Of a stretch of 64,000 nt of DNA, positions 1 to 64,000 are shown one piece after another. Below the pieces are notes generated by a model. It worked only from the letters and a program-made list of their open reading frames with translations. It ran no database searches and was not told the DNA's origin. Numbering within the stretch: position 1 is the first letter of the stretch; each line of letters opens with the position of its first letter. The translations under genes were made by a program, and so were the position numbers. Origin of the DNA: Malacoraja senta (taxonomy: Eukaryota); contig CM075993.1 in NCBI GenBank assembly GCA_038087875.1, positions 1,924,001 through 1,988,000 of the forward strand. Direction: 5' to 3'.

Positions 1-94
1 TTCAGGATCTGGGGTTTTTGTTGCTAAGCCAGCATTTATTGCCATTCCCTGTATGATCTTGTGAATCTGATGCTGGGCCAACTTAGTCCGAGAG

Positions 95-490
95 TAGGCT
101 TGCCAACTTTCTCGCTCCCAAATAAGGGACAAAAGGTCAAAACACGGGACAAATTCCCGACGGCAATTCGTTGACCGACTGGGCCGTGGCTGGGTGAATG
201 ACGAGTTGGCCCGGGTGCTGGACTGCACACAAAGCCCAGCCGGCGGGGCCAGCTGGGGAGTTTGGGCCGGGCCGGGCGATGTCGCTCGCCCCACCCAACT
301 CATGAACCGATGATCGGCCGTGAGAAGGAGGGGTGATGATGTTGGCGGTTAGCGAAGGACGGACAGCTGGCCGGGCTGCCGACCGACCGACGGGGCCACA
401 GGCGAGGTGCTGCTGCTGCACTCCATGGGCTGCACAACGTCGGGACGGGTGAGGCGGGGCCGGACGTGACCCTCCGACCCGACAGTCCCC
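95..490. mobile_element. Probable hAT-type (Blackjack-like) DNA transposon end fragment
   Basis: Starts TAGGCTTGCCAAC followed by repeated GGGACA subterminal motifs and a GC-rich body. No matching second end or TSD was seen. Confidence 0.4.
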
Positions 491-635
491 CTAACAGATT
501 TCAAAGGAGAAGGGAGGACACCCAGAAGGCAATGTCCACAAGGCTACAAGGAGCAATGATCATTTCAGATTCTGATATCTCGACTTATTTTGCTTTTGAC
601 TTAATAGATTCCTGGATTGATTAAGCGATGGAGAC

Positions 636-735
636 TTTCAGTCTGAAGAAAGGTCTCGACCCGAAACGTCACCCATTCCTTCTCCCCAGATATGCTGCCT
701 GTCCCGCTGAGTTACTCCAACTTTATGTGTGTCTG
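636..735 (+). mobile_element. Penelope-like (Neptune) terminal repeat fragment with hammerhead-like core
   Basis: CTGAAGAAAGGTCTCGACCCGAAACGTC at 643-670 followed by the common CCATTCCTTCTC..GCTGAGTTACTCCA tail. The same hammerhead core follows the GIY-YIG ORF at 37.4 kb. Confidence 0.7.
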
Positions 736-788
736 TAAGGGATGAAGACAAGCAGGCTCAACTTCAAAGTTAAAAGTGGGAGGTTTAA

Positions 789-1075
789 AGGGCCTGTCCC
801 ACTTCCGCGACTTTTTCAAACTTACCGAAAATGTTCAACATGTTGAAGATCCAGCGGCGACCAGAACAAGGTACGACACTTTGGGCGACTACTCACGACC
901 ATACAGGCTTCACCCCGCGACATGTCACCTGTATGGTCGTGAGTAGTCTCCTAATCACCTAAAGAGTCGCAGCGTCTTTCTGGTCGACGCTGGATTTTCA
1001 CCATGTTGAAAATTTTCGGCGACCTTTGACGGTGCCGGCAGTCGCCGAAAAAGTAGCGCAAGTGGGACAGGCCCT
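789..1075. mobile_element. PIF/Harbinger-type MITE (family A)
   Basis: Perfect 16-bp TIR AGGGCCTGTCCCACTT/AAGTGGGACAGGCCCT. TAA TSD at 786-788 and 1076-1078. Internally palindromic and non-coding. Confidence 0.88.
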
Positions 1076-1598
1076 TAAAAGGGAACGTTGATGTTGAACA
1101 GGCAGCAAAATAATAGTGAGATCTGGCTGATTGCATTGAATTTCACCATAATCATGCGTATTCTTGTTAACTGCTCAAGAGATCAAATTGCACGTTTAAG
1201 CATACAAGCTATAATTAATTGGAATATTCCGTGCATGGTGCTGGCAGGACAAGTTTAAGTTGTTATGCCCTGGGTTAATGATTGATGTTAATTTAGTTTT
1301 CTAGTGCTGTCATGCTCATTAACTTCAGAATTATCCACTGACGTCGGCAAGATTTCAGTTTGAACAAAGGACAAAAATAAACTCAAGATGAGAACAAAAT
1401 CTCGGTGGTCGATAATTTATTTTAAAAACGCACTTGGCGTAATTATGTAGGAAGGAACTGCAGATGCTGGTTTAAACCGGAGACAGACACAAAATGCTGG
1501 AGTAACTCAGCGGGACAGGCAGCGACTCTGGAGGGAAGGAATGGGTGACGTTTCTGGTGCAGGCGAGTTGAGAGTTGAGGAGAATGTGGGTAGAATAA

Positions 1599-1853
1599 TG
1601 GGCCTGTCCCACTTACTCGGCTTTTTCAGCAACTTCCGGCACCCGTCATAGGTCGCCGAAAATTTCCAACATGTTGAAAATCCAGCGTCGACCAGAACAA
1701 GGTCGCGAGTCGTCTCCTCAGTCGCCCAAAGAGTCGAAGCGTCTTTCTGGTCACCGCTGGATTTTCAACATGTCGAAAATTTTCGCCGACCTGCAACGAC
1801 CTATGACGGGTGCCGGAAGTCGCTGAAAAAGTTGCGTAAGTGGGACAGGCCCG
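1599..1853. mobile_element. PIF/Harbinger-type MITE (family A)
   Basis: GGGCCTGTCCCACTTAC...GTAAGTGGGACAGGCCC termini, TAA on both sides (1596-1598, 1854-1856), interior similar to 789-1075. Confidence 0.88.
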
Positions 1854-2084
1854 TAAGTTAGAGCAAAAATTGTATTGTTCCAAGAACAAGCATGAACTCA
1901 ATGGGCCATATAGCTTCCTCTTTGGAATAAAGGATCAATACGAGTATCAGTTGTTTTTTTGTTGCATTGATGTTCTTTAAAGGCATGTCATACCATCCCA
2001 ATCTTTAACAGATTTATTTGTCAATCTATGTATGTCGTTCATCGTAACAAGCTTGCAAACCCAGTCTTTAAAAACAGATATTGT

Positions 2085-2655
2085 AAGGTGAGGTGAAGGG
2101 GAAAAGATATTATAGGAATCTGAGGGGAAACTTTTTCACACAAAGGGAAGTGGGTATTTGGAACAAGCTGCCAGAGGAGGTAGTTGAGGCTGGGACTATC
2201 CCAACGTTTAAGAAACAGTTAAAGCCCTGTCCCATGGTGCGAGTTCATTCAAGAGCTCTCCCAAGTTTTAAAAAAAATCAAACCTCGTGGTGAGCACGGA
2301 GAATGAACCTAGCGGGTACGTCGGAGCTCGGGGACGTCACTTAGCGGCTCGTAACGCTTAACGGGAAGACTCGCTAACGGCAGGTAAGCACGGGAAGACT
2401 GAAAAATGTCCACGAGAGCCCCGAGTACCGACGAGCGGCCATTACCGTAAAAATCTCCGAGTTCGAATCAGGGCAAACTCGGGGGAGAACTCTTGGAATG
2501 AACTCGCACTGTGGGACAGGGGTATAAGACAGGTACATGGATATGACAGGTTTGGAGGGATATGGACCAAACGCAGGCAGGTGGGACTAGTGTAGGTGGG
2601 ACACGTTGGCCGGTGTGGGCAAGTTGGGCCGAAGGGCCCGTTTCCACACTGTATC
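2085..2655 (+). mobile_element. CR1-clade LINE 3' fragment interrupted by a MITE
   Basis: Translates as RGNFFTQREVGIWNKLPEEVVEAG..FKKQL. It resumes as GACAGGTACATGG after the MITE and ends in the GGGCCGAAGGGCC stem-loop region. Confidence 0.8.
2222..2524. mobile_element. PIF/Harbinger-type MITE (family B)
   Basis: CCCTGTCCCA...TGGGACAGGG termini with TTA/TAA flanks. Splits a CR1 sequence at a TTA. Confidence 0.8.
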
Positions 2656-3207
2656 ACTCTGCGATTCCATTTACGATTTCTTCCAGCAAAATGAAATACG
2701 CAATTACAATTACAAACCAGATGTGTTATTACTAAGGCTAGTAATTTAGCATGGGACAACCGTAAAAAATGACAATCCCAACAAATTTCTTCAGCCTATT
2801 AATAGTTACATGCAAGTCATTTGCCAAGAATTGATCAATTTATAGAGAAACATCTCGCATTTAATTGGTCCCAGCACGCAATTAGAATGGAATTAACCTC
2901 CTTAAGTCCATGACCAAAGTCTAATTGACGTCAAGGGTCTCAACCCGAAACGTCACCTATTTCCTTCGCTCCATAGATGCTGCCTCACCCGCTGAGTTTC
3001 TCCAGCATTTTTGTCTACCTCCGATTTTAACTAGCCACTTGATAAATATTTGTAGAAAGGCTGACACAAAATGCTGGAGTAACTCAGCGGGACAGGCGGC
3101 ATCTCTGGAGAGAAGGAATGGGCGGCGTTTCGGGTCGAGACCCTTCTTCAGACTGATGTCAGGGGAGTGGGCGGGAGACAGAGATAGAATGCAGTCGGAG
3201 ACAGTCA

Positions 3208-3515
3208 CGGGCCTGTCCCACTGTACGAGGTAATTCAAGAGTTCTCCCGAGTTTCCCCCTGATTCGAACTCGGAGAATTACGGTAATAGCTGTTCGTAGG
3301 TACTCGGGGCTCTCGTGGACATTTTTCACAGTGCTGAAAAAACGTCACGAGTTACCGCGTTTCCCCGAGTTCCTGCCGTTAGCGTTATGAGCCGCCACGA
3401 GACATCCACGAGCTCCGGCGTAGCCGCTACGTACATTCTACGTACTTACCACGAGTTTGATTATTTTTAAACTCGGGATAGCTCTTGAATTACCTTGTAC
3501 AGTGGGACAGGCCCT
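3208..3515. mobile_element. PIF/Harbinger-type MITE (family B)
   Basis: GGGCCTGTCCCACTGTAC...GTACAGTGGGACAGGCCC termini with TCA/TAA flanks. Inserted into a minus-strand Neptune 3' fragment (about 3060-3620). Confidence 0.85.
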
Positions 3516-3874
3516 TAAGACTGGTGGGAGAACTGGGAGGGGATGGAGAGAGAGGGAGGGAAAGCAAGGGATATTTGAAGTTAGAGAAGTTAATGTTCAT
3601 ACCGCTGGGGTGTAAGAAAGGCTGTTTGATTAGTTCTGGGCAGTTTAATAATTGGGTTGAGGTTCATTCCTGGATGTACACATTGAACACTCACAGTGCA
3701 GAATTTTTGAAACTGGACACAATATATGGCTGTCTTTATATTAAATATTTGGCACGTACAAATTTGTCAGGGTGGATTTTTTTTTTGAGCTGTAACATGA
3801 AAATGCACCTGCCTTCAAGTTGCTATGAATAAAAAGCTTCAGCGATTTATCCTGGACCAGCCACCTTGAAGCTC

Positions 3875-4275
3875 TGGCCAGGAAAGCACACCAACGCCTC
3901 TACTTCCTTAGAAGGCTAAGGAAGTTCGGCATGTCTCCAACAACCCTCTAAAGATGTGCCATAGAAAGCATCTTATGCAGNNNNNNNNNNNNNNNNNNNN
4001 NNNNNNNNNNNNNNNNNNNNNNNNNNNNNNNNNNNNNNNNNNNNNNNNNNNNNNNNNNNNNNNNNNNNNNNNNNNNNNNNNNNNNNNNNNNNNNNNNNNN
4101 NNNNNNNNNNNNNNNNNNNNNNNNNNNNNNNNNNNNNNNNNNNNNNNNNNNNNNNNNNNNNNNNNNNNNNNNNNNNNNNNCACACACACCTCCAGATTCA
4201 GGAACAGTTTCTTCCCAGCTGTTATCAGGCAATTGAACCATCCTATCACCAACTAGAGAGCGGTCCTGACCTCCC
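3875..4275 (+). mobile_element. Rex1/Babar LINE RT C-terminal fragments spanning an assembly gap
   Basis: KAHQRLYFLRRLRKFGMS left of the gap and TSRFRNSFFPAVIRQLN right of it. Confidence 0.7.
3981..4180. other. Assembly gap (200 N)
   Basis: Run of N, right edge abuts (CA)n. Confidence 1.
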
Positions 4276-4444
4276 TAATGGACACAAATTGCCGGAGTAA
4301 TTTGCACCGCTGGAGAACATGCCTGCTGAGTTGTTCCAGCACTTGGAATCCCAAGAGGCTTTATACTTAAATTAGCCTTCTTTGTGTTTTTTTCTCTCTC
4401 AGGATCTACATATCTGCGGTGGACATCCGTTGTAAGTTTAACAA

Positions 4445-5055
4445 AATTCTTTTTTCCCCCCACACAGAGAGTGATGGGTGTATGGAACGAGCTGCCGGAG
4501 GAGGTAGTTGAGGCTGGGATTATCGCAACTTTTAAGAAACATTTAGACAGGTACATGGATAGACAATAGACAATAGACAATAGACAATAGACGCAGGAAC
4601 AGGCCATTTGGCCCTTCGAGCCAGCACAGCCATTCAATGTGATCATCCCCAATCAGTACCCATTCCTGCCTTCTCCCCATATCCCCTGACTCCACTATCT
4701 TCAAGAGCCCTATCTAGCTCTCTCTTGAAAGCATCCAGAGAACCTGCCTCCACCGCCCTCCGAGGCAGAGAATTCCACAGACTCACCACTCTCTGAGAAA
4801 AAGTGTTTCCTCGTCTCCGTTCTAAATGGCTTACTCCTTATTCTTAAACTGTGGCCCCCCTGGTTCTGGACTCCCCCCAACATCGGGAAACATGGTTCCT
4901 GCCTCTAGTGTGTCCAAACACCTTAGTAATCTTATAGGACAGGTCTAGAGGTATATGGACCAAACACAGACAGGTGGGGGCTTGTGTAGATGGGGGCTTG
5001 TTGGCCGGTGTGGGTAGGTTTGGCCGAAGAGCCTGTTTCCACGCCGTGACTCTAT
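4445..5055. mobile_element. Nested CR1 3' fragments (plus-strand copy interrupted by a minus-strand copy at about 4561-4935)
   Basis: FFPPTQRVMGVWNELPEEVVEAG..LDRYMD is broken at GGAT by a (GACAATA)n-tailed antisense CR1 end, then resumes TAGGACAGG. Confidence 0.8.
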
Positions 5056-5446
5056 GAATGAAACAGTTGTTCTGTCTGGAAGACAGACTGAAGGAGGGCC
5101 TCGTCCAAAACGTCACCCATTCCTTCTCTCCACAGATGCTGCCTGTCCCGCTGAGTTACTCCAGTATTGTGTGTATCTTCAGTTGCTCTCTCTCTACATT
5201 GGTTGGTGTGTAATCGTGCCCTACTATCCCCCCCTGCACCTCCCGTACAGGTGAGTCAGAAATAATGATCGCTCCTTAATGAACGGGTTGGACTATCATG
5301 TAATCACAGCCACAATTACGTTTAATTAATGCACGCCACAAATTGCTGATTAAACCACTAAATCACCGTTTCCACAGTAACAAATTTAGCAACATATTTC
5401 TGGGTACTATATTTCCATGAGACAAACTCTATATCAACTTGGTTAG

Positions 5447-5820
5447 TCATAGAGTGATGCAGCATGGAAACAGGCCCTTCGGCCCAACTTGCCCACACCG
5501 GCCAACATGTCCCAGCTACACTAGTCCCACCTGCCCACGTTTGGCCCATATCCCTCCAAACCTGTTCTATCCATGTACTTGTCCAACTGTTTCATAAAAG
5601 TCGGGATAGTCCCAGCCTCAACTACCTCCTCTGGCAGCTCGTTCCATACACACTCCACACTTTGTGTGAAAAAGTTACGCCTCAGGATTCCTATTAAACC
5701 TTTCCCCCTTCACCTTAAACCTATGTCCTCCAGTCCTCGATTACTCTACTCTGGGCAGGAGACTCTGTGCATCTGCCCGATCTATTCCTCTCATGATTTT
5801 ATACACCTCTATAAGATCAG
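5447..5820 (-). mobile_element. CR1 LINE 3' fragment
   Basis: Reverse complement of the CR1 C-terminus and 3' UTR seen at 2085-2655. Confidence 0.8.
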
Positions 5821-6320
5821 CCCTCTATGATCGAATACATCCCCACAAGTCAGTAGATACTGTCACAATGATAAACTGCTCCATGGTGACCAGGGAAATG
5901 GAGGCACCATTCAGTTAATTCTCAACTAACTTTGGAAACTAAACTTTGGTTTGTACGAGAGGCGATCAGTCAAGTTAAAGGATTAATGTCTGGCGGTCTG
6001 GGAGACTGGTCTGGTGTCTTGAACTCAAAACACCCCAGGACATTAATTATATAAAATTGAAATTAAAAAATTCGGACACAGTGATAGATGGTCCACATTG
6101 CAACCACTGTGTGCCTCAGATGGAGGGAATACAATTTTTAGGCTGATGGATCGGGTGTTAACCAGGCTATCACTTTGCAGTACATCTCGAGTTTGTTGAG
6201 TATCATTGTCAATAGACAACAGAAATAGGTGCAGGAGTAGGCCATTCAGCCCTTCGAGCCAGCACCGCCATTCAATGTGATCATGGCTGATCATCCACAA
6301 TCGCTGCAGTCATCCTGTTA

Positions 6321-6546
6321 AGGGCCTCTCCCACTTACACAACCTTTTTTACTCGTGGACATTTCTCATCAGGCTAGAAAAAACGCCCCGACCTACTTGA
6401 TGCCACGAGTACCTACGACTAGCATCACGGCCTGCTACGACCTACCTACGACCTCCTACGACCTCGTGACGGCCATGCTGCGAGTATGAGTCAAGGGCAA
6501 ACTCGGCAGAGGTCGTGAATTAGGTCGTGAAAGTTGGACAGGCCCT
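6321..6546. mobile_element. PIF/Harbinger-type MITE (family C)
   Basis: AGGGCCTCTCCCACTT...AAGTTGGACAGGCCCT termini, TTA TSD (6318-6320, 6547-6549), internal CTACGAC repeats. Confidence 0.85.
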
Positions 6547-7422
6547 TTACCCGGAGTTTAACATTTCAGGAAAGACGTGGAGGCTTTGAAGAGGGGGCGG
6601 GAGGAGGGTTACCAGAACGCCCTCCGGGTTAGAGGGTCTCAGCTTGGATAGACTTGTGTTTTCTCCAGAATGCCAGAGGTTGAGAGAGGATTGATATTGT
6701 CTATTGTCTATATCAAATTATAAGAGACTTAGTTTAGTTTGAGATTCCAGCGCGGAAACAGCCCCTTCGGCCCATCAAGTCTACACCGACCAGCGATCCC
6801 CGCACAGTAACACGATCCTAGATGCTAGGAGACGGTTACATTTGTACTAAGCCAACTAAACCACAATCCCGGACATCATAAGTCGGGTAAACAGTCCGAT
6901 CCGTTTTCCCCAAGGTGGAAATGTCCAAAACTAGGACTCCTAGGGGCAGCACAGTGGAGCAGTGTAGAGTTGCTGCCTTACAACGCTAGAGATGCAGGTT
7001 CAATCCTGACTACGGGTGCTGTCTGTACGGTTTAATAGATGAATGCTTAATTCTGCTCCCAAATTGACGAACATATCACCCGCTGAATTACTCCAACACT
7101 TTGTGTCTTCGCTTTATCCGAGGTCTGGCTGCTCTCACCCTGTTTAACATATTTGGGTTTATAATCAGTTAGTGGGTGGGTGCAAGCCAAAAGATAAAAG
7201 ATTTAATGAAGTGTTTATCTCTGTTTATCAAAAGAATCATTCTCTTTTAAAATGTCGCTAACATTTACTAAATGAGGCAGTTCATGGTGAAATGGTTTTA
7301 AATATCCGAGTACGAACTTACACAGCTTCACACAGTTGGAGTTGAAAGGAAAAAATAATAATATTTTACTTCAGGCAAACATGGTATTAATGAATTTGAA
7401 ATAAGAAAATAAACAAGTTGCC

Positions 7423-7690
7423 GGGCGGCACGGTGGTGCAGCGGGTAGTGCTGTTGCCGCACGGCGCCAGAGACCCGGGTTCAATCCCGACTGTCTGTGT
7501 GGACTTTGTCGGTTCTCCCTGTGAATGCGTGGGTTTCCTCCTGTTGCTCCGGTTTCCTCCCACACTCCAAAGACGTGCTGGTTAATTGGCTTCTGTAAAT
7601 TGTCTCTGGTGTGTCGGATAGAACTAGTGCAAGGGTGATCGCTGGTTGGCATGGACTCGGTGGCCGAAGGGCCTGTTTCCACGTTCTATC
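7423..7690 (+). mobile_element. HE1/V-SINE-type tRNA-derived SINE
   Basis: A-box GGTGGTGCAGCGGG, B-box GGTTCAATCCC, core GTGGGTTTCCTCC..CCGGTTTCCTCCCACA, and CR1-like GGCCGAAGGGCCTGTTTCC tail. Confidence 0.85.
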
Positions 7691-7879
7691 GTTTATTGAG
7701 CAAGAATCTTGGTTCTTGGTCCTCTAAAATATTCCAAATGGAATTTAAAACTGGAGGTGGTGGAGGGAGGACTTAAGCCAGAAAGGATTTTTCGGAAGAA
7801 AGAGCTACCTTAAATTTAGTTGCATCTGGTTGGGTAACTATGGTAGGGTGAAGATTATTCCATGCTGTAATTGTGCATT

Positions 7880-8234
7880 GAAACGTACCGAATAATGAAA
7901 TGCTTGGATGGGGTGGATGTGGAGAGGATGTTTCCACTAGTGGGAGAGTCTAGGAATAGAGGTCACAGCCTTAGAATTAAAGTACGTTTCTTTAGGAAGG
8001 AGATGAGGAGGAATTTCTTCAGTCAGAGGGTGGTGAATCTGTGGAATTCTTTGTCACAGAATGCTGTGGAGGACAAGTCAATTGATATTTTTAAGGCAAA
8101 GATAGATAGATTCTTGATTAGTACGGGTGTCAGAGGTTAAGGGGAGAAGGCAGGAGAATGGGGATAGGAGGAGAGATAGATCAGCCATGATTGAATGGCA
8201 GAGTTGACCTGATGAATAGCAGAGTTGACCTGAT
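7880..8234 (+). mobile_element. CR1 3' fragment (its tail resumes at about 9435-9480 after a nested CR1)
   Basis: IETYRIMK..RGHSLRIK..NFFSQRVVNLWNSL. Confidence 0.8.
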
Positions 8235-9434
8235 TTCAGAAGGCTTTCGACAAGGTACCACATAAGAGATTAGGATACAAACTTAAATCACACGGTATTG
8301 GGGGTTCAGTATTGATGTGGATAGAGAACTGGCTGGCAAACAGGAAGCAAAGAGTAGGAGTAAACGGGTCCTTTTCACAATGGCAGGCAGTGACTAGTGG
8401 GGTACCGCAAGGCTCACTGCTGGGACCCCAGCTATTTACAATTTATATTAATGATCTGGACGAGGGAATTGAAAGCAACATCTCCAAGTTTGCGGATGAC
8501 ACTAAGCTGGGGGGCAGTGTTAGCTGTGAGGAGGATGCCAGGAGACTGCAAGGTGACTTGGATAGGCTGGGTGAGTGGGCAAATGTTTGGCAGATGCAGT
8601 ATAATGTGGATAAATGTGAGGTTATCCACTTTGGTGGCAAAAACGGGAAGGCAGACTATTATCTAAATGGTGGCCGATTAGGAAATGGGGAGATGCAGCG
8701 AGACCTGGGTGTCATGGTACACCAGTCATTGAAAGTAGGCATGCAGGTGCAGCAGGCAGTGAAGAAAGCGAATGGTATGTTGGCTTTCATAGCAAAAGGA
8801 TTTGAGTATAGGAGCAGGGAGGTTCTACTGCAGTTGTACAGGGTCTTGGTGAGACCACACCTGGAGTATGGCGTACAGTTTTGGTCTCCAAATCTGAGGA
8901 AGGACATTATAGCTATAGAAGGAGTGCAGAGAAGGTTCACCAGACTGATTCCTGGGATGTCAGGACTTTCATATGAAGAAAGACTGGATAGACTTGGCTT
9001 ATACTCGCTAGAATTTAGGAGATTGAGAGGGGATTTTATAGAAACGTACAAAATTCTTATGGGGTTGGACAGGCTAGATGCAGGAAGATTGTTCCCGATG
9101 TTGGGGAAGTCCAGGACAAGGGGTCACAGCTTAAGGATAAGGGGGAAATCCTTTAAGACCGAGATGAGGAAAAACTTTTTCACACAGAGAGTGGTGAATC
9201 TCTGGAACTCTCTGCCACAGAGGGTAGTTGAGGCCAGTTCATTGGCTATATTTAAGAGGGAGTTAGATGTGTCCCTTGTGGCTAAAGGGATCAGGGGGTA
9301 TGGAGAGAAGGCAGGTACGGGATACTGAGTTGGATGATCAGCCATGATCATATTGAATGGTGGTGCAGGCTCGAAGGGCCGAATGGCCTACTCCTGCACC
9401 TATTTTCTATGTATCTATGTATTCTATATATCTA
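8235..9434 (+). mobile_element. 5'-truncated CR1 LINE with uninterrupted RT C-terminal ORF (8312-9328)
   Basis: FQKAFDKVPH upstream, GVPQGSLLGP, SKFADDTKL, RPHLEYGVQFWSP, WNSLP, and a (TCTATGT)-like tail. Confidence 0.93.
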
Positions 9435-9825
9435 TGGGCCGAATGGCCTAATACTACTCCTATCACTTGTGACCTTATCAACTAATCTTTCAGTCATCTA
9501 GGTTGAGAAATCCAAATAGCAAGATGGATGTTTTCAACCACTTGAAACTACAGAACTATAGTGCAATATTCTGACTGAACATAGGTGTTTATTGAACAAG
9601 AATCGATTCCAAATCTCATGGGGGGGGGGATTTTAGTGCAGATGAACAAAACACAGCTCAAAGGTGAAGCTTTTAGAACGTGTCAGAGATATAGAAAGAG
9701 AAAAGAGGGGAGAGGAAAGAGGGAGGAAAGATAGGGTAAAATAGAGAGATAAAAGTGGGAGAAAGAAAAGAAAGGGTCAGAAAGAGTGCACGAGATCATT
9801 TGGGTGACGCTCAAGGAATGTTGAG

Positions 9826-10116
9826 TTTAGTTTAGAGATACAACGCAGAAACAGGCCATTCGGCCCACCGAGTCTGCACTGACCAGCGACCCCCACACAC
9901 TAACACTATCCTACACACACTAGGGACAATTTACACTTACACCAAGCCAATTAACCTACAAACCTGTACGCCTTTGGAGTGTGGGAGGGAAACCGAAGAT
10001 CTCGGAGAAAACCCACGGAGAGAAATTTCCAAACTCCGTACAGACAGCACCCGTAGTCGGGATCGAACCCGTGTCTCCGGCGCTGCAAGGCAGCAACTCT
10101 ACCGCTGCGCCACCGT
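9826..10116 (-). mobile_element. HE1/V-SINE-type SINE
   Basis: Full reverse-complement copy with (AAACT)n tail and tRNA-like head. Confidence 0.88.
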
Positions 10117-10469
10117 GAAGCCCTGTTACCAGTTCTATTCTTCATTTACATTGGGATTCTTCCCTACAATATTTTTCTCTTGTTTAAAAAAAAAAAAAAA
10201 AAATCATGAACTAAATATTAATTAAAAGCTTACTAATGTACAGGAATCACTCATCAGAATTAATTGTTATACAACATCAACAATTAAACAGCATTAAATG
10301 AAGCAATTTCAAATAATCAGCCGTTCATTCCAATCTTACAACTCACACTTCCAGCTTCCAGTTTGTTGGCTGTTAATTTCAGAATTGATCTGCCTTTCCT
10401 TATGTATTCCCTTTACATATTATAATCTGCCTTCACCTTTACCGAGTTAATCTCTCCTGATCTCCCCCA

Positions 10470-11010
10470 TATAAGGTCATAAGTGATAGCAGCAGTATTA
10501 GACCATTCGGCCCATCAAGTCTACTCCGCCATTCAATCATGGCTGATCTAGACAATAGACAATAGGTGCAGGAGTAGGCCATTCGGCCCTTCGAGCCAGC
10601 ACCACCATTCAATGTGATCATGGCTGATCATCCCAAATCAGTACCCCGTTCCTGCCTTCTCCCCATATCCCCCGACTCCGCTAATTTTAAGAGCCCTATC
10701 TAGCTCTCTCTTGAAAGCATCCAGAGAACCCGCCTAACCCCATTCTCCTGCCTTCTCCCCATAACCTCCGACACCCGCACTAATCAAGAATCCATCTATC
10801 TCTGCCTTAAAAATATCCACTGACTTGGCCTCCACAGCCTTCTGCGGCAAAGAATTCCACAGATTCACCACCCTCTGACTAAAGAAATTCCTCCTCATCT
10901 CTTTCCTAAAGGAACGTCCTTTAATTCTGAGGCCGTGACCTCTAGTCCTAGACTCTCGCACTGGTGGAAACATCCTCTCCACATCCACTCTACCCAAGCC
11001 TTTCACTGTC
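10470..11010 (-). mobile_element. CR1 3' fragment with a nested CR1 end (about 10549-10733)
   Basis: KGLGRVDVERMFP..RNFFSQRVVNLWNSLPQKAVEA on the minus strand, interrupted by a GACAATA-tailed copy. Confidence 0.8.
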
Positions 11011-11194
11011 ATTGATTTGGGAGGGTTGAGGGGAAAGGTGGCACAGCTAATAGGCCCGCTATCCCACAGCTCCAGTGACCGAGGTTCGGTCCTGACCTGC
11101 ATGCTGTTTGAGTGGAGTTTGCACGTTCTCCCAGCCATTGCATGGGTTTCCACACTGACCGTTTCCTCCAACATCCCAGGGACACATGGGTCAG

Positions 11195-11535
11195 TGTGGA
11201 AACAAGCCCTTTGGCCCAACTTGCCCAAACCAGCCAACAAGTCCCAGCTACACTAGTCCCACCTGCCAGCATATGGTTCATATCCCTCAAAACCTGTCCT
11301 CTCCATATACCCGTCTAACTGCTTCTTAAATATTGGGATAGTCCCAGCCTCAACTACCTCCTCTGGCAGCTTGTTCCAAACACCCACTGCCCTCTGTGTG
11401 GATAAAGTTCCCCCTCAGATTCCTATTAAATCTTTTCCCCTTCACCTTAAACCTATGTTCTCTGGCCCTCGATTCCCCTACTCTGGGCAAGAGACTCTCT
11501 GCATCTGCCCGATCCATTCCTCTTATGATTTTATA
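11195..11535 (-). mobile_element. CR1 3' fragment
   Basis: Same subfamily as 5447-5820. Confidence 0.78.
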
Positions 11536-11719
11536 GCAATATTAATGGCTCTGGGCAGTTTAAAAAAAATCAGTTCCAATATTTCAAAGTAATCCCTTAG
11601 TCAGTTAATACAAGCAGTCACTCTCTCACTTGTAAATTATTTGAATGATTAATCAAGTTATAATAAAGACAGGCGACCACTTTAAAATTAAAAAAATTAA
11701 GTTAGCTGTCAAAATGGAT

Positions 11720-12228
11720 TCCAGCATGTCAGCTACCACGGACTCCGGTAGGAGATCGGCCTTCCCAGCCGCTGCGAGGACTCTCCCAACGCCGGGGCAA
11801 CAACACCCGGCGAGAATGGCCAGGAACATCGGGCCTCCGTAGAGGCAACTGTGGAGGCTTCAATAGGCCTGACTTTGGGTGAACTGGGGTTGGGGACTGG
11901 ACGTTGTGCCTTCCCCCACAGTGGTAATCATTGTGGGGGGATGATTTTGTGTGTGTAATGTGTAGTGTCTATGTTAGTCTTTGTACAAGATGGCGGTCGG
12001 AAGGGAAAGTGGACGCTGGCGTGCTTTAGCAGCCGCTGCTCGCTCTTCCATATTGTGTTTTTGATTTTTGTTTTTGGATTTAATTCTATCTTTAATTTGT
12101 GTACTGGTGATGTCTTTGCTATTTATTTCATTCCGCTTATATGTTTCTGCACTATTTGTTAAACTTTGTAAGGTGTCCTTGAGTCTTTGCGAAAGGCCAC
12201 CAATAAATAAAATCTATTATTATTATTA
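11720..12228 (+). mobile_element. Retroelement 3' region with L2-like tail
   Basis: Ends TGTAAGGTGTCCTTGAGTC..GAAAGGC..AATAAATAAAATC(TAT)n, resembling L2-clade 3' ends. The 5' part is GC-rich. Confidence 0.55.
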
Positions 12229-12418
12229 TATTCAACTTTTGTTTTCCAGTCTTCGCAGTTCCCCGTACTACAGACTCTGGGGAGGGGGCATCACATTTTC
12301 TGAGTATATCTAAATTACTATATACGCAGCCCGACCGATTCTTCGCAGCATCCACCGGCCTACCGACAGCCCGACCGACCGACTTCTGACCGACAGACTT
12401 CTGACCGACAGACCCTAA

Positions 12419-12906
12419 TGGGCCTGTCCCACTGTACGAGTTTACCCAAGAGCTCTCCCGAGTTAAAAAAAAACACAACTTGTAGAAACACGTAGAATGT
12501 ACGTAGCGGGTACGTCGGAGCTCGGGCGCCTCTTAGCGGCTCGTAACGCTAACGGCAGGTACTCGGGAAACGCGGTAAGCTCGGGAAGACTCGTGAAGAT
12601 GTTTCAACATGTTGAAAAATGTCCACGAGGGCCCCGAGTGGCTATTATCGTAATTCTCCGAGTTCGAATCAGGGGAAATTCGGGAGAACTCTTGAATTAA
12701 CTCATACAGTGGGACAGCCCGCTAACGGCAGATACTCAGGAAAACGCGGTAAGCTCGGGAAGACTCGTGAAGATTTTTCAACATGTTGAAAAATGTCCAC
12801 GAGAGCCCCGAGTACCGACGAGCGGCCATTACCGTAAATCTCCGAGTTCGAATCAGGGGAAACTCGGGAGAACTCTTGAATTAACTCGTACAGTGGGACA
12901 GCCCCC
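12419..12906. mobile_element. PIF/Harbinger-type MITE (family B) with duplicated right half
   Basis: Left TIR at 12419, two right TIRs ending at 12720 and 12906, outer TAA TSD at 12416-12418 and 12907-12909. Confidence 0.85.
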
Positions 12907-14095
12907 TAACTCTACATTTGTTATTTATCATTTTTATTTAACAGTTCACATCGTAACTTTACAAAGATAAATCAATTGTAAAATAAAATGATCAGCAAGG
13001 TTATCATTACCTTTATTCCGTGGAAAACTTGCCATTGTTGTGATGTCATTAGGAGGCAGCCTGTTCCCAGAGTCCTCGCTGCATAGCGACCATGAATCAA
13101 AGCTCGTGATTGAGGTCGGACGCCAATTGACCAATGTCAAGCGTCCATTGATTGGACGATTACTACTCGGAAAATTGGAGTTTTTTCTCATATTTTACAA
13201 ATATCTGCTGGTTTTGTTCTCGACGAGTTTCAGGGATGATTTCTATAATATTTTTACACAATATGTTAAAAGTTCAGGTAGTTGCGTGATTTGGGTCACG
13301 AACTTGAACGAAAAAGCTCCGCGGCCCACAACGATGAACAGTTCATTCTCTCCGAATGAAATCTATCCATACCAAAGATAGACACAAGTTGCTGGAGTAA
13401 CTCAGCAGGACCAGCAGCATCTCTGGAGAGAGGGAATAGGTGAGGCTTCAGGTCGAGACCCTTCTTCAATTCAGTCTGATTGATGATATCAATGCCAGTA
13501 ATTCAGCTGGAGTCTGATTGATCATTTGTATTGATCATTGTATCTTATTTATAGAACTTGTGGGTTTAATTGACAATAAACGCCCTTTATTCTGATTGCC
13601 TGCACCACTTTGACAGCTGTGATTTATTACCCAGTGGTAATGAAGTTGAGAATAAACAAGTTCCTCCTGCAAGCACTTTAACTGAAACAGACACAAAAAA
13701 CTGGAGTAACTCAGCGGGACAGGCAGCATCTCTGGAGAGAAGGAATGGGTGGCGTTTCGGGTCGAGACCCTTCTTCAGACTGGACAGAATCACATGGCCT
13801 GATCTCACACCACTAATTAGGTCCTTGCTATCAAGCCATTTACCACCGCACCTTTCCATTTATTGTCATCAGCAGCAGAATATATCCAGTTGGCCTTTCC
13901 ATTTGACATGTTTGCAACATGACCTTGTGAATAATGGGACAATTGAATTTAATACATCGATTCACACTGAGGTTGGCAGTGACAAGCCCACACTAAGTGC
14001 ATTGAAAATTACAGGTTAGTTCAGCCAACATTAGAGAACTGTTACTCATTGAGGAGTTTGCTATTTTTAAAAGGCTTCCACCCTCAGTCTAGATG

Positions 14096-14102
14096 TGTGT
14101 GT

Positions 14103-14133
<31 letters not shown>
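14096..14133. repeat. (GT)n(CT)n microsatellite
   Basis: Direct inspection. Confidence 0.9.
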
Positions 14134-14136
<3 letters not shown>

Positions 14137-14814
14137 CTCAAGAGAGAGTTAGATTTAGTTCTCAGGGCTAACAGAATCAAGGGATATGGGGAGAAAGCAG
14201 GAACGGGGTACTGATTTTGGATGATCAACCATGCTCATATTGAATGGCGGTGCTGGCTGGAAGGGCCGAACGGCCTACTCCTGCACCTATTTTCCATGTT
14301 TCTATGTTTCACGCCGTGTCCTTTTGAAGCAGGATTCAAAGACTGTCAGGTGCTGGATGGGAGCTTTGGTACATTTTGACTTTGACTTGGCCTTTGTCTA
14401 CAGATGTATGTGTTCGGTCACAGTGATCTTCTCCCTACTGGACAACAATGGACAACATCACCAAGGTAGACAAAAGTGCTGGCGAAACTCAGCGGGTGCA
14501 GCAGCATCTATGGAGCGAAGGAAATAGGCAACGTTTCGGGACGAAACGCTTTCTCTAGCACTTTTGTCTACCTTCGATTTTCCAGCATCTGCAGTTCCTT
14601 CTTAAACATCACCATGGTGTTGCTTTGGGCGTCATTCCCGCGGTGGCGCAGGGGGACAGCCGCTGCCTCACAGCGCCAGAGACCAGGGTTCGATCCTGAC
14701 CTCGGCCGCTGTCTGTGTGCAGTTTACATGTTCTCAATTTGGAAGGGCTTTTTGGAGTTAACTTTATTCAGGGGGACGTGGAATGTTGGAGGATAAAACT
14801 CTTTGTGCTGGAGA

Positions 14815-15095
14815 GAAGGGTCTCGACCCAAAACGTCACCCATTCCTTCTCTCCATAGATGCTGCCTGTCCTGCTGACTTACTCAGTCTGAAGAAGGGTC
14901 TCGACCCGAAACGCCACCCATTCCTTCTCTCCATAGATGCTGCCTGTCCTGCTGACTTACTCAGTCTGAAGAAGGGTCTCGACCCGAAACGCCACCCATT
15001 CCTTCTCTCCAGAGATGCTGCCTGTCCCACTGACTTACTCCAGCATTTTGTGTCTATCTTTGGTGTAAACCAGCATCAGCAGTTCCTTCCTACAC
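14815..15095 (+). mobile_element. Tandem trimer (78-bp period) of the Neptune hammerhead-containing repeat
   Basis: CTGAAGAAGGGTCTCGACCCGAAAC at 14888 and 14966, plus a degenerate first copy at 14815. Confidence 0.8.
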
Positions 15096-15524
15096 TTGAA
15101 CTAAAATGACAGAAATGTCCTAGAAGGCACAGCTAGCCACCAGGAGAACATCCCACATTGAGGATGGGCAGGGTTAAGTTCAGAATTTAGCCTTGCTTTG
15201 ATTTTTGTCATTTCACAGATTTCCCAAACACAGTCCACCCCTCAATTCAACGTCATCTCTTGATCGGTGTCGTTTGCTTCAGGGTGGAGCCCAGGACTAA
15301 AGGATTGGATTAATACACCACGACAGCTGCCTAAACTGACAAAGTGTGCAGGAAGGAATGGCAGATGTTGGTTTAAACCGAAAGGGAAAGGAGAGATATA
15401 GACGGTGATATGGAGAGATATCAAACAAATGAATGAAAGGCGTGTAGGAGAGAACTGCAGATGCTGGTTTAAATCGAAGGCAGCATCTCTGGATTGAAGT
15501 AATGGGTGATGTTTCGGGTCAGGT

Positions 15525-15552
15525 CTGAAGAAGGGTCTCGACCCGAAACGTC
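15525..15552 (+). ncRNA. Minimal hammerhead ribozyme-like core (PLE type)
   Basis: CUGAAGA, stem II GGGUC/GACCC, GAAAC, GUC. Equivalent cores on + at 38328, 41141, 60265 and on - at 33664, 37409, 46615, 48092. Confidence 0.65.
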
Positions 15553-15638
15553 ACCCATTCTTTCAATCCAGAAATGCTACCTGTCCCGCTGAGTTACTCC
15601 AGCGTTTGGAGTCAACGAAAGATATGCGAAAACAGTTA

Positions 15639-15953
15639 TGGGGCTGTCCCACTGTACGAGCTAATTCAGGAGTTCTCCCGAGATTCGAACTCGGAGAATT
15701 ACGGGGGGTAATAGCCGCTCGTAGGTACTCGGGGCTCTCGTGGACATTTTTTCAACATGTTGAAAAATCTTCACGAGTCTTCCCGAGCCTACCGCGTTTC
15801 CCGAGTACCTGCCCTTAGCGTCACGAGCCGCTAAGAGGCGTCCCCGAGCTCCGACCTACCTGCTACGTACATTCTACGTGCTTACCATGAGTTTGATTTG
15901 ATTTTAAACTCGGGAGAGCTCTTGGAATGAACTCGTACAGTGGGACAGCCCCT
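15639..15953. mobile_element. PIF/Harbinger-type MITE (family B)
   Basis: GGGGCTGTCCCACTGTACGAG...CTCGTACAGTGGGACAGCCCC termini with TTA/TAA flanks. Splits a Neptune UTR fragment. Confidence 0.87.
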
Positions 15954-16243
15954 TAACGGTGATAAAGGAAACTGACAAACATGGCAACATTATGCAATGG
16001 CAAGATGAGATCACGTTCATTATGAAGCTGTCCAGAATTAAATTGATTAAATGACTTTCATTCAGTGCTTGCTAATACCGATCTAATCAACGCCAGTTTA
16101 TAGCAGAATTGATTGCCATCTATTCAATGAAACTTGGCTTCAGAGCTTTTTGGGAACATAAACTGATAACAAACTCCCAGCTAACTCATCACATTGCTTG
16201 GCCTGTAATGTTGAAGAATGAACTGCAGATGCTGGAAAAATCG

Positions 16244-16338
16244 AAGGTAGACAAAAATGCTGGAGAAACTCAGCGGGTGAGGCAGCATCTATGATGCTGC
16301 CTCACCCGCTGAGTTTCTCCAGCATTTTTGTCTACCTT
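16244..16338. repeat. Perfect 46-bp inverted repeat (3-nt spacer) of Neptune terminal sequence
   Basis: AAGGTAGACAAAAATGCTGG...GCAGCATC-TAT-GATGCTGC...TTTGTCTACCTT. Confidence 0.92.
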
Positions 16339-16489
16339 GGCCTGCAATGTTGTTGCTTCTCAAGCTGGATTGCTTCGGTTTGGCAATCTTTCATTCCGGA
16401 GGGTATCGAGAGCATTCACAGTACAGTGGACAAACAAATCTAAACCCTGAGTCTTGGAGCCAGAAACGATGGCACCAATTGACAGATGA

Positions 16490-16765
16490 AGGGCGGCAGG
16501 GGGTGCAGCTGCTGCCTCACGGCGCCAGAGACGCAGGTTCGATCCTGACTATGTGTGCTGTCTTTGTGCGGAGTTTGCACCTTCGCCCTGTGACCACGTG
16601 GGTTCCCTCCGGGTGCTCCGGTTTCCTCCCACATCTCGTAAGACGTGCGGGGTTTGTAGGTTAATTGGTCTGTGTAAAATTGTCCCTAGTGTGTAGGGAG
16701 TGGGATAACGTTGAACTGGTTGATGTGGACTCAGTGGGTCGAAGGACCTGTTTCCGTGCTGTAAA
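16490..16765 (+). mobile_element. HE1/V-SINE-type SINE
   Basis: GGTTCGATCC B-box, V-type core and CR1-like tail. Confidence 0.82.
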
Positions 16766-17874
16766 ATTCAGTCAATAATCAAAAGAAAACCTTACAAAGG
16801 ATAGTTTACTTTATGTAACGGAGGGGAAGGGGAAACCTAGACAGATAAAAAGATAAAACGATGAGGACGTGATATGGTTTATCATCTTTGGTGTAGATGG
16901 GGCTTGACACAAATTGCAGGAGTAACTCAGCGGGACAGGCAGCATCTCTGGAGAGAAGGAATTGGTGATGCCACAGAAACGTCACCCATTCCTTCTCTCC
17001 AGAGATGCTACCTGTCCCGCTGAGTTGCTCCAGCATTGTGTGTCTGCCTTCGATTTAAACCAGTTCTTTCCGACACATAGTGTGGATGGGACATCTTGGT
17101 CGGCATGAGTAAGTTGGGCCGAAGGGCCTGTTTCCGTGCCCAATGCCTCTACGACGTTAAGTGACATTTCTCTTGAGATCTGGAAGGGCTATTGTTGTTG
17201 GATTATCGAAATGTCTTCACAAAATGTCACCAAAAGTTCATCAATTTAATCTCCATCTCCCAGTAACGAGGAACTGAAATATGAACCGTTTTTTCATCAA
17301 AGCAGGGTTTTTACAGCAACTTATTTCCCATCAGAAGCATTGGCTTGGATGGAGAATGACTTGTCTGAGAGACATCCTACGCTCACCCTAATGTTGTAGA
17401 AAAATAAATGTGACAGACTCCCACACAAATCCTTCCGATAAAAGCAAAAATCACAAAATTCAAAGGCGAGGAATTGACAAGAAAGTAGGGAATTCATCTT
17501 GGAAGATAGTACAATTAACATTGTAACTTCCTATGAGATTGTGTATAATTTTTATATATACATGTGCGTGTTATATATACACATTAAACTTTTTTTTCTC
17601 CCTATTATATCGTTTACACTGTACTATATTTACCTATTGTGTTGTGCTGCAGCAAGTATGAATTTCATTGTTCAATCTGTGGGACAGGACGATCAAACAC
17701 TCTTAACACTTGACTCTTGATTTCAATCCTAATAAAATTGAAACAATATGTGGAATAACAGCATCACGTGTGATTGCTAATTTCCATCCTCCTTGGCAAG
17801 CAGAGCATCTTTTTCATCTTTCCACATTTTCAATTTGTTCTCCAGGAATGTTGCCTAATCTGCTGAGTTTATTT

Positions 17875-18175
17875 CAGTTTAGTTTCGATGAGCAGCGCGG
17901 AAATAGGCGATTCGGCCCACCGTGTCCGCACCGACCAGCGATCCCCGCACGCTAACACTATCTTACACACACGAGGGACGATTTACAAATTAACCCAAGC
18001 CAATTAACCTGCAAACCTGCGCGTGTTTGGAGCGCGGGAGGAAACCGGAGCACCCGGAGAAAACCCACGCAGGTCACGGGGTGAATGTACAAACTCCGTA
18101 CAGAAAACATCCGCAGTCAGGATCGAACCCGGGTCTCTGGCGCTGTGAGGCAGCAACTCTACCGCTGCACCACCC
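17875..18175 (-). mobile_element. HE1/V-SINE-type SINE
   Basis: Reverse-complement full copy. Confidence 0.85.
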
Positions 18176-18229
18176 TCCAGCGTTTTGTATCTACTTTGAG
18201 TACATTTTCAGCCCGACTTATATTTTCAC

Positions 18230-18655
18230 AAAACACAAAGTGCTGGAGTAACTCAGCGGGTCAGGCAGCATCTGTGGAGCGAAGGAAATGGGCAACCTTT
18301 CGGGCCGAAACCCTGAAGGAAATAGGCAACGTTTCGGGCCGAAACCCGGAAGGGTTTCGGGCCGAAACGTTGCCTATTTCCTTCGCTCCATAGATGCTGC
18401 CGGAACATGGATAGGTGACGTTTCCCAGAGTGCTGGAGTAACTCAGCGGGACAGGCAGCATCTGCGGAAGGAATGGATAGGCAACGTTTTTGGTTTGGGA
18501 CTATGATGAATTATTAATATGCTCTCACAAAATGCCATTAAACCATGCAATCCAAAACATTGCCTGTCCATTCCCTCCACAGATGCTGCCTGACCGGCTG
18601 AGTTCCTCCAGCACTTTGTGTTTTGCACCAGATTCCAGCACCTGCAGTTCCTTGT
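18230..18655. mobile_element. Composite palindromic Neptune-terminus repeat
   Basis: Mixed-orientation GGAAATAGGCAACGTTTCGGGCCGAAACCC units. A near-identical reverse-complement composite lies at about 30905-31245. Confidence 0.72.
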
Positions 18656-18685
18656 GTCTCTTATATCTTCACAACATGCGTTGTG

Positions 18686-19010
18686 CGGTCACGGTGGCGC
18701 AGCGGTAGAGTTGCTGCCTTACAGCGATTGCAGCGCCAGAGACCCGGGTGCGATTCCGACTACCGGGTGCTGTCTGCACGGAGTTTGCACGTTCTCCCCG
18801 TGACCTGCGTGGGTTTTCTCCGAGATCTTCGGTTTCCTCCCGCACTCCAAAGACGTGCAGGTTTGTAGATTAATTGGCTTGGTGTACGTGTAAATTGTCC
18901 CTAGTGTGTGTAGGATAGTGTTAGTGTGTGGGGATCGCTGGTCGGCACGAACCCGGTGGGCCGAATGGCCTGTTTCCGCGCTGTATCTCTAAACTAATCC
19001 GAACTAAACA
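18686..19010 (+). mobile_element. HE1/V-SINE-type SINE
   Basis: GGTGGCGCAGCGGTAGAG head, core, and TCTCTAAACTAA tail. Confidence 0.9.
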
Positions 19011-19829
19011 AATTACCTGATAAAATGGAAATCTTTATATATCTCTGATGAACTGATTTTGTGCGATAATGACTATACTAAGCAAGTACATTAAAGTAAC
19101 TTATCTCTTATGTTCTCCGCACCTGATTAATATAACTGGGAGTTGTATGTTAATGTGACTGACTGTGTTTCATTACCATTCAGCAGTGGCTGGGAAACAA
19201 ACTAATCTTCAGAAAGATGAGCAGACGATAGCTATATCCAAACACTGGCTATTATCAAGGTAAAAGCAATTTTAAATATATTATTCTTGTTTCAGAGTTA
19301 ATAAATTCACATAGTGTGAACATGAGAAAATACAGCGAGATTTCCAGCTTCACTACAACTTCCATCTGTTACACCTCATGACTGTTGTAAGTAGCTGAGA
19401 CTTACTTTGGCGTAGAATTTATATACAACATCATTGCACGTTACAGGAGGAATTACCCAGCAGTTCATTGAAAGAGTTTTTTAGTTTAGTTTAGAGATAC
19501 AGCGCGGAAACAGGCCATTCGGCCCACCGAGTCTACGCTGACCAGCGATCCCCGCGCACTAACACTATCCTACACACACTAGGGACAATTTACAATTTTA
19601 CCAAGCCAATTAACCTACAAACCCGCACGTCTTTGGGATGTGGGAGGAAACCAATTTCACAGCCTTTTGGATATTACTCTTATTAAAATAGTGGTGCAGC
19701 AGGTAGAGCTGCTGCCTCACAGCGCCAGAGACCCGGGTTCGATCCTGACCTGGGGTGCTGTCTGTGTGGAGTTTGTATGTTCTCCCCTGTGACCACGTGG
19801 GTTTCTCTCCTCCGGAGAGAAGGAATATT

Positions 19830-20140
19830 GAATTCTCCAACTTCAAGTAACCCCGACATTCCCTCTCTCTCTATCCCTCCCCCACCCAAGTGACACCAGC
19901 TTCTCGTTCTCACCCAACAAACAGCTAACAACGGCCTGTTTCCTTTATCATCGTTACTTTTCTGTATATCTTTCATTCATTATTCTTTATCTCTCCACAT
20001 CACCGTCTATATCTCTCGTCTCCCTCTCCCCAGACTCTCAGTCTGAAGAAGGGTCTCGACCCCAAACGTCACCCATTCCTTCTCTCCAGAGATGCTGCCT
20101 GTCCCGCTGAGTTACTCCAGCTTTTTGTGTCTATCTTCTA
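19830..20140 (+). mobile_element. Neptune PLE 3' end (ORF stop, UTR, degenerate hammerhead)
   Basis: ATTGAATTCTCCAACTTCAAGTAA (IEFSNFK stop), then UTR and CTGAAGAAGGGTCTCGACCCCAAACGTC. Confidence 0.75.
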
Positions 20141-22034
20141 ACTGATGTTAATCTTCAGAAACTGAATTTAGGATTGATTCTGTCTTGAAAACTGGACTCC
20201 AAACTTGTGAATAACTTCAAACTTTTTAATTGAGGAACTAAGAAACGTTGCTAAACTTTAGCTGGTAATAAACTATTATCACTGGTTGTGAAAATGGTTT
20301 ATTTTGAGCGTAAAAATGATTAAAATTAAACGCATTTACAAGTTTAATTAAGATGCAAATATATTTAAATGAGGATATGTTGTAATACTTTAAATTACTC
20401 GTGAAATATTTTATGCATAATAATATATTTTCATAACATTTTGTAATTATGCTTGCAACATGGATCTTGCAATTCTAGCATGTGTCATTTCACGGTTATA
20501 GTTACAGGAAATTATTGTCAAACTTTGGACTTGAGACAGGTTTGAGTCATTTACAAGTCTCTAATCCAGTATTTCCAGAGCTCCAAAATTTATCCTAACC
20601 ATTTTTTTCTGACTGGCGTTAAACTAGTTTCACTGTTTGTATCCAATCGTTATCACCTTTCTCACAGCCAACAATGGACCATTGTGGACAGGCAGCATCT
20701 CTGGAGAGAAGGAATGGGTGACATTTCGGGTCGAGACCCTTCTTCAATCTTCAGTCTGAAGAAGGGTCTCGACCCGAAACCTACATTAATCCGACGCTCT
20801 TCCATTCCATTCTCCCCAATCCCATCAACTCATCGCAGATTCAACCATTCACCCCAAAGGCAGAGGCAATTTGCAGCTGACAAGACAGCAATTCCTATTA
20901 ACAGCCAGATCACACTAGCATTATGTTCATCTAAACAAAGACCATTTCTTTCTGATGAATGAAAATTAAATAAGGAAGGAATATGTATTTGATCTACGGC
21001 ATGCATGTTCACTCCCGATAACAGGACTGTTTGATATATAAACATCTGTCAAGAGGATGGTACACATCCTCTCACAGTACATATATTACACTAAGGCAAC
21101 ACTCTTGTAATTGCACGAGAAAGTAATTTGAACTTTGCATTAGGAAATCGTGAGATAAAGTGACTTCAACGGTTGGATTAAGAAGGAACTGCAGATGCTG
21201 GAAAAATCGAAGGTAAACAAAAATGCTGGAGAAACTCAGCGGGTGAGGCAGCATCTATGGAGCTATGAGTTTCTCCAGCATTTGTGTCTACCAACAGTAG
21301 TTTATTTCAGTTTAGACATACAGCGCAGAGACACCAAATCCATGCCGACTAGTCATCCCCGCACATTAGACAATAGACAATAGGTGCAGGAACAAGGCCA
21401 TTCGGCCCTTCGAGCCAGCACCGCCATTCACTGTGATCATTGCTGATCATCCCCAATCAGTACCCCGTTCCTGCCTTCTCCCCATGTCCCCTGACTCCGT
21501 TATCTTCAAGAGCTCTATCTAACAATAATTAACACGACCCTACACACACTAGGGACATTTTTTAACAACATTTATACCAAACCAATTAACCTACAAACCG
21601 CTAAATCTAACTCTCTCTTGGAAACATCCAGTGAAGTCACATCCACTGCCCTCTGTGGCAGAGAATCCCATAGATTCACAACTCTCTGGGTGAAAAAGTT
21701 TCCCCTCATCTTATAGGGTGGTGGGCTGAAGGAACTGCTTCCACACTGTTTCTCTAAAGCTAAAATAAAACTTTACATTCCATTTGCTACTGTAGCCTCA
21801 TAGTTAAAATCATCTTACCAAAGCCAGGTGGTTTAAATTTGTTTTTAATTGCAGATAAAATATTACTTGTTCATTCATTGTAGTTTTCGAGCATAGATAT
21901 TACTGCTGGTTGGCTTAGGTTCTATACATCTTCTCAGTTAAAAGGTTAGCTACTACTGTAACGTAGAATGGGGGTCACCCAGCCTTGAGAGTCAATGTTT
22001 GTGTTTGCGGAACTGTTCCGGAGTGTACAAGCCC

Positions 22035-22470
22035 AGCTGGGCTTGTACACTCTGGAGTTTAGAAGGATGAGAGGTTATCTTATTGAAACATATAAGATTG
22101 TTAAGGGCTTGGACACGCTAGAGGCAGGAAACATGTTCCCGATGTTGGGGGAGTCCAGAACCAGGGGCCACACACAGTTTAAGAATAAGGAGTAAGCCAT
22201 TTAGAACGGAGACGAGGAAACATTTTTTCTCACAGAGAGTTGTGAGTCTGTGGAATTCTCTGCCTCAGAGGGCGGTGGAGGCAGGTTCTCTGGATGCTTT
22301 CAAGAGAGAGCTAGATAGGGCTCTTAAAGATAGCGGAGTCAGGGGATATGGGGAGAAGGCAGGAACGGGGTACTGATTGGGGATGATCAGCCATGATCAC
22401 ATTGAATGGCGGTGCTGGCTCGAAGGGCCAAATGGCCTACTCCTGCACCTATTGTCTACTGTCTATTGTC
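22035..22470 (+). mobile_element. CR1 3' fragment
   Basis: LGLYTLEFRRMRGYLIETYKI.. through to a (TATTGTC)n tail. Confidence 0.85.
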
Positions 22471-22479
22471 TCCCCTCCA

Positions 22480-23102
22480 AGACCACCTCCCATGAATCCA
22501 ACTCCCACCCCCAGGACGGAGCCAGCCTTCCTGATGAGTTTGTTGATTCTGTTGCCATCCGCAGCCTTCGCCCTGCTGCCCCAGCACACGGCAGCAAAGA
22601 AGATGGCTCTGGCCACCACCGAATGATAGAACATCTGCAGCATCTGCTGACATTGAAAGAGCGGAGCCTCCTCAGAAACTACAGCCAGCTCTGTCCCTTC
22701 TTATACAGTGCCTCAGCATTCCTGGACCAGTCCAGTTTACTGTCGAGGTAAACTCCAAGGTACTTAGACAATAGACAATAGGTGCAGGAGTAGGCCATTT
22801 GGCCCTTCGAGCCAGCACCGCCATTCAATGTGATCATGGCTGATCATCCCCAATCAGTACCCCGTTCCTGCCTTCTCCCCATATCCCCTGACTCCGCTAT
22901 TTTTAAGAGCCCTATCCAGCTCTCTCTTGAAAGCATCCAGAGAACCTGCCTCCACCGCCCTCTGAGGCAGAGAATTCCACTTGTACTTGTACACCTTGGT
23001 AAACTGCAATCCACACCCTTGATGGAGACAGGGGACAGGGGACAGGGCTGCTCCTCTCCTCCTAAAGTCCACCACTAACTCCTGAGACTTGTCGGTGTTG
23101 AG
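22480..23102 (-). mobile_element. Rex1/Babar RT fragment interrupted by a CR1 end (about 22766-22980)
   Basis: MLQMFYHSVVARAIFFAAVCWGS..RINKLIRKAGSVLG and MVDFRR..YKY on the minus strand. Confidence 0.75.
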
Positions 23103-23169
23103 CTAATTCGGTAATTCAGTATTTACTGTCCTCTTCAGCTTCTTATGAAGAGTCTTGTAGTCATGACTG

Positions 23170-23500
23170 TCGTTCACATCCTCAGCATGTCCCAAAGAAA
23201 AGCACAATGACAATATTCCTTGTGTGGTCACCACCCTCACTTAGTAAAGATTGCCAGCAATTTCCACAGCTCTCACTCCAATGAATTGTAATGACTGGAT
23301 AATCTGTTGTTAGCTGATCTCACTGAGCGATTGGTTCCTCTGTTCCCTGAGCCATGGGATCTATTCTGGCCACCTGAGGGGATAAATATGCTCTCAGTTT
23401 AACAACTCGCTCTCTGCTCTATGTGGTAGCCTAGTTTCTGGAGTGGGACTTAAAACCTACAACTTTCTGACTCGGAGGCGATAGCTTGCTCAGCAAAACA
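23170..23500 (-). mobile_element. Old, diverged DeuSINE (SacSINE1/AmnSINE-like) copy
   Basis: GCCATGGGATCT..CCACCTGAG, CTCAGTTTAAC, and CTGGAGTGGGACTTAAAACC..TTCTGACTCGGAGGCGA resemble the Deu domain and tRNA head from memory of the consensus. Not aligned. Confidence 0.55.
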
Positions 23501-23635
23501 CTAAGCACTTGAAAGAACCCATCTTGGTGTAGTAGACATGATGGGCCGAATGGCCTAATTCTGCTCCTATCACTTATGAACTTTTGAGAATGGGGTTTAG
23601 GGGCAAAAATAGATCGGTCATGACCGAATGGTGGA

Positions 23636-23869
23636 TCTCTTTCTTCTATTTTCTATGTCTCAACTTTCTTTTTTCATTCTTTATTTTTCTTTTTCACACA
23701 CTATATATCTCACATTTTTCTATTTTCCATTATCTAACTTTTTTCTTTTTCTTCTTTATTTCAAATTTTTTTTTAAATAAGAAGCTGTACATAAAAGGTA
23801 TTATGAAAATATGATTGTATACAATTGTACTTACTTCTAATAAAATAAAAATTTAAAAAATTAAAAAAA
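23636..23869 (+). mobile_element. Poly(A)-tailed retro-insertion (likely L1/Tx1-clade 3' UTR)
   Basis: T-rich body, AATAAA plus A-rich tail, perfect 10-bp TSD GAATGGTGGA (23626-23635, 23870-23879) inside a CR1 tail. Confidence 0.72.
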
Positions 23870-25199
23870 GAATGGTGGAACACACTCGATGGGCCGAATG
23901 GCCTAATTCCGCTCCTGTGTTTTATGGTCTTATGAGGCTGAGGCAGCCTCTGAGGTTTTTATGTCGGAAGGAACTGCAGATGCTGGTTTAAACCGAAGAC
24001 AAGACACAAAATGCTGGAGTAACTCAACAGGACAGGCAGCATCTCTGGAGAGAAGGAATGGATGACGTTTCGGGTCGAGATGAAGTAGGGTCTCGACCTG
24101 AAACGTCGCCCATTCCTTCTATCCAGAGATGCCGCCTGTCCCGCTGAGTTACTCCAGCATTTTGTGTCTGCCCCATCTACACTAGTCCCACTTGCCCGCG
24201 TTTGACCCATATCCCTCCAAACTTGTCCTATCCATGTATTTGTCTAACTGTTTCTTAAATGTTGGGATAATCACAGCTTCAACTACCTCCCTGGCATTTC
24301 AGGTCGAGGCCCTTTTGCATCTGAAGAAGGGTCTCGACCTGAAACGTCACCTATCCCTTCTACCCAGAGATGCTGCCTGTCCCGCTGAGTTACTCCAGCT
24401 TTTTGTGTCTTGTCTTCGGTGTAAACCAGCATCTGCAGTTCCTTCCTACACAAAACTAAGTCAATGATGTTAAAGTATTTTCTTTCATCACGACGTTTTA
24501 TTATTGCTGGGGGTTTATTCCCCCCAGCTTCACGTCTTCATGCCCCCCTCCTCCCCACCCCATAAGATTCAACCTTGCCCATCCAATGCTGTCTCATGAG
24601 TCCAATCCGTGAAATAGCTTTCTTCAATTTTCCTTGAAACCACTTTGTGCCGAAATGGGGCACTTTGCGGCTGAGCAACGCACTGTGCAACATCCGTGCC
24701 AATAAACTGGGCCATTAGATACGAACGGATCATTACAACCAAGTTAGGCTTGAATGTCTCCTTTCCTTTCAATGCAATTCCATTCTCGTAAATTAGTTTT
24801 GAAAGCTGAATTTGTTATGGTATTATCAATAACAAAAACCATAACAAGCTATTATCATTTTACAACAGGTAGGGACAACACAGATTTGTGAAAGGTAAGT
24901 CGTATTAAATGGTTTTTTTCTGGCTGGGACCCATCAGGAAGATACAAGAAACTTGATGCTCTGTTGAATAAGTGTTTGATAAGGTGTCAGATTCGCTGTC
25001 TTACAGCGCCAGAGATCAGGGTGCGATCCTGACCACGTGTGTTGTCTCAACCCAGACACACCCATAGTTAGGATTGAACCCGGGTCTCTGGCACTGCAAG
25101 GCAGCAACTCTACCGCTGTGCCACCATGCCGTACTTGGCGTGTCAAGAATCAAGAGCGTTTTATTGGCATATGTCCCGGATGGGACAATGAAATTCTTA

Positions 25200-25712
25200 A
25201 GGGCCTGTCCCACGGGCATGCGATTCCATGCGTCGAGCGCGACCTTACCGGAAGCGGGGGGTGAGCGGACGTCCAGTTCGAGCAAAGTCGGTTGGAAGCT
25301 CGAGCGGTTTTTATGTAGGTGAACACGGGTAGGTGATATTTCGGGTCGAGACCCTTCCTCAGACCATAGAAGACTGCAGAAGACTTCAGTCCAAAGAAGG
25401 TGTCTCGACCCGAAACACCACTTGTCCACAGAAGCTGCCTGATCTACTGAGTTAATTACTCCAGCATTTTTGGTGTGTCCATCTTCGGTGTAAATGGGCA
25501 TCTGCAGTTCCTTCCTTCACAACAATTCCAGAGTTGACGGAGACGGTGCGCGCAGCCTCGATGCCGCCGCGGGGCGGCAGGCTGTTGCCGCGCGGAATTT
25601 TTGAACAGTGTCGTTTTTTCTGAGCCCCACGTGGTGTCGGGACCAACTACATACGGCTCCGGCGATCTACGTGGGACAGTCCCCGCGCGACCCCCGCTTC
25701 CTGTCAGGCCCT
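25200..25712. mobile_element. PIF/Harbinger-type MITE (family D) containing a Neptune palindrome (about 25320-25520)
   Basis: AGGGCCTGTCCCAC...CAGGCCCT termini and TTA TSD (25197-25199, 25713-25715). Splits a Rex1-type tail GAAATTCTTA/GTTGCTGCA. Confidence 0.75.
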
Positions 25713-26679
25713 TTAGTTGCTGCATCACAACAGAATATGTGAATATGTAAACATTGTATATCACGGGGGAAGAGAAAAAAATGTTCAATAAATAATAAAT
25801 ATAGTGCCATAATAATGTAGTCTTTTGCAGTTCAGAGCTCCGAGCTTATTCATTGTTGTGTCGAATAGCCTGATGGCTGCAGGAAATAAGTGTTTAATAG
25901 ACTGATGGCTGTAGGGAAATCTTGCCACTTTATAGGTAAGAATTTCATGAACTTGCCACATCCAACAAGTGATGAACAGACCAGAAATGGATGAAGAAGC
26001 AGAAGCATAATTGACAAAAGCAATTACATTAGACCACTGAAGGCAAAGATTCAAAAGATTAATCTCACGGCTGGCCTTTAAGAAAGAACTTGAAGGAAGA
26101 AAGGAAGGCAGAGAGGTGGAAGGAATTAGGGAGGGGAATTCCAGAGGTCCCTGGTCTCTGAAATCATGGCCACCCGTGATGGACAATTACTTTTGGGGAA
26201 GAACCAGAATCTGGAATTGAAGGAGCGAAAATACGGGTAAAGATTTTTGAAAGAAAATCAGAATCTTACCAACCATAGGGTGAAAAGCTTTAGTTGCTTG
26301 CTTCCGCCCTACAAATATGAACATTCAATTTGGTAAAAAAAGAGTTTTCGGAATCATTTTCAGGGAGGTTTTTGATTTGATGTCAGGTTAACATTTTTAA
26401 CATCGGGTTGACATAATTTCATGTACGTTATGTATTTTGTGTTTTTATGAGTGTTGGTGGCTCAATTTCCTTCCTGGGATAAATAAAATTCTATCGTATC
26501 CTTTCGTATCATACTAGGCAACAACGACATTCCATAAAAGCAGCGTTGGAAGATTTTCAGTCTGTTTTTTTTCTGGGAAGGTCAATGGAGCAAGTAGCAG
26601 CAGTTAATGAATGAGTTTAGGCTGATAACCGATTCCAAATCAACATTCAGAATTCTAAATTTTGGGTACAGTAAATTGC

Positions 26680-26980
26680 AGGTATCGAACCCGCCGTTCG
26701 GAAGCTGCGGTCACGTGACTCGGGAGGGGCTGCTTGTTTTCGCGCGGTTTTGCTTTTGCGCGGCAGTTCAGCGCTGACCACTGATGTGGCCAGACGTGTC
26801 TAGAGAACCTGTGTACTGAAAACCTGAACTTTCGAATAAAGATCAGTTTAAAACTACAGTTGTCGTTCTTGAGACCGCCCAAAAAAATGACAGTAAATCA
26901 CATGTGGGTGATGTCCGACGTCTATCGACAAATTGTAAAGAACAAAAGCAAATCTGACGCGGAAGTTGATGACGGAAGGG
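26680..26980. promoter_or_regulatory. Candidate CpG-rich promoter-like element
   Basis: Non-repeat CpG-rich patch with GGTCACGTGAC E-box and three CGGAAG ETS-type motifs. Truncated by the gap. Confidence 0.35.
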
Positions 26981-27180
26981 NNNNNNNNNNNNNNNNNNNN
27001 NNNNNNNNNNNNNNNNNNNNNNNNNNNNNNNNNNNNNNNNNNNNNNNNNNNNNNNNNNNNNNNNNNNNNNNNNNNNNNNNNNNNNNNNNNNNNNNNNNNN
27101 NNNNNNNNNNNNNNNNNNNNNNNNNNNNNNNNNNNNNNNNNNNNNNNNNNNNNNNNNNNNNNNNNNNNNNNNNNNNNNNN
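26981..27180. other. Assembly gap (200 N)
   Basis: Run of N. Confidence 1.
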
Positions 27181-27276
27181 GGCCCTTCGGCCCACCTTGC
27201 CCACACCGACCAACGTGCCCCATCTACACTAGTCCCACCTACCTGCGTTTGGCCCATATCCCTGTAAACCTGTCTA

Positions 27277-27597
27277 GTGACGCAGTTGTCGAATTTCTGC
27301 CTTACAGCGCTTTCAGCGCCACAGACGTGGGTTCCATCCAGACTACGGGTGCTGTCTGTACGGAGTTTGCACGTTCTCCCCGTGACCTGCGTGGGTTTGC
27401 TCTGATATCTTTGGTTTCCTCCCACACCACAAAGATGTACAGGTTTGTAGGTTAATTGGCTTGGTGTAAGTGTAAATTGTCCCTAGTGTGTGTAGGTTTG
27501 TGTTAGTGTGCGGGGATCGTTGGTCGGTGCCGACCCAATGGGCCAAAGGGCCTGTTTCCGCTCTGTATCTCGACAATAAACTAAACTAAACTAAACT
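27277..27597 (+). mobile_element. HE1/V-SINE-type SINE
   Basis: Core and (AAACT)n tail. Confidence 0.85.
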
Positions 27598-28065
27598 ATC
27601 CATGTACCTCAGATAGACACAAAAAGCTGGATTCACTACAACATTTTGTGTCTATCTTCGGTTTAAACCAGCATCTGCAGTTCCTTCCCACACCTTCCAT
27701 GTACCTGTCTAATTGTTTCGAGATTTTCAAGAACAAGCTGCAATTCATGACAGGCATCTTCGCTATCAGCAATACCGCCCACTTTTGTATCAAAGTCACA
27801 AAATCAATGTTCAGAGAAGTAAGTGCAACTCCTGGAAGGTTTGCTTTTCGAAGGCGCGCTTGCTCTTCATCTTCTTGCGTGTGTGGCGTGCACAGCCGAA
27901 AGTTGTAGGACAGCTTGTTCTATTTGATCTTATTTGGTCGTGCACGCCGGGTTGATTGCATTCGTCGAAACAGGGCGGGCCACGTGAAGGTTGCAATCTC
28001 CCCACCCCGCGCTTTCTCTTTAGTGACTCCCCTGAGATTCAGCCGTACAAGTTCCTAGTGACAAC

Positions 28066-28092
28066 CAAAGATCCCCCGCTAAAGGATCTTTG
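28066..28092. mobile_element. 27-bp transposon relic (fused CAAAG termini), putative excision footprint
   Basis: CAAAGATCCC-CCGCTAAAGGATCTTTG flanked by perfect 8-bp direct repeat GTGACAAC (28058-28065, 28093-28100). Ends match the TIR of 58506-58898. Confidence 0.8.
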
Positions 28093-28354
28093 GTGACAAC
28101 TGCCTTGGTGAAGACCTCTGTGGTCAGAAATGCTCATTTGTATTACGCCCCCTGAAGATCAATGACTCTAACGCTCTGAGTCGACAATAAGTGGATTCAT
28201 TCACGAATATCCTTATTGTTGTTGTTATTAATCTAGTACATTGTGCAAACAGCGTCATTTGAAAAATTGATTTATTGAAGCTTGCGGTATGGTTGTTGCC
28301 AGTCGGGATTTCCGTGGCGTCCAAACCGAATCCCCATTTTCATGTTAAGTGTAA

Positions 28355-28603
28355 AGGGCCTGTCCCACTTTCACCACCTAATTCACGACCTTTTCCACTC
28401 GTGGACATTTTTCATCAGGCTAGAAAAAACGCCCCGACCTACTTGATGCCACGAGTACCTACGACTAGCATCACGGCCTGCTACGACCTACCTACGACCT
28501 ATCTACGACCTCCTACGACCTCGTGACGGCCATGCTGCGAGTACGAGTCAAGGGCAAACTCGGCAGAGGTCGTGAATTAGGTGGTGAAAGTGGGACAGGG
28601 CCT
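28355..28603. mobile_element. PIF/Harbinger-type MITE (family C)
   Basis: About 37-bp TIR with one mismatch, TAA TSD (28352-28354, 28604-28606), interior matches 6321-6546. Confidence 0.9.
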
Positions 28604-28688
28604 TAACTTTGTCCAATGAATCGCGGGTCAAGTGACTGTTCCAGTCCTGGATGTCGAGGGTTCGACCAGTGAGTGGATTGTCCATTGT

Positions 28689-28702
28689 CCACCAGGCGGC
28701 GC
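28689..28702 (+). promoter_or_regulatory. CTCF-like motif
   Basis: CCACCAGGCGGCGC, one mismatch to the CCACCAGGGGGCGC core, in non-repeat sequence. Confidence 0.35.
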
Positions 28703-29433
28703 CACCGTGAATACATTTCTGTTTAATCTTCTTGGATCCTTGTCCTCTGAAGTTCCAGAATGTTGTGACACATCTCGATGGTCATAAGATCATAATATCT
28801 TAGTATAAATCTTCCGTGTCGTGAGATACTTGCTGTAGAGAATGAAACTTAGATGATGAATATCCCCAGTGTGCAAATGTCATAAGGTCATAAGTGATAG
28901 GAGCAGAATTAGGCCATTCGGCCCATCAAGTCTACTCCGCCATTCAATCATGGCTGATCTATCTCTCCCTCTTAACCCCATTCTCCTGCCTTCTCCCCAT
29001 AGCTGCCCAAGAGAAATATGAGGTGCAGTTCCTCCTGTATAGCTGCTATCAAGATCACCACATACACACCACTGCCTGCACTTTATAAAGCCCACTATTG
29101 TAATGGAGATCCCTGCAATATAGCTGTGTACCTCCTCCTTCCCACCACACTGTTCACACACACAAAGCCCACCCCCACCCCCACCCCACCATATTCCTGC
29201 CAGCTTCCCCAGCCTGCAAAGGTTGACTTCTCAGTACAACCATTTTTCTTGCATTTTTCAATTCTTGAATGTGTTGACGCCACTTTATTTCCCATTAGTC
29301 AAGATATTTTATTAAAATGCAGCACGTTAGATGTGAATCCAACATCAACATGGCCTTCAAAATCTTACCTTTATCTTTCTAAATATACACTGTGTTAGTG
29401 TTCCCTCTATCTGGATGAGAGGTGCAAGTGCAT

Positions 29434-29441
29434 TGTGTGTG

Positions 29442-29519
<78 letters not shown>

Positions 29520-29807
29520 CATGTGTGTGTGTGTGTTTGTGAGTATGCATGTGTGTGTGTGTTTGTGAGTGTGCATGTGTGTGTGAGCGTGTGCATGTGT
29601 GTGTGTGCATGTGCGTGTGTGTTTGTGAGTGTGCGTGCATGTGTTTGTGTGTGTGCATGTGTGTGTGTGTTTGTGAGTGTGTGAGTGTGTGTGCATGTGT
29701 GACTGTGTATGTGAGGGTGTGCGTATGTGTTTTTGTGCATGTGTGCGCATGTGTGCATGTGTGAGTGTGAGTGTATATGTGAGTGTGTTTGGGTGTGTGC
29801 GTGTGTT
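29434..29807. repeat. (TG)n microsatellite, degenerate towards the right
   Basis: Direct inspection. Confidence 0.97.
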
Positions 29808-29957
29808 TATATATTCCAGTATTGTCCACATTTGCATATTATTTGTGTGTATTATTCATATTTACTATTTTTGTGAACGTGCGTATTAACTCAGCATTTA
29901 TTTTCTGCATGCATGTATGTATGTATCATCCTTTGGATATATTTGGAATCTGTATCA

Positions 29958-30192
29958 TTGTGAATCTGTGGAATTCTCTGCCACAGAAGGCAGTGGAGGC
30001 CAATTCACTGGATGTTTTCAAGAGAGAATTAGATTCAGCTCTTAGGGCTAACGGAATCAAGGGATATGGGGAGAAAGCAGGAATGGGGGACTGATTATGG
30101 ATGATCAGCCATGATCATGTTGAATGGCGGTGCTGGCTCGATGGGCCGAATGGCCTACTCCTGCACCTATTTTCTATGCTTCTATGTTTCTA
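29958..30192 (+). mobile_element. CR1 3' end
   Basis: VNLWNSLPQKAVEA..GYGEKAG and a TTTCTATG tail. Confidence 0.82.
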
Positions 30193-30504
30193 TAGCTCTC
30201 GTGAGGCGATACCAATGAGCCACTGGATCTTTTGTCTTCTAACGCCTGGGGTGATGACAGAATGTAACGGGAGTGTGTTTTAGCGAGGAAGTGTAGCACT
30301 CACAAGAAATGTGTCGCAGAAACAAGACTACTGATTTATTGTCAGCAGTTCTAATGTTGCGATGCTCGGTGTGAGATGGAGATAACACTGTATATAAAAT
30401 AGAGGAATTAGCAACTAAATGTGATGGTAACAGTGTTACAGAGAGCAGAAGGTCTAACCTTAAAGGTGGCATGTGTTAAATACGGGGCTTGATGTCAAAA
30501 CCTC

Positions 30505-30750
30505 CGGGCGACACGGTGGCGCAGCGGTAGAGTTGCTGCCTTACAGCGCCAGGGACCCGGGTTCGATCCTGACCACGAGTGCTGAATGTACGGAGTTGGT
30601 ACGTTGGTGCGTTCTCCCCGTGACCTGCGTGGGTTTTCTCAGAGGTTTTCGGTTTCGTCCCACACTATAAAGACGTATTGGTTAATTGGCTCGGTGTAAC
30701 ATGTAGATTGTTGCCAGTGTGTGTGGGATAGTGTTGGTGTGTGGGGATCA
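30505..30750 (+). mobile_element. HE1/V-SINE-type SINE (3' truncated, followed by ATGA/ATAA simple repeat)
   Basis: A-box, B-box and core. Confidence 0.85.
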
Positions 30751-30904
30751 ATGAATGAATGAATCGATCGATCGATCAATCAATAAATCAATAAATAAAT
30801 AAATCAATAAATGAATGAATAAATAAATAGATGGATAAATATATATATATATATGTCTCAACAGAATTAGAAACTCATCATCCTGAAAATGTTTCCCTCT
30901 CGAC

Positions 30905-31245
30905 AGATGCTGCCTGACCCGCTGAGTTACTCCAGCACTCTGTGAAACGTCACCTATCCATGTTCTCCACAGATGCTGCCTGACCCGCTGAGTTACTCCA
31001 GCACCTCTGTGAAACGTCACCTATCCATGTTCCGGCAGCATCTATGGAGCGAAGGAAATAGGCAACGTTTTGGGCCGAAACCCGGAAGGGTTTCGGCCCG
31101 AAACGTTGCCTATTTCCTTCAGGGTTTCGGCCCGAAAGGTTGCCCATTTCCTTCGCTCCACAGATGCTGCCTGACCCGCTGAGTTACTCCAGCACTCTGT
31201 GTCTACCTTCGGTTTAAACCACCACCTGCAGTTCTTTCCTACACA
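30905..31245. mobile_element. Composite palindromic Neptune-terminus repeat
   Basis: Reverse complement of the 18.2-18.5 kb composite with the same internal junctions. Confidence 0.72.
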
Positions 31246-31292
31246 GTGTCTGGCTTACAGCAGGTATACTGGTCAACCTGAGAATTGCATGC

Positions 31293-31825
31293 ATAGATAC
31301 ATAGATACATAGACAATAGGTGCAGGAGTAGGCCATTCGGCCCTTCGAGCCTGCACCGCCATTCAATATGATCATGGCTGATCATCCAACTCAGTATCCT
31401 GTACCTGCCTTCTCTCCATACCCCCTGATCCCTTTAGCCACAAGGGCCACATCTAACTCTCTCTTAAATATAGCCAATGAACTGGCCTCAACTACCCTCT
31501 GTGGCAGAGAGTTCCAGAGATTTACCACTCTCTGTGTGAAAAAGTTTTTTCTCATCTCGGTCTTAAAGGATTTCCCCCTTATCCTTAAGCTGTGACCCCT
31601 TGTCCTGGACTTCCCCAACATCGGGAACAATCTTCCTGCATCTAGCCTGTCCAACCCATAAGAATTTTGTACGTTTCTATAAGATCCCCTCTCAATCTCC
31701 TAAATTCTAGCGAGTATAAGCCAAGTCTATCCAGTCTTTCTTCATATGAAAGTCCTGACATCCCAGGAATCAGTCTGGTGAACCTTCTCTGCACTCCCTC
31801 TATGGCTATAATGTCCTTCCTCAGA
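31293..31825 (-). mobile_element. CR1 3' fragment, same young subfamily as 8235-9434
   Basis: Near-identical LRKDIIAIEGVQRRFTRLIPGMSG..GYGEKAGTGY with one frameshift. Confidence 0.9.
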
Positions 31826-31868
31826 TCAGCCACCACAGTCCCCCTATTGACCACTAGTGTCACTGCTG

Positions 31869-32015
<147 letters not shown>

Positions 32016-32351
32016 TAGTCTTGAACCAAATTTAGCAAAACAAAGTCATCATAATTTTATTTCCCTTTTTCAATGAAATATTCATGAGTTTGAACTGTTA
32101 TCCAGTCTGTTCAAAATTACTTGTCTGCATGACTTCTTACGAATACTTGTTGTTAACAATGGCAATTAAATGAAGATGAATATTCAAATGACCGTGTTCA
32201 ATTAGCAGACCTGACCTTGAGGTTCCAGTTACTTGCTTCGGCATTTTGATTGCCTCCTTCATTCTGTCTCCAGGGGCCTCAGCACTAACATTTAGCAAGA
32301 CACTCCAGTGTCGCACTGAGGTGGTGATTCCTCCACATCGCCAGAGACCCC

Positions 32352-33140
32352 GTTTACAAGAATGATCCCAGGAATGAGTAGGTTAATAACTCGGCCTGTA
32401 GGGGCCGAATGGCCTACTCCTGCACCTATGTTTCTATGTTTCTATGTTTCTATATGATGAGCGTTTGTCGGCACTGGGCCTGTACTCGCTGGAGTTCAGA
32501 AGGATGAGTGGGGGGGGCCTCATTGAAAGGTACAGAATAGTGAAAGGCTTGGATGGAGTGGGTGTGGAGAGGATGTTTCCACTAGAGGGAGAGCCTAGGA
32601 CTAGAGGTCACAGCCTCAGAATTAGACAATAGACAATAGACAACAAGTGCAGGAGTAGGCCATTCGGCCCTTCGAGCCAGCACCGCCATTCAATGTGATC
32701 ATGGCTGATCATCTCCAATCAGTACCCCGTTCCTGCCTTCTCCCCATATCCCCTGACTCCGCTATCTTTAAGAGCCCTATCTAGCTCTCTCTTGAAAGCA
32801 TCCAGAGAACCTGCCTCCACCGCCCTCTGAGGCAGAGAATTCCAGGTTAAATTAAAGAACGTTCTTTTAGGAAGGAGATGAGTCTGAAGAAGGGTCTCCA
32901 CCCTTTATTCAGAGGTTGGTGAATCTGTGGAATTCTCTGCCACAGAAGGCAGTGGAGGCCAATTTGCCGGATGTTTTCAAGAGAGAGTTAGATTTAACTC
33001 TTAGGGCTAACGGAATTAAGGGATATGGGGAGAAAGCAGGAACTGGGTACTGATTTTTGGATGATCAGCCATGATCATATTGAATGGCGGTGCTGGCTTG
33101 AAGGGCCGAATGGCCTACTCCTGCACCTATTTTCTATGTT
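32352..33140. mobile_element. Cluster of nested CR1 fragments
   Basis: Plus-strand YDERLSALGLYSLEFRRM..RGHSLRI interrupted by a minus-strand GACAATA-tailed end at about 32624-32845. Confidence 0.8.
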
Positions 33141-33926
33141 TCAGTATACAGGTGATTGTTGGTAGGCATGGACTCGATGGGCTGAAGGGCCTGTTTGCAC
33201 CCAACATTGCTATCATCCAGCCAAGGCCAACATCTTGAATATTATGAATGCATTTCAGACCTTAAATAACAATGTAATGGCTCACACTTCTGTTAACCAG
33301 ATTTGAGGTGCATTTTGGATAGAATCCAACCCTATTAGTTGTCTTGGCTGAATTCGATTTTTAAATTATTTTGTAGCTGAAACAATGTTTATCTTTAGGC
33401 TTTATTTTGATTTTCTTTTATTGATTTGAGTTTTCAAAATTGCAAAAAAGAGGGGATGTGGGATGGAATATTTATCAATAATGTGCCGTTAAATGCTTTA
33501 TCTAATCACCTGTCAAATGTAAAATGAATTGCTGCATAAATCAATAGTATTCATCTTATCTGTGCAGGAAGGAACTGCAGATGCTGGTTTAAGCTGAAGA
33601 TAGACACACAATGCCAGAGTAACTCAGCAGGACAGGCAGCGTCTCTGGAGAGAAGGAATGGGTGACGTTTCGGGTCGAGACCCTTCTTCAGACCAAAGAT
33701 TATAGAGCAGAGCAAGATGCGCAACTCTGCGAAAAAAGCGTAGTATGACATGGGTGATTGTTGACGCCATTTTACTGGACTGCAATTTACAATAATAATA
33801 ATAATAATATTTACAATAATATTAACTAAATATGTGAAGTGATAGATGCTATATAAAGCACTGTTCCCCACAACACGGATTACACCATGGATGATAGAAC
33901 GGATCAATCTTTGGAACGGATTACAC

Positions 33927-34558
33927 CAAGTCAAGTCAAGTCAAGTCTAGTGAGTTTATTGTCATGTGTCTCTGGTAGGACAATGAAATTCTTGCTTTGC
34001 TTCAGCACAACAGAACATAGTAGGCATTTACTACAAGACATTCTATAAATATATACACAATGGTCAATATACTGATAAAATGCAAATAACAGTATTGGCC
34101 AGTAAAGTTCAGTGTTATGTCCGAGCCAGGTTTAATAGCCTGATGGCTGTGGGGAAGTAGATATTCCTGAACCTGGTCGTTGCAGTCTTCAGGCTCCTGT
34201 ACCTTCTACCTGAAGGTAGTAGGGAGATGAGTGTGTGGCCAGGATGGTGTGGGTCCTTGATGATGCTGCCAGCCTTTTTGAGGCAGCGTCTGTGGTAGAT
34301 CCCCTCGATGGAAGGGAGGTCAGAGACGATGATGGACTGGGCAGTGTTTACTACTTTTTGTAGTCTTTTCCTCTCCAGGGCACTCAAGTTGCTGAACCAA
34401 GCCATGATGCAACCGGTCAGCATGCTCTCTACTGTGCACCTGTAGAAGTTAGAGAGAGTCCTCCTTGACAAACCGACTCTCTGTAATCTTCTCAGGAAGT
34501 AGAGGCGCTGATGTGCTTTCTTAATAATGGCATCATTGTTCTCGGACCAGCAAAGATC
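33927..34558 (-). mobile_element. Rex1/Babar LINE 3' fragment
   Basis: RTLSNFYRCTVESMLTGCIMAWF..DPHHPGHTLISLLPSGRRYRSLK..FPTAIRLLN and a (CTTGA)n tail. Confidence 0.88.
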
Positions 34559-34732
34559 TAGATACTAGATACTAGAGGAACATTTCCCGCTGACTCGGGA
34601 GCGCTGACGCTTGAGGCTCTGCCGCCAGACAGAGAGCCTGGTGCCGGCCGGCCGGCCGCCTTCATCTGGTATCGGGGAGACCGAGAATCAGTCCTGGATC
34701 AACTCAGGAGTGGAGGAAATGTCCTCTTCCCC

Positions 34733-34764
34733 CAAAGATACTAGAGGAGCCTCCAGTATCTTTG
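34733..34764. mobile_element. 32-bp transposon relic (fused CAAAG termini), putative excision footprint
   Basis: CAAAGATACTAGAGGAG + CCTCCAGTATCTTTG flanked by CTCTTCCC (34724-34731 plus one extra C, and 34765-34772). Confidence 0.78.
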
Positions 34765-34938
34765 CTCTTCCCTGCGACCTGATGTAAGCGCAGATTGTAT
34801 AACTGTGGAGTCCGTCCCCGCTACCAAAGATGTCGCGTTTTGCATTTAAAAATGGCGGCCGTGACGTTCCGTTACGTACTACACGTCACTCCATTGGATT
34901 TCGGAGGAGTGGTCTATCTTGCTCCTCTAGTATCTTTG

Positions 34939-35290
34939 CTTCAGACTAGAGTCAGGGGGAAGGGAACCAAGAGATATAGACGGGGTTGTAGAGAGATAAA
35001 GAACAACGAATGAAAGATATGCAAAAAAGTGACGATGATAAAGGAAACAGGCCGTTGTTTGCTGTTTGTTGGGTGAGAACGAGAAGCTGGTGCGACTTGG
35101 GTGGTGGAGGGATGGAGAGAGAGAATGCAGGGGTTGTTTGAAGTTAGATAAATCAATGTTCGTACCACTGGGCTGTAAGCTGCCCAAGCGAAATATGAGA
35201 TGCTGTTCCTCCAATTGGCGTTTAGCCTCACTCTGACAATGGAGGAGACCTGGGACAGAAAGGTCAGTGTGGGAATGGGAAGGAGAATTA
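34939..35290 (-). mobile_element. Neptune PLE 3' fragment (continues at about 33562-33693)
   Basis: EEQHLIFRLGSLQPSGTNIDLSNFK, the same C-terminus as the GIY-YIG fragment at 37.5 kb. Confidence 0.82.
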
Positions 35291-35547
35291 ATCTCATCTG
35301 TTCGAGATTAATAATTGAAAAGTATAAATGCGATAACCTGAAGAGTCATCGTCATAGAGTCAGACAATGTGGAAACAGGCCCTTCAGCCCAACTTGCCCA
35401 TGCTGACCAAAATGCCCATCATCACTAGTCCATCCAGCATCTCTGGAGAAAAATAATAGGTGATGTTTCAGGTCGAGACCCTTCTTCATTCTTCATTCAC
35501 CTATTCCGTTTTCTCCAGTGATGCTGCCTGACCTGCTGAGTAACTCC

Positions 35548-36030
35548 AGGGAGTGCAGCCTTGTTTCATCAGGTTAATTCCCAGGATGGCGGGACTGACA
35601 TATGATGAATGAATGGGTCGACTGGGCTTGTATTCACTGGAATTTAGAAGGATGAGAGGGGATCTTAAAGAAACATATAAAATCCTTAAAGGATTGGACA
35701 GGCTAGATGCTGGAAAAATGTTCCCGATGTTGGGGGAGTCCAGAACCAGGGGGTCACACTTTAAGAATAAGGGGTAGGCCATTTAGGACTGAGATGAGGA
35801 AAAACTTTTTCACCCAGAGGGTTGTGAATCTGCGGAATTCTCTGCCACAGAAGGCAGTGGAGGCCGATTCACTGGATGTTTTCAAGAGAGAGTTAGATTT
35901 AGCTCTTAGGGCTCAGGGGAAAAAGCAGGAACAGGGTTCTGATTTTAGATGATCAGCCATGATCATATTAAATGGCGGTGCTGGCTCAAAGGGCCGAATG
36001 GCCTGCTCTTGCACCTGTTTCTATGTTTCA
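35548..36030 (+). mobile_element. CR1 3' fragment
   Basis: LGLYSLEFRRMRGDL..MRKNFFTQRVVNL. Confidence 0.83.
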
Positions 36031-36429
36031 CCTGTCACCTATCTTGCACCTGTTTCTTGCACCTGTTTCTACTCCAGCTTTTTGCATCTATCTTCGAGGT
36101 AGATGGTAGGTGATGTCAGGACCGTTCTCTAGTTGGCGATAGGATGGTTCAGTTGCCTGATAACAGCTGGGAAGAAAGTGTCCCTCAGCCTGGAGTTCTG
36201 GAGCTGTGTCCACAGTTCTGGAGCTGTGAATGACTATGCCACGTTGAGCTAATGAAGGTTGACAGGTTGTTTATATGTTCTAGGTGGTAGATGGACAAAC
36301 ACAGTCGAGTTAATAATGCCATGCATTGATCTCACACACACGGCTCAGCATTCCACGCACGGCTGTAAGAGTGATTAATTGGGCCTGTCCGGGGCAGAGA
36401 TCATCTCACGGGAAGAAAAGAAAACCAGA

Positions 36430-36895
36430 AGGTTTTGCGACTTTATTATCCCGCATGCCCTTGCAGCAAGGCCTGTCTGGGCCGAAGGAGCGGTGGTGGT
36501 GATAGGAGCCTCGACTACGGTGGGAGCCTCGGTGGCGATGGGCCATCGCGATCTGCGATCGATGAGCGTGAAGAGGGAAGGTGAAGACAATGGGGACCCA
36601 GCTTGAGGGGGCTGCCCTGAGGGACAGTGGGAGAACAAAGGGGGACTCGGTGTGTGGGGGGGGGGGGCACTCTAGTTTAGTATCCTCCTCCCAGGGGATA
36701 AGCCCGCGTTCGTTCGTTTGTTTGTTCATTGGTTCCGGTGAAGGCGCTGTGCACACGGCAGCCAGACAGCAGTCGCTTGACTTTGTCTTTTGTTTTCACT
36801 TTTAATTTCAAGTCTTTGTCCACCTTGTTGTGTGTTGTGACTGTCGGCAGACCCCATCTCCCTCCGGGGATGAATAAAGTTGCATCGTATCGTAC
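36430..36895 (+). mobile_element. GC-rich retroposon with Rex1-type (TCGTA)n tail
   Basis: Ends GGGATGAATAAAGTTGCATCGTATCGTA, like the tails at about 26.5 kb and on the Rex1 fragment at 51.8 kb. Confidence 0.5.
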
Positions 36896-37344
36896 AATAA
36901 ACTGAAAGTGAACATCTAAACTGAGCATCTCTGAAATGCTCCTATTTCCCATGACCTTAAACTGGAGGAGAGCTCTATTACAAAATTATGACCCAGGATA
37001 ACCAAGCATGTTTCTTCAAGTCATTCATCAAAACTCACTAACCGTTTTAACACCCTGTACACTCTATGCATTTCCCTCAGAGATTAGCAGAGTTAGATCT
37101 TGCCCACATATACTTTCTTAGTTCCCATAGGCTCAGCCTCAGTACAATTCCCACTTTCGAGCCAAGCCATTCTTGCAGCCTTCAAAGAATTGGCATCAAA
37201 TCCCTCCCCTCTCTCATTAAGATGCTGCTTCCATTTTGATCTTGACGTGAGCTGTAGTACAAGGCCTCGAGCAGTGGAAGTAAGGAGGGACAGCATCTAA
37301 TATTTCGCTTGGGCAGCTTACAACCCAGTGGTATGAATAATGAA

Positions 37345-37985
37345 GGTAGACAAAAATGCTGGAGAAACTCAGCGGGTGAGGCAGCATCTATGGAGCGAAG
37401 GAATAGGTGACGTTTCGGGTCGAGACCCTTCTTCAGACTGATGTGAGGGTTGGGGGGGGAGGGGCGGGAAGAAGAAAGGAAGAGGTGGAGCCAGTGGGCT
37501 GAGGGAGAGCTGAGAAGGGGAGGAGAAAGTAGGGACTACCTGAAATTAGAGAAGTCAATGTTCGTACCGCTGGGGTGAAAACTGCCCAAAGCGAAATATG
37601 AGGTGCTGCTCCTCCAATTTGCAGTGGGACTCACTCTGGCCATGGAGGAGGCCCAGGACAGAAAGGTCGGATTCGGAATGGGAGGGGGAGTTGAAGTGCT
37701 GAGCCACCGGGAGATCAGGTTGGTTATTGCGGACCGACCGGAGGTGTTGGGCGAAACGATCGCCAAGCCTGCGCTTGGTCTCACCGATGTAGAGCAGCTG
37801 ACATCTAGAGCAGCGGATGCAATAGATGAGGTTGGAGGAGGTGCAGGTGAACCTCTGACGCACCTTGAACGACTGCTTGGGTCCTTGAATGGAGTCGAGG
37901 GGGGAGGTAAAGCGGCAAGTGTAACATTTCTTGCGGTTGCAAGGGAAAGTGCCCGGGGAGGGGGTGGGAAGGGTGGGCAGGGACG
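37345..37985 (-). mobile_element. Penelope-like element, Neptune-type, 3' fragment
   Basis: GIY-YIG ORF remnant followed by a pyrimidine-rich UTR, hammerhead core (37409-37436) and terminal repeat. Confidence 0.9.
37536..37985 (-). pseudogene. PLE GIY-YIG endonuclease domain with Cys-rich linker, frameshifted near the C-terminus
   Basis: PCNRKKCYTC linker, NLIYCIRCSRCQLLYIGETKRRLGDRFAQH, PVAQHFNSPSH, KLEEQHLIF, then LGSFHPSGTNIDFSNFR in another frame. Confidence 0.88.
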
Positions 37986-38004
37986 AAGGTATGTTTAATG
38001 ATCT

Positions 38005-38425
38005 CTGTAACTTCAAGTAACCCTTACATCCCCCCTCTCTCCATCCCTCCCCCACCCAAGTCATACTGCACATTTGAATGGCGGTGCAGGCTCGAAGGGC
38101 TGAATGGCCTATTCCTGCACCTATTTTCTATGTTTCTGTTTCTATGGCAGCTTCAAAGTCGTCGTTGAGCCTCACTCACCTAGTAACTCGTTCTCACCTA
38201 ATCCACAGCTAACAATGGCCTGTTTCCTTTATCATCCTTATTTCTTTGCACATCTTTCATTCATGTGTTCCATATCTCTCCACATCACCGTCTATATCTC
38301 TCCTTTCCCTCTCCCCTGACTCTCAGTCTGAAGAAGGGTCTTGACCCGAAACGTCACCCATCTCCTTCTCTCCAGAGATGCTGCCTGTCCCGCTGAGTTA
38401 CTCCAGCGTTTTGTGTCTATCTTTG
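38005..38425 (+). mobile_element. Neptune PLE 3' end, head-to-head with the previous fragment
   Basis: AACTTCAAGTAA, UTR, and hammerhead core at 38328-38355. A CR1 tail is inserted at about 38070-38145. Confidence 0.75.
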
Positions 38426-38628
38426 GAAGTAAAAATTCATCTCTGCTCCCCGATCCATCAGTCCCACTGGATGGTTTCGCCTGGCAGATAGAAAGCTCTA
38501 TAGCAGCTGGCATGGGAGTTCAATGTTAAAACCCATTGTTCAGGGGACTTGAAATACTGAAACAGATCCATTCAGCTGCATTTTGAATAATTATATTTGA
38601 TTTTTCTACACTGAAGCAATCATTCGCA

Positions 38629-38914
38629 GTTTAGTTTAGTTTTAGAGATACAGCGTGGAAACAGGCCCTTCAGCCCGTCCAGTCCGTGCCGACCAGCGAT
38701 CACCTGTTCACTAGTTCTATCCTACACACACTGGGGACAATTTACAGAAGTCAATTAACCTACAAACCTGCACGTTTTTGGAATGTGGGAGGAAACCGGA
38801 GCACCCGGAGAAAACCCACGTGGTCACAGTGAGAACGTACAAACTCCGTACAGACAGCAGCTAAGGTCAGAATCGAACCCGGGTCTCTGGCGCTGTGAGG
38901 CAGCAACTCTACCG
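38629..38914 (-). mobile_element. HE1/V-SINE-type SINE
   Basis: Reverse-complement copy whose 5' head abuts the minisatellite. Confidence 0.88.
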
Positions 38915-39303
38915 CCCAGTGTACTTCCTGTCCCAGTGTACTTCCTGCCCCAGTGTACTTCCTGTCCCAGTGTACTTCCTGTCCCAGTGTACTTCCCGTC
39001 CCAGTGTACTTCCCGCCCCAGTGTACTTCCCGTCCCAGTGTACTTCCCGTCCCAGTGTACTTCCCGTCCCAGTGTACTTCCCGCCCCAGTGTACTTCCCG
39101 TCCCAGTGTACTTCCCGTCCCAGTGTACTTCCCGTCCCAGTGTACTTCCTTCCCCAGTGTACTTCCTGCCCCAGTGTACTTCCTTCCCCAGTGTACTTCC
39201 TGTCCCAGTGTACTTCCCGCCCCAGTGTACTTCCCGCCCCAGTGTACTTTCCGCCCCAGTGTACTTCCCGCCCCAGTGTACTTCCTGCCCCAGTGTACTT
39301 CCC
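38915..39303. repeat. 17-bp minisatellite, 23 in-phase units (CCCAGTGTACTTCCYGY)
   Basis: First unit at 38915 and last at 39289 (22 x 17 apart). Variation is concentrated in the last few bases of the unit. Confidence 0.96.
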
Positions 39304-39589
39304 TAACTCTGTTCTGCCTTGAAACATAGAGAAATGTTGGTCTAAAACCATCCGTTTTACTCATCTTTAAATCATGTCATCAGAAACTTATTATCCACCT
39401 AACAGGTGACACTTTGATTTATGAATTTTTTTGGATCAAATTTAATTTAATGAAGAGTTGGATCAACGAGGAACGTTGTGTTCTGATTGTAATTTTGGAA
39501 CGATTGTCTGAAAGAAGCAGCAGATGTTGGAAAGAAATTAACCTGGAAGTTTCCTTCAATCTACGGCAGATTTCCACCAACACTGGCTG

Positions 39590-39900
39590 GCCGCACGTTG
39601 GTGCAGCGGTAGAGTTGCTGCCTCACAGCGCCAGAGACCCCCGGTTCAGTCCCGACTACGGGTGCTGTCTGTACGGAGTTTGCACGTTCTCCCGGTGACC
39701 TGCGTGGGTTTTCTCCAGGATCTCCGGTTTCCTTCCACACTCCAAAGACGTACAGGTTTGTAGGCTAATTGGCTTGGTAAATTTGTAAATTGTCCCTAGC
39801 GTGTGTAGGAGAGTGTTAGTGTGCGGGGATCGCTGGTCGGCACGGACATCGTGGGCCGAAGGGCCTGTTTCCGCGCTGTATCTCTAAACTAAACTAAACA
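39590..39900 (+). mobile_element. HE1/V-SINE-type SINE
   Basis: Full copy with (AAACT)n tail. Confidence 0.88.
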
Positions 39901-39984
39901 TCTAACGGTGCTGGTGGGCCATTGTTTCATGTTGATGGCAGAGGGAGAGGTGTTTCTGTGTGTAATTAACCTACAGATGTTTCT

Positions 39985-40318
39985 TTATTTTTTATTTTTT
40001 TATTTATTAGAAGCAAATGTACAAAATGTACAAAAATAGAACCAACGGCTTATAAAATAATACAGTTATTGTACTGGTTCAATTTTAACTTTTAGCTATA
40101 GTTGGAAGAAAAGAAAGGAGAAAAAGCAGGAAGGAGAAAAAGTGAGATGCGCAAAGATAGAAGCCCCTCGACTACCAACGTGGTGTTGCCAAAGAGTGAA
40201 TAAATGAAAGAAAGAAGATAGGAATAGAAAAAATAAGAAAAATAAAAGGACAAAAAGAGAAAGAAAGAAAAAAGTGGTGATATACTTGCCTCACGTCCCT
40301 CCCCACCCACCCACGTAA
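39985..40318 (-). mobile_element. Poly(A)-tailed retro-insertion related to 23636-23869
   Basis: Minus strand ends CTTCTAATAAATAAAAA, with a T-rich body. Confidence 0.55.
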
Positions 40319-40397
40319 ATGTTCCTCTGCTTCTAAATAAAATCTTCCATCTAGACAGTTTCACTGTCCATTAGATCACCATAATCTTCAGTAATTG

Positions 40398-40695
40398 GTT
40401 TAGTTTAGCTTAGTTTAATACAGCGCGGAAACCGGCCCTTCGGCCCACCGAGTCCTTGCAAACCAGCGATCCTCGCACATTAACACACACACACGGGACA
40501 ATTTACACATACACCAAGCCAATTAACCTACAAACCTGCACGTCTTTGGGGTGTGGGAGGACACCGAAGATCTCGGAGAAAACCCACGGAGGTCACGGGG
40601 AGAACGGACAAACTCCGTACAGACAGCACCCGTAGTCGGGATCGAACTGCAAGCGCTGTAAGGCAGCAACTCTTCCGCTGCGCCACCGTGCCGCC
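40398..40695 (-). mobile_element. HE1/V-SINE-type SINE
   Basis: Reverse-complement full copy. Confidence 0.88.
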
Positions 40696-41241
40696 CACTA
40701 ATGCTATGTAGAAAATACAGCACAAAAATAGGACACGAATTGCTGGAGTAACTCAGCGGGTCAGGCAGCATCTCTGGAGATAAGGAACGGGTGACGTTTT
40801 GGGTCGAGATCCTTCTTCAGACTGATTGTCACAATTGTATTCTTAGTCCTCTGAAGACTCATCATTAGCAATGTCTCCCACTGTTCTCAGCCTCATGTTT
40901 ATCCACACATATATAACGCAAGCAACCATTAGAAATCAGCATGTCGCTTCAATGAAACCAACTACCGTGCATGTGTTGATCCAAAGTATCTTCAAAGAAC
41001 AGTTGGCCCTAATTGCTAATAAAATGTTGTATGAGACCGAGATATCCGCATTTAAAGAAATCATTAACAGATGCTTTGATCTGTCGTTTTCACACCTTAC
41101 CCTTCCATATCTCTAGTCTACCTCTCCCCTGACTTTCATCCTGAAGAAGGGTCTCGACCCGAAACGTCACCCACTCCTTCTCCCCAGAGACGCTGCCTGT
41201 CCCGCTGAGTTACTCCAGCATTTGAAAATAAGTACTCCTGT

Positions 41242-41856
41242 TTGAGTACTGTTGGGGGGGACAGCCTTCCTGGGGGTAGCGACAGCGGCCGGGCCTCCGG
41301 CACAGAGACCGGCCCTATTGCTCAGAAGGGTAGGGAAAAGAAGAGGAGGGCAATAGTAATAGGGGACTCTATGGTTAGGGGGTCGGATAGGCGATTCTGT
41401 GGACGCAGTCAGGAGACCCGGATGGTAGTTTGCCTCCCTGGTGCCAGGGTCAGGGATGTGTCTGAACGCGTCCAAGATATCCTGAAATCGGAGGGAGAGG
41501 AGCCTGAGGTTGTGGTACATATAGGTACCAATGACATAGGCAGAAAAAGAGAAGAGGTCCTGAAAGGAGAATTTAGGGAGTTGGGAGGAGAGTTAAGGAG
41601 AAGGACCGCAAAGGTAACAATCTCGGGATTACTACCTGTGCCACGCGACAGTGAGAGTAGGAATGAAATGAGGTGGAGGATAAATGCGTGGCTGAGGAAC
41701 TGGTGCAGCGGGCACGGATTCAAATTTCTGGATCATTGGGACCTCTTTTGGGGAAGGTGTGACCTGTACAGAAAGGACGCGTTGCACTTGAACCCGAGGG
41801 GGACCAATATCCTGGCGGGGAGATTTGCAAAGGCTACTGGGGAGACTTTAAACTAG
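41242..41856 (+). CDS. CR1 ORF1 C-terminal SGNH/GDSL esterase domain (5'-truncated)
   Basis: IVIGDSMVRG (block I Ser), LPGARV (Gly), HIGTND (Asn), DALHLN (DxxH). True start lost. Confidence 0.9.
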   Translation: MSTVGGDSLPGGSDSGRASGTETGPIAQKGREKKRRAIVIGDSMVRGSDRRFCGRSQETRMVVCLPGARVRDVSERVQDILKSEGEEPEVVVHIGTNDIGRKREEVLKGEFRELGGELRRRTAKVTISGLLPVPRDSESRNEMRWRINAWLRNWCSGHGFKFLDHWDLFWGRCDLYRKDALHLNPRGTNILAGRFAKATGETLN

Positions 41857-41861
41857 AACGG

Positions 41862-44795
41862 TTGGGGGGAGGGACTCAAATAGAGAAAGCTAGTAGAAAA
41901 TGTGGGAGGCAGGAGGCAGAGAAGGGAAGCACTCGGACCCAAAATGTAGGGGAGAAAGAAGAAAAAGATAATAAACAGAGAATAAGTGGTGGTGGGTTTC
42001 TTAAATGTGTATATTTTAATGCTAGGAGCATTGTAAGAAAGGTGGATGAGCTTAGAGTCTGGATTGACACCTGGAAGTATGATGTTGTGGCGATCAGTGA
42101 AACATGGTTGCAGGAGGGCTGTGATTGGAAACTAAATATTCCAGGATTTCGTTGCTTCAGGGGTGACAGAATTGGAGGGGCAAGAGGTGGGGGTGTTGCA
42201 TTGCTTGTCAAGGAAGATATTACAGCAGTGCTTTGGCAGGATAGATTAGAGGGCTCGTCTAGGGAGGCTATTTGGGTGGAACTGAGAAATGGGAAAGGTG
42301 TAGCAACACTTATAGGGGTGTATTATAGACCGCCAAATGGGGAGCGAGAATTGGAAGAGCAAATATGTAAGGAGATAGCAGATATTAGTAGTAAGCACAA
42401 GGTAGTGACTGTGGGAGATTTCAATTTTCCACACATAGACTGGGAAACACATTCTGTAAAAGGGCTGGATGGTTTGGAGTTTGTAAAATGTGTGCAGGAT
42501 AGTTTTTTGCAGCAATACATAGAGGTACCTACTAGAGAAGGGGCAGTGCTGGACCTCCTGTTAGGAAATGAGACAGGGCAGGTGGCGGAGGTATGCGTTG
42601 GGGAGCACTTCGGGTCCAGTGATCACAATACCATTAGTTTCAATATAATTATGGAGAGGGTCAGAACTGGACCTAGGGTTGAGATTTTTGTTTGGAGAAA
42701 GGCTAACTTTGAGGAGATGCGAAAGGATTTAAAAGGAGTGAATTGGGACATGTTGTTTTATGGGAAGGATGTAGAAGAGAAATGGAGGACATTTAAAGGT
42801 GAAATTTTAAGAGTACAGAATCTTTATGTCCCAGTTCGTTTGAAAGGAAATAGTAAAAATTGGAAAGAGCCATGGTTTTCAAGGGAAATTGGACACTTGG
42901 TTCGGAAAAAGAGAGAGATCTACAATAATTATAGGCAGCATGGAGTAAATGAGGTGCTTGAGGAGTATAAAGAATGTAAAAAGAATATTAAGAAAGAAAT
43001 TAGAAAAGCTAAAAGAAGATACGAGGTTGCTTTGGCAAGTAAGGTGAAAGTAAATCCAAAGGGTTTCTACAGCTATATTAATAGCAAAAGGATAACAAGG
43101 AATACAATTGGTCCATTAGAGAGTCAGAGTGGACAGCTATCTGCAGAGCCAAAAGAGATGGGGGAGATATTGAACAATTTCTTTTCTTCGGTATTCACCA
43201 AGGAGAAGGATATGGAATTATGTGAGGTAAGGGAAACAAGCAGAGTAGCAATGGAAACTATGAGATTCAAAGAAGAGGAGGTGCGGACACTTTTGAAAAA
43301 TATGAAAACGGATAAGTCTCGAGGTCCTGACAGGATATTCCCTTGGACATTGAGGGAAGTTAGTGTAGAAATAGCAGGGGCTATGACAGAAATATTTCAA
43401 ATGTCATTAGAAACGGGAATAGTGCCAGAGGATTGGCGTACTGCGCATGTTGTTCCGTTGTTTAAAAAGGGTTCCAAGAGTAAACCTAGCAATTATAGAC
43501 CTGTTAGTTTGACGTCAGTTGTGGGCAAATTAATGGAAAGGATACTTAGAGATAATATATATAAGCATCTGGATAAGCAGGGTCTGATTAGGAAAAGTCA
43601 ACATGGATTTGTGCCTGGAAGGTCATGTTTGACTAATCTTCTAGAATTTTTCGAAGAGCTTACTAGGGAAATTGATGAAGGTAAAGCAGTGGATGTTGTC
43701 TATATGGACTTCAGTAAGGCCTTTGACAAGGTTCCTCATGGAAGGTTGGTTAAGAAGATTCAATTGTTGGGTATTAATGGTGGAGTAGCAAGATGGATTC
43801 AACAGTGGCTGAATGGGAGATGCCAGAGAGTAATGGTGGATGGCTGTTTGTCAGGTTGGAGGCCGGTGACTAGTGGGATGCCTCAGAGGTCTGTGTTGGG
43901 TCCACTGTTGTTTGTCATGTACATCAATGATCTGGATGATGATGTGGAAAATTGGATTAGTAAGTATGCAGATGATACTAAGATAGGTGGTGTGGTGGAT
44001 AATGAAGTAGATTTTCAAAGTCTACAGAGAGATTTAGGCCATTTGGAAGAGTGGGCTGAAAGATGGCAGATGGAGTTTAATGTTGATAAATGTGAGGTAC
44101 TACATCTCGGCAGGACAAATCAAAATAGGACGTACATGGTAAATGGTAGAGAATTGAGGAATGCAGTTGAACAGAGGGATCTAGGAATAACTGTGTATAG
44201 TTCCCTGAAGGTGGAATCTCATGTAGATAGGGTGGTAAAGAAAGCTTTTGGTGTGCTGGCCTTTATAAATCAGAGCATTGAATATAGAAGTTGGGATGTA
44301 ATGTTAAAATTGTACAAGGCATTGGTGAGGCCAATTCTGGAGTATGGAGTACAATTTTGGTCGCCTAATTATAGGAAGGATGTCAACAAAATAGATGGAG
44401 TACAGAGGAGATTTACTGGGTTTCAGCAACTAAGTTACAGAGAAAGGTTGAACAAGTTAGGTCTTTATTCTTTGGAGCGCAGACGGTTAAGAGGGGACTT
44501 GATAGAGGTCTTTAAAATTATGAGCGGGTTAGACAGAGTTGACGTGGATAAGCTTTTTCCATTGAGAGTAGGGAAGATTCAAACAAGGGGACATGACTTG
44601 AGAATTAAGGGACAGAAGTTTAGGGGGAACATTAGGGGGAACTTCTTTACTCAGAGAGTGGTAGCTGTGTGGAATGAGCTTCCAGTGGAAGTGGTGGAGG
44701 CAGGTTCGATTTTATCCTTTAAAAATAGATTGGATGGGTATATGGACGGGAAAGTAATGGAGGGTTATGGTCTGAGTGCAGGTAGATGGGACTAG
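41862..44795 (+). CDS. CR1 ORF2: APE endonuclease plus reverse transcriptase
   Basis: YFNARS, ISETWL, GDFNFP, LDLLL, SDHN (APE); NYRPVSLTS, QHGF, MDFSKAFDKVPH, YADD (RT). Open for 977 codons. PQG is changed to PQR and there is a probable short in-frame deletion at RRFTGF. Confidence 0.95.
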   Translation: MGGGTQIEKASRKCGRQEAEKGSTRTQNVGEKEEKDNKQRISGGGFLKCVYFNARSIVRKVDELRVWIDTWKYDVVAISETWLQEGCDWKLNIPGFRCFRGDRIGGARGGGVALLVKEDITAVLWQDRLEGSSREAIWVELRNGKGVATLIGVYYRPPNGERELEEQICKEIADISSKHKVVTVGDFNFPHIDWETHSVKGLDGLEFVKCVQDSFLQQYIEVPTREGAVLDLLLGNETGQVAEVCVGEHFGSSDHNTISFNIIMERVRTGPRVEIFVWRKANFEEMRKDLKGVNWDMLFYGKDVEEKWRTFKGEILRVQNLYVPVRLKGNSKNWKEPWFSREIGHLVRKKREIYNNYRQHGVNEVLEEYKECKKNIKKEIRKAKRRYEVALASKVKVNPKGFYSYINSKRITRNTIGPLESQSGQLSAEPKEMGEILNNFFSSVFTKEKDMELCEVRETSRVAMETMRFKEEEVRTLLKNMKTDKSRGPDRIFPWTLREVSVEIAGAMTEIFQMSLETGIVPEDWRTAHVVPLFKKGSKSKPSNYRPVSLTSVVGKLMERILRDNIYKHLDKQGLIRKSQHGFVPGRSCLTNLLEFFEELTREIDEGKAVDVVYMDFSKAFDKVPHGRLVKKIQLLGINGGVARWIQQWLNGRCQRVMVDGCLSGWRPVTSGMPQRSVLGPLLFVMYINDLDDDVENWISKYADDTKIGGVVDNEVDFQSLQRDLGHLEEWAERWQMEFNVDKCEVLHLGRTNQNRTYMVNGRELRNAVEQRDLGITVYSSLKVESHVDRVVKKAFGVLAFINQSIEYRSWDVMLKLYKALVRPILEYGVQFWSPNYRKDVNKIDGVQRRFTGFQQLSYRERLNKLGLYSLERRRLRGDLIEVFKIMSGLDRVDVDKLFPLRVGKIQTRGHDLRIKGQKFRGNIRGNFFTQRVVAVWNELPVEVVEAGSILSFKNRLDGYMDGKVMEGYGLSAGRWD

Positions 44796-45621
44796 GGGGA
44801 AGTATTTATTTATTTTTAAAAAAAAATGTTCGGCACGGACTTGAAGGGCCGAGATGGCCTGTTTCCGTGCTGTAATGGTTATATGGTTATATGGTTATAT
44901 TTCGTGTCTATCTTCGGTGTAAGCCAGCATCTGCAGTTCCTCCCTTACACAAAATAACAGGTGGTTTCTTGAGGACAGAAATCAATGTGTACTTCAGCAC
45001 CTCTGGTGAAGTCACACCCACATGGAATCCATTAAATAACCCTAGCCAAAAATAAGTCCTCATCTGTGAAATGTCTTGATCACAATCACTGCAGAACACA
45101 CCACATCCATCCATCATGCTCCATATAATGTGAAAATTATTATGAAAAATTGTGGATAATCCATCATCTTTCTGATATTATTTAAAGAAAGAGTACAGCG
45201 ATACAAAACAGGACCCTATAGTGTGCATCAATAAGCCTCAATTGATGTTGCATCACCTCCTAATGTTGTGTTCTTTAAAAGTCAATTTAATAAATCACTA
45301 TTAGAAATCAAAGGGATTTTCTCAATTACTTGTCAAAACATCCATTTTTCTGTCATCACCGTCACATCCAACAGGCCACACACCATGAAATATTTATTTA
45401 TCTAAAACCCATCTCCTCAGACTGGAAATATTTTTCACGGTGAAGTCATCAGAGGGAGAATTTCATTTATAGAAAGCCTTTCAAAAGTTGCGGGAGCAGA
45501 GATTGAATCGTTTCCTGAGAACTCTTTATCCCATGGTGTTACTCCAAGCCATGGATCCTCCGACAAGGAGAAGGGTCTTCTTCAGGTCCACTCTGTTGTG
45601 TCCTACTAGGAACTCACATTT

Positions 45622-46442
45622 GGGCGGCACGGTGGCGCAGTGGTAGACAATAGACAATAGGTGCAGGAGTAGGCCATTCGGCCCTTCGAGCCAGCACCAC
45701 CATTCAATGTGATTATGGCTGATCATCCCCATTCAATAGTCAATAGACAATAGACAACAGGTGCAGGAGTAGGCCATTCGGCCCTTCGAGCCAGCACTGC
45801 CATTCAATGTGATCATGGCTGATCATCCCCAATCAGTACCCCGTTCCTGCCTTCTCCCCATATCTCCTGACTCTGCTAATTTTAAGAGCCCTATCTAGCT
45901 CTCTCTTGAAAGTATCCAGAGAACCGGCCTCCACCGCCCTCTGAGGCAGAGAATTCCACAGACTCACAACTCTCTGGGTGAAAAAGAGTTTCCCCATCCC
46001 CGTTCTAAATGCTTTACCCCTTATTCTTAAACTGTGGCCCCTGGTTCTGGACTCCCCCAACATCGGGAACATGTTTCCTGCCTCTAGCGTGTCCAAACCC
46101 TTAACAATCTTATATGTTTCAATAAGATATTTCAAAGAGTGTCTCTGGCAGCCTTCCAGCACCAGAGACCCGGGTTCGATCCCGACTACGGGTGCTGTCT
46201 GTAGGGAGTTTGTACGCTCTCCCCATGACCTACGTGGGTTTTCTCCGAGATCTTTGGCTTCCTCCCACACACCAGAGATGTACAGTTTTGTAGGTTATTT
46301 GGCTTGGTATAAATGTATCAATGTTAAATTGTCTCCAGTGTATGTTAGATAGTATTAATGTGCGGGGTTGCTGGTCAGTGTGGACTCGATGGGCCGAAGG
46401 GCCTGTTTCCGCATTATATCTCCAAACCAAACTAAATTAAAC
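45622..46442 (+). mobile_element. HE1 SINE interrupted by minus-strand CR1 ends (about 45646-46130)
   Basis: Head GGGCGGCACGGTGGCGCAGTGGTAG is broken by GACAATA-tailed CR1 sequence, and the SINE resumes at about 46155. Confidence 0.83.
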
Positions 46443-47151
46443 GAAAATACGATAATATTCTCAATTAATTCGTACCCATTTCCTATACCCACTGTCCTGC
46501 CTTCAACCAATGTGTAGGAAGGAACTGCAGATGCTGGGTTTACACTGGAGATAGACACAAAATGCTGGAGTAACTCAGCGGGACAGGCAGCATCTCTGGA
46601 GAGAAGGAATGGGTGACGTTTCGGGTCGAGACCCTTCTTCAGACTTGAGTCGGGGGGAACAGGGAAGGGTCTCGACCCAAAGCGTCACCCATTCTAAACT
46701 ACACTTCCAGAAACTAACCTGATAGAGTGTCTCCGGTGTAAAGACATTAAACGTTTGCAAAGACAAAGACGTTGGTGAGAAGCAATTCTTCCCACGGAAG
46801 CAGACGCAAAATCCAGGCTATTGTGGAAATGTTCGGGACAAGATTTTTTTGTTCGCCCTCAAGTCTCTGAAGCTCAATTGCTTTGACGAGAACTCCTGTG
46901 GAGCAAGTATTTGGCCTCCCTCAACCACTGTGCCCCCCTTATGATCTTGCCTGGCCCTGCCCTGCAGGCAAGTCATCACCACTGCTGTAAATGATCTGAT
47001 CAACGTGGGTGGCCCACTTAATTAAGGCTCCCACAGCGCATACCTTTATCTTGCCTGTGGTAAACATACATTACAAACTCCGCCTGCTATTGACTTGCCT
47101 TTCCACAGATCCTTCAATGAACTGGGGACGGTCCACCACTTAAACAACCAA

Positions 47152-47470
47152 GGGCGCTCACGGTGGTGCAGCGGTAGAGTCGCTGCCTTACAGCGCTTGC
47201 AGCGCCGGAGACCCGGGTTCGATCCTGACCACGGGTGCTGTCTGTGCGGAGTTTGTACGTTCTCCCCGTGACCTGCGTGGGTTTTCTCCGACATCTTCAG
47301 TTTCCTCCCACACTCCGAAGACATACAGGTATGTAGGTTAATTAGCTTGGTGTATGTGTAAGTTGTCCCTAGTGTGTGTGTGTGTAGGATGGTCGTAGGA
47401 TGGTCAGCGCGGACTCGGTGGACCGAAGGGCCTGTTTCCTCACTGTACCTCTTAACTAAACTAAACTAAA
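47152..47470 (+). mobile_element. HE1/V-SINE-type SINE
   Basis: Full copy. Confidence 0.88.
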
Positions 47471-48807
47471 ATATGAGGGTAGACAAAAATGCTGGAGAAA
47501 CTCAGCGGGTGAGGCAGCATCTATGGAGCGAAGGAAATAGGCAACGTTTCGAGCCGAAATCCTTCTTCAGACCCAAACTCAAATATGAGGGTCTGCTTTA
47601 CCTAATGTAACTGATAATATACTGTCTATTTATTTGCCGTGACATGTTAAATGTTGTGGTGAAGCAAGTAACCGAGCAAGTGAGAAATTTATCGTTCCAT
47701 GTTCCGGACAATTAAAATCTATGGATTTTTCTTTGTTTTATTTGGATGTTAGGAAATATACAGAGATGGTGTCAGAATGCACCAATTGGCAATTTCAAAA
47801 GTGTCACCAGCTCAATTTTGTTAAAGTGCTGTGAAAGGCACAGAGTTGTTTCAATAATAGAAATTCTTGGTCGAGGTTGTTCTTTATTTGAAAAGTGCTA
47901 ATTGCAATGTTCTTGCTATCAGCTGAACAAATCAGGCGAGCCGTGCCCTGAAGCTGGCTTGCACCGTTTGTGGTGAGCTAAAGCACAATGGGGTTCAGCC
48001 TTAACGCTGTTCTGTACCCCAACAATGTTGGAACCACAATGCTGGAGTAACTCAGCGGGACGGGCAGCATCTCTGGAGAGAAGGAATGGGTGACGTTTCG
48101 GGTCGAGACCCTTCTTCAGATGTGAAGACTTCATTTCAAATCAAGTATAATAATATTCTAAGATAGACACACAAACGCTGGAGTAACTCAGGGGGTCAGG
48201 CAGCATCTCTGGAGAGAAGGAATGGGTGACGTTTCTGGTCGACTGTCTGTACAGAAGGAATGGTCTGAAGAAGGGTGTCGAGCCGAAACGTCACCCATTC
48301 CTTCTCTCCAGAGAGGCTGCCTGCCCTGCTGAGTTACTCCCCATTTCTCATGATTCTGTTAGAATATGATTTCCAGGGCGGTACAATGATACAACTAGTA
48401 GAACCACTGAAGTAGAGCACCAGAGACCACGGTTCAATCCCAACGTCGAGTGCTGTCCGTGTGGAGTTTGCACATTCTCCCTGTGACCTTAAGGTTCTCC
48501 AGTTTCCTCCCATTTCCCAAAGACGTGCGAGTGTGTGGTTTACCTGCCACTGTAAATTGTCCTCTTTCTTGGTGAGGTGACATTAGATTGGACGAGTGAT
48601 GATTCAATTCATAAGTTCATAACTTCTAGAAGCAGAAGTAGGCCATTCGGCCCATCGGGTCTACTCCACCATTCAATCATGGCTGATCTATCTTTCCCTC
48701 TCAACCCCATTCTCCTGCCTTCCCCCCCCCTAACCCCTGACACCCGTACTAATCCTGAATCTATCAATCTCCACTGTAAAAATTAAACATGAGGAAATTC
48801 AAAATGA

Positions 48808-49118
48808 AGGGCAGCACGGTGGCGAATCGGTAGAGTTGCTGCCTTACACACAGCGCCAAGGACCTGAGTTTGATCCTGACTACGCGTGCTGGACTGTAGA
48901 GTTTGTACGTTCTCCCCGTGACCTGCGTGGGTTTTCTCCGAGATCTTCGGTTTCCTCCCACACTCCAAAGACGTGCAGGTTTGTAGGTTAATTGGCTCGG
49001 TGTGTGTGTAAGAATTGTCCCTAGTGGGTGTAGGGTAGTGTTAGTGTGTGGGGATCAGTGGTTAGCACAAACTCAGTGGGCCAAAGGGCCTGTTTCTCTG
49101 CTGTATCATTAAACTAAA
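48808..49118 (+). mobile_element. HE1/V-SINE-type SINE
   Basis: Full copy. Confidence 0.87.
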
Positions 49119-49317
49119 ATTGTAACATTGATATGGTGATGTCTTGACTACACGTACTGTATATAGAGCGTTGGTGAGACCACACCTGAAGCATTGTTCC
49201 ACTGAGTGGTTTACCTTCAGGGCAAATATCATAGAGGTCTCATATGTGGTGGGATGATTGCGTTAGCACAGGTTGAATAGAGAGGAGTTTTCTTTGAAGT
49301 TTAGCAAGATAAGACAG

Positions 49318-49839
<522 letters not shown>

Positions 49840-49944
49840 CAAAGACGTACAGATTTGAAGGTTAATTGGCTTCAGTAAAAGAAGTTGTGACTTGTCCCTG
49901 GGATAGTACTAGCCTACGGGGTGATTGCTGGTCGGCACAGACTC

Positions 49945-50222
49945 AATAGACAATAGACAACAGGTGCAGGAGTAGGCCATTCGGCCCTTCGAGCCAGCAC
50001 CGCCATTCAATGTGATCATGGCTGATCATCCCCAATCAGTACCCCGTTCCTGCCTTCTCCCCATATCCCCTGACTCCGCTATCTTTAAGAGCCCTGTCTA
50101 GCTCTCTCTTGAAAGCATCCAGAGAACCAGCCTCCACCGCCCTCTGAGGCAGAGAATTCCACAGACTCACAACTCTCTGTGAGAAAAAGTGTTTCCTCGT
50201 CTCCGTTCTAAATGGCTTACCC
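49945..50222 (-). mobile_element. CR1 3' end nested in an HE1 tail
   Basis: GACAATA-tailed copy between GACTC and GACTCGGTGGGCC. Confidence 0.83.
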
Positions 50223-51404
50223 CTTATTCTTAAACTGTGGCCCGATGACTCGGTGGGCCGATGGGCCTGTACCTGTGTTGTACTGTTCTATATTCAGTCT
50301 CTCCCTGTTGCTATTTCTTATAGCCTTATAGCAGATATTTTACCTGTTTTGTGACTTAACTTTCTTTAAAACTAAGTCATAAAAAATCAACTTCTTCACA
50401 AATATTGATTGCACGTTTTAAATTACTAAAATGAAGCTTAGGCTAAGGTAATATTTGAGATAATCAGGTAAGTTCAATTTACAACTTTTCTTCTGCCTCA
50501 AGTGTCTTATAATAATGGTACTAGGTATACAAATAGGCTGGGCACAGCGCAAGTAAATTGATTTAAAATTAAGTCTTTAGAAATGAAAAGTAAATACTAT
50601 TTGGTATGCAGGAAGATGAAATAGAAGTCCAGCATTAGCCAGATAATCTGTGTGTGGGAATGCCTACAGATAGACACGCAAAGCTGGAGTAACTCAGCGG
50701 GACAGGCAGCATCTCTGGAGAGAAGGAATGGGTGACGTTTCGGGTCGGGACCCTTCTTCAGACGGTCTATCAGGGAGCTGCAGATGCTGATTTATGCCAA
50801 AGAAAGACATAAAACGCTGGAGTAACTCAACAGGTCGGGCAGCTGCTCTGGAGAAAGAGAGAATAGGTGACGTTTCCAGTACGAACCCTCCTTCAGACTG
50901 AAACGTCACCTATTCTTTTTGCTGAGTTGACTATGCTGAGTTACTGCAACATTTTGTGTCTCTCGTCAACAGATAATCTATGTTGGCATTCAGTTCAGCA
51001 TTGACTGGAGAGTTACATCATTGGAGACATCAATGGCATGGGTTCGATCCCGACTACGGGTGCTGTCTGTACGGAGTTTGCACGTTCACCCCGTGACCTG
51101 CGTGGGTTTTCTCCGGGATCTTCGGTTTCCTCCCGCACTCCAAAGACGTGCGGGCTTGTAGGTTAATTGTCTTGGTGTGTTTTATCCCAGTAAATGTAAC
51201 ATTATCCCGAGTGTGTGTGAATGCGCGGGGATCGATGGGCCGAAGGGCCTGTTTCCATGCTGCATCTGTAAACTAAACTAAATGAATGAGGTAGAGGGGG
51301 TAAGAAAGAGACTAGGATTGTCGGACAATCAGCGCAGTGTCTCCAGCCCGACCAAAAAGTGTAAAACCAACTAATAACAAGCAACTCCAACAGAACTGGA
51401 CAAG

Positions 51405-52140
51405 ATTCAAGGTTCAAGATTCAAGAGAGTTTATTGTCATGTGTCCCAGATAGGACAATGAAATTCTTGCTTTGCTTCAGCACAACAGAATATAGGCGTG
51501 AATACAGAACAGATCAGCGTGTCCATATACCATTATATAAATATATACACACATGGATAAATAAACTGATGAAGTGCAAATAAACAGATAATGGGCTATT
51601 AATGTTCAGAGTTTTGTCCGAGCCAAGTTTAATAGGCTGATGGCTGTGGGGAAGTAGCTATTCCTGAACCTGGACGTTGTAGTCTTCAGGCTCCTGTACC
51701 TTCTACCTGAAAGTAGCGGGAAGATGAGTGTGTGGACAATATCCTTCTGCATTGTGAATGGAAGCCTTGGACATTACCATACGATATGATAGAACCTTAT
51801 TGATCCCAGGAGGTTAAATTGATCTGCCAACAGTTATAAAAAACACAAAATACATGAAACGTGAAATTAAAGTGACGAGTGGAAAGGATTGGGGATGCGC
51901 AAAGATTGGGGAGGGAGGGGGGTCAGTCTCAGTCTACCCCACGACAGAAGGGGGAGGAGTTGTACGGTTCGATAGCCACAGGGAAGAAGGATCTCCTGAG
52001 GCGTTCTGTGCTGCATCTTGGTGGAACCAGTCTGTTGCTGAAGTTGCTCCTCAGGTTGACCAGTGCGTCACGGAGGGGGCGAGCTGCATTGTCCGGGATG
52101 CTCCGCAGTTTGAGGAGCATCCTCCCCTCCCAGACCAACC
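51405..52140 (-). mobile_element. Two Rex1/Babar 3' fragments (about 51405-51735 and 51780-52140)
   Basis: SGRRYRSLKT-type segment, and MLLKLRSIPDNAARPL..RCSTERLRRSFFPVAI. Confidence 0.75.
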
Positions 52141-52627
52141 TCCCGTGGTTCCGACTTGGGATGCCTTACATCCACCCATTAAAATGGCAAAACTGGAAAC
52201 TCTGATCAGACGAGCTGTCTAATGAGTCCATGGCAAAATTCCAGAACTTAGGTGGGAGGAAAAGACCAGCTTTGCAATAATTTGTGGCAGAGTTTTGTTA
52301 ATTAAATGCACGCGTGAAGAATATTTGCAAGTGTCAAAAGTTTCCCGTGAAGACTTCATTGCCAAAGGTTAGAACCATGTTCTGCTCAGTCAGCAAATTT
52401 TGCTGGGTAACTTTCTGCATTTGATGCTTCAGGGATTTATCAATTATATCACCAACTATTTAAATAGCGTCCAGTCCCCTACACCAGTACTCAATATAGT
52501 GTCAGGGCATTGAATTGAAATGTTAAGTATTCACAGATATTTACTGAGCATATATAAATCCTGATTTTTAAAAAATATTTAAAAGTTGCAGCCTGGTCTT
52601 TACAAAGCAGGAAGCATTTGAAACAGG

Positions 52628-52808
52628 GGTAGACAAAAATGCTGGAGAAACTCAGCGGGTGAGGCAGCATCTATGGAGCGAAGGAAATAGGCAATGTTTT
52701 GGCTCGAAATGTTGCCTATTTCCTTCGCTCCATAGAAGCTGCCTCACCCGCTGAGTTTCTCCAGCATTTTTGTCTACCTTCGATTTTCCAGCATCTGCAG
52801 TTCCTTCT
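52628..52808. repeat. About 150-bp palindrome of Neptune terminal sequence
   Basis: GGTAGACAAAAATGCTGG...GGCAA / TTGCC...CCAGCATTTTTGTCTACC. Confidence 0.88.
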
Positions 52809-54247
52809 TAAGCATTTGAAACTTGTCCCCATTTAACACTGGCAATCATCTCTCCTTTAAATAACTTAAGAAGGTGAGTAGACACAAAATGCTGGAGTAA
52901 CTCAGCGGGACAGGCAGCATCTCTGGAGAGAAGGAATGGGTGACGTTTCGGGGCGAGACCCTTCTTCAGATTGTGAGTACTTTGACCAAAACCTTTTAGT
53001 CTTCGAGTCACGGAGTTATACAGTGTGGAAGCAGGCCCCTCGGCCTTAATATTTTTATGGCCGAGATAGATAGCCCGAAACGTTGCCTATTTCCTTCGCT
53101 CCATAGATGCTGCTGCACCCGCTGAGTTTCTCCAGCATTTTTGTCCACCTTCGATTTTCCAGCATCTGCAGTTCCTTCTTAAACAAAGATAGATTCTTGA
53201 TTCAGGGGTTATGGGGAGGAGGCAGGAGAATGGGGTTAGGTGGGAGAGATAGATCAGCCACGGTTGAATGGCGGAGTAGACTTGATGGGCCGAATGGCCT
53301 AATTCTGCTCCTATCACTTATGAACGGATGGACTTATGACTCTGGGACTCTGCGGTGACACATTACAGATGAAAGGAGGAGGCTGGAGAAACTACCTGCT
53401 TAAATATCTGTTTGCTTCATGGGTCTTATTTCCATGCAGTAATGAACCATAAGGCAATTGAAGTCATCACCGCAAGGAAGCTGGCTTTAGACTACATCTC
53501 CATGGCAACCATTCCTTCCAGTAGAGTGAGAAAGGAAAATTAGTGACCTCCTGCAATTGTTAATCACTTACTGGATCACAAGGTATATTTTAATGGGGAT
53601 AGATGCTGGAGTAACTCAGCGGGACAGGCAGCATCTCTGGAGAGAAGGAACGGGTGACGTTTCGGGTTCGAGACCCTTCTTCAGACTGAGAGTCAGGGGA
53701 GAGGGAGACACAGAGATGTGGAAGGGGAAGGTGTGAAAATGTGGCATCAAAGGGGATGAGGATTAAGGAGAATGTAGAGTTGATCATTGTTAGCTGAGGG
53801 GAAGGTGACAACGAAGCTTACAGAGATAATATTTAGTCAGGAGGGCAGTCAGACTGGTCGGAGAACTCATGGCAGCTCGCTACCCCTTCGAGGAACAGGT
53901 CCTTGATCCTTGAACAGTAAATAGACATTCTTCAAAAACAGAAGGACACAAAGTGCTGGAGTAACGGCAGATCAGGCAGCATCTCTGCAGCACATGGCCA
54001 GGTGACATTTCGGATCAGGATCCTCTTCAGACTCCATGTTCTCCAGTGATGCTGCCTGGAATGATCTTTTTGTAAACCAGCATCTACAGCTGATTGTATC
54101 CAGATCAGTCTGACAGAAGGAGAAGGGGCCCCAACCTGAAATGCCACCTGTCCATGTTCTCCAGAGATGCTGACTCACCTGCCTTGTTACTCCAGCTCTT
54201 TGTGATGTCTTTCAGATATCAGACATAGGGGTTTCAATTAAATGAAA

Positions 54248-55204
54248 CTCCCCACCTCCCCCTCTCTCTCTCCCCCCTCTCTCCCACTCTCCCTCTCTCC
54301 TCTCCCTCCCCCCCCCCCTCTCCTTCTTCCCTCTCCCTCTCCCTCTCCCCCTCCCTCTCCCTCTCCCTCTCCCCCTCCCTCTCCCTCTCCCTCCCCCTCT
54401 CCCTCTCCCTCCCCTCTCCCTCTCCCTCTCCCTCTCTCCCCCTCTCCCTCTCCCTCTCCCTCCCCCTCTCCCTCTCCCTCTCCCTCTCCCTCTCCCTCTC
54501 CCTCTCCCTCTCCCCCTCCCCCTCCCTCTCCTTCTTCCCTCTCCCTCTCCCTCTCCCCCTCCCTCTCCCTCTCCCTCTCCCTCTCCCCCTCCCCTCCCTC
54601 TCCCTCTCCCTCTCCCTCTCCCTCTCCCTCTCCCCTCCCTCTCCCTCTCCCCCTCCCTCTCCCTCCCCCTCTCCCTCTCCCCTCTCCCCCTCTCCCCCTC
54701 TCCCCCTCTCCCCCTCTCCCCCTCTCCCCCTCTCCCCCTCTCCCATCCCCCTCTCCCCCTCTCTCCCTCTCTCTCCCTCCCCCCTTCCCCCTCCCCCCTC
54801 TCCCCTTCTCCCCTCTCCCTCTCCCCCTCCCCTCCTCCTTCCCCCTCCCCTCCCTCCCCCCTCCCCCCTCTCCCCTTCTCCCCCTCTCCCCCTCTCCCCC
54901 TCCCCTCTCCCTCCCTCCCTCCCCCCCTCCCTCTCCCTCTCCCTCTCCCTCTCCCCCTCCCCTCCCTCTCCCTCCCTCCCTCTCCCCCTCCCTCTCCCCC
55001 TCCATCTCCCCCTCCCTCTCCCTCCCTCCCTCCCCCCTCCCTCTCCCTCTCCCTCTACCTCTCCTCCTCCCCCTCCCCCTCCCCCTCCTCCTTCTCCCTC
55101 CCTCCCTCCCTCCCTCTCCCTCTCCCTCTCCCTCTCCCTCTCCCTCTCCCTCTCCCTCTCTCCCCTCCCTCTCCCTCTCCCTCTCCCTCTCCCCCTCCCT
55201 CTCT
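54248..55204. repeat. About 950-bp polypyrimidine/polypurine tract, (CCCTCT)n-like
   Basis: Almost exclusively C and T on the + strand. Confidence 0.97.
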
Positions 55205-55711
55205 CAGACACACACACATTTACTTCTCACTGGGATGATTGCAATCGCTCCCAATGATTAGCCCACAGCTTGCTTTGAGATTGTGGAAGCTGAATGTGAA
55301 ACATGCCGTAATTGCCGTGGGCAGGAGACACAATTATGCGCGATCATCCCATGCGGAGTTCCACGACGAACAGCGACCACAGTCTCCATCTGATCTGCAA
55401 ATGTGAAGAGATTGAGGTTGACTTATTCCACTTGACCAAACTAATGCCCGCCAAGGTGCAGCCTCCCAAATACATGCACCTCGCCACGCAAATAAATCTA
55501 AATCCAGGTGCCAATTGAGGTGACTGGACTTAGTTTCCAACATCGTTCATAGCCCGAGACACCAGAGGCTCATCTACAACCAATTCAATTGTAAATGATT
55601 TGTTGAAGATTAGAATAAGCACAATATGAATCCAAATGGACCCAGAATTTATACCGACATCAAACAGATGGCAATGGTGTTTGCGTTGTTATATGAGATT
55701 AATCTGCCTAA

Positions 55712-55929
55712 ACGGCCTGTCACACTTTCATGACCTAATTGCCGAGTTTGCCCTTGACTCATACTTGCAGCATGGCCGTCACGAGGTCGTAGGTCGGTGG
55801 TAGGTAGGTCGTGATGCTAGTCGTAGGTACTCGTGGCATCAAGTAGGTCGGGCGTTTTTTCTAGCACGATGAAAAATGTCCACGAGTAAAAAAGGTCGTG
55901 AATTAGGTCATGAAAGTGGGACCGGCCCT
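55712..55929. mobile_element. PIF/Harbinger-type MITE (family C, opposite orientation)
   Basis: GGCCTGTCACACTTTCATGACCTAATT...AATTAGGTCATGAAAGTGGGACCGGCC termini, TAA TSD (55709-55711, 55930-55932). Confidence 0.85.
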
Positions 55930-56211
55930 TAATTCAGATACACAGAGGAAGAGAAGCCATCTCTTTCCCAACCATGTCTATGTTGACCAACCATCTGAAT
56001 GATGGTCACAACATGCTGGAGTAACTCAGCGGGACAGGTAGCATCTCTGGAGAGACGGCACAGGCGACGTTGTGGGTCGAGACCCTTCTCTTGATCTGTA
56101 GCCTTCTCTGTCTTGGCCTCTAGATGTCCTCTTCTGGTTACCCCTTCAAGACAGAGTGGGACTACCTGCCTCCACCATCCATTCAGGAAGTGCAGACATT
56201 AAATTGTAACT

Positions 56212-57105
56212 GGACTTTCAAAGAGCCTTTGATAAGGTCCCACACAGATTAGTGTGCACACTTCGAGCAGGGTAGGGTATTGACATGGATGGAGAACTGG
56301 TTGGCAGACAGGAAGCAAAGAGTAGGAATTAACGGGTCCTTTTCAGAATGGCAGGCAGTGACTAGTGGGCAGCCGCAAGGCTCAGTGCTGAGACCCTACT
56401 TATTTGTAATTTATATTAACGATTTAGATGAGGGAATTAAATGTAACATCTCCAAGTTTACGGATGACACAAAGCTGGGTGGCAGTGTGAGCTGCGATGA
56501 GGATGCTATGAGGCTGCAGGGTGACTTGGACAAGTTGGGTGAGTGGGCAGATGCATGGCAGATGCAGTATAATGTGGATAAATGTGAGGTTATCTACTTT
56601 GGTGGCAAGAACTGGAAGGCAGATTACTATCTGAATGGTGTCAGATTAGGAGAAGGGGAGTTGCAATGAGACCTGGGTGTGTTTGTACATGTCAGTCACT
56701 GAAAGCAAGCCTGCAGGTATAGCAGGCAGTGAAGAAAGCTAATGGTATGTTAGCCTTCATTGCGAGAGAATTTGAGTTTAGGAGCAAGGAGGTCCTACTG
56801 CAGTTGTACAGGGTCCTTGTGAGACCGCACCTGGAGTATTGTGTGCAGTTTTAATCTCCTAATTTGAGGAAGGACATTATTGCTATTGAGGGAGTGCAGC
56901 GTAGGTTAATGAATAGGATGGCAGGACTGACATATGATGAAAGAATGGGTTGACTGGATTTATATTCACTGGAATTTAGAAGGATGAGAGGGAATCTTAT
57001 AGAAACATACACAGTTCTAAAGGGATTGGACAGGCTAGATGCAGGAGAAATGTTCCCCATGTTGGGGGAGTCCAGAACCAGGGGTGACGGTTTAAGAATA
57101 AGGGG
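56212..57105 (+). mobile_element. Decayed CR1 RT fragment
   Basis: WMENWLADRKQRVGINGS..PQGSVL..KFTDDTKL with stops and frameshifts. Confidence 0.9.
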
Positions 57106-57640
57106 AGAAGAGGGAGTGGCCGGGGTGCGACCGGTCCTAAAGCCAGCAAAGGTCAATTAAGGGTGGATTTTATTCAGTGGCATGTGCCATCCCAAATAGG
57201 CCAGCACAGTGTGATGTATCCAGATCCACTAATCTGTGCCCAAATCATAGCCTGTTGGCAAACCTTTGAGCGTGAACCAAGTTCCAGATGGCAAAGTTAA
57301 TTAACAGTGCATTGGAAGTGATCAAATCTGCTTAATTTACTCCAAGCCTGAATATTAGCTGGAGTCTAGATGCCAAATCCTGGTGGCGAGATCGTGTTCC
57401 GTTTGTGTGGCGTTGTACAATTTGGCAGCTCGGTTCATATTTTTATGTTAAAACTATCCCCAAGTCTGGAAGAGGCAATAGCTGGAAAAAACCAATAACT
57501 GAAGCAATGATGTGGGAAGGATGAACTGAAAGCAATTTGGATCCCACGATGTATGGTCGGTTACACAGGCTGCTGGTCTCCTCAGCAAACATATTGATTG
57601 GTATTTATGTGGTTTGGTTATGTGTAGCCGTAGGTGGTTA

Positions 57641-57955
57641 GGTTTAGTTTAGAGATACAGCGCGGAAACAGGCCCATCGGTCCACTGAGTCCGCGCCGAC
57701 CAGCGATCCCCGCACACTAACACTATCCTACACCCACTAGGGACAATTGACACTTATACCAAGCCAATTAGCCTACAAAGCCGTACGTCTTTGGAGTGTG
57801 GGAGGAAAGTGAAGATCTCGGAGAGATTCCACGCGGTCACGGGGAGAACGTACAAACTCCGTACGGACAGCACCCATAGTCGGGATCGAACCCGAGCTTC
57901 CGACGCTGTAAGCGCTGCAAGGCAGCAACTCTACCGCTGCGCCACCGTGCCGCCC
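57641..57955 (-). mobile_element. HE1/V-SINE-type SINE
   Basis: Reverse-complement full copy. Confidence 0.88.
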
Positions 57956-58505
57956 ACGGGTGGGAGCCTGAGTTAATGTGAGTTTGTGATTGAGTAAATG
58001 ATCTGGGCTGAGCGAGTGGTGTCATGGTCGCCTGGGTGAATTGGAACAGGCATGGTGTCGTACAACACAACAACAGGCCCTTTCCAAAGGTGGACACAAA
58101 AAAGTGCTGGAGTACCTCAGCGGGACGGGCAGCATCTCTGGAGAGAAGGGAATGGGTGACGTTTGGGGTCGATGTTAATCTGCATGTTAATCTGTCCCTT
58201 GACTTGAATGCTACCAATGCATCTTATCTCAATTCTTCATTGTCTGAATAAACCTCCCAGCTATGAAGTTCTCCTCTCTGCTGTCATTATGAGTTATCAC
58301 CAAAATGGTTCCTGTTTTTTGTACTATCCTTGAATATTCAGCCTGTAGAAATGTGACCTTCATTTTGCTAAAAGTTTGGCTGTTCTAAGCTGCCAAGCCT
58401 GTAGTTGGTGATAGTCATTGCAACTGATCAAGCCGGTTGGCCCAGAACACTGCTCCAACCACCAGCCTTTGACCAACAATCTGCCTATCAGGGAACCCCC
58501 TCATA

Positions 58506-58898
58506 CAAAGATCCTATAGCGAGCAAGATAGCCCACTCGACGGAAAAGACGTAGTACAGTCACGGGCAGATTCATGGGTAATTTTCGGCCCCATTTCCGT
58601 AACCGGTTTCCGTCTCCGCACCAAAGATCCCGTCATAGCGGAGCAAAGATAACTAGTGCGGAGACGGAATTCGGTTACGGAAACATCCTGGTAAAAATAA
58701 AAGTTATTTGGGAAAAATCTTCTCCTCATTTTCAGAATTATAATTTATTAACACAAACTGTTCCCCCGCAACGCTGATTACACTGCGGGTCGGGTCGGGT
58801 CGGGTTACGGAAATGGATGAAATAAAGGCCCACGTTCTGCTCCATTGCGTGCTACACTTCAGAAGGAGTGGTCTATCTTGCTTGCTATAGGATCTTTT
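58506..58898. mobile_element. CAAAG-terminated MITE (P-like or hAT), 393 bp
   Basis: 33-bp TIRs matching at 30 of 33 positions (58506-58538, 58866-58898). 8-bp TSD CCCTCATA/CCCTCATC with one mismatch. Confidence 0.85.
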
Positions 58899-59357
58899 CC
58901 CTCATCTGTTGCCAGAGATAGACACCAAAAGCTGGAGTAACTCAGTGGGACAGGCAGCATCTCTGGAGAGAAGGAATGGGTGACGTTTCCGGTCGAGACC
59001 CTTTCTTCAGACGGAGAGTCTGGGGAGAGGGAGACGAGAGATATAGACGGGGATGTAGAGAGATATGGAACAACTGAAAGAAAGATGTGCAAAAAAGTAA
59101 TGATGATAAAGGAAACTGGCCATTGTTGGCTGTTTGTTGGGTGAGAATGAGTGCAGGCAATGTGACTAAAATAAGACAACTTTGAAGCTGGTACGACTTG
59201 TGTGTGGGAGGGATGGAGAGAGAGGGAATTATATCATCTGTTGCCAGCTCTCATTTCGCTGCCAGTTTCTTTTGTTACGAGCTATACAGTCAATGGAAAC
59301 ACCATTCTTGATTATTGTAGTAGCCATTTAGCCAATTATGATCAAGCTGTCCACAGG

Positions 59358-59597
59358 AGACAAAAATGCTGGAGAAACTTCGCGGGTGAGGCTGCATCTA
59401 TGGAGCGAAGGAAATAGGCAACGTTTCGGCCCGAAACGTTGAAGGAAATAGGCAACGGTTCGGGGCAAAACCCGGAAGGGTTTCGGCCCGAAACGTTGCC
59501 TATTTCCTTCGCTCCATAGATGCTGCTGCACCCGCTGAGTTTCTCCAGTATTTTTGTCTACCTTCGATTTTCCAGCATCTGCAGTTCCTTCTTAAAC
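59358..59597. repeat. Palindromic Neptune-terminus repeat
   Basis: Head-to-head copies around an AAACCCGGAAGGGTTT hairpin. A second palindrome lies at about 59767-59970. Confidence 0.8.
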
Positions 59598-60489
59598 AAG
59601 CTGTCCACAGTGTTCAGATACAGGATAAAGGCAATGACGTTTAATGCAAGATAAAGTCTGATTAAAGATTGTTGAAGGGTCTCCAATGAGGTAGATGGGA
59701 GGTCAAATTTGCTCTCTAGTTGGTGAGAGAACGATGTTTTTTTTAATATTCTTTCAATCTATTGTTAGACACCAAATGCTGGAGTAACTCAGCAGGACAG
59801 GCAGCATCTCTGGAGAGAAGGAATGGGTGACGTTTCAGGTTGAGACCCTTCTTCAGACCCAAAACATCACCCATTCCTTCTCTCCAGAGATCCTGCCTGT
59901 CCCGCTGAGTTACTCCAGCTTTTTGTGCCTACCTTCGATTTAAACCAGCATCTGCAGTTCTTTCCTACACATTTTGTCTGCCCCACTGCGAAATCTCCTC
60001 AAGGTATGTGCGTACTTTGAAGAAACTCAGCGGGTCCTTTGAGGAACATAGAAACATAGAAAATAGGTGAAGGAGGAGGCCATTTGGCCCTTCGAGCCAG
60101 CACTGCCATTCATTGTGATCATGGCTGATCATCCCCAATCAGTAACCCGTGCCTGCCTTCTCCCCATATATCCCTTGATTCCACTAGCCCCTAGAGCTCT
60201 ATCTAACTCTATCTATCTAAGGAGGAAGTTCTCCTCCTCGCTTCGACGAGAGTTCAGGATCGGTCTGAAGAAGGGTCTCGACCCGAAACGTCACCCATTC
60301 CTTCTCTCCAGTGATGCTGCCTGTCCCGCTGAGTTACTCCAGCGTTTTGTGTCGTTTTAAAACTATTCTTACAATCTATAGTTTGGAAAGATCTAATAGC
60401 ACGGCTTTACTTGAGTGATTTGGTAATGATCTCAAAATTATCTGGCCTTATCTCACCTTACTCAGTCTTGCTAAAGATTGGATTCTGCT

Positions 60490-60600
60490 GTACATTGGCC
60501 AGAGTGAGTCCCACCACAAATTGGAGGAGCAGCACCTCATATTTCTCTTGGGCAGTTTGCACCCCAGCGGTACGAACATTGACTTGTCCAATTTCAGGTA
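60490..60600 (+). mobile_element. Neptune PLE ORF C-terminal fragment
   Basis: KLEEQHLIFLLGSLHPSGTNIDLSNFR. Confidence 0.78.
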
Positions 60601-61256
60601 TTCCCTTATCATGTATCTGTACACTGTGAATGGCTCGATTGTAATCATGTATTGTCTCTCCGCTGGCTGGTCAGCACGCAGCAAAAGCTTTTCACTGTAT
60701 CTCGGTACACGTGACAATAAACTGAACTGAACTGGACAACGGGCGCTGTCTGTGTGGAGTTTGCATGTTCTCCGCATGGGTTTTCTCCGGGCGCTCTGGT
60801 TTCCTCCCACATCCACGAAGACGTGCGGGTTTGTAGGTCCATGCATTGACCAAGCATTGGGTCTATATAATTCTAAAATACTTAATCATAATACTTAAAT
60901 TGGACAAGCTGCTGCATTGTTGAGAGCAAGATCAGTATGGTGGATTACACATTCCCAGCGGTAAGCGAAGGTCAGTCGCAGAGAGGCCATCAGTCACTGA
61001 TTACCGCCTCTTCTTGTTGAAGACCCACTGACAATGAAGGATTTACTCTCAAAAACCTAAATCACAATTCCTAAGCCTCAAAATGATTTTGTGCAAGAAT
61101 ATATTTTGACCTGCTTAATGCTTACGTTTATCTTAAGTGCAAGATGCACTTAATCTATTGATAAAATATCAAAGTGTTTGCCCAGAAATATGTTCTGTTC
61201 TTGCATGTTAATTGGGACTTTCAAAGTTGGCTGTATTATCTAAAACCTATGCAGAG

Positions 61257-61520
61257 AATAGACAATAGACAATAGACAATAGGTGCAGGAGGAGGCCATT
61301 TGGCCCTTCGAGCCAGCACCGCCATTCAATGTGATCATGGCTGATCATCCACAATCAGTACCCCGTTCCTGCCTTCTCCCCATATCCCCTGACTCCGCTA
61401 TTTTTCAGAGCCCTGTCTAGCTCTCTCTTGAAAGCATCCAGAGAACCTGCCTCCACCGCCCTCTGAGGCAGAGAATTCCACAGACTCGCCACTCTCTGTG
61501 AGAAAAATTGTTTCCTCGTC
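61257..61520 (-). mobile_element. CR1 3' end
   Basis: (GACAATA)n tail subfamily. Confidence 0.85.
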
Positions 61521-61587
61521 TCCTTTATCCATTAATTTAGGACAGGGAGGAAAATAGATCTTCAATTTAAAAGAATAAATATACAGA

Positions 61588-61891
61588 CCACGGTGGCGCA
61601 GCGGTAGAGTCACTGCCTCACAGCGCCAGAGACACGGGTTCGATCCCGACTACAGGTGTTGTCTGTATGGAGTTTGTACATTCTCCCACTGACCAGGGTG
61701 GGTTTTCTCCAGGTGCCCCGGTTTCTTCCCACACTACTAAGCCGTAGGTTAATTTAGCGTTGGTTGGAATTGTAAACTGTCCCTAGTGTGCAGGATGGTA
61801 CCAGTGTGCGGGGTGATCGCTGGTTGGCACAGACTCGATGGGCCGAAGGGCCCTGTTTCCGAGCTGTATCTCTAAACTAAGCTAAACTAAA
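61588..61891 (+). mobile_element. HE1/V-SINE-type SINE
   Basis: Full copy. Confidence 0.87.
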
Positions 61892-62049
61892 CCATCAATA
61901 TTGTAGTTTTAGTATTAATCATCTTTGAAGAAAGATTGTAGAAACAAGGAACTGCAGATGCTGGCTTACCAAGGAAAGATACAAAATGCTGGAGTAACTC
62001 AGCGGGTCAGGCAGCATCTCTGGAGAACATGGATAGGTGATGTTTCAGG

Positions 62050-62358
62050 TTTAGTTTAGAGATACAGCGCGGAAACAGTCCGTTCAGCCCATCGAGTCTG
62101 TGCCAACCAGCGACCCCCGCACACCAACACTATCCTACACACACTAGGGACAATTTTACATTTGCACCAGGCCAATTAACCCACAAACTTGTAGATCTTT
62201 GGAGTGCGGGAGGAAACCGAAGATCTCGGAGAAAACCCACGCGGTCACGGGGAGAACGTGCAAACTCCGTAGCGCCCGTATTCGGGATCGAGCTCGTGTC
62301 TCTGGCGCTGCAAGCGCTGTAAGGCAGCAACTCTACTGCTGCGCCACCATGACCGCCC
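62050..62358 (-). mobile_element. HE1/V-SINE-type SINE
   Basis: Reverse-complement full copy. Confidence 0.87.
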
Positions 62359-62659
62359 CACTTCAGAATCTACTTCAGACTGAAGAAGAAGAAAGGTCCT
62401 GACCTTAGACATCACCAATCCATGTTCTCCAGAGATGCTGCTTGAGTTACTCCAGCATTTTGTACCTTGCGTTGATTAGTCCTTGTTCCTTCACAGAGCT
62501 TTGGGCACCTCTACTGAAGTGACGTGGCACGTTTGTTTTTATTGATAACAACTAACAGAAGACTTGCGTTGGACAATGAGACGTGATGTGTCATGTTTGC
62601 TCATGCTTGCTTGTTCTATCTTCATCAGCTCTCTGCTGTAGTCCAAACCTAGGTCTTTG

Positions 62660-62977
62660 GGCAGCGCAGTGGTGCAGCGGGTAGAGCTGCTGCCTGGCAG
62701 CACCAGGGACCTGTGTTCGATCCTGATCTCGGGTGCCCTCTGTGTGGAGTTTGCACGTGATCAGAAGGGTTTCCTCCGGGTGCTCCGGTTTCCTCCCACA
62801 TCCCAAAGACGTGCGGGTTTGTAGGTTGATTGGCCCTCTGTAAATTGCCCCTAGTGTGTAGGGAGTGGATGGGAAAGTGGGATAGCATAGAACTAGTGTG
62901 AACTAGTTGGCATGGACTCGGTGGGCCGAATGGCCTGTTTCCATACTGTACCTCTTAACTAAAACTTCTAAACTAAA
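62660..62977 (+). mobile_element. HE1/V-SINE-type SINE
   Basis: Head, core and tail present. Confidence 0.85.
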
Positions 62978-63304
62978 GGATCAATGTCTTGACTTCCTCT
63001 TCGGCTGAACACAATCAGTGAACTTTGTTTTCCGAGTGTGACGGAGGATTAGGAAGTTAATAGCTGCACAGGCTTGGTGCATAATGGTTCAGTTAATGGA
63101 TTGCAAGCTGGAGGCTAGTGCGATTGATCCAGTAATATGACTTCAAGTCCCACCACTTGAATTTAAATTGAAGAAAGTAAATAAATTATTGCAGTTAGGT
63201 GCCCATGAAAACACACGATTATCTTGTCCGTTTGTGTCCTTTTCGGGAAGAAATCCACCATTTTACCCGGTTTTGGCCCATATATCAGTCCAGTCCCGCT
63301 AATC

Positions 63305-63520
63305 CGCCAGCGATCACCCCGTACACTCTCCGACACACACCAGGGACAATTCACAATTTTGTACCGAAGCCAATTAACCTGCAAACCCGCACGTCTTTGG
63401 AGTGTGGGAGGAAACTGGGGCACCTGGAGAAAACCCACGCAGGTCACTGGGAGAAGGTACAAACTCCGTACAGACAGGACCCGAGGTCGGGATCGAACCC
63501 TGGTGTTTGGCGCTGCACCT
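63305..63520 (-). mobile_element. HE1/V-SINE-type SINE (partial)
   Basis: Core and B-box on the minus strand. Confidence 0.82.
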
Positions 63521-63705
63521 CCGTGCCACTCCTAAGGGAATAGACAGGCGACATTTCAGTTCGGAACCCTTCTTCCCACTCCAACGTACATTGTTTTGAC
63601 AAGGCAGTGTTAATTGCAAGAGAGGTATGAATTAGATGCACAAATATTGGGGCCTGGCACTGGGGAGTGGTTCATATGTACCTGGGTTAGCAGAAGTGTG
63701 ATGAG

Positions 63706-63957
63706 GGGCGGCATGGTGGCGCAGCGGTAGAGTTGCTGCCTCACAGCGCCAGAGACACGGGTTCGATCCTGACCAGGGGTGCTGTCTGTACACCCCTCCC
63801 CGTATTTTCTCCCCGTGACCACGTGGGTTTCTTCCGGGTGCTCCGGTTTCCCCCCTAGTGTGTAGGATAGAACTGGTGTATGGGTGATCGCTGGTTGGTG
63901 CGGACTCTGAGGATGTAAGGACCTGTTTCCATGCTGTATCTCTAAACTACACTAAAT
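63706..63957 (+). mobile_element. HE1/V-SINE-type SINE with internal deletion
   Basis: GGTGGCGCAGCGGTAGAG head, GGTTCGATCC, and TCTCTAAACT tail. Confidence 0.85.
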
Positions 63958-64000
63958 GAGGGGATTGGGGTTTTCGGAAGGTAGAATTCATTTTGGGATT

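What the first reader, a model, noticed from the sequence alone, without database searches (positions are those of the whole stretch)
28058..28100. Putative P-element-type excision footprint: fused transposon ends inside a perfect 8-bp TSD
Seen: GTGACAAC-[CAAAGATCCC + CCGCTAAAGGATCTTTG]-GTGACAAC. The 27-bp insert is about 10 nt of one terminus plus about 16-17 nt of the other terminus of the MITE family at 58506-58898. Established: P-element transposase makes a staggered cut that leaves 17-nt 3' extensions of the TIRs at the donor site, so end-joining leaves footprints with up to about 17 nt of each end between the two TSD copies. hAT transposases leave no transposon sequence behind. Inference: this is a germline excision scar of a P-superfamily (THAP9-like) system in a cartilaginous fish.
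Basis: partly seen in the sequence, partly recalled or inferred. Interest (0 to 1): 0.8.

Follow-up and report, generated by a model that had tools for sequence, protein, structure and literature searches.

The report
P-type transposon excision scar
Two short stubs of a jumping gene's tips lie fused between two copies of an 8-base target word, and with two more such remnants they are likely scars left when a P-element-type transposon cut itself out of the germ line of what is probably a cartilaginous fish, which would mean the fruit-fly element's unusual 17-base staggered cut was also used in a vertebrate.

Summary
A perfect 8-bp direct repeat encloses 27 nt made of about 10 + 17 nt of the CAAAGAT-ended terminal inverted repeat (TIR) of a local MITE family; 0 of 100 simulated windows gave such an arrangement. 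A public run reproduces the site with no differences. An orthologue in a second organism keeps the same-length insert, and a third organism's orthologue stops matching exactly at the end of the left repeat, which suggests an empty site. I found two more scars: 34724-34772 in the window (17+15 nt) and one in a related organism (17+17 nt, in a high-copy repeat whose other copies are empty). Four of six retained ends are about 17 nt and none exceeds about 19, as predicted for the 17-nt staggered cut of P transposase; hAT excision leaves no such stubs. No transposase could be linked to these ends, so P membership is inferred from geometry on three scars. Verdict: probably a germ-line P-type excision scar, a known kind in a new vertebrate setting.

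The parts
28058..28065 (+). Left copy of the 8-bp target site duplication of scar 1
   Evidence: the orthologue in run X2 stops matching exactly at 28065 (tables 3 and 5)
28066..28075 (+). Left TIR stub, 10 nt (9 match the MITE TIR; base 10 matches in organism A)
28076..28092 (-). Right TIR stub, 17 nt (15 of first 16 match the MITE TIR; base 17 fits a longer TIR variant)
28093..28100 (+). Right copy of the 8-bp target site duplication of scar 1
34724..34772 (.). Scar 2: 8-bp repeat (34724-34731, one extra C at 34732), 32-nt insert 34733-34764 = 17 (or 18) nt identical to the TIR at 34938 plus 15 (or 14) nt of its reverse complement with one mismatch, 8-bp repeat 34765-34772
33694..34938 (.). 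1245-bp composite non-autonomous element of the same family: left end of one TIR subfamily, right end of another, with a LINE fragment (about 33930-34550) and scar 2 inside
33686..33693 (+). Left 8-bp target duplication of the composite element (right copy 34939-34946); three other copies of the host repeat in the window carry this word once
58506..58898 (.). 393-bp MITE with about 32-bp imperfect TIRs, an internal 28-bp-arm hairpin and a 7-of-8 target duplication (58498-58505, 58899-58906); reference for the TIR of scar 1
27880..28002 (.). Very high-copy 120-bp repeat beside scar 1; one copy of it in organism C (run X4) carries scar 3 (17+17 nt) at the position matching 27973-27980
   Evidence: tables 2, 3 and 5c

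Best explanation
The 27-base insert is two fused transposon tips inside an 8-base target duplication, likely the end-joined scar left when a cut-and-paste element of the CAAAGAT-ended family was excised by a transposase that probably cuts 17 (possibly 18) bases inside each tip, as Drosophila P transposase does. Steps: (1) an element inserted and duplicated 8 bp (shown for the family by empty sites; for this site suggested by organism B). (2) The transposase cut at the tip on one strand and about 17 nt inside on the other, so each chromosome end kept a 3' single-stranded tail of TIR sequence (inferred from the length cap). (3) The two non-complementary tails were joined, one whole and one trimmed to about 10 nt, perhaps through 1-2 nt of microhomology (inferred). 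(4) This happened in the germ line before organisms F and A diverged (inferred from the shared insert). The scar is predicted to be inert.
For: Geometry of scar 1. Scar 2, 17+15 nt, in the window. Scar 3: run X4 has a contig of depth 31.9 that goes from 27976 back to 27973 with 38 letters between; read by eye these are 4 letters completing an 8-bp duplication plus 17 + 17 nt of CAAAGAT-type TIR, in a repeat whose other copies have the word once (table 5c). Four of six ends are about 17 nt. Under a flat 7-30 nt null, P = 0.003 for four or more of six in a 3-nt band and 0.025 for all six at most 19 (rough, n = 3 scars). The cap falls at the same distance from the tip in TIR subfamilies whose sequence differs there, which fits a ruler-type cut better than a sequence hotspot. 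8-bp duplication shown at 33694-34938 by 3 empty copies. PMC7776569: P cuts 17 bp inside its TIRs and makes 8-bp duplications. PMC2895639 Table 1: repaired P donor sites keep up to 17 nt of each end between the 8-bp repeats, one listed class (1 isolate) being 27 nt long. PMC8151067: hAT elements excise blunt or with 1 nt, hairpin on the flank.
Against: No transposase is linked to these ends: none among 145 window frames, no family member in the viral, metagenome or prokaryote collections, no genome held. Only three scars. Scar 3 was read by eye from a table that shows at most 40 letters, so longer remnants could not appear there; its halves each carry 2-3 mismatches to the nearest window TIR and its right repeat copy is inferred from the majority base. 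Base 17 of scar 1 does not match the MITE at 58506. All three joints have or may have 1-2 nt of microhomology reaching TIR base 18-19, which also suits a host deletion. The empty site in organism B is inferred from where an alignment stops; the letters were not shown. Target words do not separate P (GTCCGGAC) from hobo (GTNCGNAC).
Confidence: 0.75

Rival explanations
1. Host-made internal deletion without a staggered cut: the two TIRs of an inserted MITE pair as a hairpin and replication or repair slips across it at 1-2 nt of microhomology (as in Tn10 nearly precise excision), or abortive gap repair after excision of a hAT-type element copies only the tips.
For: The scars and the MITE fold into hairpins. 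The joints have or may have 1-2 nt of microhomology. Such remnants are known for Tn10 (recalled; also earlier AI note e1-074544). An 8-bp duplication fits hAT as well as P.
Against: Four of six ends sit at about 17 nt in different TIR variants. The best direct repeat for slippage is the 8-bp duplication itself, which would give a clean excision (inference).
Confidence: 0.13
2. An excision scar made by a long staggered cut, but by a transposase outside the P superfamily, from one of the 8-bp-duplicating groups whose cutting chemistry I recall as uncharacterised (for example Zisupton, Merlin, Novosib).
For: The geometry speaks to the chemistry, not to the protein family; no transposase was found; a published terminal-motif table could not be retrieved.
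Against: The 17-nt cut is described as distinguishing P from other characterised cut-and-paste elements (PMC7776569). The length here matches it. A 2015 survey found Zisupton only in teleosts among vertebrates (PMC4350176; one chondrichthyan sampled).
Confidence: 0.08
3. A tiny mobile element of 27-34 bp that inserts by itself and makes the 8-bp duplication.
For: Short matches limited to about 28058-28100 occur in further contigs of runs X1, X2 and X4, so similar-length units exist at other loci.
Against: The three examples differ in length and subfamily and lack the inner half of the TIR. Drosophila P needs over 100 bp at each end (PMC1562414). Repeated identical junctions are also expected from end joining (14 isolates of one class in PMC2895639 Table 1).
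Confidence: 0.04

Closest known systems
Drosophila melanogaster P-element donor-site repair junctions (PMC2895639 Table 1; mechanism in PMC7776569)
   Same: Both 8-bp target copies kept; up to 17 nt of each TIR fused between them; one end often whole and the other trimmed; short microhomology at the joint; TIRs of about 31 bp.
   Different: Those are laboratory products in Rad51-mutant flies with a known transposase. These are old, fixed, natural sites in a vertebrate, the TIR starts CAAAGAT instead of CATGATG, and the transposase is unknown.
Zebrafish Pdre elements and THAP9 (PMC10983969)
   Same: Vertebrate P-like system with 8-bp duplications and TIRs starting with CA.
   Different: Pdre2 has 13-bp TIRs of other sequence. 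The text I read reports larger flanking deletions after zfTHAP9 excision and does not map a 17-nt cut (its supplementary junction figures were not seen).
Anopheles gambiae P-MITEs (PMC1562414)
   Same: Short non-autonomous families with 27-31-bp TIRs and 8-bp duplications, including a composite MITE with ends from two subfamilies, like 33694-34938.
   Different: There the autonomous THAP-bearing partners are identified; no excision scars were described in the passages seen.
hAT excision footprints (Hermes, Tol2, Ac/Ds; PMC8151067)
   Same: 8-bp duplication; similar target words.
   Different: hAT scars arise from flank hairpins and hold no long transposon stubs; these scars hold 10-17 nt of each tip with both target copies intact.

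Membership tests
P superfamily of DNA transposons | 7-8-bp target site duplication | tested here: met
   8 bp at scar 1, scar 2, the composite element (3 empty copies), the MITE (7 of 8) and scar 3
P superfamily of DNA transposons | TIRs of about 30 bp beginning with CA | tested here: met
   30 of 32 bp at 58507-58538 vs 58866-58897; not diagnostic, since hAT ends can look alike (recalled)
P superfamily of DNA transposons | 17-nt staggered cut leaving TIR tails at the donor site | tested here: inconclusive
   Indirect only: three scars with ends 10/17, 17/15, 17/17, none above about 19; suggestive, small sample, 17 vs 18 unresolved
P superfamily of DNA transposons | Autonomous partner encoding THAP domain, RNase H DDE core and GTP-binding insertion | not testable with these tools
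   No genome held; no transposase in 145 window frames or in the MITE frames; no family member in the searchable collections
P superfamily of DNA transposons | Target preference near GTCCGGAC | tested here: inconclusive
   Five target words; three share GT.. or ..GAC ends, but the hobo motif is nearly the same
hAT superfamily | Excision through flank hairpins, leaving no long transposon stubs | tested here: not met
   All three scars keep 10-17 nt of each tip with intact target copies against PMC8151067; holds only if the scars are direct excision products
hAT superfamily | 8-bp target site duplication | tested here: met

The most novel reading that the evidence does not exclude
These fishes hosted a large, multi-subfamily P-element radiation whose transposase kept the 17-nt staggered cut of Drosophila P, and its excisions left many thousands of fixed germ-line scars: a fossil read-out of a vertebrate THAP9-type transposase's cutting position and of how a vertebrate germ line joins long non-matching 3' tails.
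Probability: 0.5. Interest if true: 0.65.

Novelty: new member of a known kind. Interest (0 to 1): 0.5.

Why it matters
The 17-nt staggered cut has been mapped for Drosophila P transposase; in the text I read on zebrafish THAP9 it was not mapped for a vertebrate homologue. Natural scars capped at 17 nt would show from sequence alone that this chemistry is conserved between insects and vertebrates. They would also assign an unclassified MITE family to the P superfamily without a protein, point to genomes that may hold integration-competent vertebrate P transposases, and give a large natural data set on germ-line end joining. Two scars in 64 kb hint that they are common, but one of them is the reason this window was chosen. 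The scar itself is predicted to have no function.

Tried and rejected
Whole-genome scan: impossible, no genome held. Transposase in the window: 145 stop-free, non-low-complexity frames of 82 aa or more (of 411 frames of 60 aa or more) were scanned against Pfam; 6 matched, all read as retroelement pieces, none a transposase. Short frames in the two elements show no THAP pattern by eye. Family members elsewhere: 0 in viral contigs; 73 of 73 metagenome matches lacked the CAAAGAT tip; 3 of 3 prokaryote-genome matches had no further likeness. All are treated as chance. Rfam: 0 matches in the window, so no known RNA family. A fuzzy search for more scars gave 3 hits: the two scars and one unrelated SINE-like stretch at 47484, dropped. 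Assembly artefact: rejected. Organism C's orthologue skips 27984-28107 and is uninformative for scar 1. Only 4 of 24 listed runs were laid; the small word shares of the others are no evidence. Earlier notes of this scan: nothing on this genome or sequence. Literature: no paper held CAAAGATCC with transposon terms. Searches listed no report of P-type scars in a vertebrate genome or of P MITEs in cartilaginous fishes (listings and abstracts only; subscription papers and Repbase/Dfam not searchable). The terminal-motif consensus for P that I recall was not found in print.

Full report
OBSERVATION. The structure is in the sequence as described: identical 8-mers at 28058-28065 and 28093-28100 enclose 27 nt whose ends are a perfect 9-bp inverted repeat. 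It is the only such arrangement in the window with an inverted repeat of 7 bp or more, and 0 of 100 Markov-simulated windows produced one. The insert matches the ends of the 393-bp MITE at 58506-58898, which has 30 of 32 bp inverted ends and a 7-of-8 target duplication. The left stub matches TIR bases 1-9; the right stub matches 15 of bases 1-16. Base 17 differs from this MITE but fits a one-base-longer variant suggested by the end at 33694 and the internal repeat at 58622.

CONTEXT. The window is repeat-rich animal DNA. Of 145 frames scanned against Pfam, 6 matched, all read as CR1-like, other LINE or Penelope pieces, and none was a DNA transposase; Rfam found nothing. That the host is a cartilaginous fish, probably a skate or ray, is my recall of the SINE-like repeats and comes from no call. 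No whole genome is held.

MORE MEMBERS IN THE WINDOW. A composite element spans 33694-34938, with ends from two TIR subfamilies and a LINE fragment inside. It is flanked by a perfect 8-bp repeat and splits a host repeat. Among 58 left-flank and 5 right-flank hits in the window, 3 copies of that host repeat run through the site with the word once. So the family makes 8-bp duplications. Inside this element lies a second scar (34724-34772): an 8-bp repeat with one extra C on the left, around 32 nt made of 17-18 nt identical to the TIR at 34938 plus 14-15 nt of its reverse complement with one mismatch. Close pairs of the two 7-nt tip motifs occur 2 times in the window against 1 time in all 100 simulations together.

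OTHER GENOMES. Of 24 runs listed, one (X24, organism F) holds 0.90 of the words. I laid 4 of them on 27700-28350. X24 has one contig over 27981-28350 with 0 differences; it may be the source sample. X1 (organism A) has an orthologous contig, about 9% diverged, across 27952-28112. The distance figures show no net indel between 28038 and 28112, so the 27-nt insert is shared, and it has T at 28075, the TIR base. The event is therefore old and inherited. In X2 (organism B) the orthologous alignment ends exactly at 28065 and resumes at 28174. A full element or a scar would have matched on into CAAAGAT, so an empty site is the simplest reading, but the letters were not shown. X4 (organism C) lacks 27984-28107. 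Table 5c of the same call gave an unplanned third scar. One X4 contig (depth 31.9) of the high-copy repeat at 27880-28002 runs to 27976, adds 38 letters and returns to 27973. Read by eye, 4 letters complete an 8-bp duplication (7 of 8 against the majority sequence) and 34 letters are 17 nt of a CAAAGAT-type TIR plus 17 nt of its degraded reverse complement. The repeat's other copies are the empty site. That table shows at most 40 letters, so longer remnants could not have appeared. Finally, X1, X2 and X4 each have a few further contigs at about single-copy depth that match only about 28058-28100, which may be similar scars at other loci; X24 showed none, and their letters were not shown.

MECHANISM. 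P transposase cuts at the tip on one strand and 17 bp inside the TIR on the other, and makes 8-bp duplications (PMC7776569, sections 7 and 8 read). Repaired donor sites keep up to 17 nt of each end between the two target copies; one listed class (1 isolate) totals 27 nt (PMC2895639, section with Table 1 read; Rad51-mutant flies). hAT elements leave blunt or 1-nt ends with the hairpin on the flank (PMC8151067, passages). Here the six retained ends are 10/17, 17/15 and 17/17 nt. Shared bases at the joints allow 18 for several ends and up to 19 for one, so a 17- or 18-nt cut both fit. Under a flat 7-30 nt null, four or more of six ends in a 3-nt band has P = 0.003 and all six at most 19 has P = 0.025. 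These figures are rough: three scars, one partly dependent on the TIR variant, one from a length-limited table. The cap lies at the same distance from the tip in subfamilies whose sequence differs there, which favours a cut measured from the end over a sequence hotspot. Shown: the structures, the 8-bp duplication, sharing between organisms. Inferred: the staggered cut, end joining, P membership.

RIVALS. Host deletion across the TIR hairpin or abortive gap repair (0.13) explains the microhomologies but not the absence of ends between 20 and 32 nt. A non-P transposase with the same long cut (0.08) cannot be excluded without the protein. A self-mobile mini-element (0.04) is unlikely given the varied lengths. 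Target words do not help: P and hobo motifs are almost the same (PMC3276498, passages with Table 4).

COMPARISON AND NOVELTY. It works like a Drosophila P donor-site scar. Membership of the P superfamily is likely but not shown: no autonomous partner was found in the window or in the viral, metagenome and prokaryote collections. Vertebrate P-like systems are known (PMC10983969, parts 1-2 of 7 and passages read; its supplementary junction figures were not seen and may bear on whether vertebrate THAP9 leaves such stubs). P-MITEs, including a two-subfamily composite, are known in Anopheles (PMC1562414, passages). Searches listed no report of natural P-type scars in a vertebrate or of this family. 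I saw listings and abstract starts only for most of these, and Repbase, Dfam and subscription journals were out of reach, so the family may already be classified there. Also consulted without decisive content: PMC3698922, PMC4350176, PMC5753468, PMC12973397, PMC9587614 (passages; one section of PMC4350176), PMC10824691 (term search, no hits). Earlier AI notes of this scan describe hAT-type palindromic scars and a Tn10 remnant in other genomes; they serve only as contrast.

VERDICT. A real feature, probably a germ-line P-type excision scar (0.75); a new member of a known kind; interest 0.5. It would rise to about 0.65 if a genome-wide tally shows a sharp 17-nt edge and a THAP transposase is found between these ends.

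Noticed in passing
window 34724-34772: Second scar (17+15 nt) nested inside an element whose own right TIR is of the same subfamily, possibly a hop into a sister copy followed by excision.
   Followed up: yes
window 33694-34938: Composite element with ends from two TIR subfamilies, one perfect 8-bp duplication, a LINE fragment inside and a degraded third tip with small tandem duplications at 34551.
   Followed up: partly
window 58594-58683: The MITE has an internal hairpin with about 28-bp arms (z = -10) enclosing an internal copy of the TIR motif at 58622.
   Followed up: no
window 41209-44795: CR1-like LINE with an SGNH/GDSL-type ORF1 piece and an uninterrupted 1010-aa endonuclease plus reverse-transcriptase frame, so probably young.
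   Followed up: no
window 27880-28002: About 120-bp repeat at very high copy number in all four runs laid, with sharp ends and no Rfam match; type not determined.
   Followed up: partly
window 28351-28607 (also 6338-6550, 55716-55930): Another MITE family with about 41-bp inverted ends, flanked by TAA/TTA-like words; several related families across the window.
   Followed up: no
window 37555-38127: GIY-YIG-bearing frame, probably the end of a Penelope-like element.
   Followed up: no
window 38760-39370: Minisatellite of about 39-bp units giving long open frames on both strands.
   Followed up: no

Follow-up and report, generated by a model that had tools for sequence, protein, structure and literature searches.

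The Drosophila P-element transposase cuts 17 bp inside the TIRs (PMC7776569), and the break left by excision has 17-nt 3' overhangs (PMC5466332). Among 34 isolates in which such breaks had been repaired, the cited parts of the latter study list three with 17+17 joints, one with a 17+16 joint and 14 with short microhomology relics (PMC5466332). A natural 27-bp scar, made up of 12+15 nt from two ends and interpreted as a footprint, is described for BuT5, a P-associated MITE of Drosophila mojavensis, in the sections cited here (PMC3355041, PMC3698922). The 17-nt figure is given, in the portions of the literature examined, for the fly enzyme only.

Here we describe a 32-bp relic composed of two TIR tips in a window of 64 kb (the whole stretch of DNA that was analysed). 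The relic is genuine and belongs to a known kind of feature, and no earlier report of one was found for such a host; the fly footprints of the same kind limit the surprise. An origin as an excision scar is likely. The account that we favour, with moderate confidence, is that of an old P-element-type scar which arose in a founder copy and was later amplified along with its host element. The relic behaves like a P-element footprint, while its assignment to the P superfamily is not established, as the defining transposase was not found.

The relic and its host element

Contigs from four of the 20 listed runs (X15, X3, X4 and X2), from four related organisms, were aligned to positions 33660-34990. 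These runs come from organisms other than the source or of unnamed relation to it (best shared-word fraction 0.52), and contig depth in them does not equal copy number. The host element, the relic and the second member of the TIR family have the following features (evidence in brackets).

33686..33693, + strand: left target duplication of the host, CTTCAGAC (sequence)
33694..34938, no strand assigned: non-autonomous host element with two different TIR variants, in a high-copy repeat (sequence)
33694..33727, + strand: left TIR of the host, a different variant of the same family (sequence)
33930..34566, - strand: LINE 3' piece within the host (PF09004 on 34118-34564; X15 contig joint)
34567..34579, + strand: inner TIR stub (X15 contig joint and sequence)
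34724..34731, + strand: left 8-bp target duplication of the relic, CTCTTCCC, followed by an extra C at 34732 (sequence)
34733..34764, no strand assigned: 32-bp relic of two head-to-head TIR tips (sequence, null model, relatives)
34765..34772, + strand: right 8-bp target duplication of the relic, CTCTTCCC (sequence)
34906..34938, - strand: right TIR of the host, about 33 bp, the variant matched by the relic (sequence)
34939..34946, + strand: right target duplication of the host, CTTCAGAC (sequence)
58506..58898, no strand assigned: 393-bp MITE of the same TIR family, with 7 of 8 duplication letters matching (sequence)

The relic forms an imperfect palindrome, or hairpin. Its left part is identical to the TIR read inward from 34938 over 18 of 18 nt and its right part matches the TIR at 14 of 15 nt. 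The initial annotation had parsed it as 17 + 15 nt with one substitution in the right part. The substitution is there, and the parse is valid, but the left match reaches 18 nt, so a parse of 18+14 is equally valid. A chance origin is excluded. In 200 windows simulated under a Markov-3 model, the longest exact match to the start of the TIR was 13 nt (reached once; mostly 8), and a CAAAGA..TCTTTG relic with 8-bp repeats arose in none of the 200 as opposed to two in the real window. The folding z-score of the hairpin is -3.94, with an equally good fold in 0 of 200 shuffles. These controls confirm the tip-to-tip arrangement between the CTCTTCCC copies and the significance of the TIR match, which the annotation had left to randomized sequences. 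Two other interpretations of this stretch were rejected. Positions 34733-34938 have the perfect 18-nt arms of a separate 206-bp MITE, but the flanks form no duplication. A mobile mini-element of 32-34 bp would, by reasoning alone, have its own middle cut by a 17-nt stagger. A search of 33600-35000 against Rfam gave 0 matches.

The host has TIRs and a target duplication, carries no transposase and exists in many copies, as is characteristic of MITEs and non-autonomous elements. Summed contig depth at 34875-34919 ranged from 63,390 to 506,480 across the four runs, most single listed contigs having a depth of 12-50. The CTTCAGAC 8-mer is present singly in an uninterrupted copy of the host's flanking repeat near 58905-59100. 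More than 1000 contigs per run depart from the window directly after CTTCAGAC at 33693, which is likely the usual end of a shorter flanking repeat.

The four ends at 33694, 34938, 58506 and 58898 have in common a TIR of about 33 bp as well as a related subterminal stretch. The host's own two ends do not carry the same TIR variant, being identical for only 7 nt from the tip. The LINE piece accounts for about 637 bp of the host. One X15 contig joins 33929 to 34567 (the letters between are not known), and once the LINE is skipped, 33927-33929 together with 34567-34579 give 16 exact TIR nucleotides. Judging from the sequence, the host is likely a composite of the left part of one subfamily and an inner element of another, the left end of which was cut to a stub. 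At its other junction the LINE piece has a 7-bp duplication (34560-34566 and 34567-34573), and it carries a short tandem tail. The MITE at 58506-58898 ends in T instead of G, and within it a 12-bp inverted repeat (approximately 58610-58667) brackets two CAAAGAT words.

Approximately 52% of the window is repeated within itself, and it contains many LINE reverse-transcriptase frames; the repeats are reminiscent of a skate or ray. A near-intact LINE lies at 41209-44795, with an ORF1 of 215 aa (SGNH/GDSL-esterase) and an ORF2 of 1010 aa (endonuclease and reverse-transcriptase), and a tandem array with a 17-bp period lies at 38847-39371. No DNA-transposase family was found in a Pfam scan of 114 window ORFs (112 of the 126 listed and two short frames), in which curated cut-offs were passed by LINE domains only. 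A 65-aa frame runs across the relic; no candidate protein relative was close to it in length, and none of 31 longer candidates had E<=0.01. Metagenome, viral and prokaryote collections contained no match to a degenerate TIR pattern. The plain 17-mer occurs at 40 metagenome loci, which were dismissed as chance: none continues into a TIR or a relic, and none of the 40 aligned to the window in BLAST at E 1e-4.

Further relics and the mode of excision

The window holds two further two-sided relics and one weaker, one-sided candidate.

28066..28092, no strand assigned: 27-bp relic of the 58506 variant (about 9+16 nt), standing alone and flanked by exact GTGACAAC copies (sequence)
33886..33901, + strand: possible one-sided 16-nt TIR-like piece, weaker (between GATTACAC copies at 33878 and 33919)
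33905..33913, no strand assigned: 9-bp relic of the left-end variant, 3+8 nt with a 2-nt overlap (sequence and simulation)

The 9-bp relic is flanked by exact copies of GAACGGAT at 33897 and 33914 and had no equivalent in 200 simulations (0/200). The one-sided piece matches the TIR at 11 of 16 nt, and 75 of 127108 16-mers match it equally well. The two nested two-sided relics (34733 and 33905) are each most similar to the TIR variant at the closer end of the host, which would fit a family inserting into itself. Positions 33878-33929 form a nested cluster in which the 9-bp relic sits in a 16-nt piece starting with CATGGAT and is followed by the start of the inner TIR stub; this cluster has the look of a hot spot for self-insertion. 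In the three two-sided relics, each of the six halves comprises 18 nt or less of the 33-bp TIR, an outcome with a probability of 0.026 under uniform lengths (a crude null), and no longer tip pair with a flanking repeat was found in a scan up to 199 bp.

Insertion of CT behind 34749 converts the 32-bp relic into a perfect 34-bp palindrome of 17+17 nt. This form is present in all four runs, in 2, 2, 2 and 3 contigs that account for 1, 0.3, 19 and 5% of depth, respectively. Relic lengths thus vary between 9, 27, 32 and 34 bp, a set which, by analogy, would fit within the range of P repair joints. The TIRs at all four ends are about 33 bp long, in line with P-superfamily TIRs of about 30 bp starting with CA. 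We also scored the five reconstructed target sites on the Drosophila P motif, a 14-bp palindromic preference taken from the relevant part of PMC2577343. The score was 35 against a null mean of 22.1 (P=0.0004; post hoc, n=5). The target duplication of 8 bp is exact at 33694-34938, 28066 and 33905, is exact but for the extra C at 34733 and matches at 7 of 8 letters at 58506; duplications of this length are common to P, hAT and others, so they are not diagnostic.

On the P-type reading, an element of the same family would have inserted into a founder copy of the MITE, doubling CTCTTCCC, as the repeat suggests. A long staggered cut would then have spared at most about 17 nt of each TIR on the chromosome, as the Drosophila P mechanism and the ceiling on relic size both suggest. 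End joining could have produced 17+17, 17+15 or shorter joints, or the 32-mer may have arisen from the 34-bp palindrome by a 2-nt central loss. The scarred founder would subsequently have been amplified, a step visible as depth over the relic and its flanks in many of the relatives' contigs and as one bridging contig. The 17+17 form in four of four runs and halves of at most 18 nt would be compatible with the overhang of about 17 nt proposed in the initial annotation. However, the GC at TIR positions 17-18 is self-complementary, and longer ends annealing there would give an identical 34-mer, so 17 nt is not singled out. Further points against the P-type reading are the extra C beside the left duplication, the failure to find a transposase in the 114 ORFs and the lack of a relic-free ancestral form among the contigs listed.

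The same GC microhomology, which explains the 34-mer without a 17-nt cut, favours a rather unlikely alternative in which a hAT-like or unclassified transposase, outside the P superfamily but likewise making 8-bp duplications, moved the family, and the relics arose by aborted gap repair that recopied a few TIR bases or by fold-back collapse of the TIRs without a long stagger. On the five target sites the hAT motifs also fit above chance (Hermes P=0.018, hobo P=0.016; post hoc, n=5), the inner TIR stub fused to internal sequence looks like aborted repair, and no P transposase was found among the 114 window ORFs. What this alternative leaves unexplained is the 18-nt ceiling on all relic halves, and a stronger CTAG microhomology would be expected to yield a 20-mer. 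The TIR length is, moreover, similar to the 27-32 bp of Anopheles P elements. Excision of hAT elements through hairpins usually changes the flanking duplications, and hAT footprints are generally of the hairpin type, without TIR bases. The relics described here retain TIR bases and intact duplications, and hairpin excision alone would not yield such products.

The relic in related organisms

The initial annotation had placed both insertion and excision in this genomic copy, at a late date, and predicted that most members of the family would have a single CTCTTCCC and no relic. The contigs of the relatives make this improbable. Relic depth relative to mean flank depth, read as depth and not as copies, was 2.61 in X15, 0.74 in X3, 3.89 in X4 and 8.99 in X2. 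Summed depth in X15 was 11282 at 34720, 27161 at 34754 and 9566 at 34789, and in X3 it was 6282, 10047 and 20920 at the same positions, so that depth is in the thousands on the relic and on both flanks. A contig from another organism (X2 record 16) bridges 34690-34821, including the relic and both flanks, with 4 differing and 3 gap letters. In X15, record 7 spans 34703-34821 with 30 letters on the left, one below the bridging rule. No deletion or skip of 40-41 nt at the relic was found among 12 of 21 indels and 15 of 471 joints listed (some events being uncounted), and no relic-free copy with a single CTCTTCCC was found among those listed for the contigs of the four relatives. A late event would account for the 18 of 18 nt that the relic has in common with the variant of the nearest end, and the 3.9-fold (X4) and 9-fold (X2) excess of relic over flank depth suggests that part of the relic depth comes from elsewhere. 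This excess hints at relic-like sequences in other contexts.

The undipped depth, the bridging contig and the 17+17 form in all four runs suggest that a founder likely passed on the relic, which was then amplified, and that it was not made here. To all appearances it belongs to an internal module that is common to several species and was amplified with it. The prediction of mostly relic-free copies found no support among the contigs listed for the relatives. The annotation had also stated that a relic fixed in the family consensus would count against it; the relic does look largely fixed in a subfamily, which speaks against an event in this copy and leaves a founder scar untouched. Its sequence of insertion followed by excision is likely right as to origin, given the 17+17 form, the additional relics and the P-like target sites, whereas its timing is likely wrong.

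A T at 34754, which would give perfect 15-bp arms, makes up 67, 98, 44 and 74% of depth in X15, X3, X4 and X2, respectively. The C at this position was rejected as a private change of the window since X15 depth is only 67% T. X15 record 7 and X2 record 16, from different runs, both stop aligning at 34821 and continue in sequence unlike the window, which suggests that the relic-bearing module joins different right parts. In X15, most depth lacks the 8 nt of a local GGCC-type duplication at 34643. At 34678, most depth of all four runs has G.

A scar inside a repeat may represent one old event copied many times and thus cannot be counted as independent excisions. The annotation's view that such scars are common in this genome depends on one stand-alone relic in 64 kb and on indirect depth ratios. 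It is very doubtful that the hairpin is instead a TIR-like motif native to the interior of the family, either as a subterminal binding site or as a by-product of MITE birth, with an incidental 8-bp repeat. The relic is amplified along with its flanks and other internal CAAAGAT words occur at 34825, 58622 and 58644, but it lies between direct repeats of 8 bp, a free-standing relic of the same design is present at 28066 with another repeat and another TIR variant, and the relic lengths differ.

Comparison with known systems

If the P-type reading holds, scar size would point to the cleavage geometry, and hence the likely superfamily, of a MITE without a known transposase, and a P-type long stagger would have acted in a vertebrate germline. 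In a bolder reading, to which we attach only a slim chance, the CAAAGAT family was moved by a non-P transposase with its own stagger of 16-18 nt and its nested and free scars form a genome-wide fossil library of germline end joining in a vertebrate lineage. Long staggered cleavage, called atypical in the P literature, would then have arisen a second time. The milder version, in which a P-type enzyme left the same fossil library, seems to us evenly balanced between true and false. No literature on such scars, on this TIR or on P elements in sharks, skates or other cartilaginous fish was found in a search of partial coverage that included few subscription journals; the TIR family may already be catalogued in Repbase or Dfam, both outside the search.

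Among vertebrates, zebrafish Pdre/THAP9 is P-like, with 8-bp duplications, TIRs starting with CA and excision in cells (PMC10983969). It differs from the family described here in having a 13-bp TIR of other sequence, and the cited part of that study reports flanking deletions and small end cuts upon excision and no 17-nt ceiling (PMC10983969). The P-MITEs of Anopheles gambiae resemble the host element in their 8-bp duplications, with master TIRs of 27-32 bp, and the composite AgaP2-P12MITE likewise has ends from two subfamilies; in contrast to the present case, transposase-bearing masters are known (PMC1562414, according to its cited sections). The word footprint has 0 occurrences in the main text available for that paper (PMC1562414). 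The BuT5 scar is single, lies at an inversion breakpoint and has 9-bp flanks, and the sections cited above mention neither self-nesting nor amplification.

A close match is with the repair junctions of Drosophila P{wa}, in which, as here, TIR tips of up to 17 nt lie between intact 8-bp duplications and the joints include blunt 17+17, near-blunt and short microhomology products, as described in the relevant parts of the two studies (PMC5466332, PMC7776569). Those junctions are laboratory events produced by a known transposase. The relic described here differs from the Drosophila P products in its CAAAGAT-type TIR, in its vertebrate-looking host and in being a scar amplified inside a MITE.

Follow-up and report, generated by a model that had tools for sequence, protein, structure and literature searches.

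A conserved slippery heptamer and candidate −1 frameshift signal at the ORF1/ORF2 junction of vertebrate CR1 retrotransposons

CR1 dominates the retrotransposons of most vertebrate species, according to part of PMC13343379, and the route by which LINE ORF2 is translated is stated to be unclear in a section of PMC3708506. The CR1 copy analyzed here, located in a 64-kb stretch of DNA (hereafter, the window), raises this question directly: the first Met in its ORF2 frame is residue 297 (42651), past the endonuclease and the SDH motif, as the initial annotation had held. How, then, would the ORF2 enzymes be translated in active members of the family?

The element, a 5'-truncated CR1 LINE on the plus strand (41224-44898), is bounded by probable left and right target-site duplications ATTT (41220..41223 and 44899..44902, respectively, read from the sequence); it lies within a short repeat with many copies in the window, which the flanks match. 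The 3' part of ORF1 (41224..41856) encodes an SGNH/GDSL esterase domain (Pfam Lipase_GDSL_2, E 7.7e-15) that matches PDB 4c1b, itself an ORF1-encoded protein (E 1.9e-28), and is 86% identical to residues 97-311 of a 311-aa homolog (P0020); its closest named homologs are skate proteins (85-87%). The ORF2 frame extends over 1010 codons from stop to stop (41763..44795) and includes an APE endonuclease (about 42015-42626; Pfam Exo_endo_phos) and a reverse transcriptase (about 43473-44123; Pfam RVT_1). Downstream lie a 3' UTR stem-loop (44831..44872), predicted in a ViennaRNA fold of 44820-44905 run without a shuffle control, and a 3' tail that lacks poly(A) and consists of short tandem repeats of 8 bp (44873..44898). 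The element combines APE and RT domains in ORF2 and an esterase-type ORF1 with a 3' stem-loop, a repeat tail without poly(A), 5' truncation and a short target-site duplication, and is assigned to CR1 from its domains and from its visual resemblance to consensus rows annotated as CR1. Vertebrate CR1 as described in part of PMC13343379 likewise has an esterase ORF1, an APE-RT ORF2, 5' truncation and a repeat tail, and the shark and ray consensus junctions given there resemble, by eye, that of the window. The ORF2 of the window has its PQG motif altered to PQR and is missing 4 residues near 44418, neither change being present in the 4 homologs compared. Because the window ORF1 lacks a start codon and about 100 N-terminal residues, any frameshift mechanism can only be a property of the family; the window copy itself is a truncated insert that makes no frameshift protein. 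No second ORF1/ORF2 junction was found within the window.

At the junction, the ORF1 codons read ACT TTA AAC TAG, such that the slippery heptamer T TTA AAC (41847..41853), which includes the final two sense codons of ORF1, is directly followed by the stop TAG (41854..41856), and in the −1 register across the heptamer the ORF2 frame reads TTT AAA CTA GAA CGG TTG GGG. The placement of the heptamer at the ORF1 stop, with ORF2 exactly in the −1 frame, had been noted in the initial annotation and is confirmed. An X XXY YYZ heptamer is accordingly phased to the ORF1 codons, and the downstream ORF is open in the −1 frame over the site. The frequency of canonical slippery heptamers across the window is 0.0034 per position; TTTAAAC is the sole one in frame among the 216 ORF1-frame codons and the sole one within the 94-nt ORF1/ORF2 overlap. 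The linker that follows (41857..42014) is AUG-less and open solely in the ORF2 (−1) frame, with several stops in each other frame, and all four ATGs within 41857-42030 are out of the ORF2 frame.

ORF1 homologs were gathered by esterase similarity alone; 43 of the 76 matches were complete, and 40 of these 43 end in Leu-Asn. A more distant set comprised 150 representatives of 50% clusters, 93 of them complete, in which the C-terminal dipeptides included LN (41), GN (10) and KN (2), i.e. the dipeptides of U_UUA_AAC, G_GGA_AAC and A_AAA_AAC, respectively; the GN and KN groups are known from proteins alone. These three heptamers are among the most shifty, according to part of PMC5009743. The residues L, G and K have no common chemistry; what they share is the XXA codons of the three heptamers. 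Dipeptides that fit a slippery heptamer account for 54 of the 93 termini vs. 78 of 1550 internal positions. Furthermore, residues whose codons never end in T (E, K, Q, M and W) are rare just before LN (1/41) compared to the six preceding positions (42/246; Fisher p = 0.016, with p values that overstate independence because the families are related). The remaining 39 representatives have no slippery terminal dipeptide; some of these are L2-like types from fish or carry a candidate site ahead of the stop codon.

At the DNA level, the heptamer recurs in related elements from sharks, rays, fish, a frog and reptiles, and TTTAAACT is present at the junction in 19 published CR1/Crack consensus rows from 12 vertebrate species codes (searched over the first 400 letters; the rows are gappy, so that they show the heptamer but not the register). 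When rows were picked by the endonuclease motif alone, 6 of 7 had the heptamer. The stop codon behind it varies among the 19 consensus junctions (TAG in 11, TAA in 6, TGA in 1 and none in 1). Six synonymous spellings of the heptamer gave 12 matches, none of which was at a junction (0/12). Other families also have the −1 register: in two gene models of the ray Hypanus, the esterase leads through Phe-Lys-Leu into the endonuclease, and FKL is likewise the continuation in 4 database proteins that derive from frameshifted copies. Under the tandem-slip model, the product would read Thr-Leu-Asn-Leu-Glu, not Phe-Lys-Leu. A search of metagenome and genome contigs with a heptamer-independent pattern yielded at least 205 loci, among them at least 11 true ORF1 relatives; in each of two bird copies that were intact enough for the comparison but decayed (L042 and L105), the heptamer is changed. 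Viral contigs and plasmids were also scanned, and no CR1 was found in them. A search for longer fused proteins gave 9 matches; the catfish ones among these are not junction fusions, the RT preceding the esterase. The heptamer is conserved over vertebrate CR1 families, with no synonymous spelling found at a junction, whereas the AUG-less state of ORF2, which holds in the window, is not universal, given that UAAUG is found in the ORF2 frame in 3 of the 19 consensus junctions and that a linker Met is present in P0232, P0234 and P0005, at differing places.

In retroviruses and coronaviruses, a pseudoknot or hairpin is usually found 5-9 nt past the −1 site. Folding revealed no stable hairpin or pseudoknot at this distance from the heptamer; five downstream or flanking folds compared with shuffles gave z from −0.42 to +0.76, indicative of no stable structure, and the longest stem from the spacer was only 5 bp. 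The three-tier G-quadruplex pattern is absent at the junction, and a marginal two-tier G-quadruplex is predicted at about −6 kcal/mol. Pairing at long range between the G-run and the 3' UTR of the element was not supported, 18-43% of the control windows being as good. The G-rich run itself (41860..41873), proposed in the initial annotation as the stimulator, fares unevenly: its position (6 nt past the heptamer) and its conservation (GGGG no more than 15 nt from the stop in 15/19 consensus junctions vs. 8% of 15-nt windows in this element) are in its favor, whereas the folds are no better than shuffles, such that it is retained as a candidate.

The RNA evidence comes from one raw run (X21), unstranded and from a related organism; two runs with a small share (X19 and X20) were left out. 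Among the 3343 reads placed from X21, neither a splice joint nor an accumulation of ends was seen. Indels in the linker amount, by our reading, to net 6 nt, and none is listed at the heptamer for this run. No substitution falls in 41823-41858 among the rows listed (40/144), where about 2 are expected by chance, so that this absence carries little weight. Splicing across the junction was not seen in this run; the contig joints look like single-copy deletions.

Taken with the geometry, the conserved heptamer and register and the open linker argue for programmed −1 frameshifting that yields an ORF1-ORF2 fusion, the link between the two ORFs suggested in the initial annotation, as the best explanation for this CR1 family (probability about 0.8, judged from sequence). 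Three other explanations were weighed against it. An unlikely one is termination followed by reinitiation, whereby, as in SART1, the ribosome would use an overlapping AUG, or a near-cognate codon, to begin again in the −1 frame, with the G-run as the reinitiation signal, and would make a separate ORF2 protein. An in-frame TTG is available at 41862, UAAUG would itself yield the −1 register where it occurs, and human L1 ORF2 is said, in work by Alisch from 2006, to tolerate loss of its AUG. SART1 employs UAAUG and a downstream structure, according to parts of PMC3708506 and PMC10275272, and resembles the present case in having a bicistronic LINE RNA whose ORF2 is in the −1 register where ORF1 stops. 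However, SART1 requires the overlapping AUG and makes separate proteins, and in the window no AUG overlaps or adjoins the ORF1 stop in the ORF2 frame. UAAUG is missing from 16 of the 19 junctions; the codon there varies, whereas the heptamer ahead of the stop is constant. Reinitiation also leaves unexplained the set of LN, GN and KN termini and the codon bias before LN, although it could operate alongside frameshifting in some families.

It is still less probable, to the point of being very unlikely, that Leu-Asn is a C-terminal protein motif of ORF1 and the heptamer its by-product, with ORF2 translation starting at a linker Met or relying on an RNA that is spliced or shorter. In the structure model, Leu214 sits at the end of the last helix, which looks amphipathic, and the conservation of this residue could be partly structural; some linkers do have a Met. 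However, model confidence falls to pLDDT 60 at residues 211-215 vs. 95 just before, and fish esterases end without LN, which together indicate that the esterase fold does not need LN. Other groups replace Leu with Gly or Lys, none of the 12 matches to synonymous spellings lies at a junction, the linker Mets differ in place, and the single RNA run shows neither a splice joint nor a pile-up of starts. The least probable explanation, which we regard as highly improbable, is slippage of a polymerase or reverse transcriptase at the heptamer, whereby some RNAs would gain a base and give a fusion by ordinary translation. In its favor, ORF1 and ORF2 share a frame in some genomic copies (P0232 and P0234), but the runs are just three bases long, the RNA reads have no listed indel at the heptamer, and the site is phased to the ORF1 codons, as ribosomal slippage requires.

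If programmed frameshifting operates, one RNA of active family members would code for both proteins. Most ribosomes would terminate at the stop of ORF1, releasing the ORF1 protein with its esterase, whereas a minority would pause with UUA in the P site and AAC in the A site, slip back one base, bypass the stop and read the linker, the endonuclease and the reverse transcriptase. From the conserved junction we infer that such slippage would yield the ORF1-ORF2 fusion at a fixed low ratio, in the style of retroviral gag-pol. The cause of the pause is the least certain part; the stop codon next to the heptamer and the conserved G-run are the candidates.

Retroviral and coronaviral sites likewise place a structural protein upstream and an enzyme downstream; they differ from the window junction, which has no predicted pseudoknot or hairpin, only the conserved G-run. 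The sequence TTTAAACTAG is presumably the pro-pol shift site of bovine leukemia virus. It is carried at the pol start of that virus and has the same heptamer with the same stop directly behind (seen in part of PMC11346035), and the −1 site of the coronavirus IBV, U_UUA_AAC, is identical to the heptamer of the window (part of PMC5009743). Among LINEs, Dictyostelium TRE5-A and TRE3-A, which are APE-type non-LTR elements, provide a precedent; they differ in being amoebal and in having an APE-RT-zinc finger ORF2, and the slip site is not given in the legend (PMC5911963, in part). For CR1, no report of a frameshift was found in the literature searched, classic CR1 papers and Repbase/Dfam notes lying outside that search. 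In the main-text portions of PMC13343379, the junction signal is undiscussed and frameshifting unmentioned; excerpts of PMC4316615, PMC3708506, PMC3905857 and PMC4120745 do not mention it, PMC4255032 uses 'frameshift' solely for decay, and CR1 does not appear in 300,000 of the 449,034 characters of PMC5009743.

The −1 mechanism itself is textbook material with a LINE precedent, which limits the novelty; of interest to the recoding field would be a −1 signal that functions with no predicted pseudoknot. If the frameshift reading is correct, the enzyme would bear the ORF1 esterase in cis, CR1 ORF2 annotations that begin at the first internal Met would be cut short, and engineered CR1 assays would have to preserve an intact junction. 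The conserved slip site offers a direct test of LINE ORF2 translation.

For esterase-bearing CR1 of jawed vertebrates as a whole, we put at about even odds a broader scenario in which −1 frameshifting would be the ancestral route to the RT, with a stop-adjacent heptamer and G-run replacing the pseudoknot, the heptamer switching among U_UUA_AAC, G_GGA_AAC and A_AAA_AAC in distant lineages, and UGA-C readthrough used instead in fish L2-type relatives. If so, LINEs would mirror the retroviral choice between frameshift and readthrough, and a fusion of esterase, endonuclease and RT would be the working enzyme in place of the stand-alone ORF2p that is usually annotated. Fish L2 elements of the ZfL2-1 type have a homologous esterase ORF1 (PDB 4c1b; part of PMC3905857). 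In three loci (L080, L038 and L018), which we read as probably L2-type from protein likeness, TGA-C separates ORF1 from an ORF2 in the same frame, and the stop has no slippery heptamer.

The CR1-type LINE at about 41224-44898, bounded by a probable 4-bp duplication on both flanks, is inserted in a short, abundant repeat (41101-41223 and 44899-44950). This SINE-like repeat, often arranged in inverted pairs, has many copies across the window and contains TTTAAACCAG, which accounts for the excess of near matches there. The ORF1 remnant encodes an SGNH esterase (PDB 4c1b match, E 1.9e-28), with Leucoraja proteins as the closest named homologs (85-87%), which makes a skate the probable host, and lacks approximately the first 100 residues; this copy is thus a truncated insert, and the question of frameshifting is one on the family. 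ORF2 runs uninterrupted for 1010 codons and encodes endonuclease and RT domains; compared with four homologs, it has an altered PQG motif and a 4-residue gap. At position 41780, the window copy reads DALH and the homologs DGLH; because nearly all reads and contigs from X21, a raw RNA run, carry G, this is a private change adjoining the catalytic His.

ORF1 ends in ACT TTA AAC TAG, with the slippery heptamer T TTA AAC (41847-41853) as its last in-frame codons, and ORF2 lies in the −1 frame, open from 41763, so that the window sequence confirms the junction described in the initial annotation. No second slippery heptamer stands in frame with ORF1, and the ORF1/ORF2 overlap holds none besides this one (background rate of slippery heptamers, 0.0034 per position); 3′ of the ORF1 stop, the −1 frame alone remains open. 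As had also been claimed, no ORF2 Met precedes the SDH motif of the endonuclease in the window: the first is at 42651, and the four ATGs between the ORF1 stop and the endonuclease are all out of the ORF2 frame.

When the first 400 letters of the consensus sequences in Supplementary Table 2 of PMC13343379 were scanned, TTTAAACT matched 44 times, 22 of these in CR1 or Crack rows, of which 19 were located, by eye, at the ORF1 end. These 19 rows cover 12 species codes, which we read as sharks, rays, chimaera, coelacanth, bowfin, halosaur, frog, lizard and crocodilians; the stop after the heptamer is TAG (11 rows), TAA (6), TGA (1) or garbled (1). For TAG stops, none of the 12 matches to the six synonymous Leu-Asn-TAG spellings is at a junction, compared with 11 of the 12 matches to TTTAAACTAG. 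Selection by endonuclease motif yielded 10 rows (9 CR1), 7 of which reach the junction, 6 with the heptamer; the seventh is a low-confidence row. The heptamer is thus conserved across CR1 families. Against this stand the two bird copies that extend to the junction; both are decayed, and each has an altered heptamer.

The protein set was found independently of the heptamer, with complete C-termini defined by a motif rule. Among 76 homologs, 43 are complete, 40 of them with a terminal LN; in a wider set, the best 150 of 2609 representatives of 50% clusters passing E 0.001, 93 are complete (41 LN, 10 GN, 2 KN, 2 EN, 2 SN and 36 other). Dipeptides compatible with X XXY YYZ occupy 54 of 93 terminal positions vs. 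78 of 1550 internal ones, and Leu, Gly and Lys before Asn correspond to three of the four most shifty heptamers in PMC5009743. The T TTA AAC spelling excludes E, K, Q, M and W directly before LN, and 1 of 41 proteins has such a residue there, vs. 42 of 246 among the positions immediately preceding (p = 0.016, kinship ignored). Members with a named host come from sharks and rays, turtles and a swallow. The GN-ending esterases are P0121, P0123, P0127, P0143, P0145, P0147, P0155, P0204, P0210 and P0222, nine of the ten with QGN, compatible with G GGA AAC as judged from protein alone; other ORF1 esterases end in SKN or in FFR/FFH.

The register is not readable from the PMC13343379 consensuses because these are gappy. 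It recurs in four stored proteins in which ORF1 moves into the −1 frame, giving Phe-Lys-Leu at the site and continuing onward: two Hypanus gene models, which might conceal predicted splicing, run into the endonuclease with no stop, one unnamed protein runs into a linker resembling that of the window, and one is from a turtle. The decayed locus L206, similar to the proteins that end in FFR, carries a run of T at the corresponding position. The −1 frame is then open for ~75 codons, and the endonuclease motif lies in a different frame; this layout lends weak support to the −1 register. X21 represents the family of a related organism, ~90% alike, and its library looks unstranded; its 3343 placed reads contain no splice joint and no end pile-up, and indels are concentrated at 41943-41961, read as a net 6 nt.

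Taken together, geometry, heptamer conservation and register support the proposed link of ORF1 to ORF2: the junction signal is real and conserved, and programmed −1 frameshifting is its most likely function (probability about 0.8). Leu214 counts against this reading, being at a helix end in the structure model, where model confidence is low. Reinitiation in the ORF2 frame may operate instead, or alongside frameshifting. Three shark families (ScyCan_CR1-1a, SquAca_CR1-17a and SquAca_CR1-6c; PMC13343379 supplement) have consensuses in which UAAUG comes after the heptamer, placing an overlapping stop-start in frame with ORF2, and internal Mets occur at differing positions in three stored linkers. 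Hence the AUG-less ORF2 of the initial annotation holds for the window copy but is not universal; judging from their consensuses, the three families could both frameshift and reinitiate. Among LINEs, both routes are described, with a −1 frameshift stated as needed in TRE5-A and TRE3-A (PMC5911963) and stop-start reinitiation in SART1 (PMC3708506, PMC10275272).

Under the frameshift reading, the CR1 junction would work as gag-pol or pro-pol sites do in retroviruses; it differs from the usual −1 site in having no predicted pseudoknot and is therefore called a variant. The start of BLV pol includes a ten-letter stretch that we take to be the BLV shift site. These ten letters are identical to the CR1 heptamer plus stop (PMC11346035). 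The G-rich run, proposed as the stimulator, keeps its position, with GGGG no more than 15 nt from the stop at 15 of the 19 junctions vs. 8% of 15-nt stretches in the window's element, and is thus conserved. Its stimulatory role fares less well: the junction region folds no better than shuffles, the spacer forms no stem longer than 5 bp, and pairing of the run with the 3′ UTR is no better than in controls. Prediction at the run gives no more than a two-tier quadruplex, at about −6 kcal/mol; quadruplexes stimulate frameshifting in synthetic constructs, natural use being not known, according to PMC5009743. Candidate causes of the ribosomal pause are the adjoining stop, protein binding to the G-run and the weak quadruplex. 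The literature searched, which did not extend to the original CR1 publications or to Repbase notes, yielded no report of CR1 frameshifting, and an earlier mention is quite possible.

Fish L2-like elements with the same esterase differ in that ORF2 is in frame behind TGA-C at all three loci showing both ORFs (L080, L038 and L018), which suggests stop-codon readthrough instead of frameshifting. A fourth fish locus, L049, has the same stop context, and in all four the ORF1 stop is ~420 nt past the pattern match; L018 has no Met ahead of the endonuclease start.

Elsewhere in the window, 5′-truncated ORF2 fragments of other CR1-like families (8234-9328, 31403-31830, 56177-57130 and ~20 shorter pieces; 43-73% amino-acid identity) do not reach the junction. 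CR1-type sequences under bacterial labels (loci L202/L206 of G001:C11; proteins P0004 and P0040) are most likely host contamination. The regions 49240-49908 and 54212-55261, with strong skew and several frames open on both strands, are probably simple tandem repeats.
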